DNA from: Candidatus Woesearchaeota archaeon
Lineage (GTDB): Archaea; Nanobdellota; Nanobdellia; Pacearchaeales; GW2011-AR1
DNA: 64,000 nt
Direction: 5' to 3'
Assembly: GCA_964623495.1 (NCBI GenBank)
Contig: CAZUTV010000002.1
Location: 18,789-82,788 of the forward strand
Shown here: positions 1 through 64,000 of the stretch, piece after piece
How the letters are laid out: every line of letters begins with the position of its first letter
How positions within the stretch are numbered: position 1 is the first letter of the stretch
Made by a program: the position numbers and the translations under genes
Notes under the pieces: model-generated
Told to the model about the DNA's origin: nothing
Seen by the model: the letters and a program-made list of their open reading frames with translations, nothing else
Database searches by the model: none

Positions 1-628
1 TTTTAAGCCCATTAACCGAAAACCCATACTTCTTGGCCAGCTGAGTTAAAGAAATCTTTTGATTTAAGAAATCTTGAAATATCTCTTGCACAAGATAAGA
101 ATTTTCTGAGGGAATCAGTTTTTTCCCTTCAAATTTATATCCAAAGGGGGCTCTTGTTATCGGGCTTCCATCTCTGGCTTTTTTATCCATTGAAAATTTT
201 GTTCTTTCGCTGGTAACGTTTCTCTCAAACTCTGCAAAGGCGCTGATTATATGAAACATCAGTTTTCCAGAAGCAGAGGTTGTCTCTATCTTATCTTGAA
301 GAGAAACAAAATCAATCCCCCACTCTTTTATTCTTTCAATGGTTTCTAGCAAGTCTTTCAAGCTTCTAGAGAATCTGTCTAATTTATAGATAAAAATGGC
401 CTGAAATTTTCTTGATTCTGCGTCGGCTAACAAACTGACCATCGCCGGTCTGTGCTTAATATCTTTTGCTGATTTTCCTTCATCTTTGTATAATTTATAG
501 AGTTCATAACCAAGTGCCTTAACATAATTTTCTAGTGCCTCCTGTTGTGCGGCAAGAGAAATTCCTTGTTTTGCTTGTTCTTCTGTGCTAACTCGGGTGT
601 AAATCGCTGCGAGGGGTTTGTTTGTCAT
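1..628 (-). CDS. Large serine recombinase, N-terminal part (gene runs off the window start; C-terminus missing)
   Basis: Reverse-strand translation from the ATG at 628-626 gives MTNKPLAAIYTRVSTEEQAKQGISLAAQQEAL...DEGKSAKDIKHRPAMVSLL...IYKLDRFSRSLKDLLETIERIKEWGIDFVSLQDKIETTSASGKLMFHIISAFAEFERNVTSERTKFSMDKKARDGSPITRAPFGYKFEGKKLIPSENSYLVQEIFQDF. This is a canonical resolvase/invertase catalytic domain (RVST catalytic Ser, DxGxSA, RP, LDRxxRS, AEFER), followed by the PFGY...IF start of the 'recombinase' domain typical of large serine integrases. The start overlaps the upstream gene's stop (ATGA). The ORF track omits it because it is open at the window edge. Confidence 0.85.
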   Translation of the reverse strand, partial: MTNKPLAAIYTRVSTEEQAKQGISLAAQQEALENYVKALGYELYKLYKDEGKSAKDIKHRPAMVSLLADAESRKFQAIFIYKLDRFSRSLKDLLETIERIKEWGIDFVSLQDKIETTSASGKLMFHIISAFAEFERNVTSERTKFSMDKKARDGSPITRAPFGYKFEGKKLIPSENSYLVQEIFQDFLNQKISLTQLAKKYGFSVNGLK

Positions 629-1128
629 TTTAACTTCCTGCCTAAAAAACTCTCTAGATGTTTAATTTTGCTTCCTATTTTCATTTTATCGTCTTGTGTT
701 CTTAGGATTGCAATCTTGTAAATCTGTTCCAATTGATTTAAAGAAAGAATGTTTACTTTTATTCCGTAAAAATCTATTTTCTTAACTTCCTTGAAGAAAG
801 GATGACTATTGTTTTCGTATTGTTTTTCCGTCTTGTCAATTTCCACTTTTAATATGCCTTTTTTTACAATAAAACCATAAGGATAATGCTTAAACTTTAT
901 TTTACTCTTTTCTAATTGTTCGGCAATTTTTGAAAAGTACCTTGGCTGAACTAAAAGATCTATGTCATTAACTTTTAAATTTTGATCTTTAGTGTGATAA
1001 AAAGGTGAAAAACTACCATAAATTACTGGATTTGACTTGCATTTTTTGCAAACCTCAATAACTTGCTTTGCAAAGAGTATCAATTCCTTAAAATGCCCTT
1101 TGTTTTTCGGATAAAGATAGAGAGTCAT
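625..1128 (-). CDS. Minimal nucleotidyltransferase (Pol-beta superfamily; architecture and size resemble small antibiotic nucleotidyltransferases of the Lnu(A)/ANT(2'') type)
   Basis: 167 aa; the IYGSFSPFY...VNDIDLLV segment is a G[GS]x(9-13)DxD nucleotidyltransferase motif, followed by a short helical tail. Start and stop are coupled by 4-nt overlaps to both neighbours. Confidence 0.6.
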   Translation of the reverse strand: MTLYLYPKNKGHFKELILFAKQVIEVCKKCKSNPVIYGSFSPFYHTKDQNLKVNDIDLLVQPRYFSKIAEQLEKSKIKFKHYPYGFIVKKGILKVEIDKTEKQYENNSHPFFKEVKKIDFYGIKVNILSLNQLEQIYKIAILRTQDDKMKIGSKIKHLESFLGRKLK

Positions 1129-1562
1129 TTTAACACTTTTTCATAATAATAAAGACTTTCCCCCCTTCCAAAGTTTAACTTTTGTTTTAATTTTTGCATT
1201 TTTTTGTTAGAGGTTTGAACAAAACCGGTAAAATATTTTATTTTGTTTTTCCTCGCAATTTTTTCAGCCTCTTTAATTAAACTTGAAGCTATTCCCTTAT
1301 TTCTGTGGGCAGGATTAACATAGACATCATTAATAATTACCTGGGATACAGAAATCAAAATATGGGCGATGATAAAGCCAACCATCTCTTTTTCTTCTTC
1401 TGCGATTAAAACAAAATTTTCTTTGGTTTTAGTTAAAACGCTCTTTACCCACACTTTATCGTAATCCCCAATCTCAAAATTCCCCCCCTGCAGCTCTTTT
1501 GTACTAATCAGAATTCTGAACAATTCTTTTAAATCCGATATTTTTCCTTTGCGAATTTTCAT
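1125..1562 (-). CDS. GNAT-family N-acetyltransferase
   Basis: 145 aa; the acetyl-CoA motif A region is VYVNPAHRNKGIASSLIKEAEKIA (R-x-x-G-x-A). The size is typical of GNATs. Confidence 0.7.
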   Translation of the reverse strand: MKIRKGKISDLKELFRILISTKELQGGNFEIGDYDKVWVKSVLTKTKENFVLIAEEEKEMVGFIIAHILISVSQVIINDVYVNPAHRNKGIASSLIKEAEKIARKNKIKYFTGFVQTSNKKMQKLKQKLNFGRGESLYYYEKVLK

Positions 1563-2221
1563 ATCTCCACCCCCAACTTCAACAGCTGTTCAAACAGCTG
1601 TTTGTTGTCTTTGAACAGAATTGTTCTCATACCTAGCTTCTTAGCGGGAGTTAGGTTCCAGGGTTGGTTGTCTATAAAAATACAATTTTGGGCAGGGGTT
1701 TTCAGCTTTTTTAGGGCTAGCCCGTAAATCTCCGGATTTGGCTTTCTTAATCCAACATCACAGGAAATAAACACCTTATCAAATTTCTCCATATACTTTC
1801 TTTTTACCATTGCTTCTTTGCTTAGCCACCATTGGTCTGAAAGAACAGCTATTTTGTAGCCTTGTTTTTTAATCTTAAAGGCCAACCTATAGAGTTTTTT
1901 GTTTTGTTTAAAGTTCTTTCTATAAGATTTAATAACCAGCCATCTAAGATACCCTGGATGTACTTGGAGTTTTCTAGCCAGGGTTAAGACGGTTGTTTGC
2001 TCTGAAACCTTTCCCAGATAAGCATCAACATAGGTTGTTTCAATAGTGTCAAACCACTGATCTAAAGAAATCCTCAGTTTTTTGGCGATTCTTTCATGAA
2101 CCCCTAGGCTAGAAGGATGTTTTCCTAATTTTATGGTGGTTGGGTTTTTTGGCAAGACCAAAACCCCTCCTATGTCGAAGATTACTGTCTTTACCGGGTT
2201 TCTTGTTTCTTTTTTTAACAT
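1559..2221 (-). CDS. HAD-superfamily hydrolase (subfamily IA-like; variant motif I FDIGGVL)
   Basis: 220 aa. The N-terminal VIFDIGGVL is a HAD motif I variant (DxG instead of DxD, as in epoxide-hydrolase N-terminal phosphatase-like HADs). It has a K-containing motif III and a C-terminal IFIDN motif IV. Confidence 0.6.
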   Translation of the reverse strand: MLKKETRNPVKTVIFDIGGVLVLPKNPTTIKLGKHPSSLGVHERIAKKLRISLDQWFDTIETTYVDAYLGKVSEQTTVLTLARKLQVHPGYLRWLVIKSYRKNFKQNKKLYRLAFKIKKQGYKIAVLSDQWWLSKEAMVKRKYMEKFDKVFISCDVGLRKPNPEIYGLALKKLKTPAQNCIFIDNQPWNLTPAKKLGMRTILFKDNKQLFEQLLKLGVEI

Positions 2222-2246
2222 TATTGCCTCTTTTACGTATTAAAAA

Positions 2247-2301
2247 CGTGCACTAAGGTTTATAAAGGTATGGTTCACGGGGTTTAAGGACACCCTTAGT
2301 G
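2247..2301. promoter_or_regulatory. Copy 1 of the GTGCACT(A/T)AGGTT motif, with its inverted partner CCCTTAGTG 38 nt away (split palindrome); lies in the promoter region of the HAD-GNAT-NTase-recombinase operon
   Basis: cgtgcactaaggttta at 2247-2262 and cccttagtg at 2293-2301 are reverse complements (CACTAAGG / CCTTAGTG). Confidence 0.45.
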
Positions 2302-2346
2302 AAGGGTTTTAAGCTTAATTTTGTGATTTTTGGGCAAAGGAAAGCC

Positions 2347-2700
2347 CTAAGGAGGGTGTTGAGAAAAATCAGTTAAATCTAAAACCTCAAAGCCTTGATC
2401 TTTTAACCTTTCTACAAGGGTGGTGGCTTTTCCTAGGGCAATGTCATGCAATCTCTATTTTGAAATAGACTCATCTGACAAAATATCTAAAACCCCTTCT
2501 GTTAGAGAAAAAACAACATATTGGCCATTTAAATGTTGAAGATGATATAAGGGGTCTGTTCTTGAAGGAGCGTGATTTAATATTGTTTGATGGGGAAGCT
2601 GAGGATAAGTGGATTCAAACAATTGAATAGCATAACTAACAAGAGCCTTACCAGACAAACATCCGGGAATTTCTCGAATAATAACCCTCTTAAAAGACAT
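2347..2700 (-). pseudogene. Hypothetical protein interrupted by an in-frame TAG (81-aa ORF continues in frame for 35 more codons after the stop)
   Basis: ORF 2455..2700 ends ...DESISK-TAG, then continues in the same frame as RLHDIALGKATTLVERLKDQGFEVLDLTDFSQHPP to a second stop at 2347-2349. TGA and TAA clearly act as stops in neighbouring genes, so recoding is unlikely. Confidence 0.3.
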
Positions 2701-2786
2701 TAAAGATAGATTGTGAATTATTTTTTAAAAATTTCTGTGATTCTCTGTAATTTTGTCCCAAATTTTTAGCAAATTTTTTGAGGCCG

Positions 2787-2810
2787 GGCGAAGATTGTGC
2801 ACTTAGGTTA
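2787..2810. promoter_or_regulatory. Near-perfect 19-bp palindrome CACTTAGGT-T-ACCTAAGTG (copy 2 of the GTGCACTTAGGTTA motif), 70 nt upstream of ORF 2882
   Basis: Positions 2790-2808 read cacttaggttacctaagtg. The two 9-bp arms are exact reverse complements around a single central T. Confidence 0.55.
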
Positions 2811-2881
2811 CCTAAGTGAAAATTGGCAGGTATTTTTAAGGTTTTGGATAGGCTTTTAAGGCGGTTTTTGGTAAAATAAGT

Positions 2882-3127
2882 ATGATAATTGAAGCATTAA
2901 TCCTTGCATGTATAGCCTGGTTTTTTGTAGCTTCTAGCTTATTTTTTAAGGTTTATTGGAAAGAGTGTGTTAAAACAAAAGTGAAGAAGATGAGTATGGG
3001 ATTTGGATCACTGCCTTATTTTTTAATGGTAAAGCAGGATAGGGGACTGAGTGTATGGGTTATGCAAGCATGGACAGCATTTGTTTTTCTATTATTCTTG
3101 ATTATTGTGAGAACAATAAGTGTATAA
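2882..3127 (+). CDS. Small hydrophobic protein (two predicted TM helices), hypothetical
   Basis: 81-aa ORF with two hydrophobic stretches; unusually Trp/Cys/Phe-rich. It is flanked on both sides by copies of the palindromic motif. Coding status is uncertain. Confidence 0.3.
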   Translation: MIIEALILACIAWFFVASSLFFKVYWKECVKTKVKKMSMGFGSLPYFLMVKQDRGLSVWVMQAWTAFVFLLFLIIVRTISV

Positions 3128-3128
3128 T

Positions 3129-3154
3129 CGTGCACTTAGGTTAACTTAGTGAAC
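3129..3154. repeat. Copy 3 of the GTGCACTTAGGTTA motif (imperfect palindrome CACTTAGGTTAACTTAGTG)
   Basis: cgtgcacttaggttaacttagtgaac starts 1 nt after the stop of ORF 2882..3127. Its 14-nt core is identical to copy 2. Confidence 0.5.
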
Positions 3155-3159
3155 AAAAG

Positions 3160-3760
3160 ATAATGGCTCGTAGAGGATAGAAATTCTTATTAATGCCCCC
3201 CCATAGGAAGATTATGTCGGAAATAGATCTTGCTAAAAGAGCAACAATACAATTTAAAACGCCTTTAACTGCCAAAGAATTAGAGAGAGATTTTGGGGGG
3301 AATTGGTTGTGAACAAGATTGTGAAGTGGAGTATACCTGGATACAGAGAATTAGGATAGATCCAACAACAAGCACAACCCCTTTTAGGAGAACCAGTCTC
3401 CAAACAAGCCAAGGAGAATTTAGTTCGAGAGGTTCACGACTATTTGTCAGTCTGCCTTTCGATCTCCAAGTAGGATATATTCAAGACTCACAAGACCCGG
3501 ACGATAGCAGGTATACAAGCCTTAGGTTTTTCATGGCTCCAGGAACTAGCGAAAGAGAAGTGCCTGCACCACAACTAGAGTTCATTGATGCTGCGAGAGA
3601 CTATTTCTGCAGATCACACTATTGGAAAAAAGAAGACACTATTCCAGAAGATTCTGACCCATAAGCCATAACCCATGATCTAAGCGGGCTAAATCTCGGT
3701 TTAAACTCCAAAAGATGTGTCGTAAAGGATGTTTGAACCCATGTTTTTCAATTTTATCGG
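3160..3760. other. GC-enriched, non-coding-looking segment (candidate structured RNA or decayed foreign DNA)
   Basis: Visibly higher G+C than surrounding DNA. The only long ORF (3293..3664) encodes a T/S/R/P/D-rich product unlike the K/I/L/E-rich proteome here. The reverse strand is full of stops. No RNase P, SRP or tRNA signatures were recognised by eye. Confidence 0.25.
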
Positions 3761-3788
3761 CGGGAAAAATCCTTGATTGATGTAATCT

Positions 3789-4352
3789 TAAACAGGTGTT
3801 TGAAGATGGTTTTTTAGCCTTACTGGGTGTTTAGGGGTGTTTTTTGGTGTTTTAAACAGGTGTTTATCTGTTAAATTACCTCTTTAAACGGGTTTTTTGG
3901 GGTATTTTTTGAGTAAAAAGAAGATTTTCTATGTCTCTTAATTAATGTAATAAAAAGGAGGAAAACCCACCTTTGTCCTCGTAAAAACAAAAGGTTTTTA
4001 AATAAGGAATATTTAGAAGAATTATGTTTGGGTGGTTATTTGGAAAAAAAGAGGCAAAACGTGTCGAGGAAGACACTAAAAGAGGTTTTGAGGGAGTCAA
4101 AAAAGACATAACTGCCTTGACGGGGTGGATCAAACACCTTAATTCTGAGCTAACAATGCAAAAAAAAGAACTTGAAGACATAAAGGTTTTTTTGTCGTCG
4201 GTTCAAGAAGACGTTGAGGGTGTCAAAAACGTGATCTCAATAATAACAGAGGTTAAACCAAATAAGGTGTTTAAAACAACCAAACGGGTGTTTAAGAAAC
4301 AAACGGGTGTTTATCCTGTTCAAACAGGTGTTCAAACGGGTGTTCAAACACC
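3789..4352. repeat. Array of AAAC(A/G)GGTGTT(T/C) near-palindromic repeats (at least 9 copies), partly intergenic and partly inside ORF 4024..4647
   Basis: Intergenic copies lie at about 3789-3801, 3825-3832, 3834-3853, 3853-3865 and 3885-3898. In-ORF copies lie at 4264-4273, 4282-4293, 4300-4311, 4321-4332 and 4333-4352; the last three form a 12-nt tandem repeat GTTCAAAC(A/G)GGT encoding VQTGVQTGVQT. Confidence 0.6.
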
Positions 4353-4647
4353 AAATTTAAGCCAATTTTCAGTTACTGAAAGAGCTATTTTGTTAATACT
4401 ATTAAATACTGACATGAAATTAAGTTACGAAGATTTGGGGGCTATGCTCGGAAAAGAAAAATCAACTATTAGGGGGCAGATAAATAGCATAAGGCAAAAG
4501 GGAGAAAACTTGATTGAAGAGGTCATGGAAAAGAACGGGAAAAAGAGGGTGTTTGTGCCTGAAGAAATGAAAGAAAAAATACTAAAAAAATCGAAAGTGA
4601 GAGTTGAAAAGAGTAAAAAAGGGGAAAAATCTGGGGAAAACCTATAA
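4024..4647 (+). CDS. Coiled-coil / low-complexity repeat linker / C-terminal winged-helix DNA-binding protein (paralog of 4909..5625)
   Basis: 207 aa with three parts. The N-terminal ~60 aa are heptad-like (ITALTGWIKHLNSELTMQKKELEDIKVFLSSVQEDVEGVKNV). The linker contains TGVQTGVQT repeats. The C-terminal wHTH-like segment is SVTERAILLILLNTDMKLSYEDLGAMLGKEKSTIRGQINSIRQKGENLIEEV, followed by a basic tail. Confidence 0.6.
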   Translation: MFGWLFGKKEAKRVEEDTKRGFEGVKKDITALTGWIKHLNSELTMQKKELEDIKVFLSSVQEDVEGVKNVISIITEVKPNKVFKTTKRVFKKQTGVYPVQTGVQTGVQTPNLSQFSVTERAILLILLNTDMKLSYEDLGAMLGKEKSTIRGQINSIRQKGENLIEEVMEKNGKKRVFVPEEMKEKILKKSKVRVEKSKKGEKSGENL

Positions 4648-4682
4648 AAAATGAAATTTCGAGGTTTAAAAGAGGTAAAAAA

Positions 4683-4892
4683 GACAAAAGTGAGAGTTAA
4701 ATTCGGGTTTTTTTTGTAAAATTTGTTTGAAAAGGGGGCATAAAAACAAAAAGTGAGAAAAAATAAGGAATTCGGGGGAGGAATAAGAAAGAGAAAGAAA
4801 TAAATTTTAAGATTTTAGGGCTTAAAAGGCCAAAAATGAGGGAAATAGAGAAAAAATAAAAGAAGAACAAAGAGACAAAAGTAAAAATTCGG
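4683..4892. repeat. Purine-rich divergent intergenic region with three iteron-like copies of ACAAAAGT(G/A)A(G/A)A...AATTCGG
   Basis: Copies read gacaaaagtgagagttaaattcggg (4683-4707), aacaaaaagtgagaaaaaataaggaattcggggg (4745-4778) and gagacaaaagtaaaaattcgg (4872-4892). They sit between the divergent paralogs 4024..4647 (+) and 4909..5625 (-). Confidence 0.5.
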
Positions 4893-4908
4893 TTAAACGA
4901 AAAAACAC

Positions 4909-5625
4909 TTATAAATCTCTTAGTTGGATTAAAACCGATAGAGGCGCTATTTTTTTAAGGTTTTTTGAGATAGAAAGGTGAATTTGTTTGTTATTTACCT
5001 TTATTTTGGATATAGGGATGCCTTTATTTATAAGTTTCCCGACGTAATCCCTGATCGAGCTTTCTGTGAGGTTTAATCTTTGGGCCAATACCCGGTAATC
5101 TATTTCCTTGCCTTCCTCGTCAAGCTGATAGATCAGAGAAAACACCGCCCATTCCTGATCTGTGAGATTCTTGAATTTTAAGCGGATTTCTTTTTTTAGA
5201 GAATCTAAAGAATCTAGAATCTCTGCGGCGTCCTCAATGGGATTTTCTAACGATTTTTGGGGATTTTGGGTCTGTTGGTTTGTCTGTTGGTTTGTCTGTC
5301 TGTCTGTTGGAACCCCTTCATTTCCTATGGAGATCCCTTGTTTTTCGTCTTTTTGGGGCTTAAAAAGGAGATTATCTGCTGGAATAAAGGGCATGTTTGT
5401 GGATACTTTTTGAGGGTGTGTCGAAGAGCTATCTTGGACCGGGGGCAAAGCCAAGGGGGCGATTTCTTGAAATTTTTTAGAAACTTTCAAAAGACCTAGG
5501 GATTCTGTGACTTCTTTTAGCTTGCTGTTAATCTCTATCATACATTGGGTAATAGAGGTTAGGGCTTCTTTTAAAGAATCTATGTCTTGCTTCACTTTTT
5601 GGAATGCTTCTTTTATAGCGTCCAT
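4909..5625 (-). CDS. Coiled-coil / repeat linker / C-terminal winged-helix protein (paralog of 4024..4647)
   Basis: 238 aa. The N-terminal coiled coil reads MDAIKEAFQKVKQDIDSLKEALTSITQCMIEINSKLKEVTESL. The linker has QTNQQTNQQTQ, encoded by a 12-nt tandem repeat at 5268-5310. The C-terminal wHTH reads LTDQEWAVFSLIYQLDEEGKEIDYRVLAQRLNLTESSIRDYVGKLINKGI. Domain order is the same as in 4024..4647. Confidence 0.6.
   Translation of the reverse strand: MDAIKEAFQKVKQDIDSLKEALTSITQCMIEINSKLKEVTESLGLLKVSKKFQEIAPLALPPVQDSSSTHPQKVSTNMPFIPADNLLFKPQKDEKQGISIGNEGVPTDRQTNQQTNQQTQNPQKSLENPIEDAAEILDSLDSLKKEIRLKFKNLTDQEWAVFSLIYQLDEEGKEIDYRVLAQRLNLTESSIRDYVGKLINKGIPISKIKVNNKQIHLSISKNLKKIAPLSVLIQLRDL
5268..5310. 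repeat. Tandem 12-nt repeat (CAAACCAACAGA on the coding strand) inside ORF 4909..5625
   Basis: gtctgttggtttgtctgttggtttgtctgtctgtctgttgg; it encodes the QTNQQTNQQTQ linker. Confidence 0.6.
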
Positions 5626-5664
5626 AAAAAAAATATTTGAAGGAGGTATAAAAATTTTAAGGTG

Positions 5665-5943
5665 TTAAAGAAGATGGTTTTGTCTTTGCTTATAAAGGGT
5701 ATAGGTGTGGTCTGTTAGGGCCCACCTGGATCTTTTGGAATAAACAACCCCTTTTGGGCTTTTCTTAACCTCTAAAACAAAATTTTTCTTTTTTAAAGAG
5801 AGAAGGAGGGATTTCACAAATTCTTCATCCCTAGCAATCTCTTGGGCTATTGTAAAGGTAAATGCTGACTTAGGGGAAATAGAATAAAGGTAAGCAAGAA
5901 TTTGCTCTAAAATCTTGTCTCTTTTTTTGTCGGAAATCTTCAT
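5665..5943 (-). CDS. Small winged-helix (MarR/PadR-like) transcriptional regulator
   Basis: 92 aa; KILEQILAYLY...IAQEIARDEEFVKSLLLSLKKKNFVLEV...GVVYSKRSRWALT fits an HTH plus a beta-wing with a conserved Trp. Confidence 0.55.
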   Translation of the reverse strand: MKISDKKRDKILEQILAYLYSISPKSAFTFTIAQEIARDEEFVKSLLLSLKKKNFVLEVKKSPKGVVYSKRSRWALTDHTYTLYKQRQNHLL

Positions 5944-5984
5944 GAATCATTAAGCACTTGGGGATTTAAAACCCTTTAGAAAGA

Positions 5985-6395
5985 TTATTTGTCTTGCTTT
6001 TTAAATGTGGGCATTGGAATATGTAAAGGCAATCCCATATCCTCTTCTAATTGCAGGGCCTTCAGGCTTGATTTTTTTATAATTATGTTAAAGAGGGTAA
6101 TATTAAACTCTTCTGGAATCTTTTTATCTTTCCAGTTTTTTAAGACTTCTTTAGAAAGTTTAGGGTCCACTGCAAGAAGCAGGCTGCCGCTTATCTCCAG
6201 CTTTGCAAAACCCGGATCATAGGAGATAACAAAAGAGTATTTAATCCCTAAAAGTTCCTCTCTTAACTTAAAGACATCTGAATCAACGCTTTCAATTTCA
6301 AGAACATTGATCTGTGTGTTGATCTTAAGGTTTTCTGGCTTATTTGAAAGCTTTTCAACACTTATCCTATCAAAATTAAAACCAATTATTTTCAT
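5985..6395 (-). CDS. Hypothetical protein
   Basis: 136-aa ORF with a K/I/E-rich composition typical of this genome; no motif recognised. Confidence 0.45.
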   Translation of the reverse strand: MKIIGFNFDRISVEKLSNKPENLKINTQINVLEIESVDSDVFKLREELLGIKYSFVISYDPGFAKLEISGSLLLAVDPKLSKEVLKNWKDKKIPEEFNITLFNIIIKKSSLKALQLEEDMGLPLHIPMPTFKKQDK

Positions 6396-6505
6396 TTTAT
6401 TAAAATCGAAGGAGTATTTTTAAAGATTTGTGTTTTTTGTGAAAAGAAAAAGAGCAGATGCTTGTCTTAAATAAAAAATACTCTCATTAAGGAATATGTA
6501 GAAAA

Positions 6506-6766
6506 TTATATCAAATCCTCTTCAGAAACAATGATAAAGTCACCAATAGCGATTATGGCACTATAAGGCACAAGTAAGTCCCCGGAAGAAGTCTTTTCAA
6601 GGTTAAGGTTTCTGGTATATAAGGTTGAGTCGCGAATAACAAGGTTAATAAGCTCGCCAGAACGAGTTTCAAAGGTTATGTCCCTAACAAATCCAAGCCT
6701 TTTTCCCTCTTTTGTGACTATCATTTTACCGACAAGGGCATTGAATGGGTTTTTGTTTTCTTGCAT
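6506..6766 (-). CDS. PRC-barrel domain protein
   Basis: 86 aa; LVGKMIVTKEGKRLGFVRDITFETRSGELINLVI followed by LVPYSAIIAIGDFIIV matches the archaeal PRC-barrel pattern. Confidence 0.5.
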   Translation of the reverse strand: MQENKNPFNALVGKMIVTKEGKRLGFVRDITFETRSGELINLVIRDSTLYTRNLNLEKTSSGDLLVPYSAIIAIGDFIIVSEEDLI

Positions 6767-6879
6767 GGTAATTTTAGAGGTAATTCATTTATAAACTTTT
6801 CTGTAAATGTATATAGATTTAAGGAGATATAGGTCATAACACTAAGAGGTTAATAAGAAAATTTGAAAAGAGGGAAAAC

Positions 6880-7290
6880 ACACCCACCCCTTCTTTTCTT
6901 ATAGAAACCTTTATAAAGAAAAATTTAACTTTTTTATGTTTTTATTTTATTTTTATGATTTTCTATAGTATAGTATATATATTATTTATTTTTATTAAAA
7001 AATATAAAAGATATTGATTTATTTGAGCACATTAACTTATTTTAAAAATGATTTAATTAATTTAGAAGGTATTAAATAATTGGGAAAGGCAAAAAGAACT
7101 CCAGCTAAACCAAAATAAGCTTTTCCACTAGAAATTTAGGTGTTTTTCTTTTTGAGTGGTTATGATACTTTAAATAAACCCCCCTTTATTTTTCGTTAAT
7201 AATTTTCCAAAGGAAAAGTTTTCCATCGGAAATAATAGTGTGGGTAATGGGCTTTTTATAAGGCTTTCACACCAAAATTTTTAAAGGGGT
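6880..7290. promoter_or_regulatory. Predicted chromosomal replication origin (oriC): AT-rich unwinding region plus three ORB-like elements upstream of orc1/cdc6
   Basis: An extremely AT-rich tract lies at about 6900-7070. Three ORB-like elements of form TTCCA-N3-GGAAA follow: TTCCACTAGAAA (7123-7134), TTCCAAAGGAAA (7205-7216) and TTCCATCGGAAA (7221-7232). The last is followed by a G-rich GTGTGGGTAATGGG. cdc6 starts at 7300. Confidence 0.6.
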
Positions 7291-7299
7291 TGAAATAAG

Positions 7300-8550
7300 A
7301 TGAAAAAGGATATAGATCATATTTTTGATTCTTTTGATAAGGAATCTCTGTTTAGAGACAAATCCCTATTACAGATTAACCATATTCCTAGCGAGATAGT
7401 TCATAGAGACGATCAAATTAAACAAATTGCGTCTATACTTGCTCCTGTTTTAAGAGGGGAGAAAACAAGCAATTTATTCCTTTATGGCAACACCGGTACA
7501 GGAAAGACCCTTTCTGTTCTATTTGTCAAAGATCATTTAATTAAAAGAGCGGATAAGAACGACGTTAAACTTAAAATAGAATATCTTAACTGCAAACTTA
7601 AGAAGGTTTCTGATACAGAGTACAGGATTCTTGCAGAGCTTATTAAGAAGTTGGGAAGTGAGGTGCCTCAAACAGGGCTGCCAACAGAAGCGGTTTATAG
7701 TAAATTTATTGATGTTGTTGATAAAGATAAACAGCTTGTTGTGCTTATTTTAGATGAGATAGACCAGGCCGTGAAGAAGATCTCGAGTGATTTCCTTTAC
7801 AATTTAACAAGATTAAATTCAGAACTCTCTAAATCTCAAATCTGTCTTGTTGGAATAAGCAACGATTTAACGTTTTTAGAGGAGCTTGATCCAAGGGTGA
7901 AGAGTTCGCTTTCAGAGGAAGAGATAGTCTTTTCCCCCTATAATGCACTCCAACTTCAAGACATCTTAACAAAGAGGGCCGAGAAAGCCTTTAAAGAGGG
8001 GGTTGTACAGCAGGGCGTTATTGCCAAATGTGCGGCTTATGCTGCCAGAGAGCATGGAGATGCGAGAAGAGCATTGGATCTGCTGAGGATAGCAGGAGAA
8101 CTGGCTGAGAGAGAGACTTCTAAAAAAATAACTTTAAAGAATATTGATGACGCCAATCAAAAAATTGAAAGAGATAAGATCTTAGAATCTATAAAAATTC
8201 AGCCCAAACAATTTCAGCTTGTTTTATACGCGATCATTAAACTTCAAGAAGCAAGAAAAAAAGGTGGGGGTGGGCAGAAGACCCTTAATTCTGGGACGAA
8301 AGGAGAGCCCATTTTTACTGGCGATGTTTTTGATTCATACCAGCAGTTATGCCTGCAGAACAAGTTAGAGGTTTTGACACAGAGAAGGGTTGGAGATATT
8401 TTGCAGGATTTTGATATGCTCGGAATAATCAGTGTGAGGGTGATTTCAAAAGGGAGAGGGGGAAGAATGAGGGAAATTAAACTAGCTATCTCTGATCCAA
8501 TTGTTGGCAAGGCAAAAGAGATCATTCAAGAATCATTAAATTACCATTAA
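7300..8550 (+). CDS. cdc6: Orc1/Cdc6 replication initiator (AAA+ ATPase with C-terminal winged helix)
   Basis: 416 aa. Walker A is LYGNTGTGKT, Walker B is LILDEID, sensor and wH regions are present, and the gene sits beside ORB elements. Confidence 0.92.
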   Translation: MKKDIDHIFDSFDKESLFRDKSLLQINHIPSEIVHRDDQIKQIASILAPVLRGEKTSNLFLYGNTGTGKTLSVLFVKDHLIKRADKNDVKLKIEYLNCKLKKVSDTEYRILAELIKKLGSEVPQTGLPTEAVYSKFIDVVDKDKQLVVLILDEIDQAVKKISSDFLYNLTRLNSELSKSQICLVGISNDLTFLEELDPRVKSSLSEEEIVFSPYNALQLQDILTKRAEKAFKEGVVQQGVIAKCAAYAAREHGDARRALDLLRIAGELAERETSKKITLKNIDDANQKIERDKILESIKIQPKQFQLVLYAIIKLQEARKKGGGGQKTLNSGTKGEPIFTGDVFDSYQQLCLQNKLEVLTQRRVGDILQDFDMLGIISVRVISKGRGGRMREIKLAISDPIVGKAKEIIQESLNYH

Positions 8551-8608
8551 ATAGAGGAAAAATGAAAGAGGAGTATGGCAAAAAATTCATGCTCCATTTG
8601 CAAATAAA

Positions 8609-8633
8609 TAGGGATGAAAATGAAAGATGAGTG
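8609..8633 (+). promoter_or_regulatory. Conserved leader element AGGGA(TG)AAAATGAAAGATGAGTGA (copy A), overlapping the start of the HIT gene
   Basis: Nearly identical to 39198-39219. It contains the mini-ORF ATG AAA GAT GAG TGA (MKDE-stop), whose stop overlaps the annotated start ATGAGTGA. Confidence 0.45.
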
Positions 8634-9070
8634 ACGAAAAAAAATGTGTGTTTTGTGACATAAAAGAGAGCATTAATACCCGGATAATTGAAGAAACAAA
8701 AAACACTTATACTATTTTGAGCAATCCTGCATTAATGAAAGGACATTGCCTTGTGATCCCAAAAAAACATGTTGAAAGTTTATCTGAGCTAAATGACGAT
8801 GTTAGGCAAGAGCTTTTTGAACAGGTAGTTAGGATGCAGTCCTTATTGATAAGGAAATTCATGGGCTGTGATATAAGGCAGAATTACCGGCCTTTCCAGA
8901 AACAAGACGATCTTAAGATAAATCATCTTTATATCCATCTTCAACCGAGAGAGCTTTATGATGAACTTTATGAAAAGTGCATGATCTATGAAAAAGATGT
9001 TTTTAAAAAACTGAGCCAGGAGCAGTTAGATGAAGATAAAGAATTTGTTTTGAGAGAAGTGAAAGTATAA
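8627..9070 (+). CDS. HIT-family (histidine triad) hydrolase
   Basis: 147 aa. The N-terminal CVFCDI...GHCLVIPKKH plus a triad region NHLYIHLQPR (variant of HxHxHxx). Confidence 0.65.
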   Translation: MSDEKKCVFCDIKESINTRIIEETKNTYTILSNPALMKGHCLVIPKKHVESLSELNDDVRQELFEQVVRMQSLLIRKFMGCDIRQNYRPFQKQDDLKINHLYIHLQPRELYDELYEKCMIYEKDVFKKLSQEQLDEDKEFVLREVKV

Positions 9071-9104
9071 TCGGCCTTTTTAAAAGAAAGTTCCCAAAAC
9101 CAAA

Positions 9105-10649
9105 ATGGAATCAAAAGAGATATTGAAATTTCTGATGCAGCAAGGTTTGTTAGTGGATAAAGAACTCCTAAAGATCTTTAGTGATGAAGAAGATCTTGAT
9201 TCTGTTAAACTTATTGTTGAAAAACTTAAAAATTCTACACACCAAAAGATAATCACCAAAGAGGTTTTAGAAAGAAACAAAGATCAGGTGGGAGTTATAC
9301 TCTCTTCATTACCCCAAGAAAATCAGGAAAAGCTAGAAAGTTTGAAAATCAAGCTTGGACTGACTTTGGAGATTTCCAAGGAAGTCATTTTAAAGAAAGA
9401 GGAAGAAAAGCCAATTTTGAATGAGGGTTCTGTGAGAGTCCAGGCTATGAATTATCCTTTAGGGAAGAAGTTTGAGGTCAAAGACTTTGTGGCTTATTTT
9501 AGGAATCGTTTTGCAGAAATTAGGGGGGTTTTGCAAGATCATTCTGTGTTGGACAATTTAGTTTCTATAAACAAGATTTCCGGTAACAGACAAGGAATTT
9601 CTGTTATTGGGTTAGTTTATGCTAAGGCAGTCACAAAAAACCAGAACATAATTTTTGAGATAGAAGATCTAACTGGAAAGATAAAGGTGTTGGTGAATAA
9701 GAGCAAAGAGGAGTTGCATAAGAAGGCTTTAGAGATTCCTCTTGATGCAGTTGTTGGATTTAAGTGTGCTGGAAATCGGGAAATACTTTTTGTTAATGAT
9801 ATTGTTTTTCCGGAGGCTGTTTTGCTTGAAAGAAAGAAGTCCCCTGTTGAAGAATGTGCAATTTTTATTAGTGATGTGCACATGGGGAGCAAGAACTTTA
9901 TGCGCGATGGATTTATGAGGCTTATGGAGTACCTAAATAATCACCCAGAATCCAAGAAGATAAAATATCTTTTTATTGTGGGAGATCTGATTACCGGGGT
10001 TGGAAATTATCCCGATCAGGAGAAAGATCTCGCAATTGTCAATTTAGAAGATCAATATACTTCTGCTGCAGAGCTTCTTGGAAAAATCCGAAAAGATATC
10101 AAAATTATCATCTCCCCCGGAAATCATGAAGGAGTTAGGTTAATGGAACCACAACCTTTATTTGATGAGAAATATGCTTGGGCACTGTATGACCTTGAAA
10201 ATGTGTTGCTTGTAGGGAATCCCGCAATAGTGAATATAGGTGCTGTTCCGGGGTTTAATGGATTTAATGTTTTACTTTACCATGGATTTTCGTATCCTTT
10301 CTTTGCAGATAGTGTTTCGAGGCTTAAAGAAGAGAAGGCAATGAACTCTCCCGAAAAAATAATGACTTATTTGTTAAAATTTAGGCATCTTGCCCCAACT
10401 CACGGCAGCGTGCAATATTTTCCTGGAGAAACCGACTGCCACTTTATTAGAGACATTCCAGATATCTTTGTTTCTGGGCATACACACAAGAGCGCAGTGA
10501 CTTACTATAATAATGTCCTGGTTATCTCTGGATCTTCTTGGGAAACCTTGACCCCTTATCAAGAAAAGTTTGGGAATACCCCAGACCATTGTAAAGTTCC
10601 TTTAATAAATTTGAAGACGCGCGAGGTGAAAATACTTGATTTTGAGTAA
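9105..10649 (+). CDS. DNA polymerase II (PolD) small subunit DP1 (Mre11-like phosphoesterase/exonuclease subunit)
   Basis: 514 aa. The calcineurin-like metallophosphatase motifs are DVHMG, FIVGDLITGVG, SPGNHEG and SGHTHK; there is an N-terminal OB-like region. Confidence 0.9.
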   Translation: MESKEILKFLMQQGLLVDKELLKIFSDEEDLDSVKLIVEKLKNSTHQKIITKEVLERNKDQVGVILSSLPQENQEKLESLKIKLGLTLEISKEVILKKEEEKPILNEGSVRVQAMNYPLGKKFEVKDFVAYFRNRFAEIRGVLQDHSVLDNLVSINKISGNRQGISVIGLVYAKAVTKNQNIIFEIEDLTGKIKVLVNKSKEELHKKALEIPLDAVVGFKCAGNREILFVNDIVFPEAVLLERKKSPVEECAIFISDVHMGSKNFMRDGFMRLMEYLNNHPESKKIKYLFIVGDLITGVGNYPDQEKDLAIVNLEDQYTSAAELLGKIRKDIKIIISPGNHEGVRLMEPQPLFDEKYAWALYDLENVLLVGNPAIVNIGAVPGFNGFNVLLYHGFSYPFFADSVSRLKEEKAMNSPEKIMTYLLKFRHLAPTHGSVQYFPGETDCHFIRDIPDIFVSGHTHKSAVTYYNNVLVISGSSWETLTPYQEKFGNTPDHCKVPLINLKTREVKILDFE

Positions 10650-10669
10650 GATGGGAGGGAAGATGAAAG

Positions 10670-10897
10670 ATGGATAACAAACATATTGTTGCTGTGACCG
10701 GGATTGTGATTAAAGACGGAAAGTTTCTTATTACGAGGAGAAATCTGAATAAGAAAGCATTTCCGGGCAAGTGGACTGTGCCTGGCGGAAGACTTGAGGT
10801 GGAAGATTATATCCGTCTCCCTAAGGATACTAAAGACCATTGGTATAATGTTCTTGAGAATGTTTTGAAAAGAGAGGTAATGGAGAAACTAGGATGA
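10670..10897 (+). CDS. Truncated NUDIX-hydrolase-like ORF (N-terminal half only; possible gene remnant)
   Basis: 75 aa; IVAVTGIVIKDGKFLITRR...GKWTVPGGRLEVED...REVMEKLG aligns with the N-terminal half of the full NUDIX at 60654..61070. It ends in an ATGA overlap with the PolD large subunit start. Confidence 0.4.
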   Translation: MDNKHIVAVTGIVIKDGKFLITRRNLNKKAFPGKWTVPGGRLEVEDYIRLPKDTKDHWYNVLENVLKREVMEKLG

Positions 10898-13800
10898 ACA
10901 CGCAAGAATACTTCAAAAATTTGGAAAAGGAAGTTAAGAAGGTTTATGAAATAGCTCAAAAAGCCAAAGATACTGGATTAGATCCCAGCGACAAGGTAGA
11001 AATCCCTCTTGCAATGAGCATGGCTGAAAAAGTTGTTGGATTAATATCTACAATTTATCCGCAGATGGAGAATAGTGGGATAGCTAAGAGGATTCTCGAG
11101 TTAGAGAGAGAGTATGGAAAATTAGATCCTACTGTTTCTTTTAAGATTGCCGAGGAGGTTGCAAAGCAGAAGTTCTGCCAATTCAAGAGTGTTTTAGAGG
11201 CTGTGGATGCAGGGATAAGAATTGGTTTCGCCTATGCCACTCTTGGCGTGGTATCTTCGCCAATTGAGGGATATACTGGGATACAGCTTGGTAAAAGAGC
11301 AGACGGAGGAGAGTATCTGATCGCAAATTTTTCTGGACCAATAAGAAGTGCAGGAACAACTGCAAGCTGTCTCGTTTTAATCTTAATAGATTTTTTAAGA
11401 GAGATGTTTGGTTATCAGAAGTATGACGCTACAGAAGAAGAAGCTAAAAGATATGTTATTGAACTTACAGACTATCATGAAAGAATAACTAATCTTCAGT
11501 ATATGCCCACCGAACAGGAAATTTTATTCCTTGCAAAGAATCTTCCGATACAAATCTCTGGAGAGGAATCAGAGAAGATCGAGGTTTCTAATTTTAAGCA
11601 CCTTCCAAGAATCAATACCGGCTTTATCCGCGGGGGAGTTTGCCTTATTATGGGGGAGGGTCTGGCGCAGAAAGCTGCCAAAGGATTTAGACTTTTGACT
11701 ATGGTAAAGAAGAATGGAATTGTGGCGAGCGGTTTTGATTTTCTGCCCGATTATGTCAAATTACATGAGAAAAGAGATAAAGGAAAGACAGATAGCTCTC
11801 CGACTTACATCAAGGATTTGGTTGCAGGGAGGCCGGTTTTTGGACATCCTTCAAGATCAGGAGGGTTTAGGTTTAGATATGGGAGGGGGAGAGTTTCTGG
11901 ATTTAGTGCAACTTCAATGCATCCTGCAACAATGGCAATTGTTGATCATTTTATTGCAACAGGAACTCAACTTAAGGTTGAAAAGCCGACAAAAGGGTGT
12001 GTTGTCACTTCCTGCGATTCGGTTGACGGACCAATAGTAAAACTTTTTAGCGGAAGTGTTAAGAAAGTGAGGAGCCAGGATGAAGCAAAGAGATTTTATC
12101 CTGATGTTGAAGAGATTATTTATTTGGGAGATATACTCTTTCCGTTTAGCGATGTTGCAAATAGGAATGCAGAGCTTATCAGGCCAGGATATGTTCCGGA
12201 ATGGTGGTATTTGGAGTTAAAGAATAAAAATAAAGATTATGGTGGAGATTATTTTAATGTTTCCCTAGAACAAGCGATTTCTTTTAGTAAAGATTATGAA
12301 ATTCCCTTGCATCCAGAGTATATCTTTTACTGGAATGAAATAAATATTGAAGGATTTTTGGGATTAATTGAGTGGCTTAAAAACTCGAGGATAGCCAAGA
12401 AAATAATCTTTCCTTATAATAAATCAGAGCAAGAAAAATTTAAGCTCGGTAAGAGATCTTTAGAACTTTTGGGCGTTGAACACGAGGTTACTGTGGAGAA
12501 TGTTGTTCTTAATGAGGAAGCAAGCAAGGCTTTATGTGTTAATCTTGGAATTGATCCCGAGATCTTGGAAAATGATGGCTTTTTAAGAGACTTTTTTGAT
12601 TTTGAAGCCTTCAAGATAAATTTAGAGGCTCAACCTCTTGAAATAGTGAATTCTTTATCTAGTTTTAAGATTAAGGATAAGTCCGGAGAGTTTATTGGGG
12701 CTAGAATGGGGAGGCCTGAAAAAGCAAAGTTGAGAAAGCTTACCGGGAGCCCGAATGTTCTTTTTCCTGTCGGAAATGAAGGCGGAAGAGTGAGGAGTGT
12801 TAATGAGGCTTGCAATGTTGGGAGTGTTAGGGGGTCTTTTCCAAATTATTTCTGCGAGAGGTGTGGTAAGGAAACCATATATCCAAGTTGTGAAAATTGT
12901 GGCAGCAAGTGCAAAAGAAGATTTCTTGAGTTATTTGAGGGAAAAGGAAAAGTTTCCTATCAAAATCTGAATTTGGATATAAATCATTTTTTTAATAAGG
13001 CTGTTGAAAAGTTAAACTTGTCAAAAGAGGAGATTCCTGCTTTGATAAAGGGGGTTAGAGGATTGTCTTCTGATGGGAAAGAAGTTGAGCATCTTGCTAA
13101 GGGAATTCTAAGATCTATTTACGGCTTGCAAGTCAATAAAGATGGGACAATAAGATATGATGTTACTGAGCTGCCTTTGGTTTGTTTTAAACCCAAAGAA
13201 GTTTTTGTAAGCGTTGAAAAACTGAAAAGCCTCGGATATAACGAAGATATTTATGGGAAAGAACTTGTTAGTGGGGAGCAGATTTTGGAGTTAAAACCCC
13301 ATGACATTGTTCTTCCCGCTTGCCCAGAATCTTTGGACGAGAAGGCAGATGACGTTTTTTTAAGGGTTGCGAGTTTTGTTGACGAAGAACTTGTGAGATT
13401 TTATGGCTTAGAGCCGTTTCATAGGGTTAGAAAAAGAGAGGACTTGGTGGGACAGTTAGGGGTTTGCATGGCCCCACATAATTGTGCAGGAGTTATCTGC
13501 AGGTTTATTGGGTTTTCTAACACTTTAGGACTGCTTGCAAGCCCGTATATGCATGCTGCAATAAGGAGAGACTGTGATGGAGATGAAGCTGCGATTATGC
13601 TGCTTAGTGACGTATTGCTTAATTTTTCAAGAAAATTTCTTCCTAGCCATAGAGGAGGAACCCAAGATGCCCCCCTTGTGCTAAACGCAAAGATTGATGC
13701 AGGAGAGGTTGATGATCAGATCTTGGATTTTGAATTTTTATATGAATATCCTCTGCAACTTTATGAGCTTGCTGAGAGGAAAGAGCATTCTTCTAAGGTG

Positions 13801-14322
13801 GATTTTTATAATGTAAGAAAGATTTTGAAAGAAGGAAAAGATCCGTTTATCGGTGCAGGATTTACCCATAATACTGAAGATTTTAATGACGGCGTTTTAT
13901 GCTCGAGTTATAAAACTCTTGCGACAATGCAGGACAAAGTCGGGCATCAGATGGAGTTAGTTGAAAAGATAAGGGCTGCTGATACAGAGGACACTGCAAG
14001 ACTTATTATTGATAGGCATTTTATGAGAGATATTAAGGGAAATTTAAGGGAATTTTCTCTGCAAAATTTCAGATGCGTCGCATGCAACGAGATAATGAGG
14101 AGGCCCCCTCTAACAGGAGTTTGCTCTGCCTGCGGAGGAAAAATAATTTTTACAGTTAATGAAGGTGGAATAAGGAAGTATCTTGACCCTGCAATAGAGC
14201 TAACAAAGAAGTATAATCTCTCGGGATATGTCAAGCAAAATCTTGAACTTGTTAAGAGTTTTGTTGATAGTATTTTTGGGAGAGAATTGGAAAAGCAAGA
14301 AAGCATAAGCAAGTGGTTTTGA
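10894..14322 (+). CDS. DNA polymerase II (PolD) large catalytic subunit DP2
   Basis: 1142 aa. The N-terminus MNTQEYFKNLEKEVKKVYEIAQKAKDTGLDPSDKVEIPLA resembles known DP2 N-termini. There are two Cys4 Zn clusters (CERCGKETIYPSCENCGSKC and CVACNE...CSACGG) and conserved acidic catalytic blocks. No intein is evident. Confidence 0.92.
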   Translation: MNTQEYFKNLEKEVKKVYEIAQKAKDTGLDPSDKVEIPLAMSMAEKVVGLISTIYPQMENSGIAKRILELEREYGKLDPTVSFKIAEEVAKQKFCQFKSVLEAVDAGIRIGFAYATLGVVSSPIEGYTGIQLGKRADGGEYLIANFSGPIRSAGTTASCLVLILIDFLREMFGYQKYDATEEEAKRYVIELTDYHERITNLQYMPTEQEILFLAKNLPIQISGEESEKIEVSNFKHLPRINTGFIRGGVCLIMGEGLAQKAAKGFRLLTMVKKNGIVASGFDFLPDYVKLHEKRDKGKTDSSPTYIKDLVAGRPVFGHPSRSGGFRFRYGRGRVSGFSATSMHPATMAIVDHFIATGTQLKVEKPTKGCVVTSCDSVDGPIVKLFSGSVKKVRSQDEAKRFYPDVEEIIYLGDILFPFSDVANRNAELIRPGYVPEWWYLELKNKNKDYGGDYFNVSLEQAISFSKDYEIPLHPEYIFYWNEINIEGFLGLIEWLKNSRIAKKIIFPYNKSEQEKFKLGKRSLELLGVEHEVTVENVVLNEEASKALCVNLGIDPEILENDGFLRDFFDFEAFKINLEAQPLEIVNSLSSFKIKDKSGEFIGARMGRPEKAKLRKLTGSPNVLFPVGNEGGRVRSVNEACNVGSVRGSFPNYFCERCGKETIYPSCENCGSKCKRRFLELFEGKGKVSYQNLNLDINHFFNKAVEKLNLSKEEIPALIKGVRGLSSDGKEVEHLAKGILRSIYGLQVNKDGTIRYDVTELPLVCFKPKEVFVSVEKLKSLGYNEDIYGKELVSGEQILELKPHDIVLPACPESLDEKADDVFLRVASFVDEELVRFYGLEPFHRVRKREDLVGQLGVCMAPHNCAGVICRFIGFSNTLGLLASPYMHAAIRRDCDGDEAAIMLLSDVLLNFSRKFLPSHRGGTQDAPLVLNAKIDAGEVDDQILDFEFLYEYPLQLYELAERKEHSSKVDFYNVRKILKEGKDPFIGAGFTHNTEDFNDGVLCSSYKTLATMQDKVGHQMELVEKIRAADTEDTARLIIDRHFMRDIKGNLREFSLQNFRCVACNEIMRRPPLTGVCSACGGKIIFTVNEGGIRKYLDPAIELTKKYNLSGYVKQNLELVKSFVDSIFGRELEKQESISKWF

Positions 14323-14438
14323 TTATTTTCTGAAAGATTGAAAGAATAAAACCCCACCAATAATCATTAAAGCTAAAGACAAGAAAAAACTTATGCTTAT
14401 TGCTGAAGAGTTTATTGCTATGACGTTGCCTGTTGGAG

Positions 14439-14876
14439 CTACAGTTTCTTCATAAAGAATAAAAAAAGACCTGCAAGGATGAAGAGGAATGATGAGAGTT
14501 TGGTGACGAGACCGGTTTTCTCCTTTTTCTCGCGTTCTCTCATCATTCTTCTTCCCTCTCTTGTTAAGAGATATCGGTCGTCTATTATATGGGAGAATTC
14601 TCCCGTAATGGTTCCTGTTTTGCCATATCTACTCCTTCTTAGTATACCTTGATTTTCTAATTCCTTTAATGTTGCCATTACTCTATATTCTTCTGCTTTT
14701 GTTTTAGGTTTTTGTCTTAGTATCATGTAATTTCTTGCATCCCACCCTTCAGGAGACCCTGGCTGCTCTCTATGTGGTGGATAGTGTATGTAGAAAAAAT
14801 CTAAGAGTTCTTTTTGATCGGCATTTAGATCTTCCCAACTAACCCTTTCTTTCTCTTTTCTCTCAAACAATCCCAT
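14439..14876 (-). CDS. Membrane-anchored winged-helix protein (wHTH plus C-terminal TM helix)
   Basis: 145 aa. The wHTH-like segment is MATLKELENQGILRRSRYGKTGTITGEFSHIIDDRYLLTREG. The C-terminal segment LSSFLFILAGLFLFFM is hydrophobic. Confidence 0.45.
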   Translation of the reverse strand: MGLFERKEKERVSWEDLNADQKELLDFFYIHYPPHREQPGSPEGWDARNYMILRQKPKTKAEEYRVMATLKELENQGILRRSRYGKTGTITGEFSHIIDDRYLLTREGRRMMREREKKEKTGLVTKLSSFLFILAGLFLFFMKKL

Positions 14877-14922
14877 TTTATATTAAATTCCTTATTTCTT
14901 TTAAATATTTCCATGCTTCTTA

Positions 14923-16107
14923 TTAGAACAAATACAATAAAATTGTCGGTAACAACAAACAGCCCATCATATTTGTTCGCTTAACTCCTAGGGTTATACA
15001 ATAGATTCCTGTAAGTGTTGATGCAATTAAAACAATGAATCCGAAAATCCCGGAAAATCCTAAAGTAATTAGTGAAAGGATTATTAAGATTATCTTTGAA
15101 AGCAGAGAATAATTTATTTTATTTATTCTTTTAGAGAAGAATTTTGCAAGGTGTTTTGTTAAGAAATATGAAATTATTCCAGAGATTAAAACAACAATTA
15201 AAATTAAAATAAGGATTTTTGCGGAGGGTTGACCAATTATCTCTTGAATTGCAACAGCCATTCCTGTTCTAGTTTTTGAAATAGTATATAATGCTAGAAA
15301 TGAAAAACCCATGACCAAGGTGTTTGTTGCTCCGAGCAGTATTAGAAATCCTTTTTTATCTGATTTTGAGATTGAATTGCCAAGAATTGCAGCCTGCCCA
15401 CTACCTAAGCCAGGAAGAAATCCGCATAAAGGGCTTGAAATTAAAGAGGCAAGGATTGGCTTTGTCGTTTTTACTTTTATTTCCTTTAGATCTTGTTTTG
15501 GGATTTGGGTTTTTGTTTTTATACTCAGGATTAAACTTGAGGATCCAAACAAGCCTGTTAGAAGAGGAAGTAGAGGTTCTTTTAAATCTAAATTTAAAAC
15601 GCTTAATCCTAAAAAACCCGTGAGGATTACAACCAGAAGAGCCTTAGCTTTGTTTTTTTCTGTGAATACTAAAAATATTACCGCCAGTATAAGAAGAAGA
15701 GGGATTATCTTTTGAATGATGGGATAGATTTCTGAAATTAAAAAAATTAATGGAAAAGAAATCAGCAAAAAAAGTAAAATTGCAATTAAACAGCCTTTTA
15801 TTGAAAGCATTACTGCAGCATAGCCTTTTCCTTCTTTAAGCAGCTCGTGGCCGGGCAAGATACTCAACTCTGTATCGGTGTTTGGGCAACCAAGAAATAT
15901 TGAAGGAATAAAATCCAGGAAAGTATGGGTTATTGCCATTGCAACAATAAAAACAACAAGATATGCTGGCTGGATTTTAGATAAAATAGTTGTGGATAAA
16001 GAAACTAAAAAAGCACCTATAAGATTAATATGTATGCCGGGAAATAAGCCAGAGAAAGTCCCCGCAAAAATACCCAAGATTAGGAATATTATCAATTCTA
16101 TTAGCAT
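14923..16107 (-). CDS. Polytopic membrane protein, DUF112/TctA-like family
   Basis: 394 aa with about 10 or more TM segments. The internal repeat signatures are GLFPGIHINLIG and GFLPGLGSGQAAILG (G-x-x-PG-x-G). Confidence 0.5.
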   Translation of the reverse strand: MLIELIIFLILGIFAGTFSGLFPGIHINLIGAFLVSLSTTILSKIQPAYLVVFIVAMAITHTFLDFIPSIFLGCPNTDTELSILPGHELLKEGKGYAAVMLSIKGCLIAILLFLLISFPLIFLISEIYPIIQKIIPLLLILAVIFLVFTEKNKAKALLVVILTGFLGLSVLNLDLKEPLLPLLTGLFGSSSLILSIKTKTQIPKQDLKEIKVKTTKPILASLISSPLCGFLPGLGSGQAAILGNSISKSDKKGFLILLGATNTLVMGFSFLALYTISKTRTGMAVAIQEIIGQPSAKILILILIVVLISGIISYFLTKHLAKFFSKRINKINYSLLSKIILIILSLITLGFSGIFGFIVLIASTLTGIYCITLGVKRTNMMGCLLLPTILLYLF

Positions 16108-16133
16108 ATAATAAAAAGGTTTAATAATTAATA

Positions 16134-17159
16134 ATGTTTGTTTTGTGGATGGATAAAATTAATCTTGTCACCAGGAATCTGCAAGAGATTATCGGCAAGG
16201 AAGAGCTGCTGAAAAAGCTAAAATCTAACAGCAAGCTTTCCTTTTACTGGGGGACAATGCCTACAGGAAGCGTTTCTTTTGCATATTTCTTTCCTATGAT
16301 GAAGATTGCTGATTTTTTGAGGGCAGGAATTAAGGTCAAGATTTTGCTTGCGGATTTGCATGCGGCCCTTGATAGTGTGCCTTGGGAGATCTTGGATAAA
16401 AGAACAAAGTATTACGAGAGAGCAATAATTCTTATCCTGCAGACATTAAAAGTTGACTTAAAAAAATTAGAATTTGTCAGAGGTAGCCAGATTCAATTAA
16501 ATAAAAATTATCTTAACGATCTTCTTAAGCTGAGCACCCTGACAACAATTAATGAAGCAAAGCACTCTGCTGCAGAGGCGGTGAAGAGCGCAAGCGGCGA
16601 AAATGTAAAACTTTCTGGATTAATATATCCCTTAATGCAGGCCTTGGATGAAGAATACCTTGGGGTTGATGGTCAGTTTGCAGGACTTGATCAGAGAAAG
16701 ATTTTGGTTTATGCTCGAGAGTTTCTCCCCAAAATAGGATATAAACCAAGAATAGAGTTAATGACTCCTATGATAAGGGGGCTTGTTGGGGAAAAGATGA
16801 GTTCCAGCATTGCTTCCTCTAAAATAGATCTTTTAGATGATGAAGAAACTGTAAGAAAGAAGGTGAATAATGCAGATTGTATTGCCGGAAATCTTAATAA
16901 TGGATTGATGGATCTTATGAGATATCTCATTTTTGTTTTGAAGGAAGAGGGAAAAGAAGTTCTGGTTGTTGAAAGATCTACGAAGTATGGGGGAAATTTA
17001 ACTTATAAGAATTATCAGGAACTTGAGAAAGATTTTTTAAATAAAAAATTGCATCCGTTGGATTTGAAAAATACTGTGTCGAGAGAGATAAACATTCTTC
17101 TTAAGAAATTTAGGGAAGATAAACAAATTCATCTTTTGTATAAAGAAGCTTATAAATAA
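16134..17159 (+). CDS. tyrS: Tyrosyl-tRNA synthetase, archaeal type (HIGH motif apparently degenerate)
   Basis: 341 aa. KMSSS (the KMSKS variant typical of archaeal TyrRS) is present, and the C-terminal block LTYKNYQELEKDFLNKKLHPLDLKN closely matches archaeal TyrRS. The position aligned to HLGH reads SVSF. The likely true start is the internal Met (MDKINL...) at 16149. Confidence 0.85.
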   Translation: MFVLWMDKINLVTRNLQEIIGKEELLKKLKSNSKLSFYWGTMPTGSVSFAYFFPMMKIADFLRAGIKVKILLADLHAALDSVPWEILDKRTKYYERAIILILQTLKVDLKKLEFVRGSQIQLNKNYLNDLLKLSTLTTINEAKHSAAEAVKSASGENVKLSGLIYPLMQALDEEYLGVDGQFAGLDQRKILVYAREFLPKIGYKPRIELMTPMIRGLVGEKMSSSIASSKIDLLDDEETVRKKVNNADCIAGNLNNGLMDLMRYLIFVLKEEGKEVLVVERSTKYGGNLTYKNYQELEKDFLNKKLHPLDLKNTVSREINILLKKFREDKQIHLLYKEAYK

Positions 17160-17194
17160 CATAGCTTTTTAAATAATCAAAACTTGTTTTATTT

Positions 17195-17788
17195 ATGGAA
17201 TTGCCAAAGCTATTTGCTGCTCTTGGGATCGCTTTTCTTCTTGTAATGTTTTTAAACGGCGCGTTGTCAACTTTTTATAAGGCTCCTGAATCGGGATATA
17301 CTGATTGCTACGATTCTTATACTGAATGTTATAATCTTACTTATAATTCTCCAGAGTACACTGCTTGTAGGGAAAGAGTTACGCAAGAGAGGGATGAATG
17401 TGTTGAAGAAGCCCTTTCTGGAATGAAGACCTATCAGGTAATTTACTATTCCATCTTAGCACTTTTGGCAATAGGATTATTGGTTTTTGGGTTTGCAACA
17501 ATTCACAATCAAACCGTGGGTAGCGGGTTTATGGGGGCAGGAATTATTCTCTTAATGTTTGCAAGTCTTTTTGCCCTCATTAGCGGATTTACCTCTACGC
17601 TAATGGGCGGGCTTACTGGCATGATCACAGGGTTTGCTGTTTCAAACGGAGGAACCTCCACTTTAACTTATTTGAATTTGGTTTTCTCTTTAATAGGATT
17701 AGTTTTGCTTATTCTATACTCGTATTCTAAGCTAGACAACCCTTCACATATGCATGAGGTTTACGCGCCTCCACAACATCATTATTAG
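17195..17788 (+). CDS. Membrane protein with Cys-rich extracytoplasmic N-terminal segment
   Basis: 197 aa. After a signal/TM it has a Cys-rich stretch (CYDSYTECYNLTYNSPEYTACRERVTQERDEC), then about four Gly-rich TM helices. Confidence 0.5.
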   Translation: MELPKLFAALGIAFLLVMFLNGALSTFYKAPESGYTDCYDSYTECYNLTYNSPEYTACRERVTQERDECVEEALSGMKTYQVIYYSILALLAIGLLVFGFATIHNQTVGSGFMGAGIILLMFASLFALISGFTSTLMGGLTGMITGFAVSNGGTSTLTYLNLVFSLIGLVLLILYSYSKLDNPSHMHEVYAPPQHHY

Positions 17789-17882
17789 ATTATCTTGTTC
17801 TGAAGCGAATGTATCCTACAGTATATATTTGTTTTTAAACAAAAAAGGTTTTGTTTTTTCATGGTGGAATTAGAAGGTTTGT

Positions 17883-18917
17883 ATGTTTCTAATGAAGAAG
17901 TTAGAGAGAGTTTCTGGCCTGTCTGAAAGAATCTTAAACAACCAAGGACAGGTGATTTTGACTTTCAGAAGACTAGGCTTAGGAGCAGATTCTGACTCTG
18001 AAGGGTTAATTCCCCCAGAGAGTTATCATGGAGATTATTTTGAAACAGGAACTATTAATGGAGAGTTAACAAAGAAAGATTCTGGCGGAAGTGCCGAGTT
18101 CTGGGTCCATAATAGAAATTTTCCTCTGTCTTATTTTTTCTCCAGCGATTTAGCTGTCCCTGTAAAAAACAAGCTTGTTTGGAGTGCTTCTGGAAGCGAG
18201 ATCCAAAGAGCAAGGATACCTTTTCCTCCCGGGCATTTAACAGAGGCTAAAGAGGGAGACATTCAAATTAGCAGTTATGAATTTTTGAAAAGTAGCCAAC
18301 TATTCAATGAATTATACCATCCACAACCCCCTAACCTTAAAAGGCTTGAAGTTTTAATAGGAGACGATGAAATAAAGGGTTTTGTTCAACCTTTTTTAGA
18401 TGGCCATCGTGTTACAGAAGAAAGCATTGCAGATTTCTTATATTTAATGAAAACTCCTGGGGAAATTGAAAGAAGAGTTGAAGCCTCTTATGTTAAAGAA
18501 AGAGGGAAACTTGCTGAAGAGTTAGTTAGGCATGTTTCTCATTTAAATAACCTGTATGATAGGATTTCGGGAATGGAGGAGAGAGTTTTAAAGTTGCATA
18601 GAGAAAGATATTATGAGGGAATGGAGGATATGCATTCTTGGCCTGTGTGGAGCGATGCTAGTTTAGTTGAATCTTATTCTGGGTTAAGGGCGAGTGCTAA
18701 TGGGTGTATGGGGAATATAAATGGATTATTGAAAAGAGGAGAGGTAATTGGTTTCGTTAAGCATTCCTTCATAAAAGGAACTGGAATCGGATTTCCCGGT
18801 GAGGTTAAAACTCAAGATTATTTGAAGTATGTTAATGGAGATTTAATGCCTTCTGTCCAATCTATTCTAGAAAAGTTAGACGGTCATCTAAGGGAAGCTC
18901 AGAAAGTTGAGGTTTAA
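17883..18917 (+). CDS. Hypothetical protein (composition atypical for this genome)
   Basis: 344 aa. Gly/Ser/Glu/Leu-rich and comparatively poor in Lys/Ile, with somewhat higher GC at DNA level. No motif recognised. Confidence 0.5.
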   Translation: MFLMKKLERVSGLSERILNNQGQVILTFRRLGLGADSDSEGLIPPESYHGDYFETGTINGELTKKDSGGSAEFWVHNRNFPLSYFFSSDLAVPVKNKLVWSASGSEIQRARIPFPPGHLTEAKEGDIQISSYEFLKSSQLFNELYHPQPPNLKRLEVLIGDDEIKGFVQPFLDGHRVTEESIADFLYLMKTPGEIERRVEASYVKERGKLAEELVRHVSHLNNLYDRISGMEERVLKLHRERYYEGMEDMHSWPVWSDASLVESYSGLRASANGCMGNINGLLKRGEVIGFVKHSFIKGTGIGFPGEVKTQDYLKYVNGDLMPSVQSILEKLDGHLREAQKVEV

Positions 18918-18995
18918 ACTAAGAAAGAGTTTTAATTAATTTAATTAACCCCTACGTTCTATTATTCATATAATCATTAAGCTAAGAAATATATC

Positions 18996-19907
18996 CTATC
19001 TCATTTTAAACTCCACAACATCCAAGTCTTTAAGTTGGTGTTTTAAACCAACAATCTGGCCCGGAAATTTAGATGAAGGGCCCCAGATTTTTGTTTCTTT
19101 TATTTGCTTGCTAAAACCGTGGAAGATTTTTTCAGCAATAGTTTCTATTGTGGGGTTTTTTTCTAGGATAAAAGGTCTTTGTGATTTTTCTTTTCCAGGC
19201 TCTTTAGTATAAACTCTTATTTTATTGAAGCTTTGAAAGATCTTTTCTTTGAGAATCTCGAGATTTTCTGTTTCTTGTTTTTCTAAATTAATCACGACAA
19301 AGTTGTATTTCTTGGATTTAAGGGTTGATTCGATTTTTCTTCTGTCTTTTTCTTGGTCTTCTGTTATGTTTAGGACAATTATTCTTGGCTTGCTTGGGAG
19401 CCGTTTTTCAATTTCTTTTAAATGATTTATTGCTTTAACTAGGATGATAAGTGTGTCTGAGGTGTAAACCGTGCTTTTGTCAAAATATTCTGACTCTATG
19501 GCTGGAATTTCAATTATCTGGATTTGGGTTCCAGTATAGTGCATCATTCCTATTATTGGAAATTTAGTTACAAAAGAGTAAGGGGCTATCTCTGGGTGAG
19601 TGTTTGTAAGCAGGGAAAGAAGCGTTGACTTTCCTGAGTTTGTGAAACCGACAATAACTGCCTGCATCTCTTCTTTTTTAACCCCTGGCTTCTTGGATCC
19701 TTTGGCTGTCTTTTTTACACTTTCTATTTTTTCTTTTAATTTTATATACCTTGTTTTTAGATTAGCAAGCATTTTTTCAGAACTTTTGTGCTTGGGGCAT
19801 TCTCTAATCATTTCTTCGAGATACTTCAATTTTTCCTCATTTGTTTTGGCCTGCAAAAATTTCAGCTCTGCCTGCTTGTAAAATGGGGATTGGTTTGTCG
19901 ATGCCAT
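18996..19907 (-). CDS. P-loop GTPase, Obg/DRG-like (divergent G3/G4 motifs)
   Basis: 303 aa. G1 is GFTNSGKST, the G2 region is PYSFVTKFP, G3 is EIPA instead of DxxG, and G4 is weak. There is a K-rich helical N-terminal extension. Confidence 0.5.
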   Translation of the reverse strand: MASTNQSPFYKQAELKFLQAKTNEEKLKYLEEMIRECPKHKSSEKMLANLKTRYIKLKEKIESVKKTAKGSKKPGVKKEEMQAVIVGFTNSGKSTLLSLLTNTHPEIAPYSFVTKFPIIGMMHYTGTQIQIIEIPAIESEYFDKSTVYTSDTLIILVKAINHLKEIEKRLPSKPRIIVLNITEDQEKDRRKIESTLKSKKYNFVVINLEKQETENLEILKEKIFQSFNKIRVYTKEPGKEKSQRPFILEKNPTIETIAEKIFHGFSKQIKETKIWGPSSKFPGQIVGLKHQLKDLDVVEFKMR

Positions 19908-19908
19908 A

Positions 19909-20808
19909 TTATATGAACTTGTTCAATACTTTTATATATTCTTTATTTAAGCCACCAAATCTGAAAATTATTACTTTATTGAAACCCATACTTTTACAGA
20001 AGCTTAAATCTCTTTCAAGATTTGCTGGGGATAGTATTTTTTCATTTCCTTTTATTCCTGTATCAATAGTTCCCAAACCAACAGCATAGCTTTCCTTATT
20101 CTTCAGTATTGCTAGATTTTTCTTTGTTCTTTTGACTAACCATTTAGGCATCATACTTGTGTAAAACATTGGATTTTTTTCATAGGCAATATTGTAAGAT
20201 AATCCTAGAAGTTCCATAATTTTAAAAGAGGGTATTGAGACTTGCATAGGGACAGTTATTCTGTTCTTGTTTTCTTCAAGAAATTTCTTTATGGGTTTTT
20301 TGTTTTTTCTGAATGAAAAAAGGTTTTTTAGAATCATTGATTTTTTTAAAGGGATTTCCATGTCAATTAACAAAGGATTTTTTATTTGACCTAATATTTT
20401 AAAGGATTCAATCAGGTTTTTGGTATTAGAAAAAGGGCTAATGTAATATGAATCTTTTATTATTGGCCAATAGGCTACTACACAATTCTTTTTTATTTTT
20501 CCAACCAACACCCTTGTTTTTCTAAAATCTTTTATTGATTTTGCTGCTATGAAAAGTTTTGTTGGGAAACTTATTAGTTTTAGTTTTTCTAGGTTATTTT
20601 TAGTGGGGAATTCTTCGTAAAATTCTATTTGCATATACCTTTTAAACATATTAAACTTAAAAAGATAATGGAACGAGATGAGCTTATTGCCAAAATCATG
20701 GAGAAAAAGGAATTTAGCCAACTTCCTTTGAAAGATGTTGAGCTGGCTTTGGAGAAGTTTGACAAGCCAAGAAATGCAGATTATCAAAAAATAAAGCCGA
20801 CAAGACAA
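19909..20808 (-). CDS. Hypothetical protein
   Basis: 299-aa ORF. Its 5' end overlaps the divergent methyltransferase gene, so the true start may be an internal Met at about 20649 or 20634. No motif recognised. Confidence 0.4.
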   Translation of the reverse strand: MSCRLYFLIICISWLVKLLQSQLNIFQRKLAKFLFLHDFGNKLISFHYLFKFNMFKRYMQIEFYEEFPTKNNLEKLKLISFPTKLFIAAKSIKDFRKTRVLVGKIKKNCVVAYWPIIKDSYYISPFSNTKNLIESFKILGQIKNPLLIDMEIPLKKSMILKNLFSFRKNKKPIKKFLEENKNRITVPMQVSIPSFKIMELLGLSYNIAYEKNPMFYTSMMPKWLVKRTKKNLAILKNKESYAVGLGTIDTGIKGNEKILSPANLERDLSFCKSMGFNKVIIFRFGGLNKEYIKVLNKFI

Positions 20809-21483
20809 TTTTTAAGGAAGATTTTTTCTGGATTTTCTTCTAGAAAGGTTTTACATAAAAGAGATGAGAGCGTAGAATGGTTTTTAATGAAACATAAGTC
20901 AACTAAAGAAAGATTCCCCTATTATGAAGAAGTTTATTCAAGGTGCTTTAAGGGCTTTCCAGAAAAATTAAGCGTTATTGATTTAGGGGCAGGAATTAAT
21001 GGATTAAGCTACGGATTTTTCGAAAAGCTTGGCAAAAAAGTGGATTATATTGGAATAGAAGCAGTGGGTCAGTTTGTTGAGCTTATGAATTTTTATTTTG
21101 AAAAAGAGAAGTTAAATGGAAGATTTACGCAGGCTCAGTCTGGCTCGCCCAAGCTTGGTCAAGCCAAGGCAATTCATGAGAGTTTGTTTAATCTTGACAA
21201 AGCAAAAGAAATTATCAATGGAGCAAAAAGACCAAGAATTGTATTTTTGTTTAAAGTTGTAGACTCTTTGGAGGTGGTGAAGAGAGATTATTCTAAAGAT
21301 CTATTGCAGGAGATTGTTCCTTTAGTCGATAGGGTTGTTGTTAGTTTTGCAACGCATAGTCTTGGCGCCAGAAAAAAATTTTCTGTGCAAAGAGGTTGGA
21401 TTGTTAATTTTATCAAAGAAAGATTTAAAATCCTTGATGATTTTGAGCTCGGAGGAGAACGGTATTTGATCTTTGAGAAATGA
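20668..21483 (+). CDS. Putative 16S rRNA (guanine-N7) methyltransferase of the FmrO/ArmA/Rmt (aminoglycoside-resistance methyltransferase) family
   Basis: From the Met at 20668 (MERDELIAKIMEKK...). Blocks HKSTKERFPYYEEVYSRCF, SVIDLGAGINGLSYG (SAM motif I), RIVFLFKVVDSLEV, VVSFATHSLGARKK and WIVNFIKERFKILDDFELGGERYLIFEK align colinearly with my recollection of ArmA (HSSTNER..., ILDFGCGFNPLALY, VVFLLKMLPVL, VISFPIKSLSGKEKG, ...KILDSKVIGNELVYITSGFQK). Confidence 0.55.
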   Translation: MERDELIAKIMEKKEFSQLPLKDVELALEKFDKPRNADYQKIKPTRQFLRKIFSGFSSRKVLHKRDESVEWFLMKHKSTKERFPYYEEVYSRCFKGFPEKLSVIDLGAGINGLSYGFFEKLGKKVDYIGIEAVGQFVELMNFYFEKEKLNGRFTQAQSGSPKLGQAKAIHESLFNLDKAKEIINGAKRPRIVFLFKVVDSLEVVKRDYSKDLLQEIVPLVDRVVVSFATHSLGARKKFSVQRGWIVNFIKERFKILDDFELGGERYLIFEK

Positions 21484-22679
21484 AGCCAAAATTTTACAGA
21501 AAAATTCTAAAGAATGGCATGACTTTGGTATTTGAAAAAAGAGAGGTGCCTGTTGTCAGTGTAGCTATCGCTGTTAGGTGCGGGGGAATTAATGAGGATT
21601 TGAATGAAAAAGGAATAAGCCATTATATTGAGCACATGCTATATAAAGGAACTCCGACAAGAAATGCAAAAAAAATTGCAGAAGAAATCGAAAGGAATGG
21701 CGGAGTTTTGAACGGCTTTACTGATGAAAATATTACTGCTTACTGGTGCAAGATGCCAAGCAAGCATTTGAAGATTGCCTTAGAAGTTCTTTCAGATATG
21801 GTTAAAAATCCTTTATTTGAACAAAAAGAGCTGGATAAGGAAAGGAAAGTTATTTTTGAAGAAATAAAAATGAGAAGGGATAATCCAAGGATTTATGTGC
21901 TAGACTCGATAAAGAGCTTTTTGTATGAAGAACCGTTTTCCTCTAATTTGATAGGGACAGAGAAAACGATGAATTCCATTACTAGAGAAAAAATACTCCA
22001 AAGGTTCAAGGAAGTATATACTCCTGGTAATATGGTCTTGTGTGTTGTGGGAAATGCCGACTTTAAGGAAATTGAGAGATTTGCGGAAAAAACATTTAAG
22101 AAAACCAATGGGGGCGTGAAAAACTTTGAAATAAAGACGAGAAATCATTCTGAAGTCGAGTCTAGAAAAGGGCTTGACCAGGCTAATTTTGTTTTTGCCT
22201 ATCATGCCCCATTAACTAATGAAATGGACAATTCTGCTGCAGAGGTTTTAAATGCGATTCTTGCTCACGGAATGTCTTCAAGACTTTTTCACGAAATCAG
22301 AGAGAAGAGAAATCTTGCATATAGCGTTTCTGGTGATTCCCAAATGACCAAGGATTTTGCATATAGCTTAATTTATGTTGGAACTTCTAAGGAAAATATA
22401 GAGAAAGTCAAGGAGCTTATACTTAAGGAATTTGAAAAAGTTTCTAAAGAACTTGACGAAAAAGAGCTTAGCGAGGTTAAGGAGCAGTTAATAGGCAACC
22501 ACCACATTTCTATGGAGGATTCCACAAACCAGATGGTCAGCCTTCTTGGGTATGAAATGAACGGAAATGCTAAAGAGTTTTATGAATATGAAAAGAGAAT
22601 TAAAGGCGTAAAGATTTCTGACGTGAAAAGACTTTCAAGGCTTGGAAGCTACAGTTTTTTTGCTTTGGTGCCAGAGTGA
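21480..22679 (+). CDS. M16-family zinc metallopeptidase (insulinase/pitrilysin-like)
   Basis: 399 aa. The inverted zinc motif HxxEH is HYIEHM, with the downstream Glu-containing region. The start overlaps the upstream stop. Confidence 0.8.
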   Translation: MKPKFYRKILKNGMTLVFEKREVPVVSVAIAVRCGGINEDLNEKGISHYIEHMLYKGTPTRNAKKIAEEIERNGGVLNGFTDENITAYWCKMPSKHLKIALEVLSDMVKNPLFEQKELDKERKVIFEEIKMRRDNPRIYVLDSIKSFLYEEPFSSNLIGTEKTMNSITREKILQRFKEVYTPGNMVLCVVGNADFKEIERFAEKTFKKTNGGVKNFEIKTRNHSEVESRKGLDQANFVFAYHAPLTNEMDNSAAEVLNAILAHGMSSRLFHEIREKRNLAYSVSGDSQMTKDFAYSLIYVGTSKENIEKVKELILKEFEKVSKELDEKELSEVKEQLIGNHHISMEDSTNQMVSLLGYEMNGNAKEFYEYEKRIKGVKISDVKRLSRLGSYSFFALVPE

Positions 22680-22730
22680 AACTAGTTTTCAAAAAAAAAC
22701 ATTTATAAATACGGGTAGTTTAGAACAGGC

Positions 22731-24236
22731 ATGGGAAAGAGGGTGTGGCTCTGGATTGGCGGAGCAATTTTGGTTTTATTATTCTTTGTTGCGGCTTTTA
22801 GCGATTATTCAAGTACCGGTTTTGCAATTGCGACAAACAATTCCAGCGATTTAACTCCTCCGACATTATACATTACTAGCTCTTATGTTGATTCTTACAA
22901 TGTCGTTAAGATTTATGGGGTTGCTTATGACGCTGAAAGCAAGGTTAATAATATTCAGATTGCTGGGCCAATAGAGTATACTGGGCTGCAGAGGGCTTCT
23001 TTATACTGCTATCTTAATAATTGCTCGTTCTTTTTGAACTTTAGTTTTAATCCTTCTATAGATGTTTATGGGGATACTTATCGGGTTTATGCTGGTAGCA
23101 ATGGGGGGACCGCAAGCAAAGATATTGTTTTGAAGTTTAGCGGAGAGTGTATCCCTGATCCTATTGGTGTGACCTGTGCAGGATTTGAGTGTGGCACTAG
23201 AATAAACAACTGCGGTCAAAATGTAAATTGCGGAACTTGTCCTAATGGAGAAACATGCAGTGCTGGGCAATGTGTTAGCAATCTTTATAACAGAAGTTAT
23301 TCTACAGAATTAATCTCGGCTACAGATCTTTCTGCAATGCTCAAGGTCAGAGATAACATAAATGGGATTAACAATACCGGGGAGATATCTGAAGGAAGTT
23401 CTAATTATATTTTGGGTTTGCTAATTAATGTAATGGATGCTGATGAAACCCCTACATCTGAATCTGCTAAGATAAGGTATAAGGCCCTAAATTTAAGCAC
23501 GGGCGGTTTTTTCCCCCAATTTAGTCCTTCAATTGAATTTAAGTTTGTTAACTCTATACATGGATTAGATTATGTTGTTGAGTTAGTTTCTGCTACAGAC
23601 ACTTCTGCCCTTATAAAAATAACCTCTGGTTCTGGGACCGGGGAGATGGCTAACCTTTTAGAGGGAGAGGCTAAGATTATTACCGGACTTACTGTGAGAT
23701 TAAATTCTGCTGATGAGACTACTTCTTATGGTTTTGCTAACCTGGATGTTGAAGCCTTCACTTTGGAGATTTCTTCTAATCAAGCATGCACGGATGAATG
23801 TGTCCAGGTGGGATTATTGATGTGCTATGAGGATACAGGATACTTGCAAACATGTGGCAATTACGATTCAGACAGCTGCTTGGAGTGGGGGGCTGGGACT
23901 TATTGCCCATATGGCTGCGATATCTATGGCTGCAAAAGCCAACAGTCTTTTTGTGTAGATTCTGATAAAAATGCCCAGTATCCTGATGGAAAGAACTATT
24001 ACGCTCTTGGAACAGTAACAACGCAGCTTGGAAATTTCACAGATTATTGCAATACTACTGGAACTACTTGGCTCAATGAGTATTACTGTTCTGGAAATAC
24101 TTCTGCTATCTCTGGCTATAATTGTCCTTATGGATGCAATGCAGGGGTTTGCAAGCAAGCGCCTAAGCAAATTAAAAGATGCAAGGGATTACAGTGTGTT
24201 AGCAGATTCTTTACTGATTTATTTAGATCAAACTAA
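22731..24236 (+). CDS. Secreted/surface Cys-rich protein with N-terminal signal anchor
   Basis: 501 aa. The N-terminal hydrophobic helix is VWLWIGGAILVLLFFVAAF. Cys-rich modules include TCAGFECGTRINNCGQNVNCGTCPNGETCSAGQCV and a C-terminal CxxYGC cluster. Confidence 0.55.
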   Translation: MGKRVWLWIGGAILVLLFFVAAFSDYSSTGFAIATNNSSDLTPPTLYITSSYVDSYNVVKIYGVAYDAESKVNNIQIAGPIEYTGLQRASLYCYLNNCSFFLNFSFNPSIDVYGDTYRVYAGSNGGTASKDIVLKFSGECIPDPIGVTCAGFECGTRINNCGQNVNCGTCPNGETCSAGQCVSNLYNRSYSTELISATDLSAMLKVRDNINGINNTGEISEGSSNYILGLLINVMDADETPTSESAKIRYKALNLSTGGFFPQFSPSIEFKFVNSIHGLDYVVELVSATDTSALIKITSGSGTGEMANLLEGEAKIITGLTVRLNSADETTSYGFANLDVEAFTLEISSNQACTDECVQVGLLMCYEDTGYLQTCGNYDSDSCLEWGAGTYCPYGCDIYGCKSQQSFCVDSDKNAQYPDGKNYYALGTVTTQLGNFTDYCNTTGTTWLNEYYCSGNTSAISGYNCPYGCNAGVCKQAPKQIKRCKGLQCVSRFFTDLFRSN

Positions 24237-24242
24237 ATAGAA

Positions 24243-24392
24243 TTATTTTTCAATAATTTTGATTATACCTATTACGAAGAAACATAAGACTATCAACCAT
24301 TCTTTAATCCCATCAATGAAAGTTAGCTTTAACAAAGGAATTAAGTAAATTACTCCTAAGATTATAAATATCCAGCCGATTAATTTATTCAT
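24243..24392 (-). CDS. Very small two-TM membrane protein (49 aa), hypothetical
   Basis: Reverse-strand ORF MNKLIGWIFIILGVIYLIPLLKLTFIDGIKEWLIVLCFFVIGIIKIIEK, not in the ORF track because it is below threshold. It lies in an otherwise unexplained 190-nt gap. Confidence 0.25.
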   Translation of the reverse strand: MNKLIGWIFIILGVIYLIPLLKLTFIDGIKEWLIVLCFFVIGIIKIIEK

Positions 24393-24425
24393 TTTACTCT
24401 TAAGGGAAAGTGTTTTAAATAGTTT

Positions 24426-25238
24426 TTGAGTGCCTTTTTTATGCAGATAATAAAAGTTCCGGGAATAAATGGTTTGGGGAAGACAAAAGGGTGCGAGAAG
24501 GCAGGAAATGAAATACTTGCAAGTTTAAACGAAATTTATGCAAACGAACAAGGCAAGCCAATAGATGTTAAACTGCTTGACTTGGAAGAAATTCATCTCG
24601 ATAATTCTAATCTTGAACTAACTATCAATTTGATCTATGAAAATGCCTTAGAAAGCTTTGATAAAGACAAGGTTATTTTCCTTGGAGGCGATCATTCTAT
24701 AAGCTATTCTCTCGGAAGAGCTTTTCTTGATTATTGCAGGGAAGAGAGCAAAGAGCCTTGCTTGATTGTTTTTGACGCCCATCCGGATTTAATGCCTGCA
24801 ATGAAGTTTCCAACGCATGAAGAGTGGCTTAGGGGCCTTATAGCTTCCGGATTTCCAGCCAAGAATGTTTTGCTTGTTGGGCTAAGAAATCCTGATCCTG
24901 AAGAATTACGATTTATTAAGGAAAGAGGGATTAAGACCTTAAATATTAATGAGCTTTTGCTGGATATAGAAAATGCCTGTGATACTATTATGGAGTTTTC
25001 TAGCGGAAAAGAGCTATATCTTTCTTTAGATGTTGATGTCATAGACCCATGCTTTGCGCCAGGAACAGGATACAAGGAGCCCGGAGGTTTAACTTCCAGA
25101 GAATTTTTGTATTTAATCCAGAGACTTAATAAAATTAAATCTTTAAAAGCAATTGACCTTGTTGAAATTAATCCGGTTTTAGACAAGGAGGGAATAACTG
25201 TTAAGTTGGGTGCTAAGATTTTAAGTGAATTAATATGA
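24426..25238 (+). CDS. Arginase/agmatinase-family ureohydrolase
   Basis: 270 aa. All three family signatures are present: GGDHSISY, DAHPD and SLDVDVIDP. The true start may be the Met at 24441. Confidence 0.8.
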   Translation: MSAFFMQIIKVPGINGLGKTKGCEKAGNEILASLNEIYANEQGKPIDVKLLDLEEIHLDNSNLELTINLIYENALESFDKDKVIFLGGDHSISYSLGRAFLDYCREESKEPCLIVFDAHPDLMPAMKFPTHEEWLRGLIASGFPAKNVLLVGLRNPDPEELRFIKERGIKTLNINELLLDIENACDTIMEFSSGKELYLSLDVDVIDPCFAPGTGYKEPGGLTSREFLYLIQRLNKIKSLKAIDLVEINPVLDKEGITVKLGAKILSELI

Positions 25239-25762
25239 GGGTATTTATTTCTTTAAGATTAAGTAAGGAAGCTGTTGAAGAAGTTAAGAGAATTCAGAAA
25301 GACTTGAAAGGTTCTGGTTTTTTTGAAGGAAAACTTACTGAAGAAGAAAATTTGCATTTAACCTTGAAGTTTCTTGGAGAGATAGATGAAGATAAAGTTG
25401 AAGAAGTTAGAGAGAGGTTAAGAAAAATTAATCTTGGGGGATTTAATGCTAAATTTGGGGAGATTGGGGTTTTTGATAAGAATTATATTAGGATAATTTG
25501 GGTAAAATTATTGGGGTGTGAGGAATTACAAAGGCAAGTCGATATTGTTTTGGGTGGTTTGTTTGAGAAGGAAAAAAGATTTATGGGGCATTTGACCATT
25601 GTAAGAGTAAAGAAAATTAGGGATAAAAAAGAATTTCTGGAATTTGTGAATAAAATTAAAGTCAAAGATGTCAAATTTCAGGTAAATGGTTTTGGATTGA
25701 TGAAATCTGAGCTGTTTCCAAAGGGCCCAAGATATGAAATTATTGAAGAGTTTAATTTGTAA
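25235..25762 (+). CDS. thpR: RNA 2',3'-cyclic phosphodiesterase / 2'-5' RNA ligase (2H phosphoesterase, LigT/ThpR)
   Basis: 175 aa with two H-x-T-x motifs (HLTLKFLG and HLTIVRV) spaced as in LigT. Confidence 0.7.
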   Translation: MRVFISLRLSKEAVEEVKRIQKDLKGSGFFEGKLTEEENLHLTLKFLGEIDEDKVEEVRERLRKINLGGFNAKFGEIGVFDKNYIRIIWVKLLGCEELQRQVDIVLGGLFEKEKRFMGHLTIVRVKKIRDKKEFLEFVNKIKVKDVKFQVNGFGLMKSELFPKGPRYEIIEEFNL

Positions 25763-25855
25763 GAGAAAAATATAATTAAGAAAGAAAAACAAGTTTTATA
25801 TATCTTTTGCAATTTAAGATATATCTTCTGCAATATATATGTTTAAGTATCTTGG

Positions 25856-26686
25856 TTGTTTTTCGTTATTTTAATGGACGATATTTTTGCGTTTCATGAA
25901 ATTAAAAAGAGGCTGACCGAATTTTTTCTAAGTAAAGGCTTTATTGAAGTGCCTGCGCAATCCAGAACCTCTATTCTTGCTGCATGCGAAGATCCTAGTA
26001 CTGTTACCTCTTATTGTGTTGGAGGGAAGATTTGGCCATTACCTCAAACCGGGCAAATGTGGCTAGAGCATGAATTATTGAAAAATCCGCAGCTCCCTGG
26101 AGTTTTTTGTGTTACAACTAGTTATAGGGATGAGCCCAATCCAATTCCCGGGAGGCATGATCGGGTTTTTCCAATGTTTGAGTTTGAAGCCAAAGGCGGA
26201 TTTGAAGATTTAAAAGAATTAGAGAGAGAGCTCGTTCAATTTTTGGGATTTTCACAAGGAATTGAAATAGATTATGAAGAGGTTTGCAAAAACCATGGGA
26301 CAGAAATTCTTGAAGCAGAGCACGAAGAATTATTAAACAAGAAGCACGGAAGCGTTGTTTTCTTGCAGAAGTTTCCCCAGAGGACAAGCCCGTTTTGGAA
26401 TATGAAGCATTTTAAAGACGGAATTTTCAATAAGGTTGATGTTTTGCTTTGCGGGATGGAAACTATAGGGAGCGCCGAAAGATCTTGCAACATTGGTGAG
26501 ATGAGAGAGAATTTTTTGAGAATCTCTGATGGAAAATACTCTCAATTATTGTTTGACAAGTTTGGAAAAGAAAGGGTCATGAATGAGTTAGATCATTATC
26601 TTGGCCTGAATATGTTTCCAAGATTTGGCGGAGGAATTGGGGTTACAAGATTGGCAAGAGCAATGAGAATGGAGGGTTTGCTGTAA
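25856..26686 (+). CDS. Class II aaRS-like catalytic-core protein: AsnA-type aspartate-ammonia ligase / archaeal AsnRS-related asparagine synthetase
   Basis: 276 aa. It has class II motifs 1-3 (HEIKKRLTEFFLSKGFIEVP; SYRDE...RHDRVFPMFEFE; GGGIGVTRLARAM) and no anticodon-binding domain. The true start is probably MDDIFAF at 25874. Confidence 0.7.
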   Translation: MFFVILMDDIFAFHEIKKRLTEFFLSKGFIEVPAQSRTSILAACEDPSTVTSYCVGGKIWPLPQTGQMWLEHELLKNPQLPGVFCVTTSYRDEPNPIPGRHDRVFPMFEFEAKGGFEDLKELERELVQFLGFSQGIEIDYEEVCKNHGTEILEAEHEELLNKKHGSVVFLQKFPQRTSPFWNMKHFKDGIFNKVDVLLCGMETIGSAERSCNIGEMRENFLRISDGKYSQLLFDKFGKERVMNELDHYLGLNMFPRFGGGIGVTRLARAMRMEGLL

Positions 26687-26898
26687 TGGGAATTGAGGAT
26701 ATGGCTAGAGAGTGGAAAGCCATTGCACGGGAGGCTTTAAGGATAGGTTATTTTCAGGTGCCTAAGCATGAGGATGATCCGGAAGTCGTGATTTTAGATA
26801 GAAGGATTGCAAGATATCATCATGATCACGGACAGCCTTTTAGTTTTACCAATGCCCCTGCAGGAGTAAATGCAGGAGATTATCTCTTGGAGCATTAG
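26686..26898 (+). CDS. Small hypothetical protein
   Basis: 70-aa ORF starting in a TAATG overlap with the upstream gene; R/H/D/A-rich. Coding status is uncertain. Confidence 0.3.
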   Translation: MGIEDMAREWKAIAREALRIGYFQVPKHEDDPEVVILDRRIARYHHDHGQPFSFTNAPAGVNAGDYLLEH

Positions 26899-27608
26899 TA
26901 TTTCTCGTTAATTACTTTGAAGACTTCTGCTTTTTTTCCAATGCAAGATTTTAGCTCTTCATAGGATGCATTGAAAATACCTTTTAACGTTTTGAATTCT
27001 TTAAGAAGCTTTCTTGCAGTTGCAGGGCCAATCCCCTGAAATCCTTCGAGAATAAACCGCATTTGCTCTTTTTTAGATAGGTTCTTTTTTTTTGCTTTCA
27101 ACGAAATTTCTTTTTCTTGTTTTTTGGCAAGTATGCATATAAACTTTGCCGTATCTTCTGGATTTTTTGTGAATATTATTGGAACCTGGAACTTTAACAA
27201 GATAGATAAGATAAATCCTCTGACGGCGTTCCCATTGATTCCTTCTGGCCGGTCGTTATATAGTTCTTGTTCTTCAATCCCCTCGATAATCAGCAACCTT
27301 TTTTTGTATTGTTGCAATTCTTCAAGCTGCCTTAGAAGTCTTTTATTGATCATTGAGCTTAGAAAATCAGAGATCGTTTTTCTCTCAATGGCCACATCCC
27401 TCACAATATAATCTGCAACTTTTAATTCGCGGATATCCGTCTCTATTCCCAAGTTGATTAGGTTTGAAATAACCAGAGAGTTTTTCTCTCGGTAATCTGC
27501 AATAATCCTCGGCTTTTCTACGATTTTAATTGGTTTTTTTGAAAAGATGTTTAAAAATCCAGACATGTTAAAGGGTTTTTTGCTTTTCCTCTTTTTTATT
27601 GCTTTCAA
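26895..27608 (-). CDS. XPF/Hef-type ERCC4 nuclease with C-terminal HhH2 (nuclease half of a split Hef)
   Basis: ERCC4 signature IIADYREK...VADYIV...VAIERKTISDFLSS. The C-terminal HhH is GIGPATARKLLKEFKTL. The start is probably the internal Met at about 27566, immediately after the helicase stop. Confidence 0.75.
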   Translation of the reverse strand: MKAIKKRKSKKPFNMSGFLNIFSKKPIKIVEKPRIIADYREKNSLVISNLINLGIETDIRELKVADYIVRDVAIERKTISDFLSSMINKRLLRQLEELQQYKKRLLIIEGIEEQELYNDRPEGINGNAVRGFILSILLKFQVPIIFTKNPEDTAKFICILAKKQEKEISLKAKKKNLSKKEQMRFILEGFQGIGPATARKLLKEFKTLKGIFNASYEELKSCIGKKAEVFKVINEKY

Positions 27609-29130
27609 GTTTGTTTTTTATAGAATGAATTGCAGTATGCATTCTTTTTTCCTTTGCTCTAGAGGCATAGTAGAATCCCTCGTCTCTTGTGCCTTTGGTG
27701 ATTAGAATCTTAAGTTTGCCTGGCATTAGTCTTGCAGTTCTTCCTGCACGCTGTATCGCGCGAATTGCGCTTGGAACAGGCTCGTAAAAAATAACTGCAT
27801 TAACTTCTGGGATGTCTAAGCCTTCTTCTCCAATTGATGTTGCACAGAGCACATTTATCTCTCCATGGCTGAAATCAATTAAAACATTTTTTTGCTCTCT
27901 CTGATTTAGACCAGAAGATTTTTCACCAAGACCTTTTTTTGCCTGGCCAACAAAAACTTTTGCTTTAATTCCATTTATTTCGTTTAGCTCCTTGCAAATT
28001 TTTACAATAGTATCCCTATACTGGGCAAAGATAATAGCTTTCATTTTTGGGTTTTGCTGAAATTCGTGTTCTATCTCTGCCTTTAGTGTTGATAATTTTG
28101 GGTTTTCTATTTTTTTGGCTAAGAGTTCATTCATTAAAACATATGCTTTATTGAATTCCGGCTGTTTGACAATATTCTGGATCGCTTTGCTTTTCTTTTG
28201 CTTTGCCTGTTCAAACATAGAGAGGAAGTATTGCTGTAGGGAGTAAAGTGTTTGTGTTTCCAACAATTCAAGGGCATGCTGAAGCTTTATTGCCTGCGCA
28301 CACGCGCTTGCTCCGGATAAAATATTTAAATTTTTATCCCCCATAGATATTCTATGCATTATTTTGCCTTGCAACTCCAAGAGGCTCTTTTTTGTAGCCA
28401 TTCCAAAGAGCAAGCTTCTGTTCTTTAATTCCTCGACCTTTTTGTCATAAATCTTTTTCAAGAGTTCTTTTATCTCCTGGAATTCTGGGGGAAAATTTAC
28501 TTGGATTTTTTCAAAATCCAGATCTTGTAGATACTCTTTTACGTCTGGGCTTTCGCGGGTTCTTAATTCCACCGCCTCTATAGAGAGATTTTTGCAAATT
28601 TGCTTGATTCTTGATTCTTCACTGCCAGGAGAGGCAGTTAATCCAAGAATTCTCTGGTTTTGAGACTGCTGGATGTATCTTTGAGCTACAAGATTATAGT
28701 CGTAGTTGTTAATGCATCTATGGGCTTCATCCTCGATTAATAGGCTTGTTTCCCTTAAGTCATAAAGATAATTCTTTAAGTCATTGGCCACGCACTGAGG
28801 AGTCGAGAAGATTATATCTGCATTTTGAAAAAGTTTTTTTCTATTCTCTGGAGGGACAGATCCGGTGAATAGTTCCATCGTAGCGAATAATTCTGGGAGA
28901 TGTTTTTTAAAATAATCGAGATGTTGTTCTGCTAAAGGCCTAGTTGGAGCCAGAAAAAGAACTTTGTGGTTGGGAAATTTTTTCAGCCTTTCAATAGAGA
29001 GCATTAGTGCGATGAGTGTTTTGCCGACGCCTGTCGGAAGAACAACAAGGGTGTTTTTTGACTTGCTGGTTTCAAAAATTGCTTTTTGGTATTCTCTAGG
29101 ATTTATCTCTTTTAGAAAATTTTCAGACAT
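27568..29130 (-). CDS. Hef-like SF2 helicase (DEAH-box; helicase half of a split Hef)
   Basis: 520 aa. Motif I is PTGVGKT, motif II is LIEDEAHRC, motif VI is QRAGRTAR, and there is an inserted helical domain. Confidence 0.8.
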   Translation of the reverse strand: MSENFLKEINPREYQKAIFETSKSKNTLVVLPTGVGKTLIALMLSIERLKKFPNHKVLFLAPTRPLAEQHLDYFKKHLPELFATMELFTGSVPPENRKKLFQNADIIFSTPQCVANDLKNYLYDLRETSLLIEDEAHRCINNYDYNLVAQRYIQQSQNQRILGLTASPGSEESRIKQICKNLSIEAVELRTRESPDVKEYLQDLDFEKIQVNFPPEFQEIKELLKKIYDKKVEELKNRSLLFGMATKKSLLELQGKIMHRISMGDKNLNILSGASACAQAIKLQHALELLETQTLYSLQQYFLSMFEQAKQKKSKAIQNIVKQPEFNKAYVLMNELLAKKIENPKLSTLKAEIEHEFQQNPKMKAIIFAQYRDTIVKICKELNEINGIKAKVFVGQAKKGLGEKSSGLNQREQKNVLIDFSHGEINVLCATSIGEEGLDIPEVNAVIFYEPVPSAIRAIQRAGRTARLMPGKLKILITKGTRDEGFYYASRAKEKRMHTAIHSIKNKLESNKKEEKQKTL

Positions 29131-29167
29131 GTTTTTAGAGAATTTATTGGGGTATAATAATCTATCT

Positions 29168-29401
29168 TTACTCTTTTTTAACTATTGCGTATATTATCAA
29201 TACTGCTGCACAAATAAGCAAAATTAACCCTATTGTGGGAACAATGCTTATGAAGTTTGATTCCTCTGGAAAGATCACGTTTCCTGTGACTGTTTGTCCC
29301 CCGATTAAAGGCCATGCGAAATATAATCCCCCAAGCAGAGCCAGAATTCCAAAGGTTGCTATAACGCTTTTTTTCTCAAAGAAGTCTTTTTGTTTTTTCA
29401 T
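29168..29401 (-). CDS. Small two-TM membrane protein
   Basis: 77 aa with two hydrophobic helices. Confidence 0.4.
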   Translation of the reverse strand: MKKQKDFFEKKSVIATFGILALLGGLYFAWPLIGGQTVTGNVIFPEESNFISIVPTIGLILLICAAVLIIYAIVKKE

Positions 29402-29435
29402 TGTTTAATTAATTTAGGGTTGTTTAAATGCTTTT

Positions 29436-30059
29436 TTATATTATTAGTAGGGCATATCCCAAACCGATCAAAGTTACGATTGCCAGGAAGCTCCACAACA
29501 CAAGATTTCCAAAAAAGATTTTGTTTCCATCTAGGTCTGATATTGGGAGCATGTTAAAGAATACAAAAATAATGCTTAGTTTTGCAAAATCAGGGATATT
29601 TAGGATATACCCTAAGCCCGCAAAAATTAAACTAATTATGACCCCTGTTGCAGCTATTAGGCCTATATGTCGCTCAGTCATTTCTGAAAAAGAATATAAC
29701 CCGTGTCTTTTAGCTGCCCGATATGCTTTTGGTTTTACATCGAAGACAAGAGAAGCGAGCCAGTAAATATTCCCGAGAGTTATGGCGCCTATTAATAAGG
29801 GGAAGGCAATTCCTGCAGGGAATGGTTTTTTGAAATGGCTTGCTGGCGTAAAACCATATCTTTCTATTTCCCAGAGTTTTATTTCTATCTCTGATTCAAG
29901 GTAGAAAGCCATTATTTTTTTGGCGATTATATTTATAAGAAGTATCGCAAAAATTACAACTAGTACGTAGATAAATCTCTCAAAGGATTTTAGGAGGGTA
30001 ATTATTAATGCAAAGACTAGTGAGGTTACAATCATCCAGGCAAATTCCCTTGCTTTCAT
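29436..30059 (-). CDS. Polytopic membrane protein, site-2-protease (M50)-like but without a recognisable HExxH
   Basis: 207 aa. The C-terminal FNMLPISDLDGNKIF resembles the S2P NxxPxxxLDG motif. No HExxH was found, so it is a possible inactive homolog or a different family. Confidence 0.4.
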   Translation of the reverse strand: MKAREFAWMIVTSLVFALIITLLKSFERFIYVLVVIFAILLINIIAKKIMAFYLESEIEIKLWEIERYGFTPASHFKKPFPAGIAFPLLIGAITLGNIYWLASLVFDVKPKAYRAAKRHGLYSFSEMTERHIGLIAATGVIISLIFAGLGYILNIPDFAKLSIIFVFFNMLPISDLDGNKIFFGNLVLWSFLAIVTLIGLGYALLII

Positions 30060-30097
30060 GTTAAATATATGTTTGGTTTTTTTATAAACTTATTGTC

Positions 30098-30430
30098 TTG
30101 TGTATGGAAAACTATTTAAATAAGAGATTTATAAATCTTGTTATGAGGATAAGAAAAATTAGCGAGGTATTAGGACTCAAAGTCTATACTGATGGCGGAG
30201 ATTTCTTTGGAGAAGTGGAGGAAGCCAATCTCTTTGAAAATAAAATTGATGGTTGGAGGATAAGGGTTGGTGGAGGCATTACTTCTTTAATTGGGGGAGC
30301 AAGAGGTGTGATCATTCCGCATCACTTTGTTAAAGCAATCAGTGATGTGTTTGTAATAAGTAAGACTGCTCTGCCAAGTCCGGAAGCTAGTATGCCTGGA
30401 GTTGAAGAAGTCCCTGGCGATCTAGTATAA
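30098..30430 (+). CDS. PRC-barrel-like small protein
   Basis: 110 aa; KVYTDGGDFFGEVEEANLFENKIDGWRIRV resembles a PRC barrel. Confidence 0.4.
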   Translation: MCMENYLNKRFINLVMRIRKISEVLGLKVYTDGGDFFGEVEEANLFENKIDGWRIRVGGGITSLIGGARGVIIPHHFVKAISDVFVISKTALPSPEASMPGVEEVPGDLV

Positions 30431-30472
30431 CGAACCTCTTTTAAAAGAAGGTTCCAAAAAACCTAAGAAAAA

Positions 30473-30970
30473 ATGGCAACAGAAAATCTGTTACAATCTG
30501 AGATTTTAGTAAAATTTGTATATCCCTTCTTATTGATATTCTTCATAGTCTTTGCTGTCCTGGAGAAAACAAAGCTCTTTGGTGAGAAGAAACAAGCAAA
30601 CGCAATGATTGCTTTTGTTATAGGGCTGATTTTTGTTGGTGCTTTAGCCCCTAAGCTAATTGTAAGCAACCTGATCTTGTTTTTAAGTGTTGCAATTGTC
30701 ATTGTTTTTGTTGTTTTAATATTATACGGCTTTGCAGCAGGCGAGAAAGAGGGTCTTGAAGTGAAGCTTAAGGGATTGAAGTGGGTCATTGGAATTGTGG
30801 TAGTTGTTGCTGTAATTGTTGCAATGTTTTTGATTACGGGAGTTTTTGAAGAGGTAATTGATAGCTTGTTTAGGAGCGATTGGAGCAACGATTTGTGGAC
30901 CAATGTTATTTTTATTGTTGTTATTGCAGCAGCTCTTGCAGTGGTTATGAGATCGGCAAAGAGCAAATAA
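30473..30970 (+). CDS. Four-TM membrane protein (paralog of 31070..31603)
   Basis: 165 aa. It shares the [YV]xPFLLIF...E(K/N)K(Q/P)(A/V)NA(M/I)I(A/S) pattern with the neighbouring gene. Confidence 0.5.
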   Translation: MATENLLQSEILVKFVYPFLLIFFIVFAVLEKTKLFGEKKQANAMIAFVIGLIFVGALAPKLIVSNLILFLSVAIVIVFVVLILYGFAAGEKEGLEVKLKGLKWVIGIVVVVAVIVAMFLITGVFEEVIDSLFRSDWSNDLWTNVIFIVVIAAALAVVMRSAKSK

Positions 30971-31069
30971 ATTATTTTATCGAGGCGTTTGGATACTTTT
31001 TTAAGGAGGATATTAAAAAACCATTAAAGGAAGAGAAACATATTTAAAAGAGGTTTAACTATATAAGAT

Positions 31070-31603
31070 ATGAGTGTGATAACATTTTTAGCATCCGGAA
31101 GTTTTTTTGGAGGAGGATTTGGAGATATTCTTAATAAGTGGCAAGAAGCAGGAGTTTTTTCTTATGTACTCCCTTTTCTGTTAATCTTTGCGTTGGTCTT
31201 TGGAATTTTAACCAAGATGAGTCTTCTTGGAGAGAATAAACCAGTTAATGCTATAATCTCTTTAGCTATTGGATTAATGGCCTTGCAGTTTGATTTTGTA
31301 CCAAGATTTTTTTCTGAGATCTTTCCTAGACTTGGAATAGGGCTTTCAATACTCCTTGCGTTATTGATACTTACCGGATTATTCTGGAGCAATGAAGATT
31401 CGCAAACTGCCTGGTTTAAGTTCGTTCTTTTGGTTGCAGGATTCATCATAGTTGTGGTTACTGTAATCAATACTGCCGGATCCTTGGGATGGAGTGCGGG
31501 TTATTGGTGGGAAGATCATTGGATAAGTGTTTTGGGGGTAATAGTCCTGCTTGTTTTAATTGGATGGCTTGTTGCTGCTGGTGGCGGAAGCAAGAAAAAG
31601 TGA
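31070..31603 (+). CDS. Four-TM membrane protein (paralog of 30473..30970)
   Basis: 177 aa; a tandem paralog of 30473..30970. Confidence 0.5.
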   Translation: MSVITFLASGSFFGGGFGDILNKWQEAGVFSYVLPFLLIFALVFGILTKMSLLGENKPVNAIISLAIGLMALQFDFVPRFFSEIFPRLGIGLSILLALLILTGLFWSNEDSQTAWFKFVLLVAGFIIVVVTVINTAGSLGWSAGYWWEDHWISVLGVIVLLVLIGWLVAAGGGSKKK

Positions 31604-31729
31604 TTCTTTTGTCTTGAAAATTTTTGAAAGATTTAATGTGGGGTTTTGATATTTTAATCTTTTGAAATATAAAGAACGTATAGTACTTAAAAATAAATGT
31701 TTTATGTCTTAGCCTTAAATTAGCAGGCG

Positions 31730-32236
31730 TTATTTCTTCAGGTCTCTAAAGAACAAGATTTCGCCGAGGATTGTTAAAGTTAAAGCGAGGAAAAAGACAA
31801 TGTTTAGTGATGAAGGGCCTGTTCTTGAGGCTATTGCATTTCCTGTGCCTGTCAAAAAGTCAGGGGCTGCCATGAGGATAATCCCTATTATCATGAAGAT
31901 CGAGGCTGCAACTCTTGTTATGGGAGTCATATCTACTAATTTTCCTTCTAACTTTCCCTCCTGAAGCCTTTTTTTTAGCCTGCTTCCTTTTTTGGTTAGA
32001 GTATACAGTTCCATTTTTCCAACAAATTCTGGGTGATGGCCTATCCTTGATTTTATTACTCCTTTTGATCTTAAATCATAAAGATCTTTTCTTAGTGCAT
32101 CATAGGCTTCTTTGGTATTTGGGACTCCAAAGTATCTTGCAATTTCTGTTAAATTGTGCGGATCTGCCCTATAATCTAAAAAACCAATGTATCTCTGCTG
32201 CAAATCTGTTAGGCGCATTTCTTCTCTTTTTACCAT
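31730..32236 (-). CDS. Membrane-anchored winged-helix protein (N-terminal wHTH, two C-terminal TM helices)
   Basis: 168 aa. The wHTH-like segment is LTEIARYFGVPNTKEAYDALRKDLYDLRSKGVIKSR...LYTLTKKG, followed by two hydrophobic helices. Confidence 0.5.
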   Translation of the reverse strand: MVKREEMRLTDLQQRYIGFLDYRADPHNLTEIARYFGVPNTKEAYDALRKDLYDLRSKGVIKSRIGHHPEFVGKMELYTLTKKGSRLKKRLQEGKLEGKLVDMTPITRVAASIFMIIGIILMAAPDFLTGTGNAIASRTGPSSLNIVFFLALTLTILGEILFFRDLKK

Positions 32237-32237
32237 T

Positions 32238-32912
32238 TTATCTTCTTAAAATCTTTTTTTCTGCTTTATCTAAGACCGGATTCACCACTTTTGCAAAAGA
32301 ATCCTGCATCATAGACATCTCTTTTTTAATGCTGTCAAGGTTATCGCCATATCCGCCTATTTTTTCCAGGATAGATATTTGCAGTTTATCAATCATTGTC
32401 TCTATTCTTTTTAATCTTTCTTCGGCAGTATTAAGGCGGGTGTCTGTTAAAACCTTAAATTCGTTTAGTGCCTCTATCTGTTTTTCTATTTTCTTTATTT
32501 TGTCTGTGAATACCTGCTCTGCAATCTCTATTAGTGTTCCGGTGTCCGTTGTTCCGCTATAAGAATAATACTGTTGCTGCTGGTCTTGAGGGTAATCCCC
32601 TTGCGGATAGGAATACATGTCCTGCTGTGCAAACTGCCCTTGGTCGTAATAAGCATCTGGGGCGGGGGCCTGCATTGTTTGATCTGCAGGGTAATCCTCA
32701 TAGGTCTCTTGCTGATTTAATTGCTGCCTGTTCATTATTGATTGTTGCATATCGTCCATTTCTCTTTTTGTCACTACCTCTTTAATTTGGGCTTGGGCCA
32801 TTGCCTCTTGAATCATTTTTGGGGGTATCCCTTGTTCTTTGAGATCATTTATAATCTCGGAGTCAGATCTTCCCTGGCTCTTCATTGTTGTTACCTGATC
32901 TAATACGCCCAA
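32238..32912 (-). CDS. Q/Y/D-rich low-complexity plus coiled-coil protein, hypothetical
   Basis: 224 aa. It has a prion-like Q/Y/D-rich middle and a C-terminal heptad coiled coil. It is divergent from the pilus ATPase gene. Confidence 0.45.
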   Translation of the reverse strand: MGVLDQVTTMKSQGRSDSEIINDLKEQGIPPKMIQEAMAQAQIKEVVTKREMDDMQQSIMNRQQLNQQETYEDYPADQTMQAPAPDAYYDQGQFAQQDMYSYPQGDYPQDQQQQYYSYSGTTDTGTLIEIAEQVFTDKIKKIEKQIEALNEFKVLTDTRLNTAEERLKRIETMIDKLQISILEKIGGYGDNLDSIKKEMSMMQDSFAKVVNPVLDKAEKKILRR

Positions 32913-32928
32913 CTTCTTTTATAAGTGA

Positions 32929-33270
32929 TTAGTTCTTTTTTAATTTTTCCAATTCGGATCTTCTAACAAATTCCAATGGTTGGAACATCTTTGCCTGTTT
33001 GACTAATATATCCAGGTCTTCTTTTCTTGCGAACTTTGAAAATTCTTCTGAGATTGATTCAAGGAATGTTTTTATCCGCTCTAGGGTTGATCTTATTGTC
33101 TCCAGGTCTTTTTTTATTTCTAATACGTCCTGAGAAGTTTTTTCTTTGCTCTCTATCAAATTTTGCCCAACTAAAAGCAATCTGTCCTTTAGGATTCTGT
33201 TTTTTTCTTCAAGATCTCTGATCTTGGTGTTCATATCTGCAAAGTAAGCATACTCATAATTTTCTTCCAT
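32929..33270 (-). CDS. Coiled-coil protein, hypothetical
   Basis: 113 aa and entirely heptad-like. Confidence 0.45.
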   Translation of the reverse strand: MEENYEYAYFADMNTKIRDLEEKNRILKDRLLLVGQNLIESKEKTSQDVLEIKKDLETIRSTLERIKTFLESISEEFSKFARKEDLDILVKQAKMFQPLEFVRRSELEKLKKN

Positions 33271-33352
33271 GTTTTATAGATGGAAAAAGAGTTTAAAATT
33301 GTTTGCTCTTTTACATACAAAATAATTTAAACTTGCTCTTTCTTTTAGGATT

Positions 33353-35632
33353 ATGAAATTCAAAAACGAGGTGCCCCTTTATGCTTACGAGGTACAGAGA
33401 GAGGGAGGGGAAGATATCCTCTATGTTAATTATTTGGGCGCCCCATTCGTTCCTAGTATTGCCGATCATGTGGAAGTAATGGATATGGTTATTGACGCTC
33501 TAATAAAAAATCCAAATGTTTCAAGGGTCGTCTTGGTTCAGCAAAAAAATTACAATTATGGCATAAAGGAAGTTTCGCTACTTTTGGAAATTGCTTCTTT
33601 ATACGTTTATCTTGTAAAGCAGGAGAAGATCCTTTCCCAAGAAAAGATAGGTTCAAGTAGCCCTGCAGAATTTGGCCAGAGATATAGGGATTTATCTAAA
33701 TTTTTGATGCTGTTAAAAAGAGACCCTATCGCCTCTTACTTTGAATTGAAAAGAATTGTTTTGGAAACTAGAGTTTCTTTGGAAAGAGAAAGGAGGCTTG
33801 AACAGGAGAGTTATTTAAGATTTTTAGAAAAGCTGCTTTCTTTAATCGATGCTTCCAAAATTATTCAGGAAGCTAGCCAGTATTTTCAGGATTATGGGTT
33901 GGGAAACAGGGAGATATACAACAAAATCTTGAAAGTAGACATTGTTCCAAATTTTACTTATACGAGATTGGTTTCTGGCTTGCCGGATGATTCGGAAATT
34001 ATTGATCAATATAAAATTGCACAGGAAAGCTATGACGAATCTCTAGTGACTATCTTAAAAAAGAAAGACGAGGCTAAACTTATATATCACCTAGTTCCCC
34101 CAGAAAATGTTTTGAGGGAAGACCATAATCTTCTTCTGAATCTTGGTAAAGAGGTTTTGATAGAGCACCAGCCAAAGGCCGAGGAATTTACTGATACAGG
34201 AAGAACAAGGCAGGTTTTTTTTAATATTGCCAAAGATTTACTGCAAGATCTGGCCCAAAGTCAAGGGATCTTGTTGAATTTCGAAGATTTAAATAAGCTT
34301 GCTACAATTCTTGTCAGACACACTATTGGCTTTGGGGTGATTGAGGTTCTTTTGCAGGACAAGAAGCTGCAGGATATCTCTTTAAACTCGCCAATACCAA
34401 TGACGAATATTTTTGTCAGGCACCAAGACTATGATGAGTGCATTACCAACATCCTCCCAAGTCAGGAGGATGCTGATTCGTGGGCTGCTAAATTTAGAAT
34501 GATCTCTGGGAGACCGTTAGACGAAGCAAATCCGATCTTAGATACTCAACTTGAGATAGGGAAGATAAGTGCAAGAATTGCAATTATCCAGCAACCTTTG
34601 TCTCCCGAAGGGCTTGCTTATGCTCTTAGGAGGCATAGGGAAGAACCATGGACTCTGCCTTTGTTTATTCAAAATAAAATGCTAAATCCGTTTGCTGCAG
34701 GGCTTTTAAGTTTTTTGATAGATGGATCTAGGACTTTGCTTGTTGCAGGAACAAGAAGCAGCGGGAAGACCTCTTTGCTTGGAAGTTTAATGCTTGAAAT
34801 TATTCCGAGGTATAGAATTATTGTTATTGAAGATTCCTTAGAACTGCCTGTAGACTCACTTAGAAAGCTTAAATATGATATTTTAAGGATGAAAGTTAGG
34901 TCTGCTTTGCTTAAGACCACTACAGAGGTTTCTGCGGATGATGGTATTAGAACTAGTTTAAGACTTGGAGATAGCTGCTTAATTATCGGGGAGGTAAGAA
35001 GTGTTGAAGCCAAGGCCCTTTATGAGGCTATGAGGGTTGGAGCTTTAGCGAACGTTGTTGCAGGAACAATACATGGGGCTTCTCCTTACGGTGTTTTTGA
35101 TAGAGTTGTTAATGATCTAGAAGTGCCTGCAACTAGCTTTAAAGCGACAGATATTATTGCGGTCGCAAATCCTATAAAGAGCCCTGATGGATTGCATTCT
35201 TGGAGAAGGATTATACAGCTTGCAGAAGTAAGAAAGCACTGGAAAAACGATCCGCAAGAAGAGAAGGGCTTTGTTGATTTGTTGAGATATAATGTGGAGA
35301 AAGATGGGTTGGAGGCAAGCGATGATCTGATTAATGGGGATAGCGAGGTTATTAAAAGCATCGCGGCGAATGTAAAAGGATGGGCGGGAAACTGGGACGC
35401 TGTTTACGATAATATTCTTCTAAGAGCTAAAATAAAAAAAGAGATAGTTGATGTGGCAAACAAGCTTGGGAATTTAAGGTTGTTGGAAGCAGAGTTTAAT
35501 GTTCTTAGCAGCGACGCTTTTCATAAAATTTCAGATGAAGTTAGGCAGGAAATTGGATTGCCTTTGTCTGAAAGAGTATTCCCTGCATGGCAAAGCTGGC
35601 TGAATAAGAAGATAAAGGGCAGAAAAATATAG
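33353..35632 (+). CDS. Type IV pilus/archaellum-type secretion ATPase (FlaI/PilB/GspE family) with long N-terminal extension
   Basis: 759 aa. Walker A is VAGTRSSGKTS, the Asp box is IIVIEDSLEL, and the His-box region is GEVRSVEAKALYEAMRVG...GTIHGASP. Confidence 0.8.
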   Translation: MKFKNEVPLYAYEVQREGGEDILYVNYLGAPFVPSIADHVEVMDMVIDALIKNPNVSRVVLVQQKNYNYGIKEVSLLLEIASLYVYLVKQEKILSQEKIGSSSPAEFGQRYRDLSKFLMLLKRDPIASYFELKRIVLETRVSLERERRLEQESYLRFLEKLLSLIDASKIIQEASQYFQDYGLGNREIYNKILKVDIVPNFTYTRLVSGLPDDSEIIDQYKIAQESYDESLVTILKKKDEAKLIYHLVPPENVLREDHNLLLNLGKEVLIEHQPKAEEFTDTGRTRQVFFNIAKDLLQDLAQSQGILLNFEDLNKLATILVRHTIGFGVIEVLLQDKKLQDISLNSPIPMTNIFVRHQDYDECITNILPSQEDADSWAAKFRMISGRPLDEANPILDTQLEIGKISARIAIIQQPLSPEGLAYALRRHREEPWTLPLFIQNKMLNPFAAGLLSFLIDGSRTLLVAGTRSSGKTSLLGSLMLEIIPRYRIIVIEDSLELPVDSLRKLKYDILRMKVRSALLKTTTEVSADDGIRTSLRLGDSCLIIGEVRSVEAKALYEAMRVGALANVVAGTIHGASPYGVFDRVVNDLEVPATSFKATDIIAVANPIKSPDGLHSWRRIIQLAEVRKHWKNDPQEEKGFVDLLRYNVEKDGLEASDDLINGDSEVIKSIAANVKGWAGNWDAVYDNILLRAKIKKEIVDVANKLGNLRLLEAEFNVLSSDAFHKISDEVRQEIGLPLSERVFPAWQSWLNKKIKGRKI

Positions 35633-35662
35633 CTTTATAAACAAAAAGAGCTTTTTTTATTA

Positions 35663-36679
35663 ATGCGTAAATTATTGTGGAATTTTGTTTCCTTTGCAGT
35701 CATTATCTTCCTTCTGTGGCTTGTTTTGAAGGATATTAGCTTTAAGGATGTTTATCTGCTGCTTAAAATTGCAGATCTAAAATATATCTCTCTTGCTGTT
35801 TTTGCAACTCTTCTGACTTTTATTGTTTGGGCAGTAAGGTGGTCATATTTATTTACCGGCCTTTTTAAGGGAGATTTTATGTTCTTGCTTCACCTCTTAC
35901 TTGCCGGGGCTTTTTTTAATACAATAACTCCTGGAGCAGGAATTGGAGGAGAGCCTTTTAGAGCGCATTTTTTATCCAAGAGGTATAAAAAATCTAGGGC
36001 AGTTATGCTGGCGTATGTCTTGGCAGATAAATTCTTTCAACTCATTGTTTTAGGCGTATTTGCTGTTTTTTCTATTTTATTCCTTTTTGTTTATGTAAAG
36101 ATGTCTAACACCTTGAAATATGTTCTGGAAGGAATACTGATCTTTGTAGTGATTTTTGCCGGAACAACCATCTATCTTACTATTAAAAAGTTAAATTTTA
36201 ATCTCGGAAATTTCTCGAGGAAATTTCATTTCTTCAGATTCCTGAGGAAGAGATTTAAGACTGCAGACCATTTGGAAGACTTTGTAAACAAGAAGATAAG
36301 GGTCTTTGCGAGAGTTTTTAGATCTTCTGTTAAAAACAAGAAAACAATGTTTTGGGCGTTTTTCTTGGCTGTTTTGTTTTGGATGTTTAATTTCCTTACT
36401 ACCTATTTCTTATTTTTGGCTTTTGATTTTAATGTTAACTTTCTTTCAGTAATCATTGTTGTAACTCTTGGAAATCTGATTGGTGCTTTAGCAATGCTTC
36501 CTGGAGGAATAGCTGTTACAGAGATTAGCATGACCCTATTATTTTCTGCCATGGGCATTATTTTGCCTATAGCCTTGCTCGCTTCTTTTCTTACTAGGAT
36601 AATTTATTACTTTTTTAGTTTAGTCATTGGAGGTTTTAGTTTGCTTTATATTAGGAGACTCGTTAATTCCAAGAAGTAG
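35663..36679 (+). CDS. UPF0104 / LPG-synthase-TM (flippase-like) family membrane protein
   Basis: 338 aa. Its N-terminal MRKLLWNFVSFAVIIFLLWLVLKDISFKDVYLLLKIADL...VRW pattern, with about 8 TM helices, is typical of this family. Confidence 0.55.
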   Translation: MRKLLWNFVSFAVIIFLLWLVLKDISFKDVYLLLKIADLKYISLAVFATLLTFIVWAVRWSYLFTGLFKGDFMFLLHLLLAGAFFNTITPGAGIGGEPFRAHFLSKRYKKSRAVMLAYVLADKFFQLIVLGVFAVFSILFLFVYVKMSNTLKYVLEGILIFVVIFAGTTIYLTIKKLNFNLGNFSRKFHFFRFLRKRFKTADHLEDFVNKKIRVFARVFRSSVKNKKTMFWAFFLAVLFWMFNFLTTYFLFLAFDFNVNFLSVIIVVTLGNLIGALAMLPGGIAVTEISMTLLFSAMGIILPIALLASFLTRIIYYFFSLVIGGFSLLYIRRLVNSKK

Positions 36680-36732
36680 TTTTTTCTAAACATTTATTAA
36701 TTGTTTTTACTACCTTTAGAAGAGGTGATTGT

Positions 36733-38952
36733 ATGGTCTATAAAGATCCAAGAATACAGGATATTCTGAAAAAATATAGTGCTAGAATAGAATCTCAAAT
36801 TAATACTTCTAACGCTTCTGGAGGCAATTACAGCAACGAGTATTTGAAATTTAAGGAAGAGTTGGCGCCAGACTTAACTAAATATGAGCGGTGGTGCTAT
36901 GGTTTGGGAAGTTTCATCAAACTACAAGTATCAAAGAAAGATCAGGATGAAGTTAGTAAGCACCTGCAAGCTGCGCATTTAGATGTTGAGCCATGGCAGG
37001 CCTTAACTTTGGCGGTTATGGCTTTTTTAGGAATTTTCTTTATTGGATTATTTGGGTCTTTGGGGGTTGCGATAATCAACGGAGGGGGCGAGGGAATAAG
37101 CGGAATAGCTACAAACTTCCCCTTTTTCTTTTTCATCTTAATGTTGATATTGGCTTTGTTTGTTTTTTATTTTGTCAAGGCTTATCCTGCAAGACTTGCC
37201 AATAAGTGGAGACTTAAGGCTTCTTCTCAAATGGTGCCGGCGATACTTTATGTGGTTGTTTATATGAGGCATACCCCTAATTTAGAGAAAGCAGTAGCTT
37301 TTGCCGCAGAGCATTTGCAGGAGCCTCTTTCTTTAGACTTTAAAAAAGTTTTTTATGATGTCGAGATTGGAAAGTTTCCAACCATAAAAGATAGTTTAGA
37401 TAACTATCTTGAGGGCTGGAGGGACTATTCTACAGAGTTTATAGAGGCATTTCATCTAATCGAGAGCAGTCTCTTTGAACTAGATAACTCAAGAAGAATT
37501 GCTACTTTGGAGAAATCTCTGCAGGTGGTTTTAGACGGGGTTTATGATAAAATGCTTAAGTTTACTCACGGTGTGAGAAGCCCTTTGACTAATGTTTACA
37601 TGCTTGGAGTAGTTTTACCAACTCTCGGCCTTGCGTTATTACCTTTGGCCTCTGCAATGATCGGAAAAACATTTACTTGGCATCATGTTTTCATTATTTT
37701 TAATTTAATTGTCCCTTTTGTAGTTTTTTATCTTACGGATAAGATTATGTTTTTAAGGCCTGGAGGATATGGGGAGACTACTCTTTTAGAAAAAAATCCG
37801 TTTTATTATCAGTACAAAGATAACTCCCACTACTTTAATGCTTTTTTGATTTGTCTGCCATTTTTTATTATTGGATTATTGCCTTTGATCTTTCAGTTTA
37901 CCCCTATCCCTGATGTGCTGGGTTTGGAAAAGGATTATACTTTCTCAAAATTGGGATTGGGTTTCCTAGGTGAAGATCAGAAACTCTTTGGTTTTGAGGT
38001 AGATGAAGACGGGAGTACTGTCGGTCCTTTCGGGATTGGAGCATTAATCTTAGGAATGTTTCTTCCTTTAGGAATTGCCCTCTTTTTTTCTATTGCGTAT
38101 CAAGATAAAACAAGGATTATCATTGTTGAAAGAGAAAAAACAAAGCAACTTGAAGACGAATTTAATAATTCTTTATTCCAGCTTGGAAATAGGATTGGGA
38201 ATGGGGCTCCGCCGGAATTAGCTTTTGGGATGGTTGCGGGTTCTTCAAAAGGGCTTGTTACTGAGGAATTCTTTCAAAGAGTGAATTACAATGTCAAGCA
38301 AATGGGAATGGACGTTGATAAAGCGATATTTGATCAAAAAAGAGGAGCTTTAATCTACTTTCCCTCTGATCTTATTGCAACAAGTATGAGGGTATTAATT
38401 GAGTCTGCAAAAAAAGGATTAAACATCGCTGCAACAAGTCTTATGAGCATCTCCCAATATGTTAAGAATATCCAAAAAATAACAGTTCGGCTTAAGGACA
38501 TGCTTGCGGAAATTGTTTCTGATATGAAAAGCAATATGACTTTTTTAGCCCCTTTGCTCGCAGGAATTGTTGTTGGACTTGCAGCAATGATTACATCCAT
38601 ACTTACAACTTTGGAAAAACTTAATGTGAGTGGAGAGAGTATAGATATCGGGTTTACGAGTCTTCCAGAGCTGGTGAAGTTCTTTGAAGTTAATGCAATG
38701 GTCCCTCCGTATTACTTACAGATAATTGTGGGAATCTATCTCATACAGATAATTTTCATTTTAAGTAGGACTCTCGTTACTATTGATTCAGGAGAGGATA
38801 AGCTTGAGAGAGTAAACAAAACAGGAAAGAATCTTCAAGGGGGGATTGTTCTTTATTTCTTTACGGCACTATTTGCAACCTTTGCATTATTCCTTCTGAC
38901 TGCTTTTGTCCTGGCAGGATTAACCTCTGGTTTGATTTTGCCATTTATCTAA
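36733..38952 (+). CDS. FlaJ/TadC-like pilus assembly platform membrane protein
   Basis: 739-aa polytopic membrane protein. Two cytoplasmic GspF-like domains (about residues 150-290 and 470-600) are separated by TM bundles. It is adjacent to the ATPase and the pilin genes. Confidence 0.6.
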   Translation: MVYKDPRIQDILKKYSARIESQINTSNASGGNYSNEYLKFKEELAPDLTKYERWCYGLGSFIKLQVSKKDQDEVSKHLQAAHLDVEPWQALTLAVMAFLGIFFIGLFGSLGVAIINGGGEGISGIATNFPFFFFILMLILALFVFYFVKAYPARLANKWRLKASSQMVPAILYVVVYMRHTPNLEKAVAFAAEHLQEPLSLDFKKVFYDVEIGKFPTIKDSLDNYLEGWRDYSTEFIEAFHLIESSLFELDNSRRIATLEKSLQVVLDGVYDKMLKFTHGVRSPLTNVYMLGVVLPTLGLALLPLASAMIGKTFTWHHVFIIFNLIVPFVVFYLTDKIMFLRPGGYGETTLLEKNPFYYQYKDNSHYFNAFLICLPFFIIGLLPLIFQFTPIPDVLGLEKDYTFSKLGLGFLGEDQKLFGFEVDEDGSTVGPFGIGALILGMFLPLGIALFFSIAYQDKTRIIIVEREKTKQLEDEFNNSLFQLGNRIGNGAPPELAFGMVAGSSKGLVTEEFFQRVNYNVKQMGMDVDKAIFDQKRGALIYFPSDLIATSMRVLIESAKKGLNIAATSLMSISQYVKNIQKITVRLKDMLAEIVSDMKSNMTFLAPLLAGIVVGLAAMITSILTTLEKLNVSGESIDIGFTSLPELVKFFEVNAMVPPYYLQIIVGIYLIQIIFILSRTLVTIDSGEDKLERVNKTGKNLQGGIVLYFFTALFATFALFLLTAFVLAGLTSGLILPFI

Positions 38953-38988
38953 AGCTAGGTTTATAAAGTTCTCTGAATTCTTGTTTTT

Positions 38989-39147
38989 ATGAAAGAAAGG
39001 GGCAATAAAAAAGGCGTTATTACCGAATATCTGCCTTGGATACTCATTGCTTTGGCAGTTTTGGCAATATTAGTTATATCTGCTTTAATCTTAAAAGAAA
39101 AGGGAATAGATATTATTCAGAAAATAAAAGACCTTTTTAGGAGTTAA
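38989..39147 (+). CDS. Small pilin-like/TM protein (52 aa)
   Basis: MKERGNKKGVITEYLPWILIALAVLAILVISALILKEKGIDIIQKIKDLFRS: basic N-terminus followed by a hydrophobic helix. It is below the ORF-track threshold. Confidence 0.35.
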   Translation: MKERGNKKGVITEYLPWILIALAVLAILVISALILKEKGIDIIQKIKDLFRS

Positions 39148-39197
39148 AAAAGAAGATGATAAAGCAAAAGACTCATCGCTTCATTTTAAATACAAAA

Positions 39198-39219
39198 AGG
39201 GAAAATGAAAGATGAGTGA
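39198..39219 (+). promoter_or_regulatory. Conserved leader element AGGGAAAATGAAAGATGAGTGA (copy B)
   Basis: The 20/22-nt match to 8609-8633 includes the mini-ORF MKDE-stop overlapping the start codon. The about 35-nt promoter-like unit upstream (cgcttcattttaaatacaaaaagggaaa) recurs at 39383-39418. Confidence 0.45.
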
Positions 39220-39373
39220 GTTAACTATAGAACAGCTTATAAAAATAATAATCGGGATTTTAGTTGTTGTTGCTGTTGTTCTTGGGATTTATATGTTCTT
39301 TAGGGACCAGGTTTGGTCTTTCTTTAAAAATATCTTTGGGGGAGAGGAAAAATTAATTTTAGCATTAAGATGA
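39212..39373 (+). CDS. Small pilin-like/TM protein (53 aa)
   Basis: MSELTIEQLIKIIIGILVVVAVVLGIYMFFRDQVWSFFKNIFGGEEKLILALR, preceded by the conserved leader element (copy B, 39198-39219). Confidence 0.35.
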   Translation: MSELTIEQLIKIIIGILVVVAVVLGIYMFFRDQVWSFFKNIFGGEEKLILALR

Positions 39374-39428
39374 AAAGTCACGAAACTTATCGCTTCATTT
39401 TAAATACAAAAAAGGGAAATGGAAGAAG

Positions 39429-39878
39429 ATGACAAAGCAAAAGCGCGGAGGAGTTTTTTTGTTGGAAGAAACATTGCGAATACTAATCGCCGCTTTGATT
39501 ATTGGGGGGTTGTTCTACATACTTATCTCATTGTATATCTCAAATGCAAATAAAAAAGCTTTGGATCAGGCCGAGTCGACTCTTAACTACATTCTTCAAG
39601 AAGCCAATGCCGGCAACACCACTCTTGAGGTTTATAATCCTAAGGGATGGTATCTCTTAAGCTGGCCACATGAAGTTAGAAAAAGATTGGAGATGCCAAA
39701 GTCCTGTTCTAATCTTGGTTGGGTTAAATGTTTATGCATCTGTGAAGAAGAAGGGGGGGACGAATGTGACGAGCTCGGGAAATGTGTTGAGAGCAGCTTG
39801 GGTGTAAGGGGATATAAAATAGAAATAAAGCCCCCGATGGTCTTGGAAATTAAAAGCAATGTTATTGAAATAAAATGA
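39429..39878 (+). CDS. Type IV pilin-like protein (class III signal peptide, Cys-rich C-terminal domain)
   Basis: 149 aa. MTKQKRGGVFLLEETLRILIAALIIGGLFYILISLYI shows a basic N-terminus then a hydrophobic helix; the C-terminus has 6 Cys. Confidence 0.55.
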   Translation: MTKQKRGGVFLLEETLRILIAALIIGGLFYILISLYISNANKKALDQAESTLNYILQEANAGNTTLEVYNPKGWYLLSWPHEVRKRLEMPKSCSNLGWVKCLCICEEEGGDECDELGKCVESSLGVRGYKIEIKPPMVLEIKSNVIEIK

Positions 39879-39976
39879 ATTTAGATGATATTTTGAAGTA
39901 TGCGTCTTGGATAGCTTTTTTTATAGTAGCCTTTTTAGGCATTTATCTGCTGATGAAAGGTATAGGGGTACTTTAA

Positions 39977-40723
39977 ATGAAAATTTCGATTGCCAAAAAA
40001 GCTGAGATGACGACGGCACAAATAGTTGAAGTGACTTTTGCAATTTTGAGCTTTGGAGTCATCATGATAGTTCTTTTTTTCTTAAATCCTGCAGAGGTAG
40101 AGGCAAAAGAGCTCTGTCATCATTCTGTCCTCTCAAATTCTCGATCTATTGGATTAGCTGGGCCATTAGATTGTAAAACAAGTTATGTTTGTATTTCTGC
40201 AGGGGAAAACTGCGAAGGGTTTAATTCTGAAACCAGCAGGCAGATAAACTTAAAGGGAAGCGAGAAGGAGAAAAAGGACGCGGTTATGGAAGCAATTGCA
40301 GAAGAGATGGGCGATTGTTGGTGGATGTTTGGAGAAGGAAAAGTTGATTACGGGAAAAATTTCGGTACCTCTTTAAAATGTTCTATATGCTCGATAATTA
40401 AATTTGACTCCAGTATTACGAGCGAGTTTTCTAAGATAAGTTATATGGACCTTTATGCTTATCTGGAAGAAGCTCAAAAAGACAAGGAGCAAACATATTT
40501 GGAATATCTTTATGGAGTCAAGATACTTAGGTCTCTAAAAATTCCTAGTGAGTTTAGCATTAACATAAATAAAGATGAGATAAATACTAGCGAGAGATAT
40601 TCGATAATCACCGGAATTGATGATAACTTTTTTTTAAGCGATGAACTGATGGAGGTTGTCATAGTTCCAACCAAGAAGACAAGCTCTTTGGTTAAATGCG
40701 GGGAATTTTTAACTAGGGCCTAA
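39977..40723 (+). CDS. Pilin-like protein
   Basis: 248 aa with an N-terminal TM helix and a Cys-containing extracellular domain. Confidence 0.5.
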   Translation: MKISIAKKAEMTTAQIVEVTFAILSFGVIMIVLFFLNPAEVEAKELCHHSVLSNSRSIGLAGPLDCKTSYVCISAGENCEGFNSETSRQINLKGSEKEKKDAVMEAIAEEMGDCWWMFGEGKVDYGKNFGTSLKCSICSIIKFDSSITSEFSKISYMDLYAYLEEAQKDKEQTYLEYLYGVKILRSLKIPSEFSININKDEINTSERYSIITGIDDNFFLSDELMEVVIVPTKKTSSLVKCGEFLTRA

Positions 40724-40724
40724 A

Positions 40725-41114
40725 ATGATTTCAAGGAAAGCAAATATTTTGCAGGAAAATCTTGTATTCTCTCTACTTAATTTTGCTTTTTTCGCTATAT
40801 TGATTGTCTTTATTTATTCTAGGACCGGAGATCCTTCTATATTAGAAGAGAAATATTCTAAGCAAATTGCGATGATGATTGATGCCGCTAAGCCAGGAAT
40901 GCTTATTTCTTTTGATATGAAAGAAGTCTTAGACGCCTCAAAAAAGCAGAATTGGGAGAGGGATAAAATAGTTAGCTTTGAGGGCAATTCTATTAGGGTT
41001 CAGCTTAAGAAAGATGGAGGATATACATATCATTTTTTTAATGATGTATCTCCTGTTGCCGATCTTCTTCCTAATGGGATATTAGAAATTAAAATAAAGG
41101 ATAAAAGTAAATGA
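40725..41114 (+). CDS. Pilin-like protein
   Basis: 129 aa with an N-terminal hydrophobic helix; its start abuts the upstream stop. Confidence 0.5.
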   Translation: MISRKANILQENLVFSLLNFAFFAILIVFIYSRTGDPSILEEKYSKQIAMMIDAAKPGMLISFDMKEVLDASKKQNWERDKIVSFEGNSIRVQLKKDGGYTYHFFNDVSPVADLLPNGILEIKIKDKSK

Positions 41115-41584
41115 AAAATAAGAAAGGGACAGATAAGATACTCTCGATTTATTGGTTTACCATCTTAGTAATTTCAGCCCTGGCTATTGTTTATATGGTG
41201 GCAATCTTTTACGGGAGGCCTTATGATGTAAGGGCTATAGAGGGCAATTTACTCCTGAATAAAGTTTCTGAGTGTTTAATGAATGGAAGTTATCTTAGAG
41301 CAGATTTTCAAGATCAGGAATTCAAGGACCATTTTTTAGACGAATGTAACCTAACTTTTAAAACAGAGGATTCTTTTGGGTGGAGAGACGATCAGTATTA
41401 CATTTCCCTTCCTGGTCTCGGAATTTCTGCAGGAAATGAAAACCTTGCTTTTATCTGCTCTTCAGATTTGAACAATAATCCTTTCTGCATCGAGAAGACC
41501 TTTTATGCTCTAAGCCAGAACAAGTCAAACTTTACTTTAAGTCTTTTTGTTTCTGTAAGAAAAACAGAAAAAAATTTCAGATGA
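41111..41584 (+). CDS. Pilin-like protein
   Basis: 157 aa with an N-terminal hydrophobic helix; 4-nt overlap with the upstream gene. Confidence 0.5.
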   Translation: MKNKKGTDKILSIYWFTILVISALAIVYMVAIFYGRPYDVRAIEGNLLLNKVSECLMNGSYLRADFQDQEFKDHFLDECNLTFKTEDSFGWRDDQYYISLPGLGISAGNENLAFICSSDLNNNPFCIEKTFYALSQNKSNFTLSLFVSVRKTEKNFR

Positions 41585-42123
41585 TGAAGAGAAACGCACA
41601 AATAGGATCAGGGATCACTTGGATAGTAGCAACTTTCGTTATTCTTGTGATTCTTGCAGGAGGGATTTTTATGGCCCAGGGGTTTGGAAAAACAAAATCT
41701 CTTTTGGGATGGGAAAAAAATAGCGTTTATATGAAGATTTCAGATAGGACGTTAGAAATTTCCATTAATTCTTATTTGTTGACTGAAGGGACTGATGGAA
41801 AAACCTTTTATGACAGAATAAGAAACGGGGGCAATTTAGATTCCGTTAATGGAGAGGCTGCCCAGAAAATTTTTTCAAATTCTAGCTGGAAAGAGTATTC
41901 CAGAATCTGGGTCGGGGTTAGTTCTGCCCCTGGGGATCAGTTTGTTGGAAAAGACAACCCTTTTTTCGGGGGAAAACCAAGGAATCCTGTTATTGGAGAT
42001 CCTGCATTAGGAGATTTGGAGTTAATTCCTGGATTAACTTACATCTCAAGTTCTAGGTGGCTTAAGGATAAAGATTTTTTTCAAGTATTTTCAAATAAGA
42101 AATTAAATTTTGGAAACCCTTAA
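41581..42123 (+). CDS. Pilin-like protein
   Basis: 180 aa with an N-terminal hydrophobic helix; 4-nt overlap with the upstream gene. Confidence 0.5.
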   Translation: MMKRNAQIGSGITWIVATFVILVILAGGIFMAQGFGKTKSLLGWEKNSVYMKISDRTLEISINSYLLTEGTDGKTFYDRIRNGGNLDSVNGEAAQKIFSNSSWKEYSRIWVGVSSAPGDQFVGKDNPFFGGKPRNPVIGDPALGDLELIPGLTYISSSRWLKDKDFFQVFSNKKLNFGNP

Positions 42124-42444
42124 ATGAAAGAAGTTTTCAACTCAAAAAAAGCAGATATTCCTGTAATGATCTTAGTTATAGGGATATTGGCCGTTACCGC
42201 AGTCGCCATACTCAGTTTTATTTTTGTAATTAATAAATACTCCAAGTCTTTTTCAGGATATGAGTTTGTTGAAGAAGCAAATTCAAGAATTGATAAATAT
42301 TACTTTTACAAAAATGCAGGTTTGTCTACAAATAGTATAGATTCCCTGTTGGGTCTAAACTTTGACAGAAATAGTGGAAAAAGATATATTAAAATCGGCA
42401 AAAGCGATGACAGCATTTCGGTTGTCTATGTTCTTCCGGATTAA
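42124..42444 (+). CDS. Pilin-like protein
   Basis: 106 aa with an N-terminal hydrophobic helix. Confidence 0.5.
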   Translation: MKEVFNSKKADIPVMILVIGILAVTAVAILSFIFVINKYSKSFSGYEFVEEANSRIDKYYFYKNAGLSTNSIDSLLGLNFDRNSGKRYIKIGKSDDSISVVYVLPD

Positions 42445-42482
42445 ATGAAAACCTTTTTAAACACAAGTATATTCTTTTATCT

Positions 42483-42809
42483 ATGATGAATAAAAAGGGG
42501 CAGGAGATGTCTACTAATACAATCATTTTGATTATTTTGGGATTGATTATTCTCGTTATTCTTGCCCTTGGATTTAGTCTTGGGTGGGATAAAATTCTCC
42601 CATTCATTAAGCAGGATAATAATGTTAAAGAAGTTGTGAGCGCCTGTCAGATAGCCTGTACACAACAAAGTGTTTATGATTTTTGCACAAAGAAACTGGA
42701 CTTGAAGGTTGGTAAAGGCACCTTTAAGGAATCCTGCACAGAATTTGCAGCAAACCCAGATTATGGAGAGTATGGGATTGCAACGTGCCCTGGATTGCCT
42801 TGTCCTTGA
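42483..42809 (+). CDS. Pilin-like protein with Cys-rich C-terminus
   Basis: 108 aa with an N-terminal hydrophobic helix and 6 Cys in the C-terminal 50 aa. Confidence 0.5.
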   Translation: MMNKKGQEMSTNTIILIILGLIILVILALGFSLGWDKILPFIKQDNNVKEVVSACQIACTQQSVYDFCTKKLDLKVGKGTFKESCTEFAANPDYGEYGIATCPGLPCP

Positions 42810-43047
42810 TTTTTTGGTTTGATTAATTAACTTCTAGCATATTAATTGCGAGCTTTAGCGAGCCAAATATATTTAAACTTTTTTTTGCTTAATGAAACAT
42901 GGATTACGGATTTTCTGATAGAAGGAACAAAGGGAAGGATAAGAAAAAGAATAGAAAGAAGCACCCGTATCGAAAAGGGGGAGCAAAGAGAAGCTTGGAA
43001 TTTTGATTTCTAGTTAAATTAATAAACAATTTCTTCTTAAATATAAA

Positions 43048-43887
43048 ATGGTTCAAGGGGTGATCTTTTTAGTTGTTATTGGTTTGCTTTGGGTTTGTTT
43101 TGCAAGCATACAGGATCTTAGGAAAAGAGAGGTTGCAAATTGGATTAGCTTTTCGTTAATTGTTTTTGCGCTTGGGTTTAGGTTCTTTTATTCTTTATTC
43201 GATGAAACGTGGGGCTTTTTCCTTCAAGGACTTATTGGGTTTGGGATATTCTTTGCTTTGGGAAATTTAATGTACTATGGAAGATTATTTGCCGGAGGAG
43301 ACGCGAAGCTTATGATCGCTCTTGGAGCTGTTTTGCCGTTTTCACTAAGCTTTTATTCTAATCTTAAGGTGTTTTTTCTTTTTTTAATCTTATTTTTGTT
43401 TGTGGGAGCAGTTTACGGTGTTGTCAGCGCTGTTTTTCTTAGCCTGAAAAATTTTAATAGCTTTAAGAATGGGTTTTTCAAAATTTGGAAGGAGAAAAAA
43501 AGGCTCTCTTATCTTATAATGGTTTTGGGGTTGGTTTTTATGGTTTTGGGATTTTTACAAAGTGTCTTTTTATACTTTGGAGTATTGGTTTTTGTTTTTC
43601 CCTACCTTTATTACTATGCTAAAGCCGTCGATGAATTTTGCATGGTTAAGAATACCAAGGTTTCTGCGTTAACAGAAGGGGATTGGCTTTATGGGAGAAT
43701 TAAGGTCGGAAAAAAACTTATTGGGCCTAGCTGGGAAGGGCTTAATTCTAAGGACATTCAACTTATAAAGAAAAAATATAAGTATGTGAAGATAAAACAA
43801 GGAATTCCGTTTGTTCCTGTTTTCTTTATAGCGTTTTTAATACTTGTCTATCTCTGGTTTAGCGGATTATGGAATGCGTTTTGGTAG
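43048..43887 (+). CDS. Prepilin/preflagellin peptidase (A24 family, PibD/FlaK-like)
   Basis: 279-aa polytopic membrane protein. The first catalytic Asp context is ASIQDLRKREV and the second is GGDAKLM (the GGD[AV]KL signature). Confidence 0.75.
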   Translation: MVQGVIFLVVIGLLWVCFASIQDLRKREVANWISFSLIVFALGFRFFYSLFDETWGFFLQGLIGFGIFFALGNLMYYGRLFAGGDAKLMIALGAVLPFSLSFYSNLKVFFLFLILFLFVGAVYGVVSAVFLSLKNFNSFKNGFFKIWKEKKRLSYLIMVLGLVFMVLGFLQSVFLYFGVLVFVFPYLYYYAKAVDEFCMVKNTKVSALTEGDWLYGRIKVGKKLIGPSWEGLNSKDIQLIKKKYKYVKIKQGIPFVPVFFIAFLILVYLWFSGLWNAFW

Positions 43888-44481
43888 CCAGGTGTTTTTG
43901 CTTGTGATTCTCTGTTTTTTTGGTTTAGATTCTTTAGGTTTCTCCTCTTCTTTTGGCTTTTCTTCATACTCTTGAATTTTCTTTAGAAGGTCCTGAAGCT
44001 CTTCCGGATTTGCTTTGCTTTTTGGAGAGTCGATAGTCTCGTCTTTGTATACTGGAATGATATTGATTATTTCGTGGCCGAAGAGATCTGCGGCCTCAAC
44101 GAGAATGTTTTTTGGCTTTAATAATGACTTTAACTTAGAGGAAATTTTTTCGGTTAATTCAAATGGCTTCTTTGTTATGTCTTGGGTGTGTTCTTTTGGA
44201 ATTATTAGCGAATGGCCCCTTGATACGGGGTTTATTTCTAGGACTGCAATAGCTTTTTCATCTTCGTTAATGATGTAGGATGGGAGCTCTTTCTTTACTA
44301 TTGAACAGAAAATGCAAGATTGATTTTTTATGAGGTTGTTTTTTATTAAATACTCCTCTAGTTCTTGGGGATTCATTTCCTCTATTGTGTCTTTTAGAAG
44401 TTTCCTTTTCTCTTCTGGAAGATTCTCTAACTGCTGAAAGAGTTGTTTTTTTATGTTTTCTGCTTGCTGTGCGGATAACAT
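43867..44481 (-). CDS. HIT-family protein with N-terminal helical extension and K/E-rich tail
   Basis: 204 aa. CIFCSIV...GHSLIIPKEH is present, plus a degenerate triad region GHEIINIIP. Confidence 0.55.
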   Translation of the reverse strand: MLSAQQAENIKKQLFQQLENLPEEKRKLLKDTIEEMNPQELEEYLIKNNLIKNQSCIFCSIVKKELPSYIINEDEKAIAVLEINPVSRGHSLIIPKEHTQDITKKPFELTEKISSKLKSLLKPKNILVEAADLFGHEIINIIPVYKDETIDSPKSKANPEELQDLLKKIQEYEEKPKEEEKPKESKPKKQRITSKNTWLPKRIP

Positions 44482-44499
44482 CTCAAAATAAAGAAAGAA

Positions 44500-44715
44500 A
44501 TGCTTATAAACTTGTTTAACCTAATCCTCGTGGAGGTTAAAATGGGATTTGGAGGATTGATTGTGGCTGCAGTTGGCGCTGTTCTTGCTTATTTTAGCTA
44601 CAAAGGGGATATGCTTGTTATAGAGGGGTCTAATTATACACAGTATCTTTTTTGGGCAGGAATTGTTTTAGTGGTTTTGGGATTACTCTCTTTTTTTATA
44701 AGAAGCAGGAGATAG
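44500..44715 (+). CDS. Small two-TM membrane protein
   Basis: 71 aa with two hydrophobic helices. Confidence 0.35.
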   Translation: MLINLFNLILVEVKMGFGGLIVAAVGAVLAYFSYKGDMLVIEGSNYTQYLFWAGIVLVVLGLLSFFIRSRR

Positions 44716-44799
44716 TGGTTTATCCATTGGTGTTATGATTCTAAGCGTAGTAATCTTCTTGATAGGGGTAATGGGTTTTTTCATAAACGCAGAAGATAG

Positions 44800-45084
44800 T
44801 TAAGCAATTTTCCTCATATCAATGACTTGAACAGAGTTTACATCCTTAATTTTTCCTAATTCTTCTTCAAATTCTTCTAATGGAGATTCTTCTGGCCACT
44901 CAAAGAAAGCAATCAATGCTTTAAGCCCAAATGCGACTGGTTCTATAATATACTCTCTATTATATCCCTTGTTTTTTTCTACTAGGTCCTTTACTTCTTC
45001 TTCTATTTTATTTAAGTTTATGCTTGGAGAGGTTGGCATAATCTTTATCTTTACCCCCATAATGCCGCCAGTATTTTTTGTCAT
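44800..45084 (-). CDS. ef1b: Translation elongation factor aEF-1 beta
   Basis: The core GVKIKIMPTSPSINL...EPVAFGLKAL...VNSVQVIDMRKI aligns along its full length with archaeal EF-1 beta (about 90 aa). The likely true start is the internal Met at 45060 (MGVKIKIMP). Confidence 0.85.
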   Translation of the reverse strand: MTKNTGGIMGVKIKIMPTSPSINLNKIEEEVKDLVEKNKGYNREYIIEPVAFGLKALIAFFEWPEESPLEEFEEELGKIKDVNSVQVIDMRKIA

Positions 45085-45134
45085 ATTAAGATTTATTTAG
45101 AAGGGTTTATAAATTCTTAGTTTGTTTATTAATT

Positions 45135-45470
45135 ATGGCCTTGGTTTTAGCGGGTTTGTTGGTGATTTTATTTCTTATTTTAATTGGGGTTTTATGCTTT
45201 GTCTTCTGGCTTTTAATGTTAATTGATTCTATTACGAGGAAGTTTAAGGATAGCAGTGATAAAATAATCTGGGTTTTGGTGACTATTCTTGTAGGGATTA
45301 TTGGCGCTTTGATTTATTATTTTGTTGTTTACAATAAAGATCCAAAGAAATCTATGAAATGGTTTTGGTGGACTTTGCTCGTTTTAATTATCTTAGTAAT
45401 TCTTTCTGTGATCCTATTTGTATTAGTTAGTTCTCCTGCAGAATTTGGCCAGTTAAAGGGTATAGGGTAG
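45135..45470 (+). CDS. Small membrane protein (three TM helices)
   Basis: 111 aa and highly hydrophobic. Confidence 0.4.
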   Translation: MALVLAGLLVILFLILIGVLCFVFWLLMLIDSITRKFKDSSDKIIWVLVTILVGIIGALIYYFVVYNKDPKKSMKWFWWTLLVLIILVILSVILFVLVSSPAEFGQLKGIG

Positions 45471-45977
45471 TTATTTTTCTTTAATTTTGTAGAATATCGC
45501 AAATGAAGCTATGAAATAAACTAATAATGAAGCCATGGCTATTCTCTGATTGCCGGTTAGAACAGATATTGTCCCGAAAACTAAAGGCCCGGTTAACGCG
45601 GCTATTTTGTTTGCAAATCCATTAAATCCGAAAAATTGATTCAATTTCTTTTTCGGGATTATATCAATAAACCATGCTCTTGCAATTGATTGGCCAGATC
45701 CGACAACCATCCCAGTTAAGATAGCTATAACATAAAAGATTAATTTCGAATTTGCTAACGCGCTTGCTGAAACAATCACACACCAGATTGCTAAAGTGAC
45801 TAAAAGAATTTTCTTATGCCCTCTTTTGTCACCCAGCCAACCAAAAAATATTGTTGCTGGAAAAGCTATAATTTGAATTAGCAATAAAATTACCGCAATT
45901 TCTGGAATTGAAAATGAGAGGGTGTTTTTAGCATAAATAGATACGAATGCAAATAGGGTTGCCAAACCATCGTTCAT
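45471..45977 (-). CDS. MFS transporter, C-terminal half (split gene or pseudogene)
   Basis: 168 aa with about 5-6 TM helices. Together with 46039..46698 it makes a full MFS fold. The halves are separated by 61 nt containing a stop, a frame change and an A8 homopolymer. Confidence 0.55.
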   Translation of the reverse strand: MNDGLATLFAFVSIYAKNTLSFSIPEIAVILLLIQIIAFPATIFFGWLGDKRGHKKILLVTLAIWCVIVSASALANSKLIFYVIAILTGMVVGSGQSIARAWFIDIIPKKKLNQFFGFNGFANKIAALTGPLVFGTISVLTGNQRIAMASLLVYFIASFAIFYKIKEK

Positions 45978-46038
45978 AAGATAAAATGCTAATAAAAACC
46001 AAGTGATCTTTTTGTGTTTTTTTATTTGTTTTAGAGTT

Positions 46039-46698
46039 TTAAAAACAGAATTGAAGCCCTGCCTCAGTTTTTTTTAAAAAGGATTCTTGGGGCATGGCTT
46101 TTGTTTTTTCTTTTATAAAAATAAATAATGGGAGAGAAAATAAGAGAAATATCATTGCTGTTAAAGGAAAAGTTAAATTATGGGTGGACTGAGACTCATA
46201 AATTGGCTTTAATATAATCATTGAAAATATCCCCCCTAAATAGCCAAACGCATAGCCTAAGCCAGAGATTCTCCCTTTTGTTTCTTTTGTGGAAATTTGA
46301 TTTAGGAAGGAGTCATAAATGGTTTGTGAGACTTCCACGCAGAAATTTGTTGCCATAAATACCAGCATACTAAATACAAATAAATTTGGACCAGAGAAGT
46401 ACAACAAAAATGTCCCAATTATTGCAATTGTTGTAAATAAAACCAGCTTGTTTTTCTTTTTTTGATATTTGTCAGAAATAGCTCCAACTAATGGTGTTGT
46501 GACGCCTCCAAGAAAAATAGAAACACTTACCGCAAATCCCCACCAGAAATCTCCGTTTGAGGGGGCTATAACTTCTTTGAAATAAATTGAAAAAATGAAT
46601 GAGATGACAATTAGGAAATAAGAGGAGTTCGCAAAATCATAAAATGCCCAGGAAATTGCCTGTTTTTTATCAACGTCTTTGAAGAACTCGTTTAGCAT
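46039..46698 (-). CDS. MFS transporter, N-terminal half (split gene or pseudogene)
   Basis: 219 aa. The N-terminal WAFYDFANS signature is typical of the UMF1-type MFS family; 6 TM helices. Confidence 0.55.
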   Translation of the reverse strand: MLNEFFKDVDKKQAISWAFYDFANSSYFLIVISFIFSIYFKEVIAPSNGDFWWGFAVSVSIFLGGVTTPLVGAISDKYQKKKNKLVLFTTIAIIGTFLLYFSGPNLFVFSMLVFMATNFCVEVSQTIYDSFLNQISTKETKGRISGLGYAFGYLGGIFSMIILKPIYESQSTHNLTFPLTAMIFLLFSLPLFIFIKEKTKAMPQESFLKKTEAGLQFCF

Positions 46699-46780
46699 AC
46701 TAAATATTGTTTTATTCTGTTTAAATTATTATTCATTAGTTAACAACAATCCTTAAAAAAGGCATTTCTTTTTCAGTTTA

Positions 46781-47725
46781 ATGATTGATAATTATGAAAG
46801 AATCCTGGCTAAAATAGCCAAGATTTCCAAACTCGAAAAAGAGGAAGTGGAAAGGAGAATAGAGGCAAAGAGAGCAAAGCTTTCTGGGTTTATCAGCAAA
46901 GAGGGTGCTGCGCAGATTGTTGCAGCAGAGTTGGGGATAAGCTTTGACGGAGAGAAGCTTAAGATTGAAGAACTGCTTCCGGGAATGAGGAAGGTGAACG
47001 TTGTCGGAAAAATTATTAATATGTTTCCTGTTAGGTCTTTCACAACTAAAAAGGGCGAGGCCGGGAAAGTTGCGAACTTAGTTATTGCGGATGACACTTC
47101 TAATATTAAGGTGGTCTTATGGGATACCCACCATATTTCGATGATAGAGAGGGGGGAAATTTCTCCGGGAAGTGTTGTTGAGATCTTAAATGGAAGTATG
47201 AGGGATAATGAGGTCCATCTTGGAAGTTTTTCTGAGTTAAAAACAAGCAATTTAGTCTTTGATAGTATTGTTTTAGAAAAAGTCGCTAAGGAGAAGAAAC
47301 TTTCAGATATAAGAATTTCTGATTCTGCCATAGTCAGGGCATTTATTGTGCAAGCATTTGAACCCCGATTCTTTTACGTTTGTCCTAATTGCAGAAAGAA
47401 AGCAGTTTCTGGTGTAGATGGGTTTATCTGCGAAGAGCATGGAAAAGTTATCCCGGAAAAAAGGGCTTTAATGAATCTTGTTCTTGACGATGGTACAGAA
47501 ACTGTAAGAAGCGTTGTTTTTTCTGATGCCTTGCAGAGTTTAGGGTTAAGCAATTTAGAAAGTCCAGATGAAGTTATAAGCCAGATAAATTCCTTGCTTG
47601 GAAAAGAGCTCTTTTTTTTAGGAAACGTCAGGAATAATAAATTCTTCAATAATATGGAATTTATTATCGATGAGGTTAAGAATATAGATCTTGACGAAGT
47701 TATTACAAGACTAGAGAAACAATAA
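46781..47725 (+). CDS. Replication protein A (ssDNA-binding OB-fold protein with zinc ribbon)
   Basis: 314 aa. It has an N-terminal helical region, an OB fold (VNVVGKIINMFPVRSFTTKKGEAGKVANLVIADDTSNIKVVLWD) and a Cys4 zinc ribbon (CPNCRKK...CEEHG). Confidence 0.7.
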   Translation: MIDNYERILAKIAKISKLEKEEVERRIEAKRAKLSGFISKEGAAQIVAAELGISFDGEKLKIEELLPGMRKVNVVGKIINMFPVRSFTTKKGEAGKVANLVIADDTSNIKVVLWDTHHISMIERGEISPGSVVEILNGSMRDNEVHLGSFSELKTSNLVFDSIVLEKVAKEKKLSDIRISDSAIVRAFIVQAFEPRFFYVCPNCRKKAVSGVDGFICEEHGKVIPEKRALMNLVLDDGTETVRSVVFSDALQSLGLSNLESPDEVISQINSLLGKELFFLGNVRNNKFFNNMEFIIDEVKNIDLDEVITRLEKQ

Positions 47726-47759
47726 GCAAACTTTATAAGCTTGAATTCTGATTTATCCA

Positions 47760-48164
47760 ATGGCTAGAAGAAATTTTGTTAGAGTTTTAGGGTTTTTCCT
47801 TTTTCCTTTACTGGTTTTTCTCTTGGATATTGTTCTAAATTTTGTCTTTGATCTTGGAAAAACATTTCCTTCACAGGACATTCCTCTACATTTTTTAGGG
47901 GGGTTTTCAATAGCTTACTCTTTTGTCCTACTCCTGAATTTCTTTAAAGAAGAGAAATTGCTGGCACTTAATGCTAAGAGTATATTTATTTTAGTGATAG
48001 TCTCCCTGGTTTGTCTGGCTGCTGTTTTGTGGGAGTTTTATGAGTTTCTTATGTTCTTGATTTTTGAACTGAATATGCAGCCAAGTGTAAACGATATTGT
48101 CGGAGATTTGTTTTTTGGTTTTTTGGGAGGATTGGCAGGAAGTTTGGTTTTTAGGAAAGTTTAA
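47760..48164 (+). CDS. Membrane protein, hypothetical
   Basis: 134 aa with four hydrophobic helices. Confidence 0.4.
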   Translation: MARRNFVRVLGFFLFPLLVFLLDIVLNFVFDLGKTFPSQDIPLHFLGGFSIAYSFVLLLNFFKEEKLLALNAKSIFILVIVSLVCLAAVLWEFYEFLMFLIFELNMQPSVNDIVGDLFFGFLGGLAGSLVFRKV

Positions 48165-48185
48165 ATTTTAGGGATTTTTTGTTGT

Positions 48186-48644
48186 TTGATGATGCTGAAA
48201 ACTCACCTTGCAATAAGTATCTTGTTTATTCTTTTGCTAATTCTGGTGGTGAATAATCTATGGGTTTTTATTCCTGTTTGCTTGTTTGTAACAATACTTC
48301 CAGATATGGATTCTAGATTTTCTGCTCTTGGGAAGAAGCCTTTAGTAAGAATCTTTAATCTTTTTTCAAAGCATAGGGGATTCTTTCATAGCTATACCTT
48401 TTTGTTTTTAATAACTCTTGTTTTTGCATTATGCCTGCCTGTTGTGGCTTTTGGCTTCTTTTTGGGGTATGGATTGCACTTATTTGCTGACAGTTTTACT
48501 CATTATGGTATTGTGCCTTTTTGGCCGTGGAAAAAAGTTTTAAATGGAAGCTTAAAAACTGGCGGAAAGATAGAGAAGAGCTTGTTTGTGGCGATTCTCG
48601 TGGTTTTGTTTATGCTTATTTTATGGAGAACCCGGGTTATATAA
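48186..48644 (+). CDS. Membrane-bound metal-dependent hydrolase (DUF457/YdjM-like)
   Basis: 152 aa; the His-rich motifs HRGFFHS and HLFADSFTHYG lie within TM helices. Confidence 0.55.
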   Translation: MMMLKTHLAISILFILLLILVVNNLWVFIPVCLFVTILPDMDSRFSALGKKPLVRIFNLFSKHRGFFHSYTFLFLITLVFALCLPVVAFGFFLGYGLHLFADSFTHYGIVPFWPWKKVLNGSLKTGGKIEKSLFVAILVVLFMLILWRTRVI

Positions 48645-48690
48645 TATAAAGCATAAATCCTTAAAAACCCGATATTTTTATCTTCTTTGT

Positions 48691-49689
48691 ATGGCAAAAA
48701 AAAGTGATGATAAAGAGGAAAAAGAGGAAAAAGGAGCTGAACCTCAGCTTACCGACCTCCCTGGGATAGGTCCTGCGGTTGCTGCTAAACTTGAGTCTGC
48801 AGGAGTTTTTGACTTAATGTCTTTAGCGGTTATGTCTCCAAACGCTCTGGCAGACCTTGCTGGGGTTGGGGCAGCTGTTGCAAGAAAAGCAATTCAGGCT
48901 GCTAGGGAAATGCTTAATCTTGGATTTAGCGATGGTTTAGAATTTGCAGAAAGAAGAGCGAATATTTCTTATATAACTACTGGAAGCAAGAATTTAGATC
49001 AGTTGTTGGGCGGAAAAGGAGTCGAATCTAGGTCAATAACCGAGGCTTTTGGAGCCTACGGAAGCGGAAAAACTCAACTTGGTTTAACTTTGGCTGTGAA
49101 TGTTCAGCTTCCATTGGAGAAAGGAGGAGCTAATGGAAAGTGCGTTTTTATTGATACAGAAGGAACTTTTAGGCCTGCAAGAATAAAACAGATTGCAGAA
49201 GCAATGGGGGCTAATTCTGAAAAAGTTTTAAAAAATATTTTTGTTGCTCGGGCATTTAACTCAGATCATCAGATTTTATTGTTAGAGAAGGTTACTGAAA
49301 TGATAAAAGGTGGAGAACCGATAAAGCTAATGATTATTGATTCTTTGACCGCACATTTTAGGGCAGAGTTTACTGGAAGAGGCATGTTGGCAGATAGGCA
49401 GCAAAAATTGAACAAGTATATGCATGACCTAATGAGGCTCGCTGAAAGCCATAATCTTGCAGTTTATGTCACAAACCAGGTGATGGCAAATCCTGCGCAG
49501 ATGTTTGGAGATCCAACCACTGCAATTGGGGGGAATATTGTCGGACATGCGAGCACATATAGGATGTACTTAAGAAGAGGAAAAAAAGATTCAAGAGTTG
49601 CAAAACTTATTGATAGTCCCAACTTGCCTGATAATGAAACAATTTTCTTTTTGAGCGAGGCAGGGATTATTGATGGAGAGGGTGATTAA
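48691..49689 (+). CDS. radA: DNA repair and recombination protein RadA
   Basis: From the Met at 48691 (MAKKSDDKEE...). N-terminal HhH is LPGIGPAVAAKLESAG, Walker A is GAYGSGKTQ, and Walker B is LMIIDSL. The longer track ORF (from 48586) begins inside the upstream gene and encodes an implausible hydrophobic leader. Confidence 0.9.
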   Translation: MAKKSDDKEEKEEKGAEPQLTDLPGIGPAVAAKLESAGVFDLMSLAVMSPNALADLAGVGAAVARKAIQAAREMLNLGFSDGLEFAERRANISYITTGSKNLDQLLGGKGVESRSITEAFGAYGSGKTQLGLTLAVNVQLPLEKGGANGKCVFIDTEGTFRPARIKQIAEAMGANSEKVLKNIFVARAFNSDHQILLLEKVTEMIKGGEPIKLMIIDSLTAHFRAEFTGRGMLADRQQKLNKYMHDLMRLAESHNLAVYVTNQVMANPAQMFGDPTTAIGGNIVGHASTYRMYLRRGKKDSRVAKLIDSPNLPDNETIFFLSEAGIIDGEGD

Positions 49690-49933
49690 GATGGGGGGTT
49701 TACCTGTTCCAAGAGTGGAATATGTTGATGATGGGGATGGAACTTTTTTTTTGGCTTATGTTGATGAAAAGGGCAATAGAGGCGAGATTCAAAGAGGACT
49801 TAGTTTTTATCAATCCCACTCTTTTCACGTTTCTAAAGGGAGGGAGGTTCCATTAGTCAGAGTCGAAGATTTGATCAGAAGATGCGAAGTTGATGCGATT
49901 GCACAGGCCAATCATAGATTCCATAATGGTTAA
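49670..49933 (+). CDS. Small hypothetical protein
   Basis: 87-aa ORF overlapping the radA 3' end by 20 nt; no motif recognised. Confidence 0.35.
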   Translation: MMERVIKMGGLPVPRVEYVDDGDGTFFLAYVDEKGNRGEIQRGLSFYQSHSFHVSKGREVPLVRVEDLIRRCEVDAIAQANHRFHNG

Positions 49934-49936
49934 AAC

Positions 49937-51073
49937 ATGAAAAAGATAATAACCTCTGAAAGTGTGACTGAGGGGCATCCTGATAAAATTTGCGACCAGA
50001 TTTCTGATGCAATTTTAGACAATCTTATAGCGCAAGATCCTTATTCAAGAGTTGCTGTTGAAACTCTTGTGACTACTGGAAGTGTTCATGTTGCGGGAGA
50101 GATAACTACAAGAGGTTTTGCAGATATTCAAAAAATTGTAAGGGATGTTTTGAAAGATATTGGGTATACTGATCCTGCATTTGGAATTGATTGCGAAGAT
50201 GCAGGTGTATGGGTGTCGATTCACGGCCAATCTCCAGACATTGCAAAGGGCGTGGACAAGGAAGGTGCAGGAGATCAAGGAATGATGTATGGGTATGCAT
50301 GCAATGAAACTCCGGAATTAATGCCGTTGCCAATTGTCCTTGCACATAAATTAACCCGGAGACTTGCAGAAGCCAGGAAGAGTGGTGAGATAATAAGTAT
50401 AGGTCCCGATGGGAAAAGCCAGGTTAGTGTTGAATACGAAAATGATAAACCTAAGAGAATAGAAGCAATTGTAATTGCACAGCAACATAAAGACGGGATT
50501 CCTGAAGAAGATTTAAAAAAGGATATTTTGGCAAAGATTGTAAAACCAATTTGCGAAGCTCTTATTGATTCTAACACCAAGATCCATATTAATGCTACAG
50601 GGGCATTCACTATTGGTGGGCCAGAAGGAGATACGGGGGTCACTGGAAGAAAAATAATTGTGGATACTTATGGGGGGGTTGGAAGACACGGAGGAGGCGC
50701 TTTTTCTGGTAAAGATCCAACAAAAGTAGATCGGTCTGGAGCTTACATGGCAAGATATATTGCAAAGAATATTGTTGCCTCAGGACTTGCTGATAAATGT
50801 GAAGTTGCTCTAAGCTATGCTATAGGTGTTTCAGAGCCGACATCTGTGGATGTTAATTGTTTTGGAACAGCAAAAATAGATGAAGAAAAAATTTCTGAAT
50901 TAGTAAGAAGAAATTTTAAGCTAACGCCAAAGGGAATTATAGAGAGTTTGGATTTAAGGAAGCCCATCTATAGGCAGACTGCCGCTTACGGTCATTTTGG
51001 AAGGAGTGGGTTTGACTTTAGTTGGGAGAGGACAGACAAAGCTGAAATTTTAAGAAGAGAAGCTGGAATTTAA
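49937..51073 (+). CDS. metK: S-adenosylmethionine synthetase, bacterial/eukaryotic (MetK) type
   Basis: 378 aa; the N-terminal [24 protein letters not shown] and [16 protein letters not shown] blocks are hallmark MetK. Confidence 0.92.
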
Positions 51074-51651
51074 AAGAAGTCATGAATTGTATTGTAAGAA
51101 TGAATATCTTCTTTATTGAACCAGTGAGCTATTTCGTATTCTGCTTCTTCCTTGTTTCCGGAAGCATGAATTAGGTTTCTTACAGCTCTTTTTCTCATGT
51201 TTGCTAAATCTGGAGAGTCTATTGAAAAATCTCCTCTAATTGTTCCTGGTTCTGCAAATGCAGGGACTGTTTGTCCAACTATTTTTCTTACCATTTTTAT
51301 TGAATGTAGTCCCTCAACAACCATCTTTATTATTGGGCCAGAAGTCATAAAATCAACCAGCCACTCTCTGACTTTTAAGCCTATCTCGTAAGGATCTTCT
51401 GTTCCGTAATCCTCAAGTAGAGTTGTTTGGATTTCAAACTCTTTGTATCCTTTAACTGTATTGTTTCCAAGGCCTGTGATCCATTCTTTGTTTTTTGGAT
51501 AGTGATTGCTGATTTGCTCTCTTGTGGGGAGAGTCATTTGCAGTGCAACTACTTTTAATCCTCGTGCTTCGAATCTTCTTATTATCTCTCCGATTAAGTG
51601 TCTTTTAACACCATCTGGTTTGATTAATACCAGGGTTCTTTCCCTTTCCAT
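51070..51651 (-). CDS. ndk: Nucleoside diphosphate kinase (with internal insertion)
   Basis: 193 aa; [35 protein letters not shown] and the active-site region NLIHASG. An insertion of about 40 aa makes it longer than the typical 150 aa. Confidence 0.8.
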
Positions 51652-51761
51652 AATGACGATGAATTATTTTAATTTATAAATTTTGCTGTATTTTGATACT
51701 AGTTTCATCTTTTTCTAGAAAACATTTATAAAGTTGAATTCCGTGAAAAAATTGTTAAAAG

Positions 51762-54700
51762 ATGGTGGGGGCGAAAAAAAATTTAGCCTTAATTGTATTT
51801 TTGCTAGCTTTCTTCGTCTTCTTTTCTGGGATTTCTTCTTCTGCTAATTGTTGGAGTTATACTACACAGTCTACCTGCGAAACAAATTCTTGTAAATGGA
51901 AGAGCGATGCTTGGGGAAGCTGGTGTGAAGAGCTTCAATGCTGGAGCCTGAATACACAAACAGATTGTTCTAATTCAACATACCATACTTTAATTGGAAA
52001 AACTTGTTCGTGGCAGACAGGAGGAAATTCTAATTTTTGCGGACAGATAAGTTGCTGGCTGTATTCTGGAACAAACCAAAGTTATTGTGAAAGCAATCCA
52101 TCTGGTAGATCTTGTGAATGGAGCTCAAATTGCTATAATATCGGTGGAGGCAGCGGGTCTTCTGTTAGCTGTTGGAGTATCAGCGATCAATCTACTTGTG
52201 GAAATACTACTGGATGCAGATGGGGAGATTGTCATGATAAAGGGTGCTGGAGTTTCTCAAACTCCACTTTGTGTGTTAATGCAAAAAATCCATGGGATGG
52301 AAGAAATTGCACTTGGACCGGATCTTCATGTATGGAGTCTAGTTGTGGCAATAGTCAGCTTTATCCAAATCAAACTGTATGTACATCTGCATCTCATTGC
52401 AGGTGGCAAGGATCTTCAACTTCTGGTTGGTGCGAGACGAAAAATTGCTGGAATTTTGATGGAAATCAAACAGGGTGCTTAACTGCAAATTCGACTATTG
52501 GAAAATCGTGTAATTGGGATAACGGGTATTGTGATGATGTTGGTTGTTGGACTTATGATAGTAATCAAACAGCTTGTAATCAGCAGCCAGGATGCAGCTG
52601 GCAGACATCGACGAGTTCTGGGTGGTGCGAGCAAGTAAATTGCTGGATATGGGATTCAATGAAGGGAGGCAATCAAACCGCATGCACGACTCTTGACTCA
52701 AATTACGGATTAAATTGTTTATGGAGCGGAAATCCCCCAGGAAACTCAACGAGTGGCTGGTGTTATCAAGATAATTCTGGGATAAGCTGTACGAACATAA
52801 CTACAGAGAAATCCTGTTATGATACCCAGTATTGCTGGTGGCAGGCGAATGATTGGAATAATGCAAGCGCTGGAGGAACATGTTCTAACCCAAGCTGGGG
52901 CGGTGGAGGTTACAGCAATAACAGTATTGTCAATAATTGGAATCCCGGGTGTTATATCTTTGATATCAATTCTACAGATTGCAACAACATTATAGGATGC
53001 AATGCCACTTCAAGCACGGAATGCGATCCGATTAATGAAAATTCGAGCATCATCAATGTTACTGCAGAATATATCAACACAAATGGATTAAACTGCACTT
53101 TAATTAATGATTCTGATTTATGTAATGATATCCCAATTCTTTCTTCATGCTGTGTTTGGCAGAATGGAAGCTGTAGTGCTTCTTATACAACCACCTCTTG
53201 CAGAGACCAAATGAGTCAGACACCTTCTGGAGAAACTTCTTGTGATGATGCTTCAACTCAGGCGATCTGTGAACAGCTGACAGGAAATCCATGGTACTGG
53301 CCTTGTAAGTGGAATAATGTCACATCAAAATGTACGGTTAAGGCAGGAGATATCTGGGGAAATAAAACCCAGAACTTTGTAACTATAGAAAATCAGATTA
53401 CTTGTGAAGCTGTTGGTGGAAAGTGGGTGACTGAAAATTATTGTGAGGGAAATTCTTCAATACCTGCAGGGAGGTGCGAGTATAAATTTGACGAGGAAAG
53501 AAATTGCAATAAGGCCTGCTTTGCCTGTGAATATAAATCTGATGGGAGTGCACACAATTCTAGCGCTGACGCAAAAATTGCCTGTCTCAACTCTAAATTG
53601 GGCTATTGCGAATTTGAAGAATCATCTTCTGCACCAAATGGGTACGGTTATTGTAAGGCTAAAGAACAGTTTAAGGGAGGTTTTGCAGAAGACTGCAGTG
53701 CAAGTAATTGCGGGGGTTGTACCTTTATGGGGTTCGTTAACGGAACCAATGGAACTAAAACTCCTATTGATTATTGTAATGGATTTAGCAGTTCGTGCAA
53801 ATGGATCTTTGATGGAAGTTCTTCAACCAAGGGATATTGTGCGGATAAAGGAACAAAGGTTTGTGAAGATTCTTGCGATAGGTGTTACACAAGAGAAAAG
53901 TGCGTGAATGATGGAAGGACAAATATTGCAAATCAATCTGGAAGCTGTAAATGGCAAGGTACAGATGATGATGGAAGCTGCGTTGCAAATATTGGGGAAA
54001 GCGTTGAAGTTTGCTGGAATGGGGAAGATGATAATGACAATGATCTAACTGATTGTGCAGACCCCGGATGTTATAGTGATTCTTTTTGCGGTTTTGTTGG
54101 AGGAACCTGTTCTATCTGGTCAGATAAGTCAAATTGCGAGAGTAATAATTGCGAGTGGGTTAGTGATAAATGGGGAAGCTGGTGTGACTTTAAGGGGAGT
54201 CAGTGCTGGAGGTATGACAAAAATCAGAACGCGTGTCAAGGAATTACACAAGTAAATAATGAAACCATGAATATCTCTGCAGCAAGACTTTCTGGGAACC
54301 ACATAAATACTTCCTATACCTTTAGCCCGTTATATGTCGGGCTTGGTTTAATTCAATCGTCGGTTTTTGTTCTTAATGGAAGCGGAATTAATATAAATGG
54401 AAATTATAGTGTCAATTTCACCACAAATACCATTACCTTTGCAAATAACACTTTTATGTTGGGCACTGGGAATTTGATGAATATTGCTTATCAATATCTT
54501 TCAAACACCTCTCAGTACTGTGAGTGGCAGAATGGAACAGGGGTTGGTTGGTGCGAGCAGGATTGGAGTGTTGCAGAGCAGTGTATGGGTTTCCCTAATC
54601 AGACAATCTGTGAAACAACGCAGGTTAGCGGGACAAATTGTACTTGGACTGTTGATAGCTGGTGTCAAGGGCAGGGAAACAGCAGTGATTGGTGCACCAA

Positions 54701-57700
54701 TCATGGTGGTTGGTGTGATCATCCAGATTTTAAGCCAAAAAACTGCTGGCAGTATACTGGGGAATCGGCCTGTGGTATAGCAAATTGCTCTTGGAGAACA
54801 GACCAGTGGAGCCAGCCACATTGTGAGGCAAATTGGAGCAACAATTGTTGGAATTATACTGTTGCAACCTGCCCTACAAATCTTGGATGTGCGGTTAGAA
54901 GTGATTCTTGGGGAAGTTGGTGTGATAATACTATGAATCAGTGTTGGAGCAAGACCAATCAGAGTGCATGTGGTGCTGTAAGTGTTTGTAGCTGGAGAAA
55001 TACTTCTTTTGGAGGAGAGTGTCAGCCTTCTTGTTTTAATTCGACTCTTAGCAATAGTCAGTCTGCTTGCGCAGCAGTTAGTGGATGTTATTGGAAATCA
55101 GATAACGGATGGTGTGAAGAAAAGCAATCTGCCCAATGTTGGAACTCAACTCTTAGCAATAATGAAACCGCATGCGGTGCGACAACGGGGTGTAGATGGA
55201 AAAATCCTGGGTGGTGCAGTCCAGAAGAGGGATTTAATGCAGGATCCATGGCTAGTGGAGGGGGAGTTGGAGGTGCATTTGGATCAGAATGTTATAAATA
55301 TGATAACAACCAAACAGCATGTACAAATTCTTCCTTGATTGGGGTTTCTTGTGTTTGGAGTGTTGAGCCTCAGCCAGTTTGTGAGGTCGATTGGAGCAGA
55401 GATTGCTGGCAATATACCAGCGAGGCTGGAGGGTGCAACGTTACAAATGGTTGTTGGTGGAATTCTAATGCAAATCCCGGATATTGCACAAACATGATGG
55501 ATCAGTGCTGGCAAAATGCTAGCTATCAAAGTTGGAATAATGCGCAATGGCTAGGAAACTGCACTTCAAATTCGCTTTGTACAAATAGCTCGTTTGGGGG
55601 ATGCGAACCCAAATGCTTTTCCACAACAACGCAATCTGCTTGTCAACTTATTAATAGCAGCAATGTTGCTGCATGCAAATGGATTACCGGATTATGTGAT
55701 CCTTTGGGTATGAGCGAGATTTTTGATGATATGGAAGGGGGACAGCCAGTGCCTTTGGGTGGAGACATCTGTGATGGAAGTGAAACAAGCCAGGCGTCTG
55801 TTGATTTGTGCGGGTTTGGAATGAAAGACATGGGTGATGCTTACGGATTTGGCGCGTTTGTAAGAAGTTTTGTTAATTCAAGTGTCTGTAATAAATTGCA
55901 AGTAACTTCAGGAGGAGCTCCTGGTTCTCCTGGAACACAAGTTATTGGTTCAGGGAACGATACAGTTAAGTATATTGTTTATTTGGATAGCGATGGTTTA
56001 ATAACTGGAAACTGCAATTTAGATTCGAATAGTTCTGCACCCGGATATGAGTTTAAACTTGTTTATTCTTCAGAGTGGAATTCAAATACAAGCAAGGCAA
56101 CCGAAACTTTTACGGCCTATAAGTGTGATAATAATAATTGGAAGATTACAGATATAAAAATCAGCGTTTGGAAAGAGCTTATGTGTGGTGAAATTGGGGG
56201 CCCAATGATCGCAATTGACAAATCTGAGCTTTCAAAATATCCTCTTCTTTATGATTCTACCGAAGACTTAAGGGTTTTTGTCGCAACTGTAGGAAATACT
56301 GGAAGCGTAAGCTCACCTTTAGATACTGCTGGACCTGGTTGGGCAACTCCTGGAGCAATTGATTTTGAGATTGCCGGAGCATTTGAATATGGGGCAGATA
56401 GTGCTAAATTTGAAAATATATTGAAGAAAGGATTCGTGCAGTATGAAGATTGTTTTGCTGCAGGGGATGAGGATAATGATGGTGTTTCTAATTGCAATGA
56501 TTGGAACTGCCAATTTGCCCCTCAATGTGCTAATTTGGGTGTTAATGCGATAGGATATAGCGATACAAAGATGCCACAGGTTATAGGAGTTAAGATAGAA
56601 GAGTATCCAGATTCTGCTTTGATAATGTATGATACAAATAAACCCACCAACGGAACTCTTGAGTTTTACAAAGAAGACTCTACTTGCACCACTTTGAATA
56701 GTAGCGTTTATGATATTGGACTTACAAGCACTAATGTAAGGGATTATAAGCTATGGCATAGTGCCGAAATTTATTCTGCGAATTTAGGATACTCCTTAAG
56801 TGAAGATACAACTTATTACTATAGACTGAAAGTTTGCGATAATTATGGAAAGTGTGCAATAAGCAAGTGTAGCTCCTTTGTTACTTCATCGACAAGCAAA
56901 TGCGGTTTCTGTAACTTTGTTACACGAATAAAGGCAGGAAGTAGTTGGACAATCAGCTACGACGACAACCAAGATGGAACATATGAGCATGTTCAAGGGG
57001 CGGTTTGTGGAAGCAATGCAGGAATGAAGACAAATTATTCTAGTGGGAGAAGAGTCAATATAAAACTATCCAAGACAGATGGAACAACTTACTTTGAATT
57101 TGTGAACGCTTCATTAACAAAAACAGGGTTGAATGATAAAGTTAGAGCAATAAGCGATTCTGGGGACATTATTGCAAGCTCCACTTTAGTAGGATTAAGC
57201 TCTGAAACTAGGGATAAGATAATTAATAATCTTCACCCGGAGATTTGTAGAATTAAGATACCCACGTCTGGAGCTTGCACCACTCTTTACCATTGCGATG
57301 ATAATGGAGAGAATTGTGTTGATAGGACCGCAGAGTCAATTTTAATTGATTCTGCAAATTGTGTTTGGCAAATTCCTTATTGTGAATTCTCTACCTATAA
57401 GACAACCAGTTCATCTTCTTCTAGCTCTTCATCAAGTTCTAGTGGAGGGGGATCTAGCAGTGGAGGTGCAGCTGGAGGGCTGATGTATGATGTTAATGAT
57501 CAACAATTGACTAGCGGATATTCTAAGGAATTAAAAATTTACGATAAATTAAGATTTACTTTAAATCAAGTTTATCATTTTCTAGAACTTAAGTCACTGA
57601 CCGCGACAAGTGCGTCAATCCAAGTTAGCAGCACCCCCCAACAAGCAACTTTAGGGGTCGGGGAGTCCAAAAAATTTGAGTTGACAGACGATAATTTTTA

Positions 57701-57995
57701 TGACTTAAATGCCAAGCTTGATGAGATTATCCTTGTAAATGGGAGTGTCAGCAAGGCTAAATTTAATATCCAATCAATTCATGAAGAGATTTTGCAACAA
57801 CCGCAATCTCCTATTACTGGCGGGGCTGTGTCTGGAGATAATGGGGGGCAGCAAGCAGGAAGTGAAGGAGGCAAGGCAGGAGGGGAAGGAAGCAACTTAA
57901 CTTTGATAATTGTCCTGGTTCTTTTAGTGGCTGCTGGAGTGGCTGGATTTATATTCTTTAAACAGAAGAATAGATATAAGAGGTTTGGATACTAG
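51762..57995 (+). CDS. Giant (2077 aa) Cys/Trp-rich cell-surface protein with signal peptide, Ser-rich stalk and C-terminal TM anchor
   Basis: The N-terminal signal is MVGAKKNLALIVFLLAFFVFFSG. There are dozens of Cys-containing modules, including a recurring C-x-W-x(2)-D-x-WGSWC motif. A Ser/Gly run lies near residue 1890. The C-terminal TM LTLIIVLVLLVAAGVAGFIFF is followed by a basic tail KQKNRYKRFGY. Confidence 0.8.
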   Translation: MVGAKKNLALIVFLLAFFVFFSGISSSANCWSYTTQSTCETNSCKWKSDAWGSWCEELQCWSLNTQTDCSNSTYHTLIGKTCSWQTGGNSNFCGQISCWLYSGTNQSYCESNPSGRSCEWSSNCYNIGGGSGSSVSCWSISDQSTCGNTTGCRWGDCHDKGCWSFSNSTLCVNAKNPWDGRNCTWTGSSCMESSCGNSQLYPNQTVCTSASHCRWQGSSTSGWCETKNCWNFDGNQTGCLTANSTIGKSCNWDNGYCDDVGCWTYDSNQTACNQQPGCSWQTSTSSGWCEQVNCWIWDSMKGGNQTACTTLDSNYGLNCLWSGNPPGNSTSGWCYQDNSGISCTNITTEKSCYDTQYCWWQANDWNNASAGGTCSNPSWGGGGYSNNSIVNNWNPGCYIFDINSTDCNNIIGCNATSSTECDPINENSSIINVTAEYINTNGLNCTLINDSDLCNDIPILSSCCVWQNGSCSASYTTTSCRDQMSQTPSGETSCDDASTQAICEQLTGNPWYWPCKWNNVTSKCTVKAGDIWGNKTQNFVTIENQITCEAVGGKWVTENYCEGNSSIPAGRCEYKFDEERNCNKACFACEYKSDGSAHNSSADAKIACLNSKLGYCEFEESSSAPNGYGYCKAKEQFKGGFAEDCSASNCGGCTFMGFVNGTNGTKTPIDYCNGFSSSCKWIFDGSSSTKGYCADKGTKVCEDSCDRCYTREKCVNDGRTNIANQSGSCKWQGTDDDGSCVANIGESVEVCWNGEDDNDNDLTDCADPGCYSDSFCGFVGGTCSIWSDKSNCESNNCEWVSDKWGSWCDFKGSQCWRYDKNQNACQGITQVNNETMNISAARLSGNHINTSYTFSPLYVGLGLIQSSVFVLNGSGININGNYSVNFTTNTITFANNTFMLGTGNLMNIAYQYLSNTSQYCEWQNGTGVGWCEQDWSVAEQCMGFPNQTICETTQVSGTNCTWTVDSWCQGQGNSSDWCTNHGGWCDHPDFKPKNCWQYTGESACGIANCSWRTDQWSQPHCEANWSNNCWNYTVATCPTNLGCAVRSDSWGSWCDNTMNQCWSKTNQSACGAVSVCSWRNTSFGGECQPSCFNSTLSNSQSACAAVSGCYWKSDNGWCEEKQSAQCWNSTLSNNETACGATTGCRWKNPGWCSPEEGFNAGSMASGGGVGGAFGSECYKYDNNQTACTNSSLIGVSCVWSVEPQPVCEVDWSRDCWQYTSEAGGCNVTNGCWWNSNANPGYCTNMMDQCWQNASYQSWNNAQWLGNCTSNSLCTNSSFGGCEPKCFSTTTQSACQLINSSNVAACKWITGLCDPLGMSEIFDDMEGGQPVPLGGDICDGSETSQASVDLCGFGMKDMGDAYGFGAFVRSFVNSSVCNKLQVTSGGAPGSPGTQVIGSGNDTVKYIVYLDSDGLITGNCNLDSNSSAPGYEFKLVYSSEWNSNTSKATETFTAYKCDNNNWKITDIKISVWKELMCGEIGGPMIAIDKSELSKYPLLYDSTEDLRVFVATVGNTGSVSSPLDTAGPGWATPGAIDFEIAGAFEYGADSAKFENILKKGFVQYEDCFAAGDEDNDGVSNCNDWNCQFAPQCANLGVNAIGYSDTKMPQVIGVKIEEYPDSALIMYDTNKPTNGTLEFYKEDSTCTTLNSSVYDIGLTSTNVRDYKLWHSAEIYSANLGYSLSEDTTYYYRLKVCDNYGKCAISKCSSFVTSSTSKCGFCNFVTRIKAGSSWTISYDDNQDGTYEHVQGAVCGSNAGMKTNYSSGRRVNIKLSKTDGTTYFEFVNASLTKTGLNDKVRAISDSGDIIASSTLVGLSSETRDKIINNLHPEICRIKIPTSGACTTLYHCDDNGENCVDRTAESILIDSANCVWQIPYCEFSTYKTTSSSSSSSSSSSSGGGSSSGGAAGGLMYDVNDQQLTSGYSKELKIYDKLRFTLNQVYHFLELKSLTATSASIQVSSTPQQATLGVGESKKFELTDDNFYDLNAKLDEIILVNGSVSKAKFNIQSIHEEILQQPQSPITGGAVSGDNGGQQAGSEGGKAGGEGSNLTLIIVLVLLVAAGVAGFIFFKQKNRYKRFGY
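57417..57480 (+). repeat. Ser/Gly homopolymeric coding repeat inside the giant surface protein gene
   Basis: agttcatcttcttctagctcttcatcaagttctagtggagggggatctagcagtggaggtgca encodes SSSSSSSSSSSSGGGSSSGGA. Confidence 0.6.
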
Positions 57996-57996
57996 T

Positions 57997-58968
57997 TTAG
58001 TAAATTCCCGGAATGTATCTGTATCTTACTTTAGATTTATACAAAATGTATTCTTGATCCTGGTTTAAATGACGCTCTTCTGTTATTGTTCTTAGATGAT
58101 AAATAAATGACCATATTGCCATGCTGATTATTGCGGACCATGAAGCGATAGGAATTATTGTAATCCACCATGCGAGATTTTTTGAGATGTACGCTGGATG
58201 TCTTATGATAGAATAGGGGCCCCTTGATACAATTCCTCTGTTAGTTAAGTTAGAGCATTTTGATCCTAAAGCAAGTGTTGCACCTACGTAGATTAGTAGC
58301 AAGAAAATAATAATTATTCTTATGATAAATGTTAAGATATCACTTGAGAATAAAACATAGTCGTTTGCATACCAGTTTGTGTAATTAACTACAAAGGAAT
58401 TGAAGGGCGGGTAACATGCAATTGCAACTATCCAGCCAAGAATTGTTGGCTCAACACTCCTTATTTCATTTTTAAGGTGTTTGGATTCAAAGGCATATCC
58501 AAACGAGAACCATAATGTGTCAATGAGAAAAATTAAAGTTAATAGGGCTGGAAAGAGTATTAGATTAAAAGAGCTTATCGTAAATAGCGAGGATATGTTG
58601 GAAATGTTTGAAAGCTGGTATTTGAAAGCGTTAAAGTTGCCAAAAAAGAAGTTTAACATTATTGGAAGGAAGAATATCTTTACTATAACAAAAAGCATGG
58701 CTGTCTTCTCCTGTTTTTCTATTTTTTTTGGGTTTTTTAGTGCTTTAAAAATCAAGGCCCCTTTTGTCTCCTTAATTTTAGTATGGGGGATGAATAAGTA
58801 ATAGAAGAATCCAAATAAAGTATAGGCTAGACTTAGGTAGAGGATTGTCTTTAGAGTATCTTGTCTTAAAAATTCGTTGTAATAAGGGAAAGTTTTGTAG
58901 AATATAAAGACAAGCCAAATTAATATTAGGTTTAAAAAATACCCTTTAAATTTAACCAGCTTCATCAT
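57997..58968 (-). CDS. Membrane methyltransferase-family protein (ICMT/PEMT-like C-terminal domain) with extra N-terminal TM helices
   Basis: 323 aa. The C-terminal SRGPYSIIRHPAYISKNLAWW is the RHPxY signature of the isoprenylcysteine carboxyl / phospholipid methyltransferase family. Confidence 0.55.
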   Translation of the reverse strand: MMKLVKFKGYFLNLILIWLVFIFYKTFPYYNEFLRQDTLKTILYLSLAYTLFGFFYYLFIPHTKIKETKGALIFKALKNPKKIEKQEKTAMLFVIVKIFFLPIMLNFFFGNFNAFKYQLSNISNISSLFTISSFNLILFPALLTLIFLIDTLWFSFGYAFESKHLKNEIRSVEPTILGWIVAIACYPPFNSFVVNYTNWYANDYVLFSSDILTFIIRIIIIFLLLIYVGATLALGSKCSNLTNRGIVSRGPYSIIRHPAYISKNLAWWITIIPIASWSAIISMAIWSFIYHLRTITEERHLNQDQEYILYKSKVRYRYIPGIY

Positions 58969-59018
58969 TGTTGATTTAAGACAGCCATATTTATAAATTA
59001 TTTAACTTACTCTTTATT

Positions 59019-60233
59019 ATGGAAATAATTGCTGATTTGCAAATACACTCTAAATATGCTAGAGCAACTTCTAAAGATATTAGTATTGAAAATCTGGAGA
59101 AATATGCAAGAATGAAGGGCCTTGATTTGTTGGGGGTTGGAGATTTTCAGCATCCTTTGAGAAGAAAGGAGATTGACGAGAAACTTACTGAAGATGATAA
59201 AGGAATTTTAAGAACTGCTAATGGATTTCCTTTTTTGTGGCAGACTGAGGTTTCGTTGATGTTCTCACAGGGAGGAAAAAGAAGAGCAGTTCACTTGCTT
59301 GTTTTTGCTCCAAATACAAAAGTTGCTGATGAAATCACAAGATATCTTGGTAGCAAAGGAAGATTAGATTATGATGGAAGGCCCATCTTTGGGATTACTT
59401 GTGAAAAGTTTGTTGAAGAGATAAAGGAAATTGATGATAAAATAGAAATAATTCCGGCGCATTGCATGACTCCCTGGTTTGGAATTTTTGGGAGTGATTC
59501 TGGTTTTGATTCTTTAAAAGAGTGCTTCGGAGAACAAATAAAGCATATTTATGCTGTTGAATCTGGAATGAGTGCAGATCCTGCAATGCTCTGGAGGCTT
59601 GACGAAAACGTAAATATTGTCAGTTTTTCCGATGCACATAGTTTCTGGCCTTGGAGGCTTGGAAGAGAGGCAACCATTTTTGATTTTGAAGAGCTGAGTT
59701 ATAGCAATTTTATTCGGGCTATAAGGACAGGTAAGGGAATTAACGCCACTATTGAGACTCCTCCAGAGTATGGGAAATATCATTGGGATGGACATAGGAA
59801 TTGCAACTTTAGTTGTGGCCCTGAAGAAACAAAAAAACTTAATGGAATTTGCCCGGTATGCAAGAAAAAGATGACTATTGGGGTAGAGAATAGGGTAAAT
59901 TCTATAGCTAAATTCGAGGAAGGACACAAAAACCCCAATTCAAGAAAGTTTTATAAACTGCTCCCGTTGCATGAGGTTCTCGCTTTGCATTTTAATGTCA
60001 AAGATGTGCAAAACAAAAAAGTCTGGGAAGTTTATAATTCTTTGATTAAGGAATTTAACAACGAGTTTAATATTCTTTTAAATGTGGGCAAGCAAGAGTT
60101 TATCAATAAAAGTGTAGAATCAAAGATTATTGATTTAATCTTAAAAAACAGAGAGGAAAAAATAAAGGTTAATCCCGGATTTGACGGAGAGTATGGAAGG
60201 GCGATGATGGCAGAGAGGCAGGTTACGCTTTGA
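59019..60233 (+). CDS. PHP-domain (polymerase/histidinol-phosphatase) metal-dependent phosphoesterase with C-terminal Zn-ribbon region
   Basis: 404 aa. The N-terminal ADLQIHSKYARATS is PHP motif I; His/Asp motifs follow. The Cys cluster is CNFSCGP...CPVCKKK. Confidence 0.65.
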   Translation: MEIIADLQIHSKYARATSKDISIENLEKYARMKGLDLLGVGDFQHPLRRKEIDEKLTEDDKGILRTANGFPFLWQTEVSLMFSQGGKRRAVHLLVFAPNTKVADEITRYLGSKGRLDYDGRPIFGITCEKFVEEIKEIDDKIEIIPAHCMTPWFGIFGSDSGFDSLKECFGEQIKHIYAVESGMSADPAMLWRLDENVNIVSFSDAHSFWPWRLGREATIFDFEELSYSNFIRAIRTGKGINATIETPPEYGKYHWDGHRNCNFSCGPEETKKLNGICPVCKKKMTIGVENRVNSIAKFEEGHKNPNSRKFYKLLPLHEVLALHFNVKDVQNKKVWEVYNSLIKEFNNEFNILLNVGKQEFINKSVESKIIDLILKNREEKIKVNPGFDGEYGRAMMAERQVTL

Positions 60234-60268
60234 TTTTAATATACTTGTAATGCGCGGATTTTGTTTCT

Positions 60269-60285
60269 TTTTTGCACTTATTGCA
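60269..60285. terminator. Inverted repeat TTTGCA-cttat-TGCAAA preceded by a T-run, between convergent genes (candidate bidirectional terminator)
   Basis: tttgcacttattgcaaa with the upstream tttcttttttg lies between the PHP gene (+, ends 60233) and the minus-strand gene ending at 60341. Confidence 0.3.
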
Positions 60286-60340
60286 AATATCTCTTAGAGT
60301 ATATGCTTTACAAGAAATACATTTCTTGAGTCTTTGCATT

Positions 60341-60610
60341 TTAAAATTCGTCTATATTTCCTAAGATTGATGCTGTTTGGTTCACTAAAGCCTGCATTAC
60401 TTCTTTTTCTCTTGCATCAGGGTTTTTTGTTAGGTATTTTAGGACGTAGTCTGCCGCAGCAATGCCGAAAACCTTATTTTCCTTTTTAGAGCCGAGCCCA
60501 GACATCACGTGTCTTATTAGCTCTTCTGCTTCTGCATTTGGGTTTTTCTTTTTATAGGAGTAGGCTAGACTTCCTGCCTGCACCATTACCATCTTTTTGT
60601 CTTCCGCCAT
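60341..60610 (-). CDS. Small hypothetical protein
   Basis: 89-aa ORF; no motif recognised. Confidence 0.4.
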   Translation of the reverse strand: MAEDKKMVMVQAGSLAYSYKKKNPNAEAEELIRHVMSGLGSKKENKVFGIAAADYVLKYLTKNPDAREKEVMQALVNQTASILGNIDEF

Positions 60611-60653
60611 TTTATGAAAAATTTATTAGAATTAAGAGTTTATAAGATTATCT

Positions 60654-61070
60654 CTACTTTAGGTTCATAATATATTCTTTTAATCTCGGGTGGAAAGAAG
60701 TGGTAAAATGTTTTTCAAGCTGCTCTGGAGCAACCCATTTAAGCTCGTGTATGTCGTCTCCTGCTTTCTCATTGCCCTTAAAAACCTCGCATAAGAAGTA
60801 TACGGCCATTAAATCCTTCTTTTCTGGATAGATTTTGGAGAAGATCGTACCTAGATTTTTAACCTCGTAGCCTGTTTTTAGCTTTACAACGTCCTTAAGT
60901 CTTTTATCCACATCATCTCCATGTGAAAGCCTTCCTCCAGGGAAACACCAGGTTAATTTTGGGAGATCTGGATCGTTTTCTCGTCTACCGATGAGTATTT
61001 GTCTCCTTTTTGGATCAAATATTACTGGAATTAACACCACGTTGAACGGGTGGAGTTCTTTCTTTTTCAT
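60654..61070 (-). CDS. NUDIX hydrolase
   Basis: 138 aa. The Nudix box region is GGRLSHGDDVDKRLKDVVKLKTG (partly degenerate: REx2EE becomes K-D-x2-K-L), with flanking beta-strand blocks. Confidence 0.6.
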   Translation of the reverse strand: MKKKELHPFNVVLIPVIFDPKRRQILIGRRENDPDLPKLTWCFPGGRLSHGDDVDKRLKDVVKLKTGYEVKNLGTIFSKIYPEKKDLMAVYFLCEVFKGNEKAGDDIHELKWVAPEQLEKHFTTSFHPRLKEYIMNLK

Positions 61071-61149
61071 ACAAAAATTTATTCAAAGGAGAGTATTTAA
61101 GCCTTTCGAATTTGTGATATATTAACAGAGAAAAATTTCCAATTTTCAT

Positions 61150-61860
61150 TTACTTCTCTCGAATACTAAATTTTAACCCGAATTCTCTAGCTTGTTTTTC
61201 TACAGAATTTAAAGATTCTTTTATGCTGTTTTCTGCATTTTTGGCGTCGGTGGATTCCATCTTTATAACGTACCTTCCAGCAGAGATATAAACCACTTCC
61301 CCCTTCCTTACTTGTTCTAAAATTTTCCTGATTAAAAGAATTCCTTCTGGTTTTGTGGTGCTTAAATTGAATTCTTTCTTTACTTCTATTGTTTTTTTCT
61401 TTTGGGAGTTTAAAATCTCAAGAATTTTTGAAGCTTCACTTTTGCTTAGAATTTTCTCCAGTTCTTTCTGGTTTGTTTTCGCTTCTTGGAAAAAATCTAT
61501 GATATTATTTTTCTGCGAAATTTCCTTTAAAACCTGTTCAAATCTAGAGCCGGCAACTGTTTTTAAGATGCTTTGATAGTTCTTCTCCAGTTTAGCTCTT
61601 TCAAGGACCTCTTTTTGTTCTTTTAGAGAGACTCGCCTTAAAGACAGATCTATTCTGTCTCCGGAAACTCTCAGTACTTTGCAGACTATTCTTTTTTTTG
61701 GAACTACATAATCTCTTAAATTCCTAATTCTTCCGGGGGCTATTTCACTGGTTATGATGCTCCCTTCGCCATCTCCGTCTATTTTTACAAAGACCACTGT
61801 CCCGACAATTCTGTCTACTGTGCATAGTAAAACATCTCCTTCTTGTAATTTCGAATCCAT
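61150..61860 (-). CDS. eif2a: Translation initiation factor aIF-2 alpha subunit
   Basis: 236 aa. The N-terminal S1 domain reads GDVLLCTVDRIVGTVVFVKIDG...IRNLRDYVVPKKRIVCKVLRVSGDRIDLSLRRV, matching the aIF2-alpha S1 region; a helical domain follows. Confidence 0.75.
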   Translation of the reverse strand: MDSKLQEGDVLLCTVDRIVGTVVFVKIDGDGEGSIITSEIAPGRIRNLRDYVVPKKRIVCKVLRVSGDRIDLSLRRVSLKEQKEVLERAKLEKNYQSILKTVAGSRFEQVLKEISQKNNIIDFFQEAKTNQKELEKILSKSEASKILEILNSQKKKTIEVKKEFNLSTTKPEGILLIRKILEQVRKGEVVYISAGRYVIKMESTDAKNAENSIKESLNSVEKQAREFGLKFSIREK

Positions 61861-61900
61861 AGAAATAGGACATTTGGTTGGTTTTTAAGGGTTGTGGAGA

Positions 61901-62482
61901 TTATTTCCTTCCTTTTGCATAGGTTAACACTTTTTTTACTTGATCAATGTCGCTTCCATCGTACCTTATTACTTGCTTATTGGAAAAGTTTTGATTCCAA
62001 TGATGGGCAGGCATAATCACTATGCCTCTTGGTCGGTGTTCAAGCCACCTTTCTATATACTCTGGCCAGTCGTCAACCAAAAATGTTCCGTAAACCAAAC
62101 CTTTATCTTGGGTAATTGTTATCTTGGCATCTGGGGCTTTTGGCCTTACGTGTTTTTGAAACCATAAAAATTTTTCAACCCATGCGTTTGGGGAGCTTTC
62201 TGGGCTTTTTGTTAGCGCATGAATATTAAAACCCAGTCCAACAGCAACATTTAAGATATCAAACCCAAGTTTAAATTCAGGAAGATTCTCCCACCATCCC
62301 CTCTGGTTTCTAATTAGCCTTATTCTTTCCCTTACATGTGCAGGTTCACTATCTCTTGGATATGATCCGTAAGCCCTTTCTTCTTGGGATTTAATTCTGT
62401 CGTAATCTGTCTTCATCTGAGAATCATAATCTGCTAGAGTTCCATCAAGATCGAATAGCCCTATTTTTTCTATAAGCCCCAT
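61901..62482 (-). CDS. HAD-superfamily 5'(3')-deoxyribonucleotidase-like hydrolase
   Basis: 193 aa. Motif I is LFDLDGTLADYD; the size and spacing fit the NT5C-like family. Confidence 0.55.
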   Translation of the reverse strand: MGLIEKIGLFDLDGTLADYDSQMKTDYDRIKSQEERAYGSYPRDSEPAHVRERIRLIRNQRGWWENLPEFKLGFDILNVAVGLGFNIHALTKSPESSPNAWVEKFLWFQKHVRPKAPDAKITITQDKGLVYGTFLVDDWPEYIERWLEHRPRGIVIMPAHHWNQNFSNKQVIRYDGSDIDQVKKVLTYAKGRK

Positions 62483-62521
62483 AAAGGTCTGGATTTTGGA
62501 AAGTTTTTAATAATTTCTATA

Positions 62522-63850
62522 TTATACCCTTATCATTTCTATTTCAAGATTTTTCTTTATTAAGTCTAGGAATTTGTCTTCGTGATTTTTTGAAATTACA
62601 GCTCCTGCTGCATTTTCGTGGCCACCAAACTCGCCACCTATTCTTTCTACGATCCCTCTTAACAATTCCCGCACATTTCTTCCGTTCCCTCCAACGCTTC
62701 TTACAGAGATTTTTATTTTATCCTCGTAATGCGCCATGGTGGTTATTACTGTGCCCTCTTCATATAATGATGAGTGAGAGAGTATACTTGCAATTGTGCC
62801 AATCATTGTATCTTTTATTTGGTCTTTTGCGTTTATTATTAAAAATCCGTTTCCATGTATTTTTTCTATCCTTTCCACAAACTCCAAGGATGATATCAGG
62901 CTTTGTTTATATTTTACATATATAGACTCGGCTCTTTTCTTTGAAGAGGGAATTTCCATTAAGAATTGAATCGCAACTTCCCCATTTCCTGATCTTGAGC
63001 AGGCATTGATTATAGCAGAAATTTCTCTTGCATCTTCTAGTTTTCCGAACATTTTAATTAGAAATATATCTCCTATTATTTGCTTGTGCTTTGTTTTTGG
63101 GTTTCTTAGCATTATTGAAGTAGTGAGCTTTTCCATTTCTTCCTTTTCAAGTTCAAGAATTGTTTTGTATTTCCCATTCGAGGGGGTTAAATTAACTTCT
63201 CTAAGTAATTCTATAACTCCTTGTGAACTTCCTGTAACTCCCGGTATATATGGTTCCGAACAGTATTCTAGTGTTTTATTTAAGGGGCGTGTTGACGGAT
63301 AAATAAGCAAGCCTTTTTTTCTTTTAATGTCTCCATAATCCAGTATTTCTTTATTAAGTTTATCAATGTCTCTTTCCAGCTGATCTCCGACCATTCCAAG
63401 AATAGCCAATTTTGCTAAGGGCTTAATGTCTTCGCAAAGCTCTTTGCAAAATAGATAAACCAGGCTAGAACTGCTAATTTTTTGCTTTTTATGGAGTTCT
63501 GGATTAATAATAAAGATGCTTTCTGGCACTTTTTGGGTTATTTCGTGGTGATCTATTACAAAGACCTCTTTTAACCCGGCTTCTTCAATATGGTTTAAAC
63601 TATTGGAAGCTAGATCTAGAAATAATGTGACTTTATCTTTTTTTAAATCGTTTATTGAATTTTTTTCAAGACTTTTGACTATCTTTAAGGTAAATTTTTT
63701 GTCTAGTCTTTTAAGTGTTTTTGTCATAATTGTTGCAGAGCTTATTCCGTCTGTATCAAAGTGACTGATTACCTGAACCTCCTTATCCTTTGATTTTTCT
63801 AAGAAAGCTTTTGCAGAGAATTTGATTGCATTTTCAAGAGAGTTTTCCAT
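62522..63850 (-). CDS. RecJ-like DHH phosphoesterase (archaeal GAN/Cdc45 homolog)
   Basis: 442 aa. DHH motifs are HFDTDGISS, LDLASN and VIDHH; the C-terminal DHHA1-like region contains GGGH (FGGHENAAG). Confidence 0.8.
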   Translation of the reverse strand: MENSLENAIKFSAKAFLEKSKDKEVQVISHFDTDGISSATIMTKTLKRLDKKFTLKIVKSLEKNSINDLKKDKVTLFLDLASNSLNHIEEAGLKEVFVIDHHEITQKVPESIFIINPELHKKQKISSSSLVYLFCKELCEDIKPLAKLAILGMVGDQLERDIDKLNKEILDYGDIKRKKGLLIYPSTRPLNKTLEYCSEPYIPGVTGSSQGVIELLREVNLTPSNGKYKTILELEKEEMEKLTTSIMLRNPKTKHKQIIGDIFLIKMFGKLEDAREISAIINACSRSGNGEVAIQFLMEIPSSKKRAESIYVKYKQSLISSLEFVERIEKIHGNGFLIINAKDQIKDTMIGTIASILSHSSLYEEGTVITTMAHYEDKIKISVRSVGGNGRNVRELLRGIVERIGGEFGGHENAAGAVISKNHEDKFLDLIKKNLEIEMIRV

Positions 63851-63872
63851 ATCACCAATTTTATAAAATTTA

Positions 63873-64000
63873 TTATTTATAGTAAGCCTTTAATGTTCTT
63901 AGCTGAGCAAAAACACGCTCTTTTTCTCTTCTAGCCCGCTTATCTTGCTTGTTTTTTTCAACATGTTTTTGAATTTTCTCTAGTTTGGCTTCTATGTTCT
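63873..64000 (-). CDS. C-terminal end of a basic coiled-coil protein (gene starts beyond the window end)
   Basis: Reverse-strand frame reads ...NIEAKLEKIQKHVEKNKQDKRARREKERVFAQLRTLKAYYK-stop (stop at 63873-63875); it is open at the window edge. Confidence 0.3.
   Translation of the reverse strand, partial: NIEAKLEKIQKHVEKNKQDKRARREKERVFAQLRTLKAYYK

Follow-up and report, generated by a model that had tools for sequence, protein, structure and literature searches.

Putative control DNA translated as protein linkers in a predicted winged-helix gene pair near oriC of DPANN archaea

Two small genes of a Candidatus Woesearchaeota archaeon, here called A207 and B238, encode proteins whose middle parts read as simple repeats. 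Are these low-complexity peptide linkers, as the original prediction had it, or is it the underlying DNA that is being kept? What would the proteins bind, and does the locus have anything to do with replication? The window analysed here, meaning the whole stretch of 64,000 nucleotides, contains the pair with the following parts.

4024 to 4647, plus strand: A207 gene, an open reading frame (ORF) of 207 aa
4030 to 4254, plus strand: long N-terminal helix of A207, residues 3-77 (AF2 model)
4357 to 4563, plus strand: winged helix of A207, residues ~112-180 (AF2 model, Foldseek)
4909 to 5625, minus strand: B238 gene, an ORF of 238 aa
5473 to 5622, minus strand: N-terminal helix of B238, residues 2-51 (AF2 model)
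4912 to 5241, minus strand: C-terminal domain of B238, helical plus winged helix, residues 129-238 (AF2, Foldseek)

Both ORFs are real, with more than 2000 homologues each: 2454 for A207, at about 70% identity, and 2284 for B238. In an exhaustive profile search, the best 150 matches of which were inspected, the B238 family has 893 clusters at 50% identity, about 500 of them with E between 1e-3 and 1e-30. The proposed three-part build ending in a winged helix is borne out by AlphaFold2 (AF2), whose models of both proteins have a long helix at the N-terminus and an H-H-H-strand-strand winged helix at the C-terminus (pLDDT 85-95 for the C-terminal domains), with a middle of low confidence in between; in A207 the helix is followed by a central segment, the winged helix and a tail rich in lysine. 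This is the arrangement of solved MarR/Lrs14-type winged helix-turn-helix (wHTH) proteins, and Foldseek matches the C-terminal domains to AbfR2, ST1889 and MarR (E 1.5e-4 to 5e-4). No Pfam or NCBIfam family scored above its curated cut-off for either protein; the HTH matches were sub-threshold, the best being HTH_11 at 22.5 bits (cut-off 25), HTH_24 at 20.9 (21.9) and Lrs14 at 15.7 (90). Sequence searches of the PDB gave nothing useful, and a literature search found no paper that treats DPANN origins or the family of these proteins. The best explanation of the models is that A207 and B238 are predicted DNA-binding proteins specific to Pacearchaeota/Woesearchaeota-type DPANN archaea, whose long N-terminal helices may serve oligomerisation.

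Are the two proteins paralogues, as was also claimed? Pairwise BLASTP finds no significant similarity, the best E value (0.06) falling on the N-terminal helix rather than on the C-terminal domains. An earlier hhalign comparison with shallow alignments matched 31 HTH columns; the rerun with diverse alignments gives a probability of 96% (E = 4.5e-9) over 172 collinear columns spanning N-terminal helix, QT segment and winged helix, a score of which part is possibly inflated by coiled-coil composition. The claim thus fails for pairwise comparison but holds for profiles, at which level A207 and B238 are distant paralogues. The neighbouring protein wH92, used as a negative control, scored below 1% probability against both in hhalign, and on that ground was rejected as a third paralogue.

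The pair had been described as divergently transcribed. Its genes are in fact convergent, tail to tail, with their 3' ends facing each other over the spacer at 4648-4908, and this holds in all checkable relatives (38/38 genome loci and 84/84 metagenome contigs). The spacer is therefore no shared promoter region. The third member of the unit lies behind B238.

5665 to 5943, minus strand: wH92, a small protein assigned by synteny, with weak EarA/HrcA-type winged-helix Pfam matches

Both wH92 and B238 were found in 38 loci. In 37 of these, wH92 shares the strand of B238 and is immediately upstream of it; in the exception, L038, it is inverted and 2.3 kb off. Its Pfam matches are faint and sub-threshold, and p136 has no match in Pfam or NCBIfam. 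The conserved chromosomal unit is wH92→B238→←A207, mostly a few kb or less from oriC and cdc6. A PRC-barrel gene also lies near the locus, and a resolvase gene about 4 kb to the left of the pair, outside the conserved neighbourhood.

Could this be the control region of a mobile or plasmid-like element, with a divergent pair of paralogous regulators sharing an iteron spacer and serving replication, partition or immunity, as first proposed? The locus does have paralogous genes, winged helices and iterons, and a resolvase would suit such an element, but the genes converge, the resolvase is not part of what is conserved, the unit is a fixed chromosomal feature beside core replication genes in all relatives, and IMG/VR viral contigs and PLSDB plasmids yielded no relatives of it. 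We regard this reading as highly improbable. The suggested survey for co-occurring genes found no recombinase conserved beside the pair (among the called genes of L001 and the conserved neighbourhood); the linkage of the unit to cdc6 and oriC is conserved. Nothing points to partition, immunity or a mobile element, and of the proposed functions replication is the one that stands, supported by this linkage together with an element inside B238 itself.

5312 to 5331, minus strand: origin recognition box (ORB), TCCATAGGAAATGAAGGGGT, in frame at codons S99-V105 (TCC ATA GGA AAT GAA GGG GTT)
5269 to 5308, minus strand: (ACAG/ACAA/ACCA)n tetranucleotide tract that adjoins the ORB G-string on its 3' side and gives the peptide TDRQTNQQTNQQT
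5647 to 5654, minus strand: TATA-like box, presumably of B238's own promoter, 22-29 nt upstream of the ATG

Codons 99-115 of B238 read TTCCAnnGGAAATgaaGGGGT, a full archaeal ORB followed by an (ACAR)n tract. ORBs are the sites of Orc1/Cdc6. The B238 box has 0 mismatches to TCCANNGGAAANNNNGGGG, carries the dyad core TCCA-N2-GGAAA (mini-ORB) and has its G-string, GGGG(T), 4 nt past GGAAA; it is the sole perfect match in the 64 kb, the remaining three pattern matches all lying within oriC. With alignment gaps removed, it also agrees with the published consensus, GTTCCAGTGGAAAC-AAA-GGGGG (PMC1868953). Related loci have the box at 0-1 mismatch in 39/39, in the same reading frame in every B238 homologue examined, mostly as one copy per gene and as two in about a quarter of loci. 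The composite pattern of ORB and tract matched 120 metagenome contigs, always inside a B238 homologue and on the sense strand. Among the 150 representatives of 50%-identity clusters, 134 encode SxG[NS]xG[VAIL]; the 12 exceptions inspected encode near variants, most of them S-x-R-N, a possible counterpart of the TCCAnnAGAAA dyad that occurs at oriC. Synonymous entropy is 0.15 bits at codons 99-115 versus 1.88 bits outside, with near-invariant ORB codons (TCC 39/39, GGG 38/39), and the fixed codons of the element include non-preferred ones. The residues that do vary, 100 and 103, coincide with unconstrained positions of the ORB. On this evidence, the best reading is that the box is a candidate Orc1/Cdc6 site.

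The tract shows the same kind of codon fixation, with ACA in 129/140 and GAC in 59/60 although the rest of the gene prefers GAT. The 12-nt tandem repeat noticed at first in this linker (5270-5299) doubles as a 4-nt repeat (TRF period 4 and 12). A tract of 28-40 nt is kept in most of 153 loci, a count biased towards 'always present' because the genome loci were partly retrieved by a peptide pattern covering the QT repeat; the ORB finding is free of this bias. Upstream of B238, TTTTTATA occurs in most loci at the position matching the TATA-like box.

Is A207 built in the same way? Its linker, too, repeats a DNA motif, which is found again in front of the gene.

3789 to 3900, plus strand: operator-like array upstream of the A207 promoter, motifs at 3791, 3826, 3836, 3846 and 3855
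3980 to 4023, plus strand: putative A207 promoter, BRE-like CGTAAAAACAAAAG and TATA-like TTTTTAAATA (3995-4004), ~25 nt from the ATG
4262 to 4350, plus strand: in-gene array of about six motifs, translated as VFKT..KRVFKKQTGVYPVQTGVQTGVQT

The promoter was assigned by archaeal promoter rules, has the consensus cGtCGAAAAAaCAAAAgATTTTTAAA at the matching position in related loci, and its distance from the ATG suggests a leaderless mRNA. The upstream motifs are GGTGTTT / AAACAGGTGTTT with the core palindrome TGTTTAAACA / AACAGSTGTT; AACRGGTGTT has six matches in the 64-kb window, all at 3791-4344, where 0.2 are expected, and nearly all of the 39 loci have an equivalent array ahead of A207. The VQTG peptide repeats, with the 12-nt tandem repeat at 4317-4350 that had been noted in this linker as well, are a translated array of AAACAG/CTGTT palindromes common to the in-gene and upstream arrays. 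Where the promoter version GTT-TAA-ACA would give a stop codon, the gene has GTT-CAA-ACA. Synonymous entropy is 0.53 bits in the in-gene array versus 1.2-1.5 in the rest of the gene, and the codons are again uniform (ACA 123/132, GTT 114/143, CAA 132/147). Judged by this constraint, the linkers of A207 and B238 are not low-complexity peptides but translated DNA cis-elements, the most constrained nucleotides in both genes.

Which protein would bind the arrays? In two loci, L013 and L060, the recognition helix of A207 changes from STIRGQ to STIRNQINNI, AACAGCTGTT gives way to GTCAGCTGAC in the promoter array and in the in-gene array alike, and the repeat of the peptide goes from VQTG to ADQT together with the motif. 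The switch of helix and array is absent in 101/101 other loci; the two A207 proteins are 59% identical to each other, and the co-variation counts as a single evolutionary event in two diverged members of one sublineage. With the same palindromes upstream of and inside the gene, co-varying with the recognition helix, the autoregulation foreseen in the original prediction is plausible for A207. For B238, no co-variation of its helix with the tract or the iterons was evident.

It might be argued that selection acts on the peptide, the QT-rich segments being short linear motifs and the codon uniformity a by-product of codon bias. The peptide motifs are indeed invariant and Q-T repeats occur in both proteins, but non-preferred codons are among those fixed, the entropy difference within a gene is about 10-fold, the variable residues fall on free ORB positions, and VQTG became ADQT exactly alongside the promoter motif change; we find this explanation barely credible. 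Could the nucleotides instead be kept for RNA or translation, as mRNA structure, an embedded small RNA or an on/off switch of B238 by tract slippage? Several genomes have 8-11 perfect ACAG units in the B238 tract, its C-terminal domain is out of frame exactly at the tract in 2 of ~126 contigs, and the fold of the A207 array region is slightly better than that of shuffled sequences (z = -1.8). Against this, the frame is kept in at least 97% of contigs, and RNA folding of the B238 element gives no signal on either strand (z = +0.56 and -0.20). There are no RNA genes in or near the locus (Rfam at gathering and E-value thresholds; ARAGORN), inspection of the B238 element by eye showed no C/D box motifs, the exact ORB match is left unexplained, and the palindromes recur upstream of the promoter, probably outside the transcript. 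A role in RNA or translation is therefore very unlikely. The 3125-3720 region gave no folding signal.

A further set of repeats lies between the two genes.

4648 to 4908, plus strand: spacer, bounded by the stop codons of both genes; the strand that is sense for A207 is rich in purines
4687, 4750 and, in degenerate form, 4877: iterons AAAAA-N4-AAAAGTGAGAGTTAA in the spacer
4701, 4770 and 4887: ATTCGG motifs in the spacer
4708 to 4716: T8 run in the spacer, probably the A207 terminator
4594 to 4601, plus strand: first AAAGTGAG iteron, inside the 3' end of A207, coding KVR of KKSKVRV

The description of the spacer as purine-rich and iteron-containing proved correct. It is 74% purine on the plus strand and has a four-copy family of 28-nt repeats; its conserved iterons, AAAAGTGAGAG, are enriched 24-fold, and across the spacers of 39 loci (10.7 kb together) [AG]GTGAG occurs 77 times versus 3.2 expected, each time in the sense direction of A207. 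The first iteron shares its position and GTG codon across 34/39 loci. Spacers have a purine fraction of 0.58-0.76 in 38/39 and are AT-rich (GC 0.19-0.37), and RNA folding of this one gives no signal (z = +0.14).

Repeats near an origin also recall segregation. A207 and B238 could bind a centromere or organise the nucleoid, polymerising by way of their long helices on origin-proximal repeats, like ParB-parS, TubR-tubC and ParR-parC. The direct and inverted arrays with 12-nt and 40-95-nt spacing, the helices, the position and the PRC-barrel gene nearby (other archaeal PRC-barrel proteins are linked to cell division) would agree with a device for chromosome segregation or organisation. Neither the conserved neighbourhood nor the genes called in L001 include a ParA, SegA or TubZ-type NTPase adjoining the pair, so that the pair does not have the make-up of a partition segrosome, and the ORB is left unexplained. 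The palindromes occur in the A207 gene and its promoter only, a pattern that fits autoregulation better. Segregation thus seems improbable to us.

Where, then, is the origin? Beside cdc6 there is a canonical one.

6767 to 7299: canonical oriC adjoining cdc6 (7300-8550), AT-rich core at ~6906-7100 (GC ~20%)
6886 to 6905, minus strand: oriC ORB pattern match
7124 to 7142, plus strand: oriC ORB pattern match
7222 to 7240, plus strand: oriC ORB pattern match

Here an ORB family flanks the AT-rich region beside cdc6 of the same genome, and the same three ORB types are present in 26 related origins; GC skew, extended 5 kb leftward via L001, tracks gene orientation and marks no origin. Might the A207-B238 locus itself be a second oriC or an outlying part of the first, with the wHTH proteins as origin-binding accessory factors or initiators, in the manner of WhiP at Sulfolobus oriC3? 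Its perfect ORB is better than any at oriC, and the unit shows linkage to oriC and cdc6. Inverted pairs of ORBs occur inside B238 in some loci, and in five (L004, L006, L009, L010 and L030) an inverted ORB just upstream of A207 makes two boxes bracket the pair. The spacer is AT-rich, and the 3' extensions of the oriC ORBs (GGTGTTT, GGGTGAG) resemble motifs of the A207 arrays and the spacer. This resemblance spans just 5-7 nt, however, and most loci have a single ORB. The B238 box is inside an ORF, not intergenic, with no AT-rich duplex-unwinding element beside it, nor do inward-facing ORBs enclose an AT-rich region for unwinding; paired ORBs that flank the tract have their G-strings pointing inward, opposite to oriC. 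The elements are locked to the reading frame and the canonical oriC is 1.5 kb away (5-8 kb from the B238 ORB in other loci). The orientation of the box is fixed relative to the gene, not to oriC, so that a structural role at the origin is unlikely. On balance a second origin appears unlikely.

What remains as the best explanation overall is an origin-linked regulatory node, in which A207, one of two paralogous DNA-binding proteins, would act on its own arrays and Orc1/Cdc6 would bind inside B238, a reading we hold to be about evenly poised between right and wrong. It is built on what was observed: constraint at the nucleotide level, the identity of the motifs, synteny, the fold of the proteins and co-variation. 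A207 oligomers would bind the AAACAGSTGTTT palindromes, in the array ahead of their gene as well as in the one within it, leading to autorepression, possibly by looping ~500 bp of DNA or by blocking transcription. Orc1/Cdc6 would bind the ORB inside B238, which may couple B238 expression to initiator occupancy or keep the initiator from oriC, as datA and oriC2D do; a mostly single ORB is few for a titration site. The spacer iterons may form a third array of protein-binding sites, and candidate wHTH targets at the locus would be the promoter array, the in-gene array, the spacer and the CCGAATAAC sites. A bolder version, doubtful though worth stating, makes A207 and B238 DPANN-specific partners of Orc1/Cdc6 that would join it in a nucleoprotein complex on their own genes, assembled on the ORB+(ACAR)n element, palindrome arrays and GTGAG iterons. 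Such a replication-control locus might, for example, titrate the initiator, time initiation or load a factor near the origin.

Why does this matter? To our knowledge, replication control in DPANN archaea is essentially unstudied, and for one widespread clade the locus offers a map that is concrete and can be tested. It shows a canonical oriC bearing ORBs of three types and, near it, a conserved gene unit holding the region's best ORB together with operator-like arrays of its own. The cis-elements appear to have been absorbed into coding sequence, so that the 'disordered linkers' of A207 and B238 would be translated control DNA, a natural example of an invariant 'disordered, low-complexity' protein segment conserved for the DNA that encodes it. 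That VQTG became ADQT as the DNA motif changed cautions against inferring peptide function from linker conservation. The co-variation couples a recognition helix to a candidate DNA site, which can be tested with synthetic protein and DNA.

How does the locus compare with known systems? The closest precedent for the B238 box, by analogy, is in Thermococcales, where Cdc6/Orc1 binds an ORB/mini-ORB cluster inside dp1 of Pyrococcus in vivo and in vitro (Matsunaga et al. 2007, PMC1904270). Both cases have boxes within a coding gene near oriC and cdc6, the dp1 cluster being conserved across the order. Unlike there, the host here is a lineage-specific winged-helix gene in DPANN archaea, with one or two full ORBs that are frame-locked, fused to an (ACAR)n tract and predicted to be bound; dp1 of this window (9105-10649) has no ORB pattern match and thus no such intragenic cluster. 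In Haloarcula hispanica, the ORB-rich oriC2D region, with 11 ORBs, titrates Cdc6E (PMC3936714). Like oriC2D and E. coli datA, B238 has initiator boxes outside but near an origin, where control is proposed to work by holding the initiator; oriC2D and datA are intergenic with many boxes, whereas B238 has one or two inside an ORF. As for the proteins, the best structural matches to their C-terminal domains are the Lrs14/Sta1/AbfR2/ST1889 regulators and MarR, with weak NCBIfam Lrs14/Sta1 matches alongside. Lrs14/MarR-type regulators typically bind their own promoter. A207 and B238 differ from them in adding an N-terminal helix of 50-75 residues and a translated cis-element linker. In TubR-tubC and ParR-parC, a small DNA-binding protein coats short repeats as a dimer and in a cooperative manner. 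The short repeats here, at roughly one-helical-turn spacing, resemble these in form only; there is no partner NTPase, and the arrays are in the regulator's own promoter and coding sequence. Finally, WhiP (mentioned in PMC4010727) is a winged-helix protein encoded beside Sulfolobus oriC3 and acting there. A207 and B238 are likewise winged-helix proteins encoded next to an origin, a likeness by description, and unlike WhiP they stand beside a canonical Orc1-type origin without replacing Orc1.

The locus holds an origin-linked unit of three winged-helix genes that is conserved, with cis-elements embedded in two of the three ORFs and held there at the nucleotide level. One embedded element is indistinguishable from an origin recognition box (ORB, the archaeal Orc1/Cdc6 site); the other matches the promoter arrays of its own gene and co-varies with the recognition helix of the encoded protein. 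The original prediction picked out a locus that is both real and interesting; it was mistaken, however, about which way the genes face and about what the linkers are. Its two ORFs, A207 (4024-4647, + strand, 207 aa) and B238 (4909-5625, − strand, 238 aa), are both present. They were described as divergent, but A207 reads rightward and B238 leftward, so the genes are convergent and the 261-nt spacer (4648-4908) separates their stop codons, not their promoters.

The proposed three-part build is borne out by AlphaFold2, which with family alignments as input gives both proteins the same architecture: a single long N-terminal helix (residues 3-77 in A207, 2-51 in B238), a low-confidence middle segment and a confident C-terminal winged helix (pLDDT 85-95). 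In Foldseek searches of the PDB, the winged helix matches ST1889 and AbfR2 (both Lrs14-like) and MarR proteins at E ~1e-4, and every Pfam and NCBIfam score for the two proteins lies under the curated cut-off. Are they paralogues, as had been claimed? Pairwise BLASTP is not significant, whereas hhalign, run on diverse alignments of 39 sequences, matches 172 columns collinearly (probability 96%, E = 4.5e-9), a score to which coiled-coil composition may add. Because this match is collinear and the control comparison with wH92, the small winged-helix protein encoded upstream of B238, matches neither family, we accept the two as distant paralogues on the strength of these profiles. For each protein, over 2000 homologues turn up in MAGs that bear a Pacearchaeota, Woesearchaeota or Nanoarchaeota label, at ~70% identity for A207 and ~53% for B238, and an exhaustive profile search yields 893 B238 clusters at 50% identity. 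The A207 N-terminus, MFGW[FL]F.KKE (4024-4053, residues 1-10), is near-invariant family-wide, hydrophobic/aromatic and then basic, and might serve in membrane contact or partner binding.

The tail-to-tail arrangement recurs in 38/38 GTDB genome loci with both genes, a set collected in part via a QT-peptide pattern, and in 84/84 metagenome contigs, with spacers of 61 to 590 nt. Of the 38 genome loci found to contain wH92 as well as B238, 37 have wH92 immediately upstream of B238 and co-oriented with it. The commonest order is DP2-DP1-Cdc6 on one strand, oriC, then PRC-barrel gene, p136, wH92 and B238 on the other, with A207 convergent; other lineages have 4-7 kb inserted or the cdc6 block inverted, and the wH92-B238-A207 unit is still intact. 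No relatives were found among IMG/VR viral contigs or PLSDB plasmids; the unit is chromosomal and lineage-specific, not a mobile-element module. The flanking features are as follows.

3293-3664, 123-aa ORF inside an extra segment (3160-3730) upstream of A207; no Pfam match
5985-6395, p136, a 136-aa ORF beside the PRC-barrel gene; no family match
6506-6766, PRC-barrel gene; Pfam PRC, E = 1e-8
6767-7299, oriC, between the PRC-barrel gene and cdc6; AT-rich core, GC ~20%
6886-6905, oriC ORB reading towards the PRC-barrel gene; ends GGGGTGGG
7124-7142, oriC ORB reading towards cdc6; ends AGGTGTTTTTCTTTTTGAG
7222-7240, oriC ORB reading towards cdc6; ends GTGTGGG

The 20%-GC region with three ORBs upstream of cdc6 has the sequence of a canonical oriC. 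Its two cdc6-directed boxes lie ~98 nt apart, and the same three ORB types occur in 26 related origins; GC skew is uninformative for the origin region. There is a loose likeness between the 3' extensions of these boxes and two motifs from the A207-B238 locus, GGTGTTT of the A207 array and GTGAG of the spacer. The PRC-barrel gene and p136 were both found in 31/40 loci, nearly always adjoining, and flank the origin opposite the cdc6 side wherever cdc6 was found nearby; PRC-barrel proteins have a link to archaeal cell division. The whole 64 kb window has no tRNA genes and no Rfam families at gathering score, and a literature search found no paper on DPANN origins or on the A207/B238 protein family.

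The linkers, originally called low-complexity, are translated DNA elements: an ORB plus a tetranucleotide tract in B238, and an operator-like array in A207. The 12-nt linker repeats do occur, at 4317-4350 and 5270-5299, the second being better described as a 4-nt repeat at 5270-5307 (Tandem Repeats Finder). How can the central B238 peptide, GISTGNEGVPTDRQTnQQT, be invariant although predicted disordered? Codon alignments of 39 loci indicate that it is invariant because the encoding nucleotides are constrained: over residues 97-116 the mean synonymous entropy, counted on 4- and 6-fold degenerate codons, is 0.15 bits vs 1.88 bits in B238's own C-terminal domain, and non-preferred codons are fixed (TCC 39/39, GGG 38/39, GAC 59/60, CAG mostly). 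The sense-strand consensus is TTTCCAnnGGAAATgaaGGGGTTCC, then (ACAG/ACAA/ACCA)n, and its first part matches the archaeal ORB, making it a candidate Orc1/Cdc6 site; the published euryarchaeal consensus is GTTCCAGTGGAAAC-AAA----GGGGG (PMC1868953). This reading is supported by the variable residues, only two in number, which fall on information-free ORB positions: residue 100 (T/I/N/S) on the NN at the dyad centre, residue 103 (E/R/K/Q) on the spacer ahead of the G-string. It is also supported because the only other ORB matches in the window lie at oriC. The pattern (≤2 mismatches) occurs four times in the 64 kb, with a perfect copy in B238 at 5313 (−) and the others at 6887 (−), 7124 (+) and 7222 (+), around the AT-rich region just upstream of cdc6. 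We take the B238 box to resemble closely ORB4 of Aeropyrum pernix.

The composite GGAAA-N4-GGGGTTCCAACAGACA matches at least 120 metagenome contigs, and all matches listed (120/120) lie within a B238 homologue on the sense strand. SxG[NS]xG[VAIL] is encoded by 134/150 family representatives (the best 150 of the 893 clusters); the 12 exceptions inspected depart from it only slightly, mostly by encoding S-x-R-N, a form that might reflect the TCCAnnAGAAA dyad type found at oriC. About a quarter of loci have two ORBs in B238, tandem or inverted, and frame and orientation are fixed relative to B238, not to oriC. Could the A207-B238 locus be a second origin? It has no unwinding element between inward-facing boxes, and box polarity is wrong. 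A role in RNA or phase variation might be sought in the (ACAR)n tract, since two contigs are frameshifted exactly there: in L078 (~4161-4260) and L079 (minus strand, ~3413-3500) the break lies at or after the tract and the winged-helix domain goes on in another frame, which could be slippage or assembly error. However, RNA folding of the element gives no signal on either strand, and the frame is kept in at least 97% of contigs.

In nearly all loci, arrays of GGTGTTTAAACAG / GCTGTTTAAACAGGC, with the palindrome TGTTTAAACA or AACAGSTGTT as core, occupy the 100-300 nt upstream of the A207 promoter, and ~90 nt inside A207 (4262-4350) are built from the same motif. AACRGGTGTT occurs six times in the window vs 0.2 expected, and every copy falls within 3791-4344: four in the A207 coding sequence and the other two upstream of the gene. 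The VQTG repeats are encoded GTT CAA ACA GGT, the nearest sense version of GTT TAA ACA, which contains a stop codon; earlier in the gene the motif is read in a different frame as Q-V-F-K-T. Synonymous entropy is 0.53 bits in the array vs 1.2-1.5 in the rest of the gene (ACA 123/132, GTT 114/143, CAA 132/147). In L013 and L060, two loci whose A207 proteins share only 59% identity, the recognition helix is ST[IV]RNQINNI, not STIRGQINxI, promoter and in-gene arrays carry GTCAGCTGAC in place of AACAGCTGTT, and VQTG is replaced by ADQT; none of 101 other loci has this switch. The joint switch shows that both arrays form one functional DNA element. The co-variation, although a single evolutionary event, is the strongest functional evidence and points to A207 as the array binder. 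Selection on the peptide alone is contradicted by the codon data and the VQTG-to-ADQT switch.

Outside the A207 locus, the sole A207-type palindromes in the window are two overlapping AACAGCTGTT copies at 1581-1602, at the 3' end of a HAD-hydrolase gene (coding KQLFEQLL), which may be chance. Most related loci also keep a palindrome resembling TTTATCGACGATAAA upstream of the arrays; the window copy (3750-3768) is degenerate, TTTTATCGGCGGGAAAAA. GTGCACTWAGG(TTA) has three window copies (2248, 2797 and 3130, +), all in intergenic gaps. Many other loci have it too, 250-330 nt ahead of their A207 homologue; here the distance to A207 is ~890 nt because ~570 nt of higher GC (3160-3730, GC 0.42-0.44) are extra between it and the arrays. 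That segment has no Rfam match and folds like its shuffles (z = 0).

The spacer was rightly seen as purine-rich and repetitive (purines make up 74% of its + strand, and a 28-nt repeat family has four copies, one of them within the A207 3' end), and so were its iterons: 10.7 kb of spacers contain 77 copies of [AG]GTGAG vs 3.2 expected, all oriented in the sense direction of A207, with consensus AAAAA-N4-AAAAGTGAGAGTTAA. One iteron lies within the A207 tail, coding KKxKVRV (GTG codon in 34/39 loci), and in some genomes the spacer iterons are plain duplicates of this segment. Since T-runs closely trail both stop codons, there is probably little transcription through the middle of the spacer, which makes it more likely that the iterons work at the DNA level. 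CCGAATAAC (ATTCGG on the window + strand) stands at 4887-4895, just 3' of the B238 stop, and in many loci (e.g. L002, L008, L013, L026, L033) between the wH92 TATA box and ATG; it thus brackets the wH92-B238 unit and may be another operator. A segregation device would call for an NTPase partner, which the locus lacks.

It seems reasonable to propose that A207 oligomers bind the A207 arrays and autoregulate, and that Orc1/Cdc6 binds inside B238, where it would either couple B238 expression to initiator occupancy or sequester the initiator. What is unusual is regulatory DNA translated as an invariant protein "linker"; a putative intragenic ORB and a presumably autoregulatory winged-helix protein are of known kinds. 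Pyrococcus Cdc6/Orc1 binds a conserved ORB cluster within dp1 (PMC1904270), a precedent for initiator binding within a gene, as suggested for B238. In Haloarcula hispanica, oriC2 is under negative control by a region rich in ORBs that lies downstream of cdc6E, probably via titration (PMC3936714; PMC4010727), a precedent for the initiator sequestration that the B238 ORB may exert.

Follow-up and report, generated by a model that had tools for sequence, protein, structure and literature searches.

All characterised members of the FmrO/Arm family of 16S rRNA m7G1405 methyltransferases confer aminoglycoside resistance (PMC2896518, PMC10288597). In pathogens, the Rmt and ArmA genes are carried on plasmids or transposons. 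The genes of the producer enzymes (Sgm and, by family, KgmB, GrmA and FmrO) lie in antibiotic biosynthesis clusters of high-GC actinomycetes. NpmA and KamB, which are m1A1408 methyltransferases of a different family, dock on the same 30S surface as RmtC and also give aminoglycoside resistance (PMC10288597).

In RmtC, Lys204 is catalytic, universally conserved and contacts N7 of G1405. Tyr21 and His54 are near-universal in the characterised enzymes, and they contact and distort G1516 in h45. Tyr21 is required (the Y21F exchange strongly cuts resistance) and His54 is essential, while a Y60F enzyme is still active (PMC10288597). The carboxypropyl group of SAM is contacted by the conserved Arg of the HxSTxER motif, Arg108 in Sgm (PMC2896518, PMC10288597).

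The family has been seen in archaea before. In 2010, Husain et al. introduced NEQ545 of Nanoarchaeum equitans as the "first archaeal ortholog" within the Arm family (PMC2896518). By their description it keeps the motifs of the catalytic domain, has a shorter and strongly diverged helical N-terminal domain, and carries no assigned function (PMC2896518). Our literature searches returned no other report on NEQ545, no match for FmrO in archaea, and no report of G1405 N7 methylation or aminoglycoside resistance for any archaeal member.

Here we analyse a homologue from the same broad group (DPANN / Nanoarchaeota), and we compare it with NEQ545 by description only. The original prediction implied that an archaeal member would be new. 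This was overstated, given NEQ545 and the PF07091 annotation that many DPANN homologues already carry in public databases; a few of these are named as FmrO methyltransferases. What we add to the NEQ545 report is the breadth of the clade, its conserved synteny and a set of specific residue replacements.

The gene and its neighbourhood

The window, by which we mean the whole 64,000-nucleotide stretch of DNA that was analysed, is archaeal, as originally predicted: it encodes Cdc6/Orc1, PolD DP1 and DP2, RadA and Hef. The predicted reading frame was recovered exactly, from ATG to TGA (Table 1), and its ATG is also the start site of 22 aligned homologues. The GC content of the gene (0.349) is close to that of the window (0.363).

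The neighbourhood of the methyltransferase encodes TyrRS/TrpRS, a DRG GTPase, an arginase-family protein, LigT and Hef. Unlike the producer genes, this gene has translation and replication genes around it, in an archaeon with 36 % GC. The methyltransferase and the M16 peptidase behind it are probably co-transcribed. The 246-aa reading frame in front of the methyltransferase probably lies outside the conserved gene unit.

The original prediction also connected the gene with an NTase/GNAT cassette at the start of the window. We found no support for such a connection. The group at the window start (a resolvase, an unknown ORF, a GNAT and a HAD protein) lies on the far side of the replication genes, at a distance of ~18 kb. 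No mobile element, transposase or integrase was found within ~18 kb of the methyltransferase, and the nearest recombinase is at positions 2-628 of the window.

Table 1. Features of the methyltransferase locus, in window coordinates.
Feature	Position	Strand	Description	Evidence
FmrO/Arm-family methyltransferase homologue, CDS	20668..21483	+	271 aa plus stop; start ATG at 20668, stop TGA ends at 21483	ORF list, Pfam PF07091, hhalign, AF2 and Foldseek
N-terminal helical domain, aa 1 to ~95	20668..20952	+	Putative counterpart of the 30S-docking N1/N2 of RmtC	AF2, alignments, hhalign; roles from PMC10288597
Phe16	20713-20715	+	In place of RmtC Tyr21	
Arg50	20815-20817	+	In place of RmtC His54	
Phe56	20833-20835	+	Equivalent of RmtC Tyr60, which stacks on G1405; aligned by MAFFT, HMMER and hhalign	
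HKSTKER motif, aa 76-82	20893..20913	+	RmtC equivalents H105, S107, T108, E110, R111	
SAM-binding motif I DLGAGING, aa 105-112	20980..21003	+		Alignments
Glu131, acidic motif II	21058..21060	+	Aligned with RmtC Asp160, a SAM-ribose contact	PMC10288597
In-frame insert of 45 nt, aa 152-166, RFTQAQSGSPKLGQA	21121..21165	+		Alignments, AF2
Lys196	21253..21255	+	Aligned with the catalytic RmtC Lys204	MAFFT, HMMER and hhalign alignments
SFATHSLGARKKF, aa 226-238	21343..21381	+	Putative counterpart of RmtC SFPIKTISGRDVGM, h44-distorting loop 237-246	PMC10288597
M16-family peptidase gene	21480..22679	+	ATG overlaps the methyltransferase stop (ATGA); downstream partner kept in 75/80 related loci	
DRG/Obg-type GTPase with TGS domain	18996..19907	-	Divergent, upstream; kept in 72/80 related loci	
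246-aa ORF, no family match	19909..20649	-	Between GTPase and methyltransferase; present in 2/80 related loci	

Family assignment

Judged by profiles and by its predicted structure, the 271-aa protein is a distant archaeal member of the FmrO/Arm 16S rRNA m7G1405 methyltransferase family, as had been proposed. With 38 bits it passes the Pfam PF07091 (FmrO) cut-off, which is set at 27 (E 1.6e-9), and all 23 aligned DPANN homologues match this model as well (best E 2e-15). The match to the NCBIfam model Rmt_gen runs from end to end (aa 4-267 on model positions 1-251 of 254, E 5.8e-20). The score against NF000466, the equivalog model of the Rmt 16S rRNA (guanine1405-N7)-methyltransferases, is 71.7 bits and, despite an end-to-end alignment, stays below the cut-off of 250. 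The specific models for RmtB, C, D, E and F all score 27 bits or less.

Profile searches could have led to a different Rossmann family, which the original prediction named as the result that would speak against it; in the PDB they led to m7G1405 enzymes only. The same holds for the significant matches of the sequence search there. The archaeal-family profile found RmtC, Sgm, ArmA, RmtB and RmtF in the PDB and no other protein, with RmtC as the best match (43 bits). An hhalign comparison of the archaeal family with RmtC/ArmA/RmtB spans 244 columns, from residue 1 through the C-terminus, at a probability of 99.1 % (E 5e-19). The protein is only 22-25 % identical in the alignment to RmtC, ArmA and RmtB.

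The AF2 model (pLDDT 87.6, pTM 0.85) consists of five N-terminal helices followed by a domain of alternating strands and helices. All of its top 16 Foldseek matches in the PDB are RmtC, Sgm, RmtB, RmtF or ArmA (TM 0.53-0.73 when normalised by the query and up to 0.81 by the target, E 7e-13 to 6e-8). Behind the m7G1405 enzymes, the family that follows stays below a TM of 0.52. The model shows a predicted two-domain layout, in which an N-terminal helical RNA-docking domain precedes a C-terminal class I SAM-dependent Rossmann domain. The protein shares this fold, the HxSTxER motif, motif I and the acidic motif II with RmtC, RmtB, RmtF and ArmA (8GHU, 6PQB, 6CN0, 3FRH, 3B89, 6PI9, 3FZG). Among the producer enzymes, Sgm (3LCU) is matched by the archaeal-family profile with E 7e-10, and the AF2 model superposes on it with a TM of 0.72. 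The Sgm segments LLLKTLPCLE and SFPTKSLGQR align with FLFKVVDSLE and SFATHSLGAR of the archaeal protein. NpmA and KamB are absent from the PDB sequence matches, the profile matches and the listed Foldseek matches, and neither has a significant fold match to the archaeal protein.

The original prediction rested on similarity to ArmA across the whole length, including two pairs of peptides. The protein contains both peptides quoted from the window (SVIDLGAGINGLSYG, aa 102-116; KILDDFELGGERYLIFEK, aa 254-271), and both of their ArmA counterparts occur in the real ArmA (plasmid NC_021728). The full-length similarity holds for profiles and structure. In a pairwise BLASTP against ArmA, however, only aa 1-114 are significant (27 % identity, E 2e-9), and the similarity at the C-terminal side reaches significance only by profile or structure.

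The short BLASTP match, together with a weak secondary Pfam match to Methyltransf_31, would suit a generic Rossmann-fold methyltransferase whose likeness to ArmA is limited to the glycine-rich motif I and arose by chance. We consider this explanation extremely improbable. Most of the significant BLASTP segment is the family-specific N-terminal domain, beyond motif I. The profile and structure matches extend over the full length and involve m7G1405 enzymes alone, and more than four orders of magnitude separate them from the next fold matches. A generic methyltransferase is refuted by the PDB profile search, Foldseek and hhalign.

Conserved and replaced residues

Many functional residues of RmtC have a counterpart in the archaeal protein. 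K196 corresponds to K204, F56 to Y60, Arg46 to Arg50 and Arg235 to Arg241, and the C-terminal G-x-E strand is also common to both. Across the archaeal family, H76, S78, T79, E81, R82, D105, G107, G109 and N111 do not vary, and most of them also occur in RmtC/ArmA/RmtB. Within the HKSTKER motif, S78 corresponds to Ser107 of RmtC and R82 is aligned with Arg111. Towards the C-terminus the segment SF(A/P)TxSLGxR, with S226-F227, is conserved. An alignment gap follows the R235 segment, and the counterpart of the hydrophobic RmtC Met245 could be F238 (invariant), S239 or V240.

The N-terminal domain differs more. In the AF2 model its helices span residues 3-11, 21-29, 38-56, 69-75 and 77-93, and it carries the conserved basic residues K9, K13, K14, K43, R46, R50 and K60. 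Compared with RmtC, ArmA and RmtB, the linker that matches the N2 subdomain is shortened. Where RmtC has Tyr21, His54 and Lys20, the archaeal protein has Phe16, Arg50 and an invariant Glu15. Phe16 and Arg50 are invariant in our alignment (A1) and predominant in ~100 cluster representatives. Since both replace residues that contact G1516 of h45, they suggest that docking and helix distortion may be tuned differently, to fit the archaeal ribosome.

The catalytic position is not uniform across the clade either. In a sister DPANN sub-lineage that shares the synteny, Gln or Asn replaces the catalytic Lys. Thus it may not be the exact reaction, methylation at G1405, that selection preserves throughout the clade.

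Distribution and inheritance

We found more than 1000 homologues of the methyltransferase, and every labelled one belongs to the DPANN archaea (Pacearchaeota, Woesearchaeota or Nanoarchaeota). A relative is present in at least 158 GTDB species-representative genomes, again DPANN. At least 518 clusters (50 % identity) score E <= 1e-10 against the archaeal-family profile. On the same scale, the 43 bits of RmtC would be far weaker than the level reached by these 518 clusters. The few distant cluster representatives that carry a name are Nanoarchaeota or Nanoarchaeia.

One candidate, P0233, was considered as a bridge to organisms outside DPANN, with His and Tyr at RmtC positions 54 and 60. We rejected it, as its contig is archaeal (uL10/P0 type). 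Among the 15 matches to P0233, 3 carry a taxon label, which is Nanoarchaeia, Woesearchaeota or Nanoarchaeota in each case.

The order GTPase, methyltransferase, M16 peptidase is kept in most of the 80 related loci (Table 1). The methyltransferase also diverges together with its neighbours: all-against-all Mantel tests give r of 0.42 and 0.50, and none of 999 permutations reached values as high. These tests replaced a correlation with identity to the window; most loci lie within a narrow band of 50-60 % identity. With a dN/dS of 0.04-0.2, the methyltransferase is under purifying selection. It is a conserved chromosomal gene in a housekeeping context. The pathogen Rmt and ArmA genes are mobile, whereas this one is chromosomal, syntenic and found throughout the lineage. 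It shows none of the hallmarks of a mobile resistance gene, that is, patchiness, variable context, mobility genes or atypical composition.

The gene has the appearance of an ancient, inherited housekeeping gene of the tiny DPANN archaea rather than of a resistance gene acquired recently. Horizontal transfer and an intrinsic rRNA modification enzyme had both been offered as explanations at the outset. The second is favoured over a recent transfer by the occurrence in at least 158 genomes, the synteny, the co-divergence, the purifying selection and the native GC content.

Proposed role and alternative explanations

We think that the protein is probably a vertically inherited DPANN (Pacearchaeota / GTDB Nanoarchaeota) member of the Arm/FmrO family that makes an intrinsic modification in the decoding centre. 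Most likely, it would act as an intrinsic small-subunit rRNA methyltransferase at or near G1405. Across domains, conservation extends to the 16S surface recognised by RmtC and to G1405. The protein keeps K196 and F56, whose counterparts in RmtC position the flipped-out G1405. Any resistance to 4,6-disubstituted deoxystreptamine aminoglycosides would at most come as a by-product. To our knowledge, m7G has not been reported at the 1405-equivalent position of any archaeal rRNA. Among bacteria, the 16S modification map of C. acetobutylicum has no m7G1405 (PMC1904277).

Alternatively, the gene could be an aminoglycoside-resistance determinant that came horizontally from bacteria or is kept because of antibiotic-producing neighbours. 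This is what the activity of all characterised family members would suggest, and in the 2010 phylogeny NEQ545 is closer to the pathogen than to the producer enzymes (PMC2896518). A GNAT and a resolvase are also encoded elsewhere in the window. Still, we regard resistance as an improbable function. Identity to the known resistance enzymes is low, and the gene has held one conserved chromosomal position through the whole archaeal lineage while diverging with its neighbours. Its composition is native, no transposase or integrase is nearby, and the resolvase and GNAT genes are far off behind replication genes. Furthermore, aminoglycosides are poorly taken up by anaerobic fermentative cells, as argued for Clostridium (PMC1904277) and, in a 2026 preprint, for CPR bacteria, which makes a resistance role less compelling. 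An inter-domain transfer may have occurred in ancient times, at the root of the lineage.

The protein could also be a true member of the family that has changed its job. It might modify another nucleotide or another RNA, or serve mainly as a small-subunit assembly or quality-control factor for which binding matters more than methyl transfer. KsgA/Dim1 is a small-subunit factor of this kind. Several results point this way: the replacement of the h45-contacting residues by invariant Phe16, Arg50 and Glu15, the short N2-equivalent linker, a score far under the Rmt equivalog cut-off, the syntenic orthologues without the catalytic Lys, and the tight linkage to a GTPase of ribosome-associated type and an M16 peptidase. 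Yet the catalytic Lys, the stacking aromatic residue, the SAM motifs and the Arg241 equivalent are retained here and in most of the clade, and the full-length fold match is specific to m7G1405 enzymes. We therefore see a changed job as rather unlikely, though less so than resistance.

Returning to the intrinsic modification, we also offer a more specific and more tentative version, which we would not yet call probable. Here the DPANN clade would be the housekeeping face of a family known to medicine for resistance alone. It would place a constitutive m7G (or a related modification) at the G1405-equivalent position in the decoding centre throughout a phylum of ultra-small archaea, dock by means of a re-tuned domain with Phe16 and Arg50, and be expressed as a conserved unit with the M16 peptidase beside the DRG GTPase.

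A large, conserved and syntenic archaeal clade suggests that the m7G1405 family also has an intrinsic role in ribosome modification. If the housekeeping explanation is true, it would mean a new archaeal rRNA modification, and it would indicate that ArmA/Rmt-type enzymes originated from intrinsic modification enzymes. For resistome surveys the result is a caution: such DPANN genes should not be annotated automatically as antibiotic resistance.

Other features of the locus

Scans for tRNAs and Rfam families over the window gave no matches, 16S rRNA included. The universal 16S segment CCGCCCGTCA had no match in 83 related loci. A scan for sigma-70 promoters and terminators gave matches at chance level; the sigma-70 model is not applicable to an archaeon. 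An A/T-rich TTTTAAA lies ~22-28 nt 5' of the methyltransferase ATG and could, from its sequence and position, act as the TATA box of a leaderless transcript.

Finally, the 45-nt in-frame insert in the methyltransferase gene is unique to this genome. It has a GC content of 0.58, contains the palindrome CCAAGCTTGG and is disordered in the AF2 model.

The gene belongs to the Arm/FmrO family

The window is archaeal: it carries Cdc6/Orc1, both DNA polymerase D subunits, RadA and a Hef-type helicase/ERCC4 nuclease pair. Its GC content is about 36 % throughout. The methyltransferase gene (GC 0.349, GC3 0.31) is in line with the window (0.363) and with its neighbours. An in-frame TTG upstream of its ATG is unlikely to be the start, because 22 aligned homologues begin at the ATG position.

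The similarity to the m7G1405 methyltransferases is real at every level tested. The original prediction had assigned the gene to the ArmA/Rmt/FmrO family by comparison with ArmA, and this assignment is right. The Pfam search it proposed places FmrO (PF07091) above the cut-off (38 bits, gathering cut-off 27, E 1.6e-9); the sole other match, a generic methyltransferase domain, is sub-threshold. The general Rmt model of NCBIfam aligns end to end (residues 4-267 on model positions 1-251 of 254, E 5.8e-20), but at 71.7 bits the protein misses the equivalog cut-off of 250 bits by far. Profile-profile comparison with a genuine RmtC/ArmA/RmtB alignment gives 99.1 % probability (E 5e-19); the 244 aligned columns start at residue 1 and extend to the C-terminus.

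We searched all PDB sequences with the protein alone and with a 23-sequence family profile, which gave the stronger matches. With both queries the significant matches are limited to m7G1405 methyltransferases: RmtC (E 2e-10), Sgm (7e-10), ArmA (1e-8), RmtB (6e-7) and RmtF (2e-6). The next matches have E around 0.07. The AlphaFold2 model (pLDDT 87.6, pTM 0.85) begins with five helices and continues as a Rossmann-type domain. When it is compared with the PDB by Foldseek, the first 16 chains are RmtC, Sgm, RmtB, RmtF and ArmA (E 7e-13 to 6e-8; TM 0.53-0.73 by query, up to 0.81 by target). Unrelated methyltransferases rank after these (E >= 1.6e-6, TM < 0.52).

Both window peptides on which the prediction relied can be located (residues 102-116 and 254-271), and the ArmA peptides that it quoted are found in genuine ArmA (plasmid NC_021728). 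A plain BLASTP alignment with ArmA reaches significance over residues 1-114 alone (27 % identity, E 2e-9); the C-terminal blocks are therefore real, yet only profiles and structure detect them.

Features of the window discussed in the text
Feature	Position	Strand	Remarks
Serine resolvase	2-628	-	window edge
ORF of unknown function, 167 aa	between resolvase and GNAT, within 2-2221	-	window edge
GNAT acetyltransferase	1128-1562	-	window edge
HAD hydrolase	1562-2221	-	window edge
246-aa ORF	19909-20649	-	no Pfam match
Alternative TTG	20629		in frame
Methyltransferase	20668 (ATG) to 21483 (TGA)	+	271 aa
45-nt insert	21121-21165		in frame, in methyltransferase
M16 peptidase	21480-22679		start overlaps methyltransferase stop as ATGA
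501-aa Cys-rich ORF	22731-24236	+	no Pfam match
2077-aa ORF	51762-57995	+	

Residues kept and replaced

The window protein retains the SAM-binding and base-positioning residues. We compared it with genuine bacterial sequences in MAFFT, HMMER and hhalign alignments and took residue roles from the RmtC-30S cryo-EM study (PMC10288597) and from work on Sgm (PMC2896518). The stretch H76-x-S78-T79-x-E81-R82 is kept; it includes the RmtC Ser107 counterpart, and R82 aligns with RmtC Arg111, the conserved motif arginine (Sgm Arg108). Motif I is kept as well (D105, G107, G109, N111), as is S226-F227 in all aligned sequences. E131, R46, K43 and R235 are the counterparts of RmtC Asp160, Arg50, Lys47 and Arg241. 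K196 corresponds to Lys204, which is universally conserved and touches N7 of G1405, and F56 to Tyr60, where RmtC tolerates Y60F (PMC10288597). The equivalent of RmtC Met245 is ambiguous by alignment.

Other positions have changed. Phe16 stands at RmtC Tyr21, where Y21F strongly reduces resistance, and Arg50 at His54, which is essential in RmtC (PMC10288597). Glu15 stands at RmtC Lys20. Phe16 and Arg50 occur in all 23 sequences of the family alignment, and they are also the prevailing residues in a set of about 100 full-length proteins that represent clusters at 50 % identity. These two replacements map exactly to the RmtC contact with h45 G1516, which suggests that docking or distortion is solved differently for the archaeal ribosome. 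The N2-subdomain linker is shorter than in RmtC, ArmA and RmtB, in agreement with the 2010 account of a Nanoarchaeum equitans homologue without a helix (PMC2896518).

An archaeal branch with signs of vertical inheritance

Among 5.8 billion proteins searched, 1005 are relatives with E <= 1e-3; in the best 120, identity is 53-79 % and length about 257 aa. Wherever relatives carry a taxon label, it reads Pacearchaeota, Nanoarchaeota or plain 'archaeon'. When the profile is run exhaustively against 1.84 billion cluster representatives, 1072 clusters match with E <= 1e-3; of these, 518 reach E <= 1e-10 and 74 reach E <= 1e-30. A pattern-limited scan finds relatives in 158 GTDB species-representative genomes; each of the best 80 carries the label of a DPANN lineage.

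Across the loci of these 80 genomes the neighbourhood is fixed. A divergent DRG/Obg-type GTPase with a TGS domain lies directly upstream in 72, and an M16 peptidase directly downstream on the same strand in 75. Further out are a Tyr/Trp-tRNA synthetase (58/80), an arginase-family protein (43/80) and an ERCC4 nuclease (40/80). In Mantel tests, pairwise methyltransferase distances are correlated with GTPase distances (r 0.42) and with peptidase distances (r 0.50), values reached by 0 of 999 permutations. The methyltransferase distances span the same range (0.07-0.56) as those of the neighbours (0.05-0.55), and dN/dS is 0.04-0.2 for closer pairs.

The ATGA overlap suggests that methyltransferase and M16 peptidase are co-transcribed. 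Their pairing, which persists across deep divergence, hints at a functional connection, which to our knowledge nothing known of either family explains.

In the published description of the first archaeal Arm-family orthologue, NEQ545 of N. equitans, the catalytic motifs are conserved, the N-terminal domain has diverged and no function is known (Husain et al. 2010, PMC2896518); we found no later mention of it in the searchable literature. Many DPANN homologues in public databases already carry PF07091, and the name 'Ribosomal RNA methyltransferase (FmrO)' is attached to a few. Therefore the window gene joins an archaeal branch that is already known, though not characterised in function, within a family that is itself known. 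To this we add the size of the branch, the conserved GTPase-methyltransferase-M16 synteny, the evidence of vertical inheritance and purifying selection, and the specific replacements, themselves invariant, where RmtC contacts h45.

Intrinsic modification, resistance or transfer

The window gene is a bona fide, selected and lineage-wide Arm/FmrO member of DPANN archaea in a housekeeping context. Its product would be an intrinsic modification enzyme that methylates the G1405-equivalent of small-subunit rRNA, which lies at the top of helix 44. For docking it would use the same h24/h27/h44/h45 surface as RmtC, a surface conserved in all domains. The exact substrate is the main uncertainty, because two family-typical residues and the equivalog cut-off are missed and a sister sub-lineage lacks the lysine; across the clade, selection may act on binding or on some other activity. 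Only tentatively, at somewhat less than even confidence, do we propose a constitutive, phylum-wide m7G mark in the DPANN decoding centre as the housekeeping root of the clinical resistance family.

The bacterial relatives confer aminoglycoside resistance, but such a role is less attractive here because the gene is ancient within its lineage, its context is not accessory, and anaerobic fermenters take up aminoglycosides poorly, as argued for Clostridium (PMC1904277) and for CPR bacteria (bioRxiv 10.64898/2026.07.13.738296). Between the two origins that the original prediction offered, an intrinsic enzyme is likelier; recent transfer fits poorly with synteny, co-divergence, native GC and the lack of a mobility gene near the methyltransferase in the window. 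The resolvase group lies about 18 kb off, beyond the Cdc6 and PolD genes, and the proposed link between its GNAT gene and the methyltransferase is not supported. The run from resolvase to HAD hydrolase is possibly the terminal part of an integrated element.

Variant members and other window features

Representatives P0140-P0176, from a DPANN sub-lineage, have Gln or Asn at the catalytic Lys196 and HSSKR in place of HSTER. P0140 (L086:5001-5756) has no precomputed Pfam match. Its gene still lies directly upstream of an M16 peptidase, as in the window, so P0140 is probably an orthologue whose active site has been remodelled. A more 'bacterial-looking' archaeal member, P0233 (L084:6001-6804), has His and Tyr at RmtC positions 54 and 60 and Phe at 21. 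On its 84-kb marine contig the neighbours are uL1, uL10/P0 and arginine-biosynthesis genes; 3 of its 15 relatives carry a taxon label (Nanoarchaeia, Woesearchaeota or Nanoarchaeota).

The window methyltransferase contains an insert, RFTQAQSGSPKLGQA, that is missing from all 22 aligned homologues. It is richer in GC (0.58) than the gene (0.35), the model shows it as disordered, and it holds a perfect 10-bp palindrome, CCAAGCTTGG, that occurs once in the window. It could have arisen naturally, as a micro-insertion, or be an artefact of assembly or cloning. The 246-aa ORF between the DRG GTPase and the methyltransferase has its start no more than about 20 nt from the ATG of the latter. The ORF occurs in just 2 of the 80 loci and is therefore an insertion specific to its lineage, in a divergent gene pair that is otherwise conserved. 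The 2077-aa and 501-aa ORFs each have an N-terminal hydrophobic segment and look like large secreted or surface proteins.
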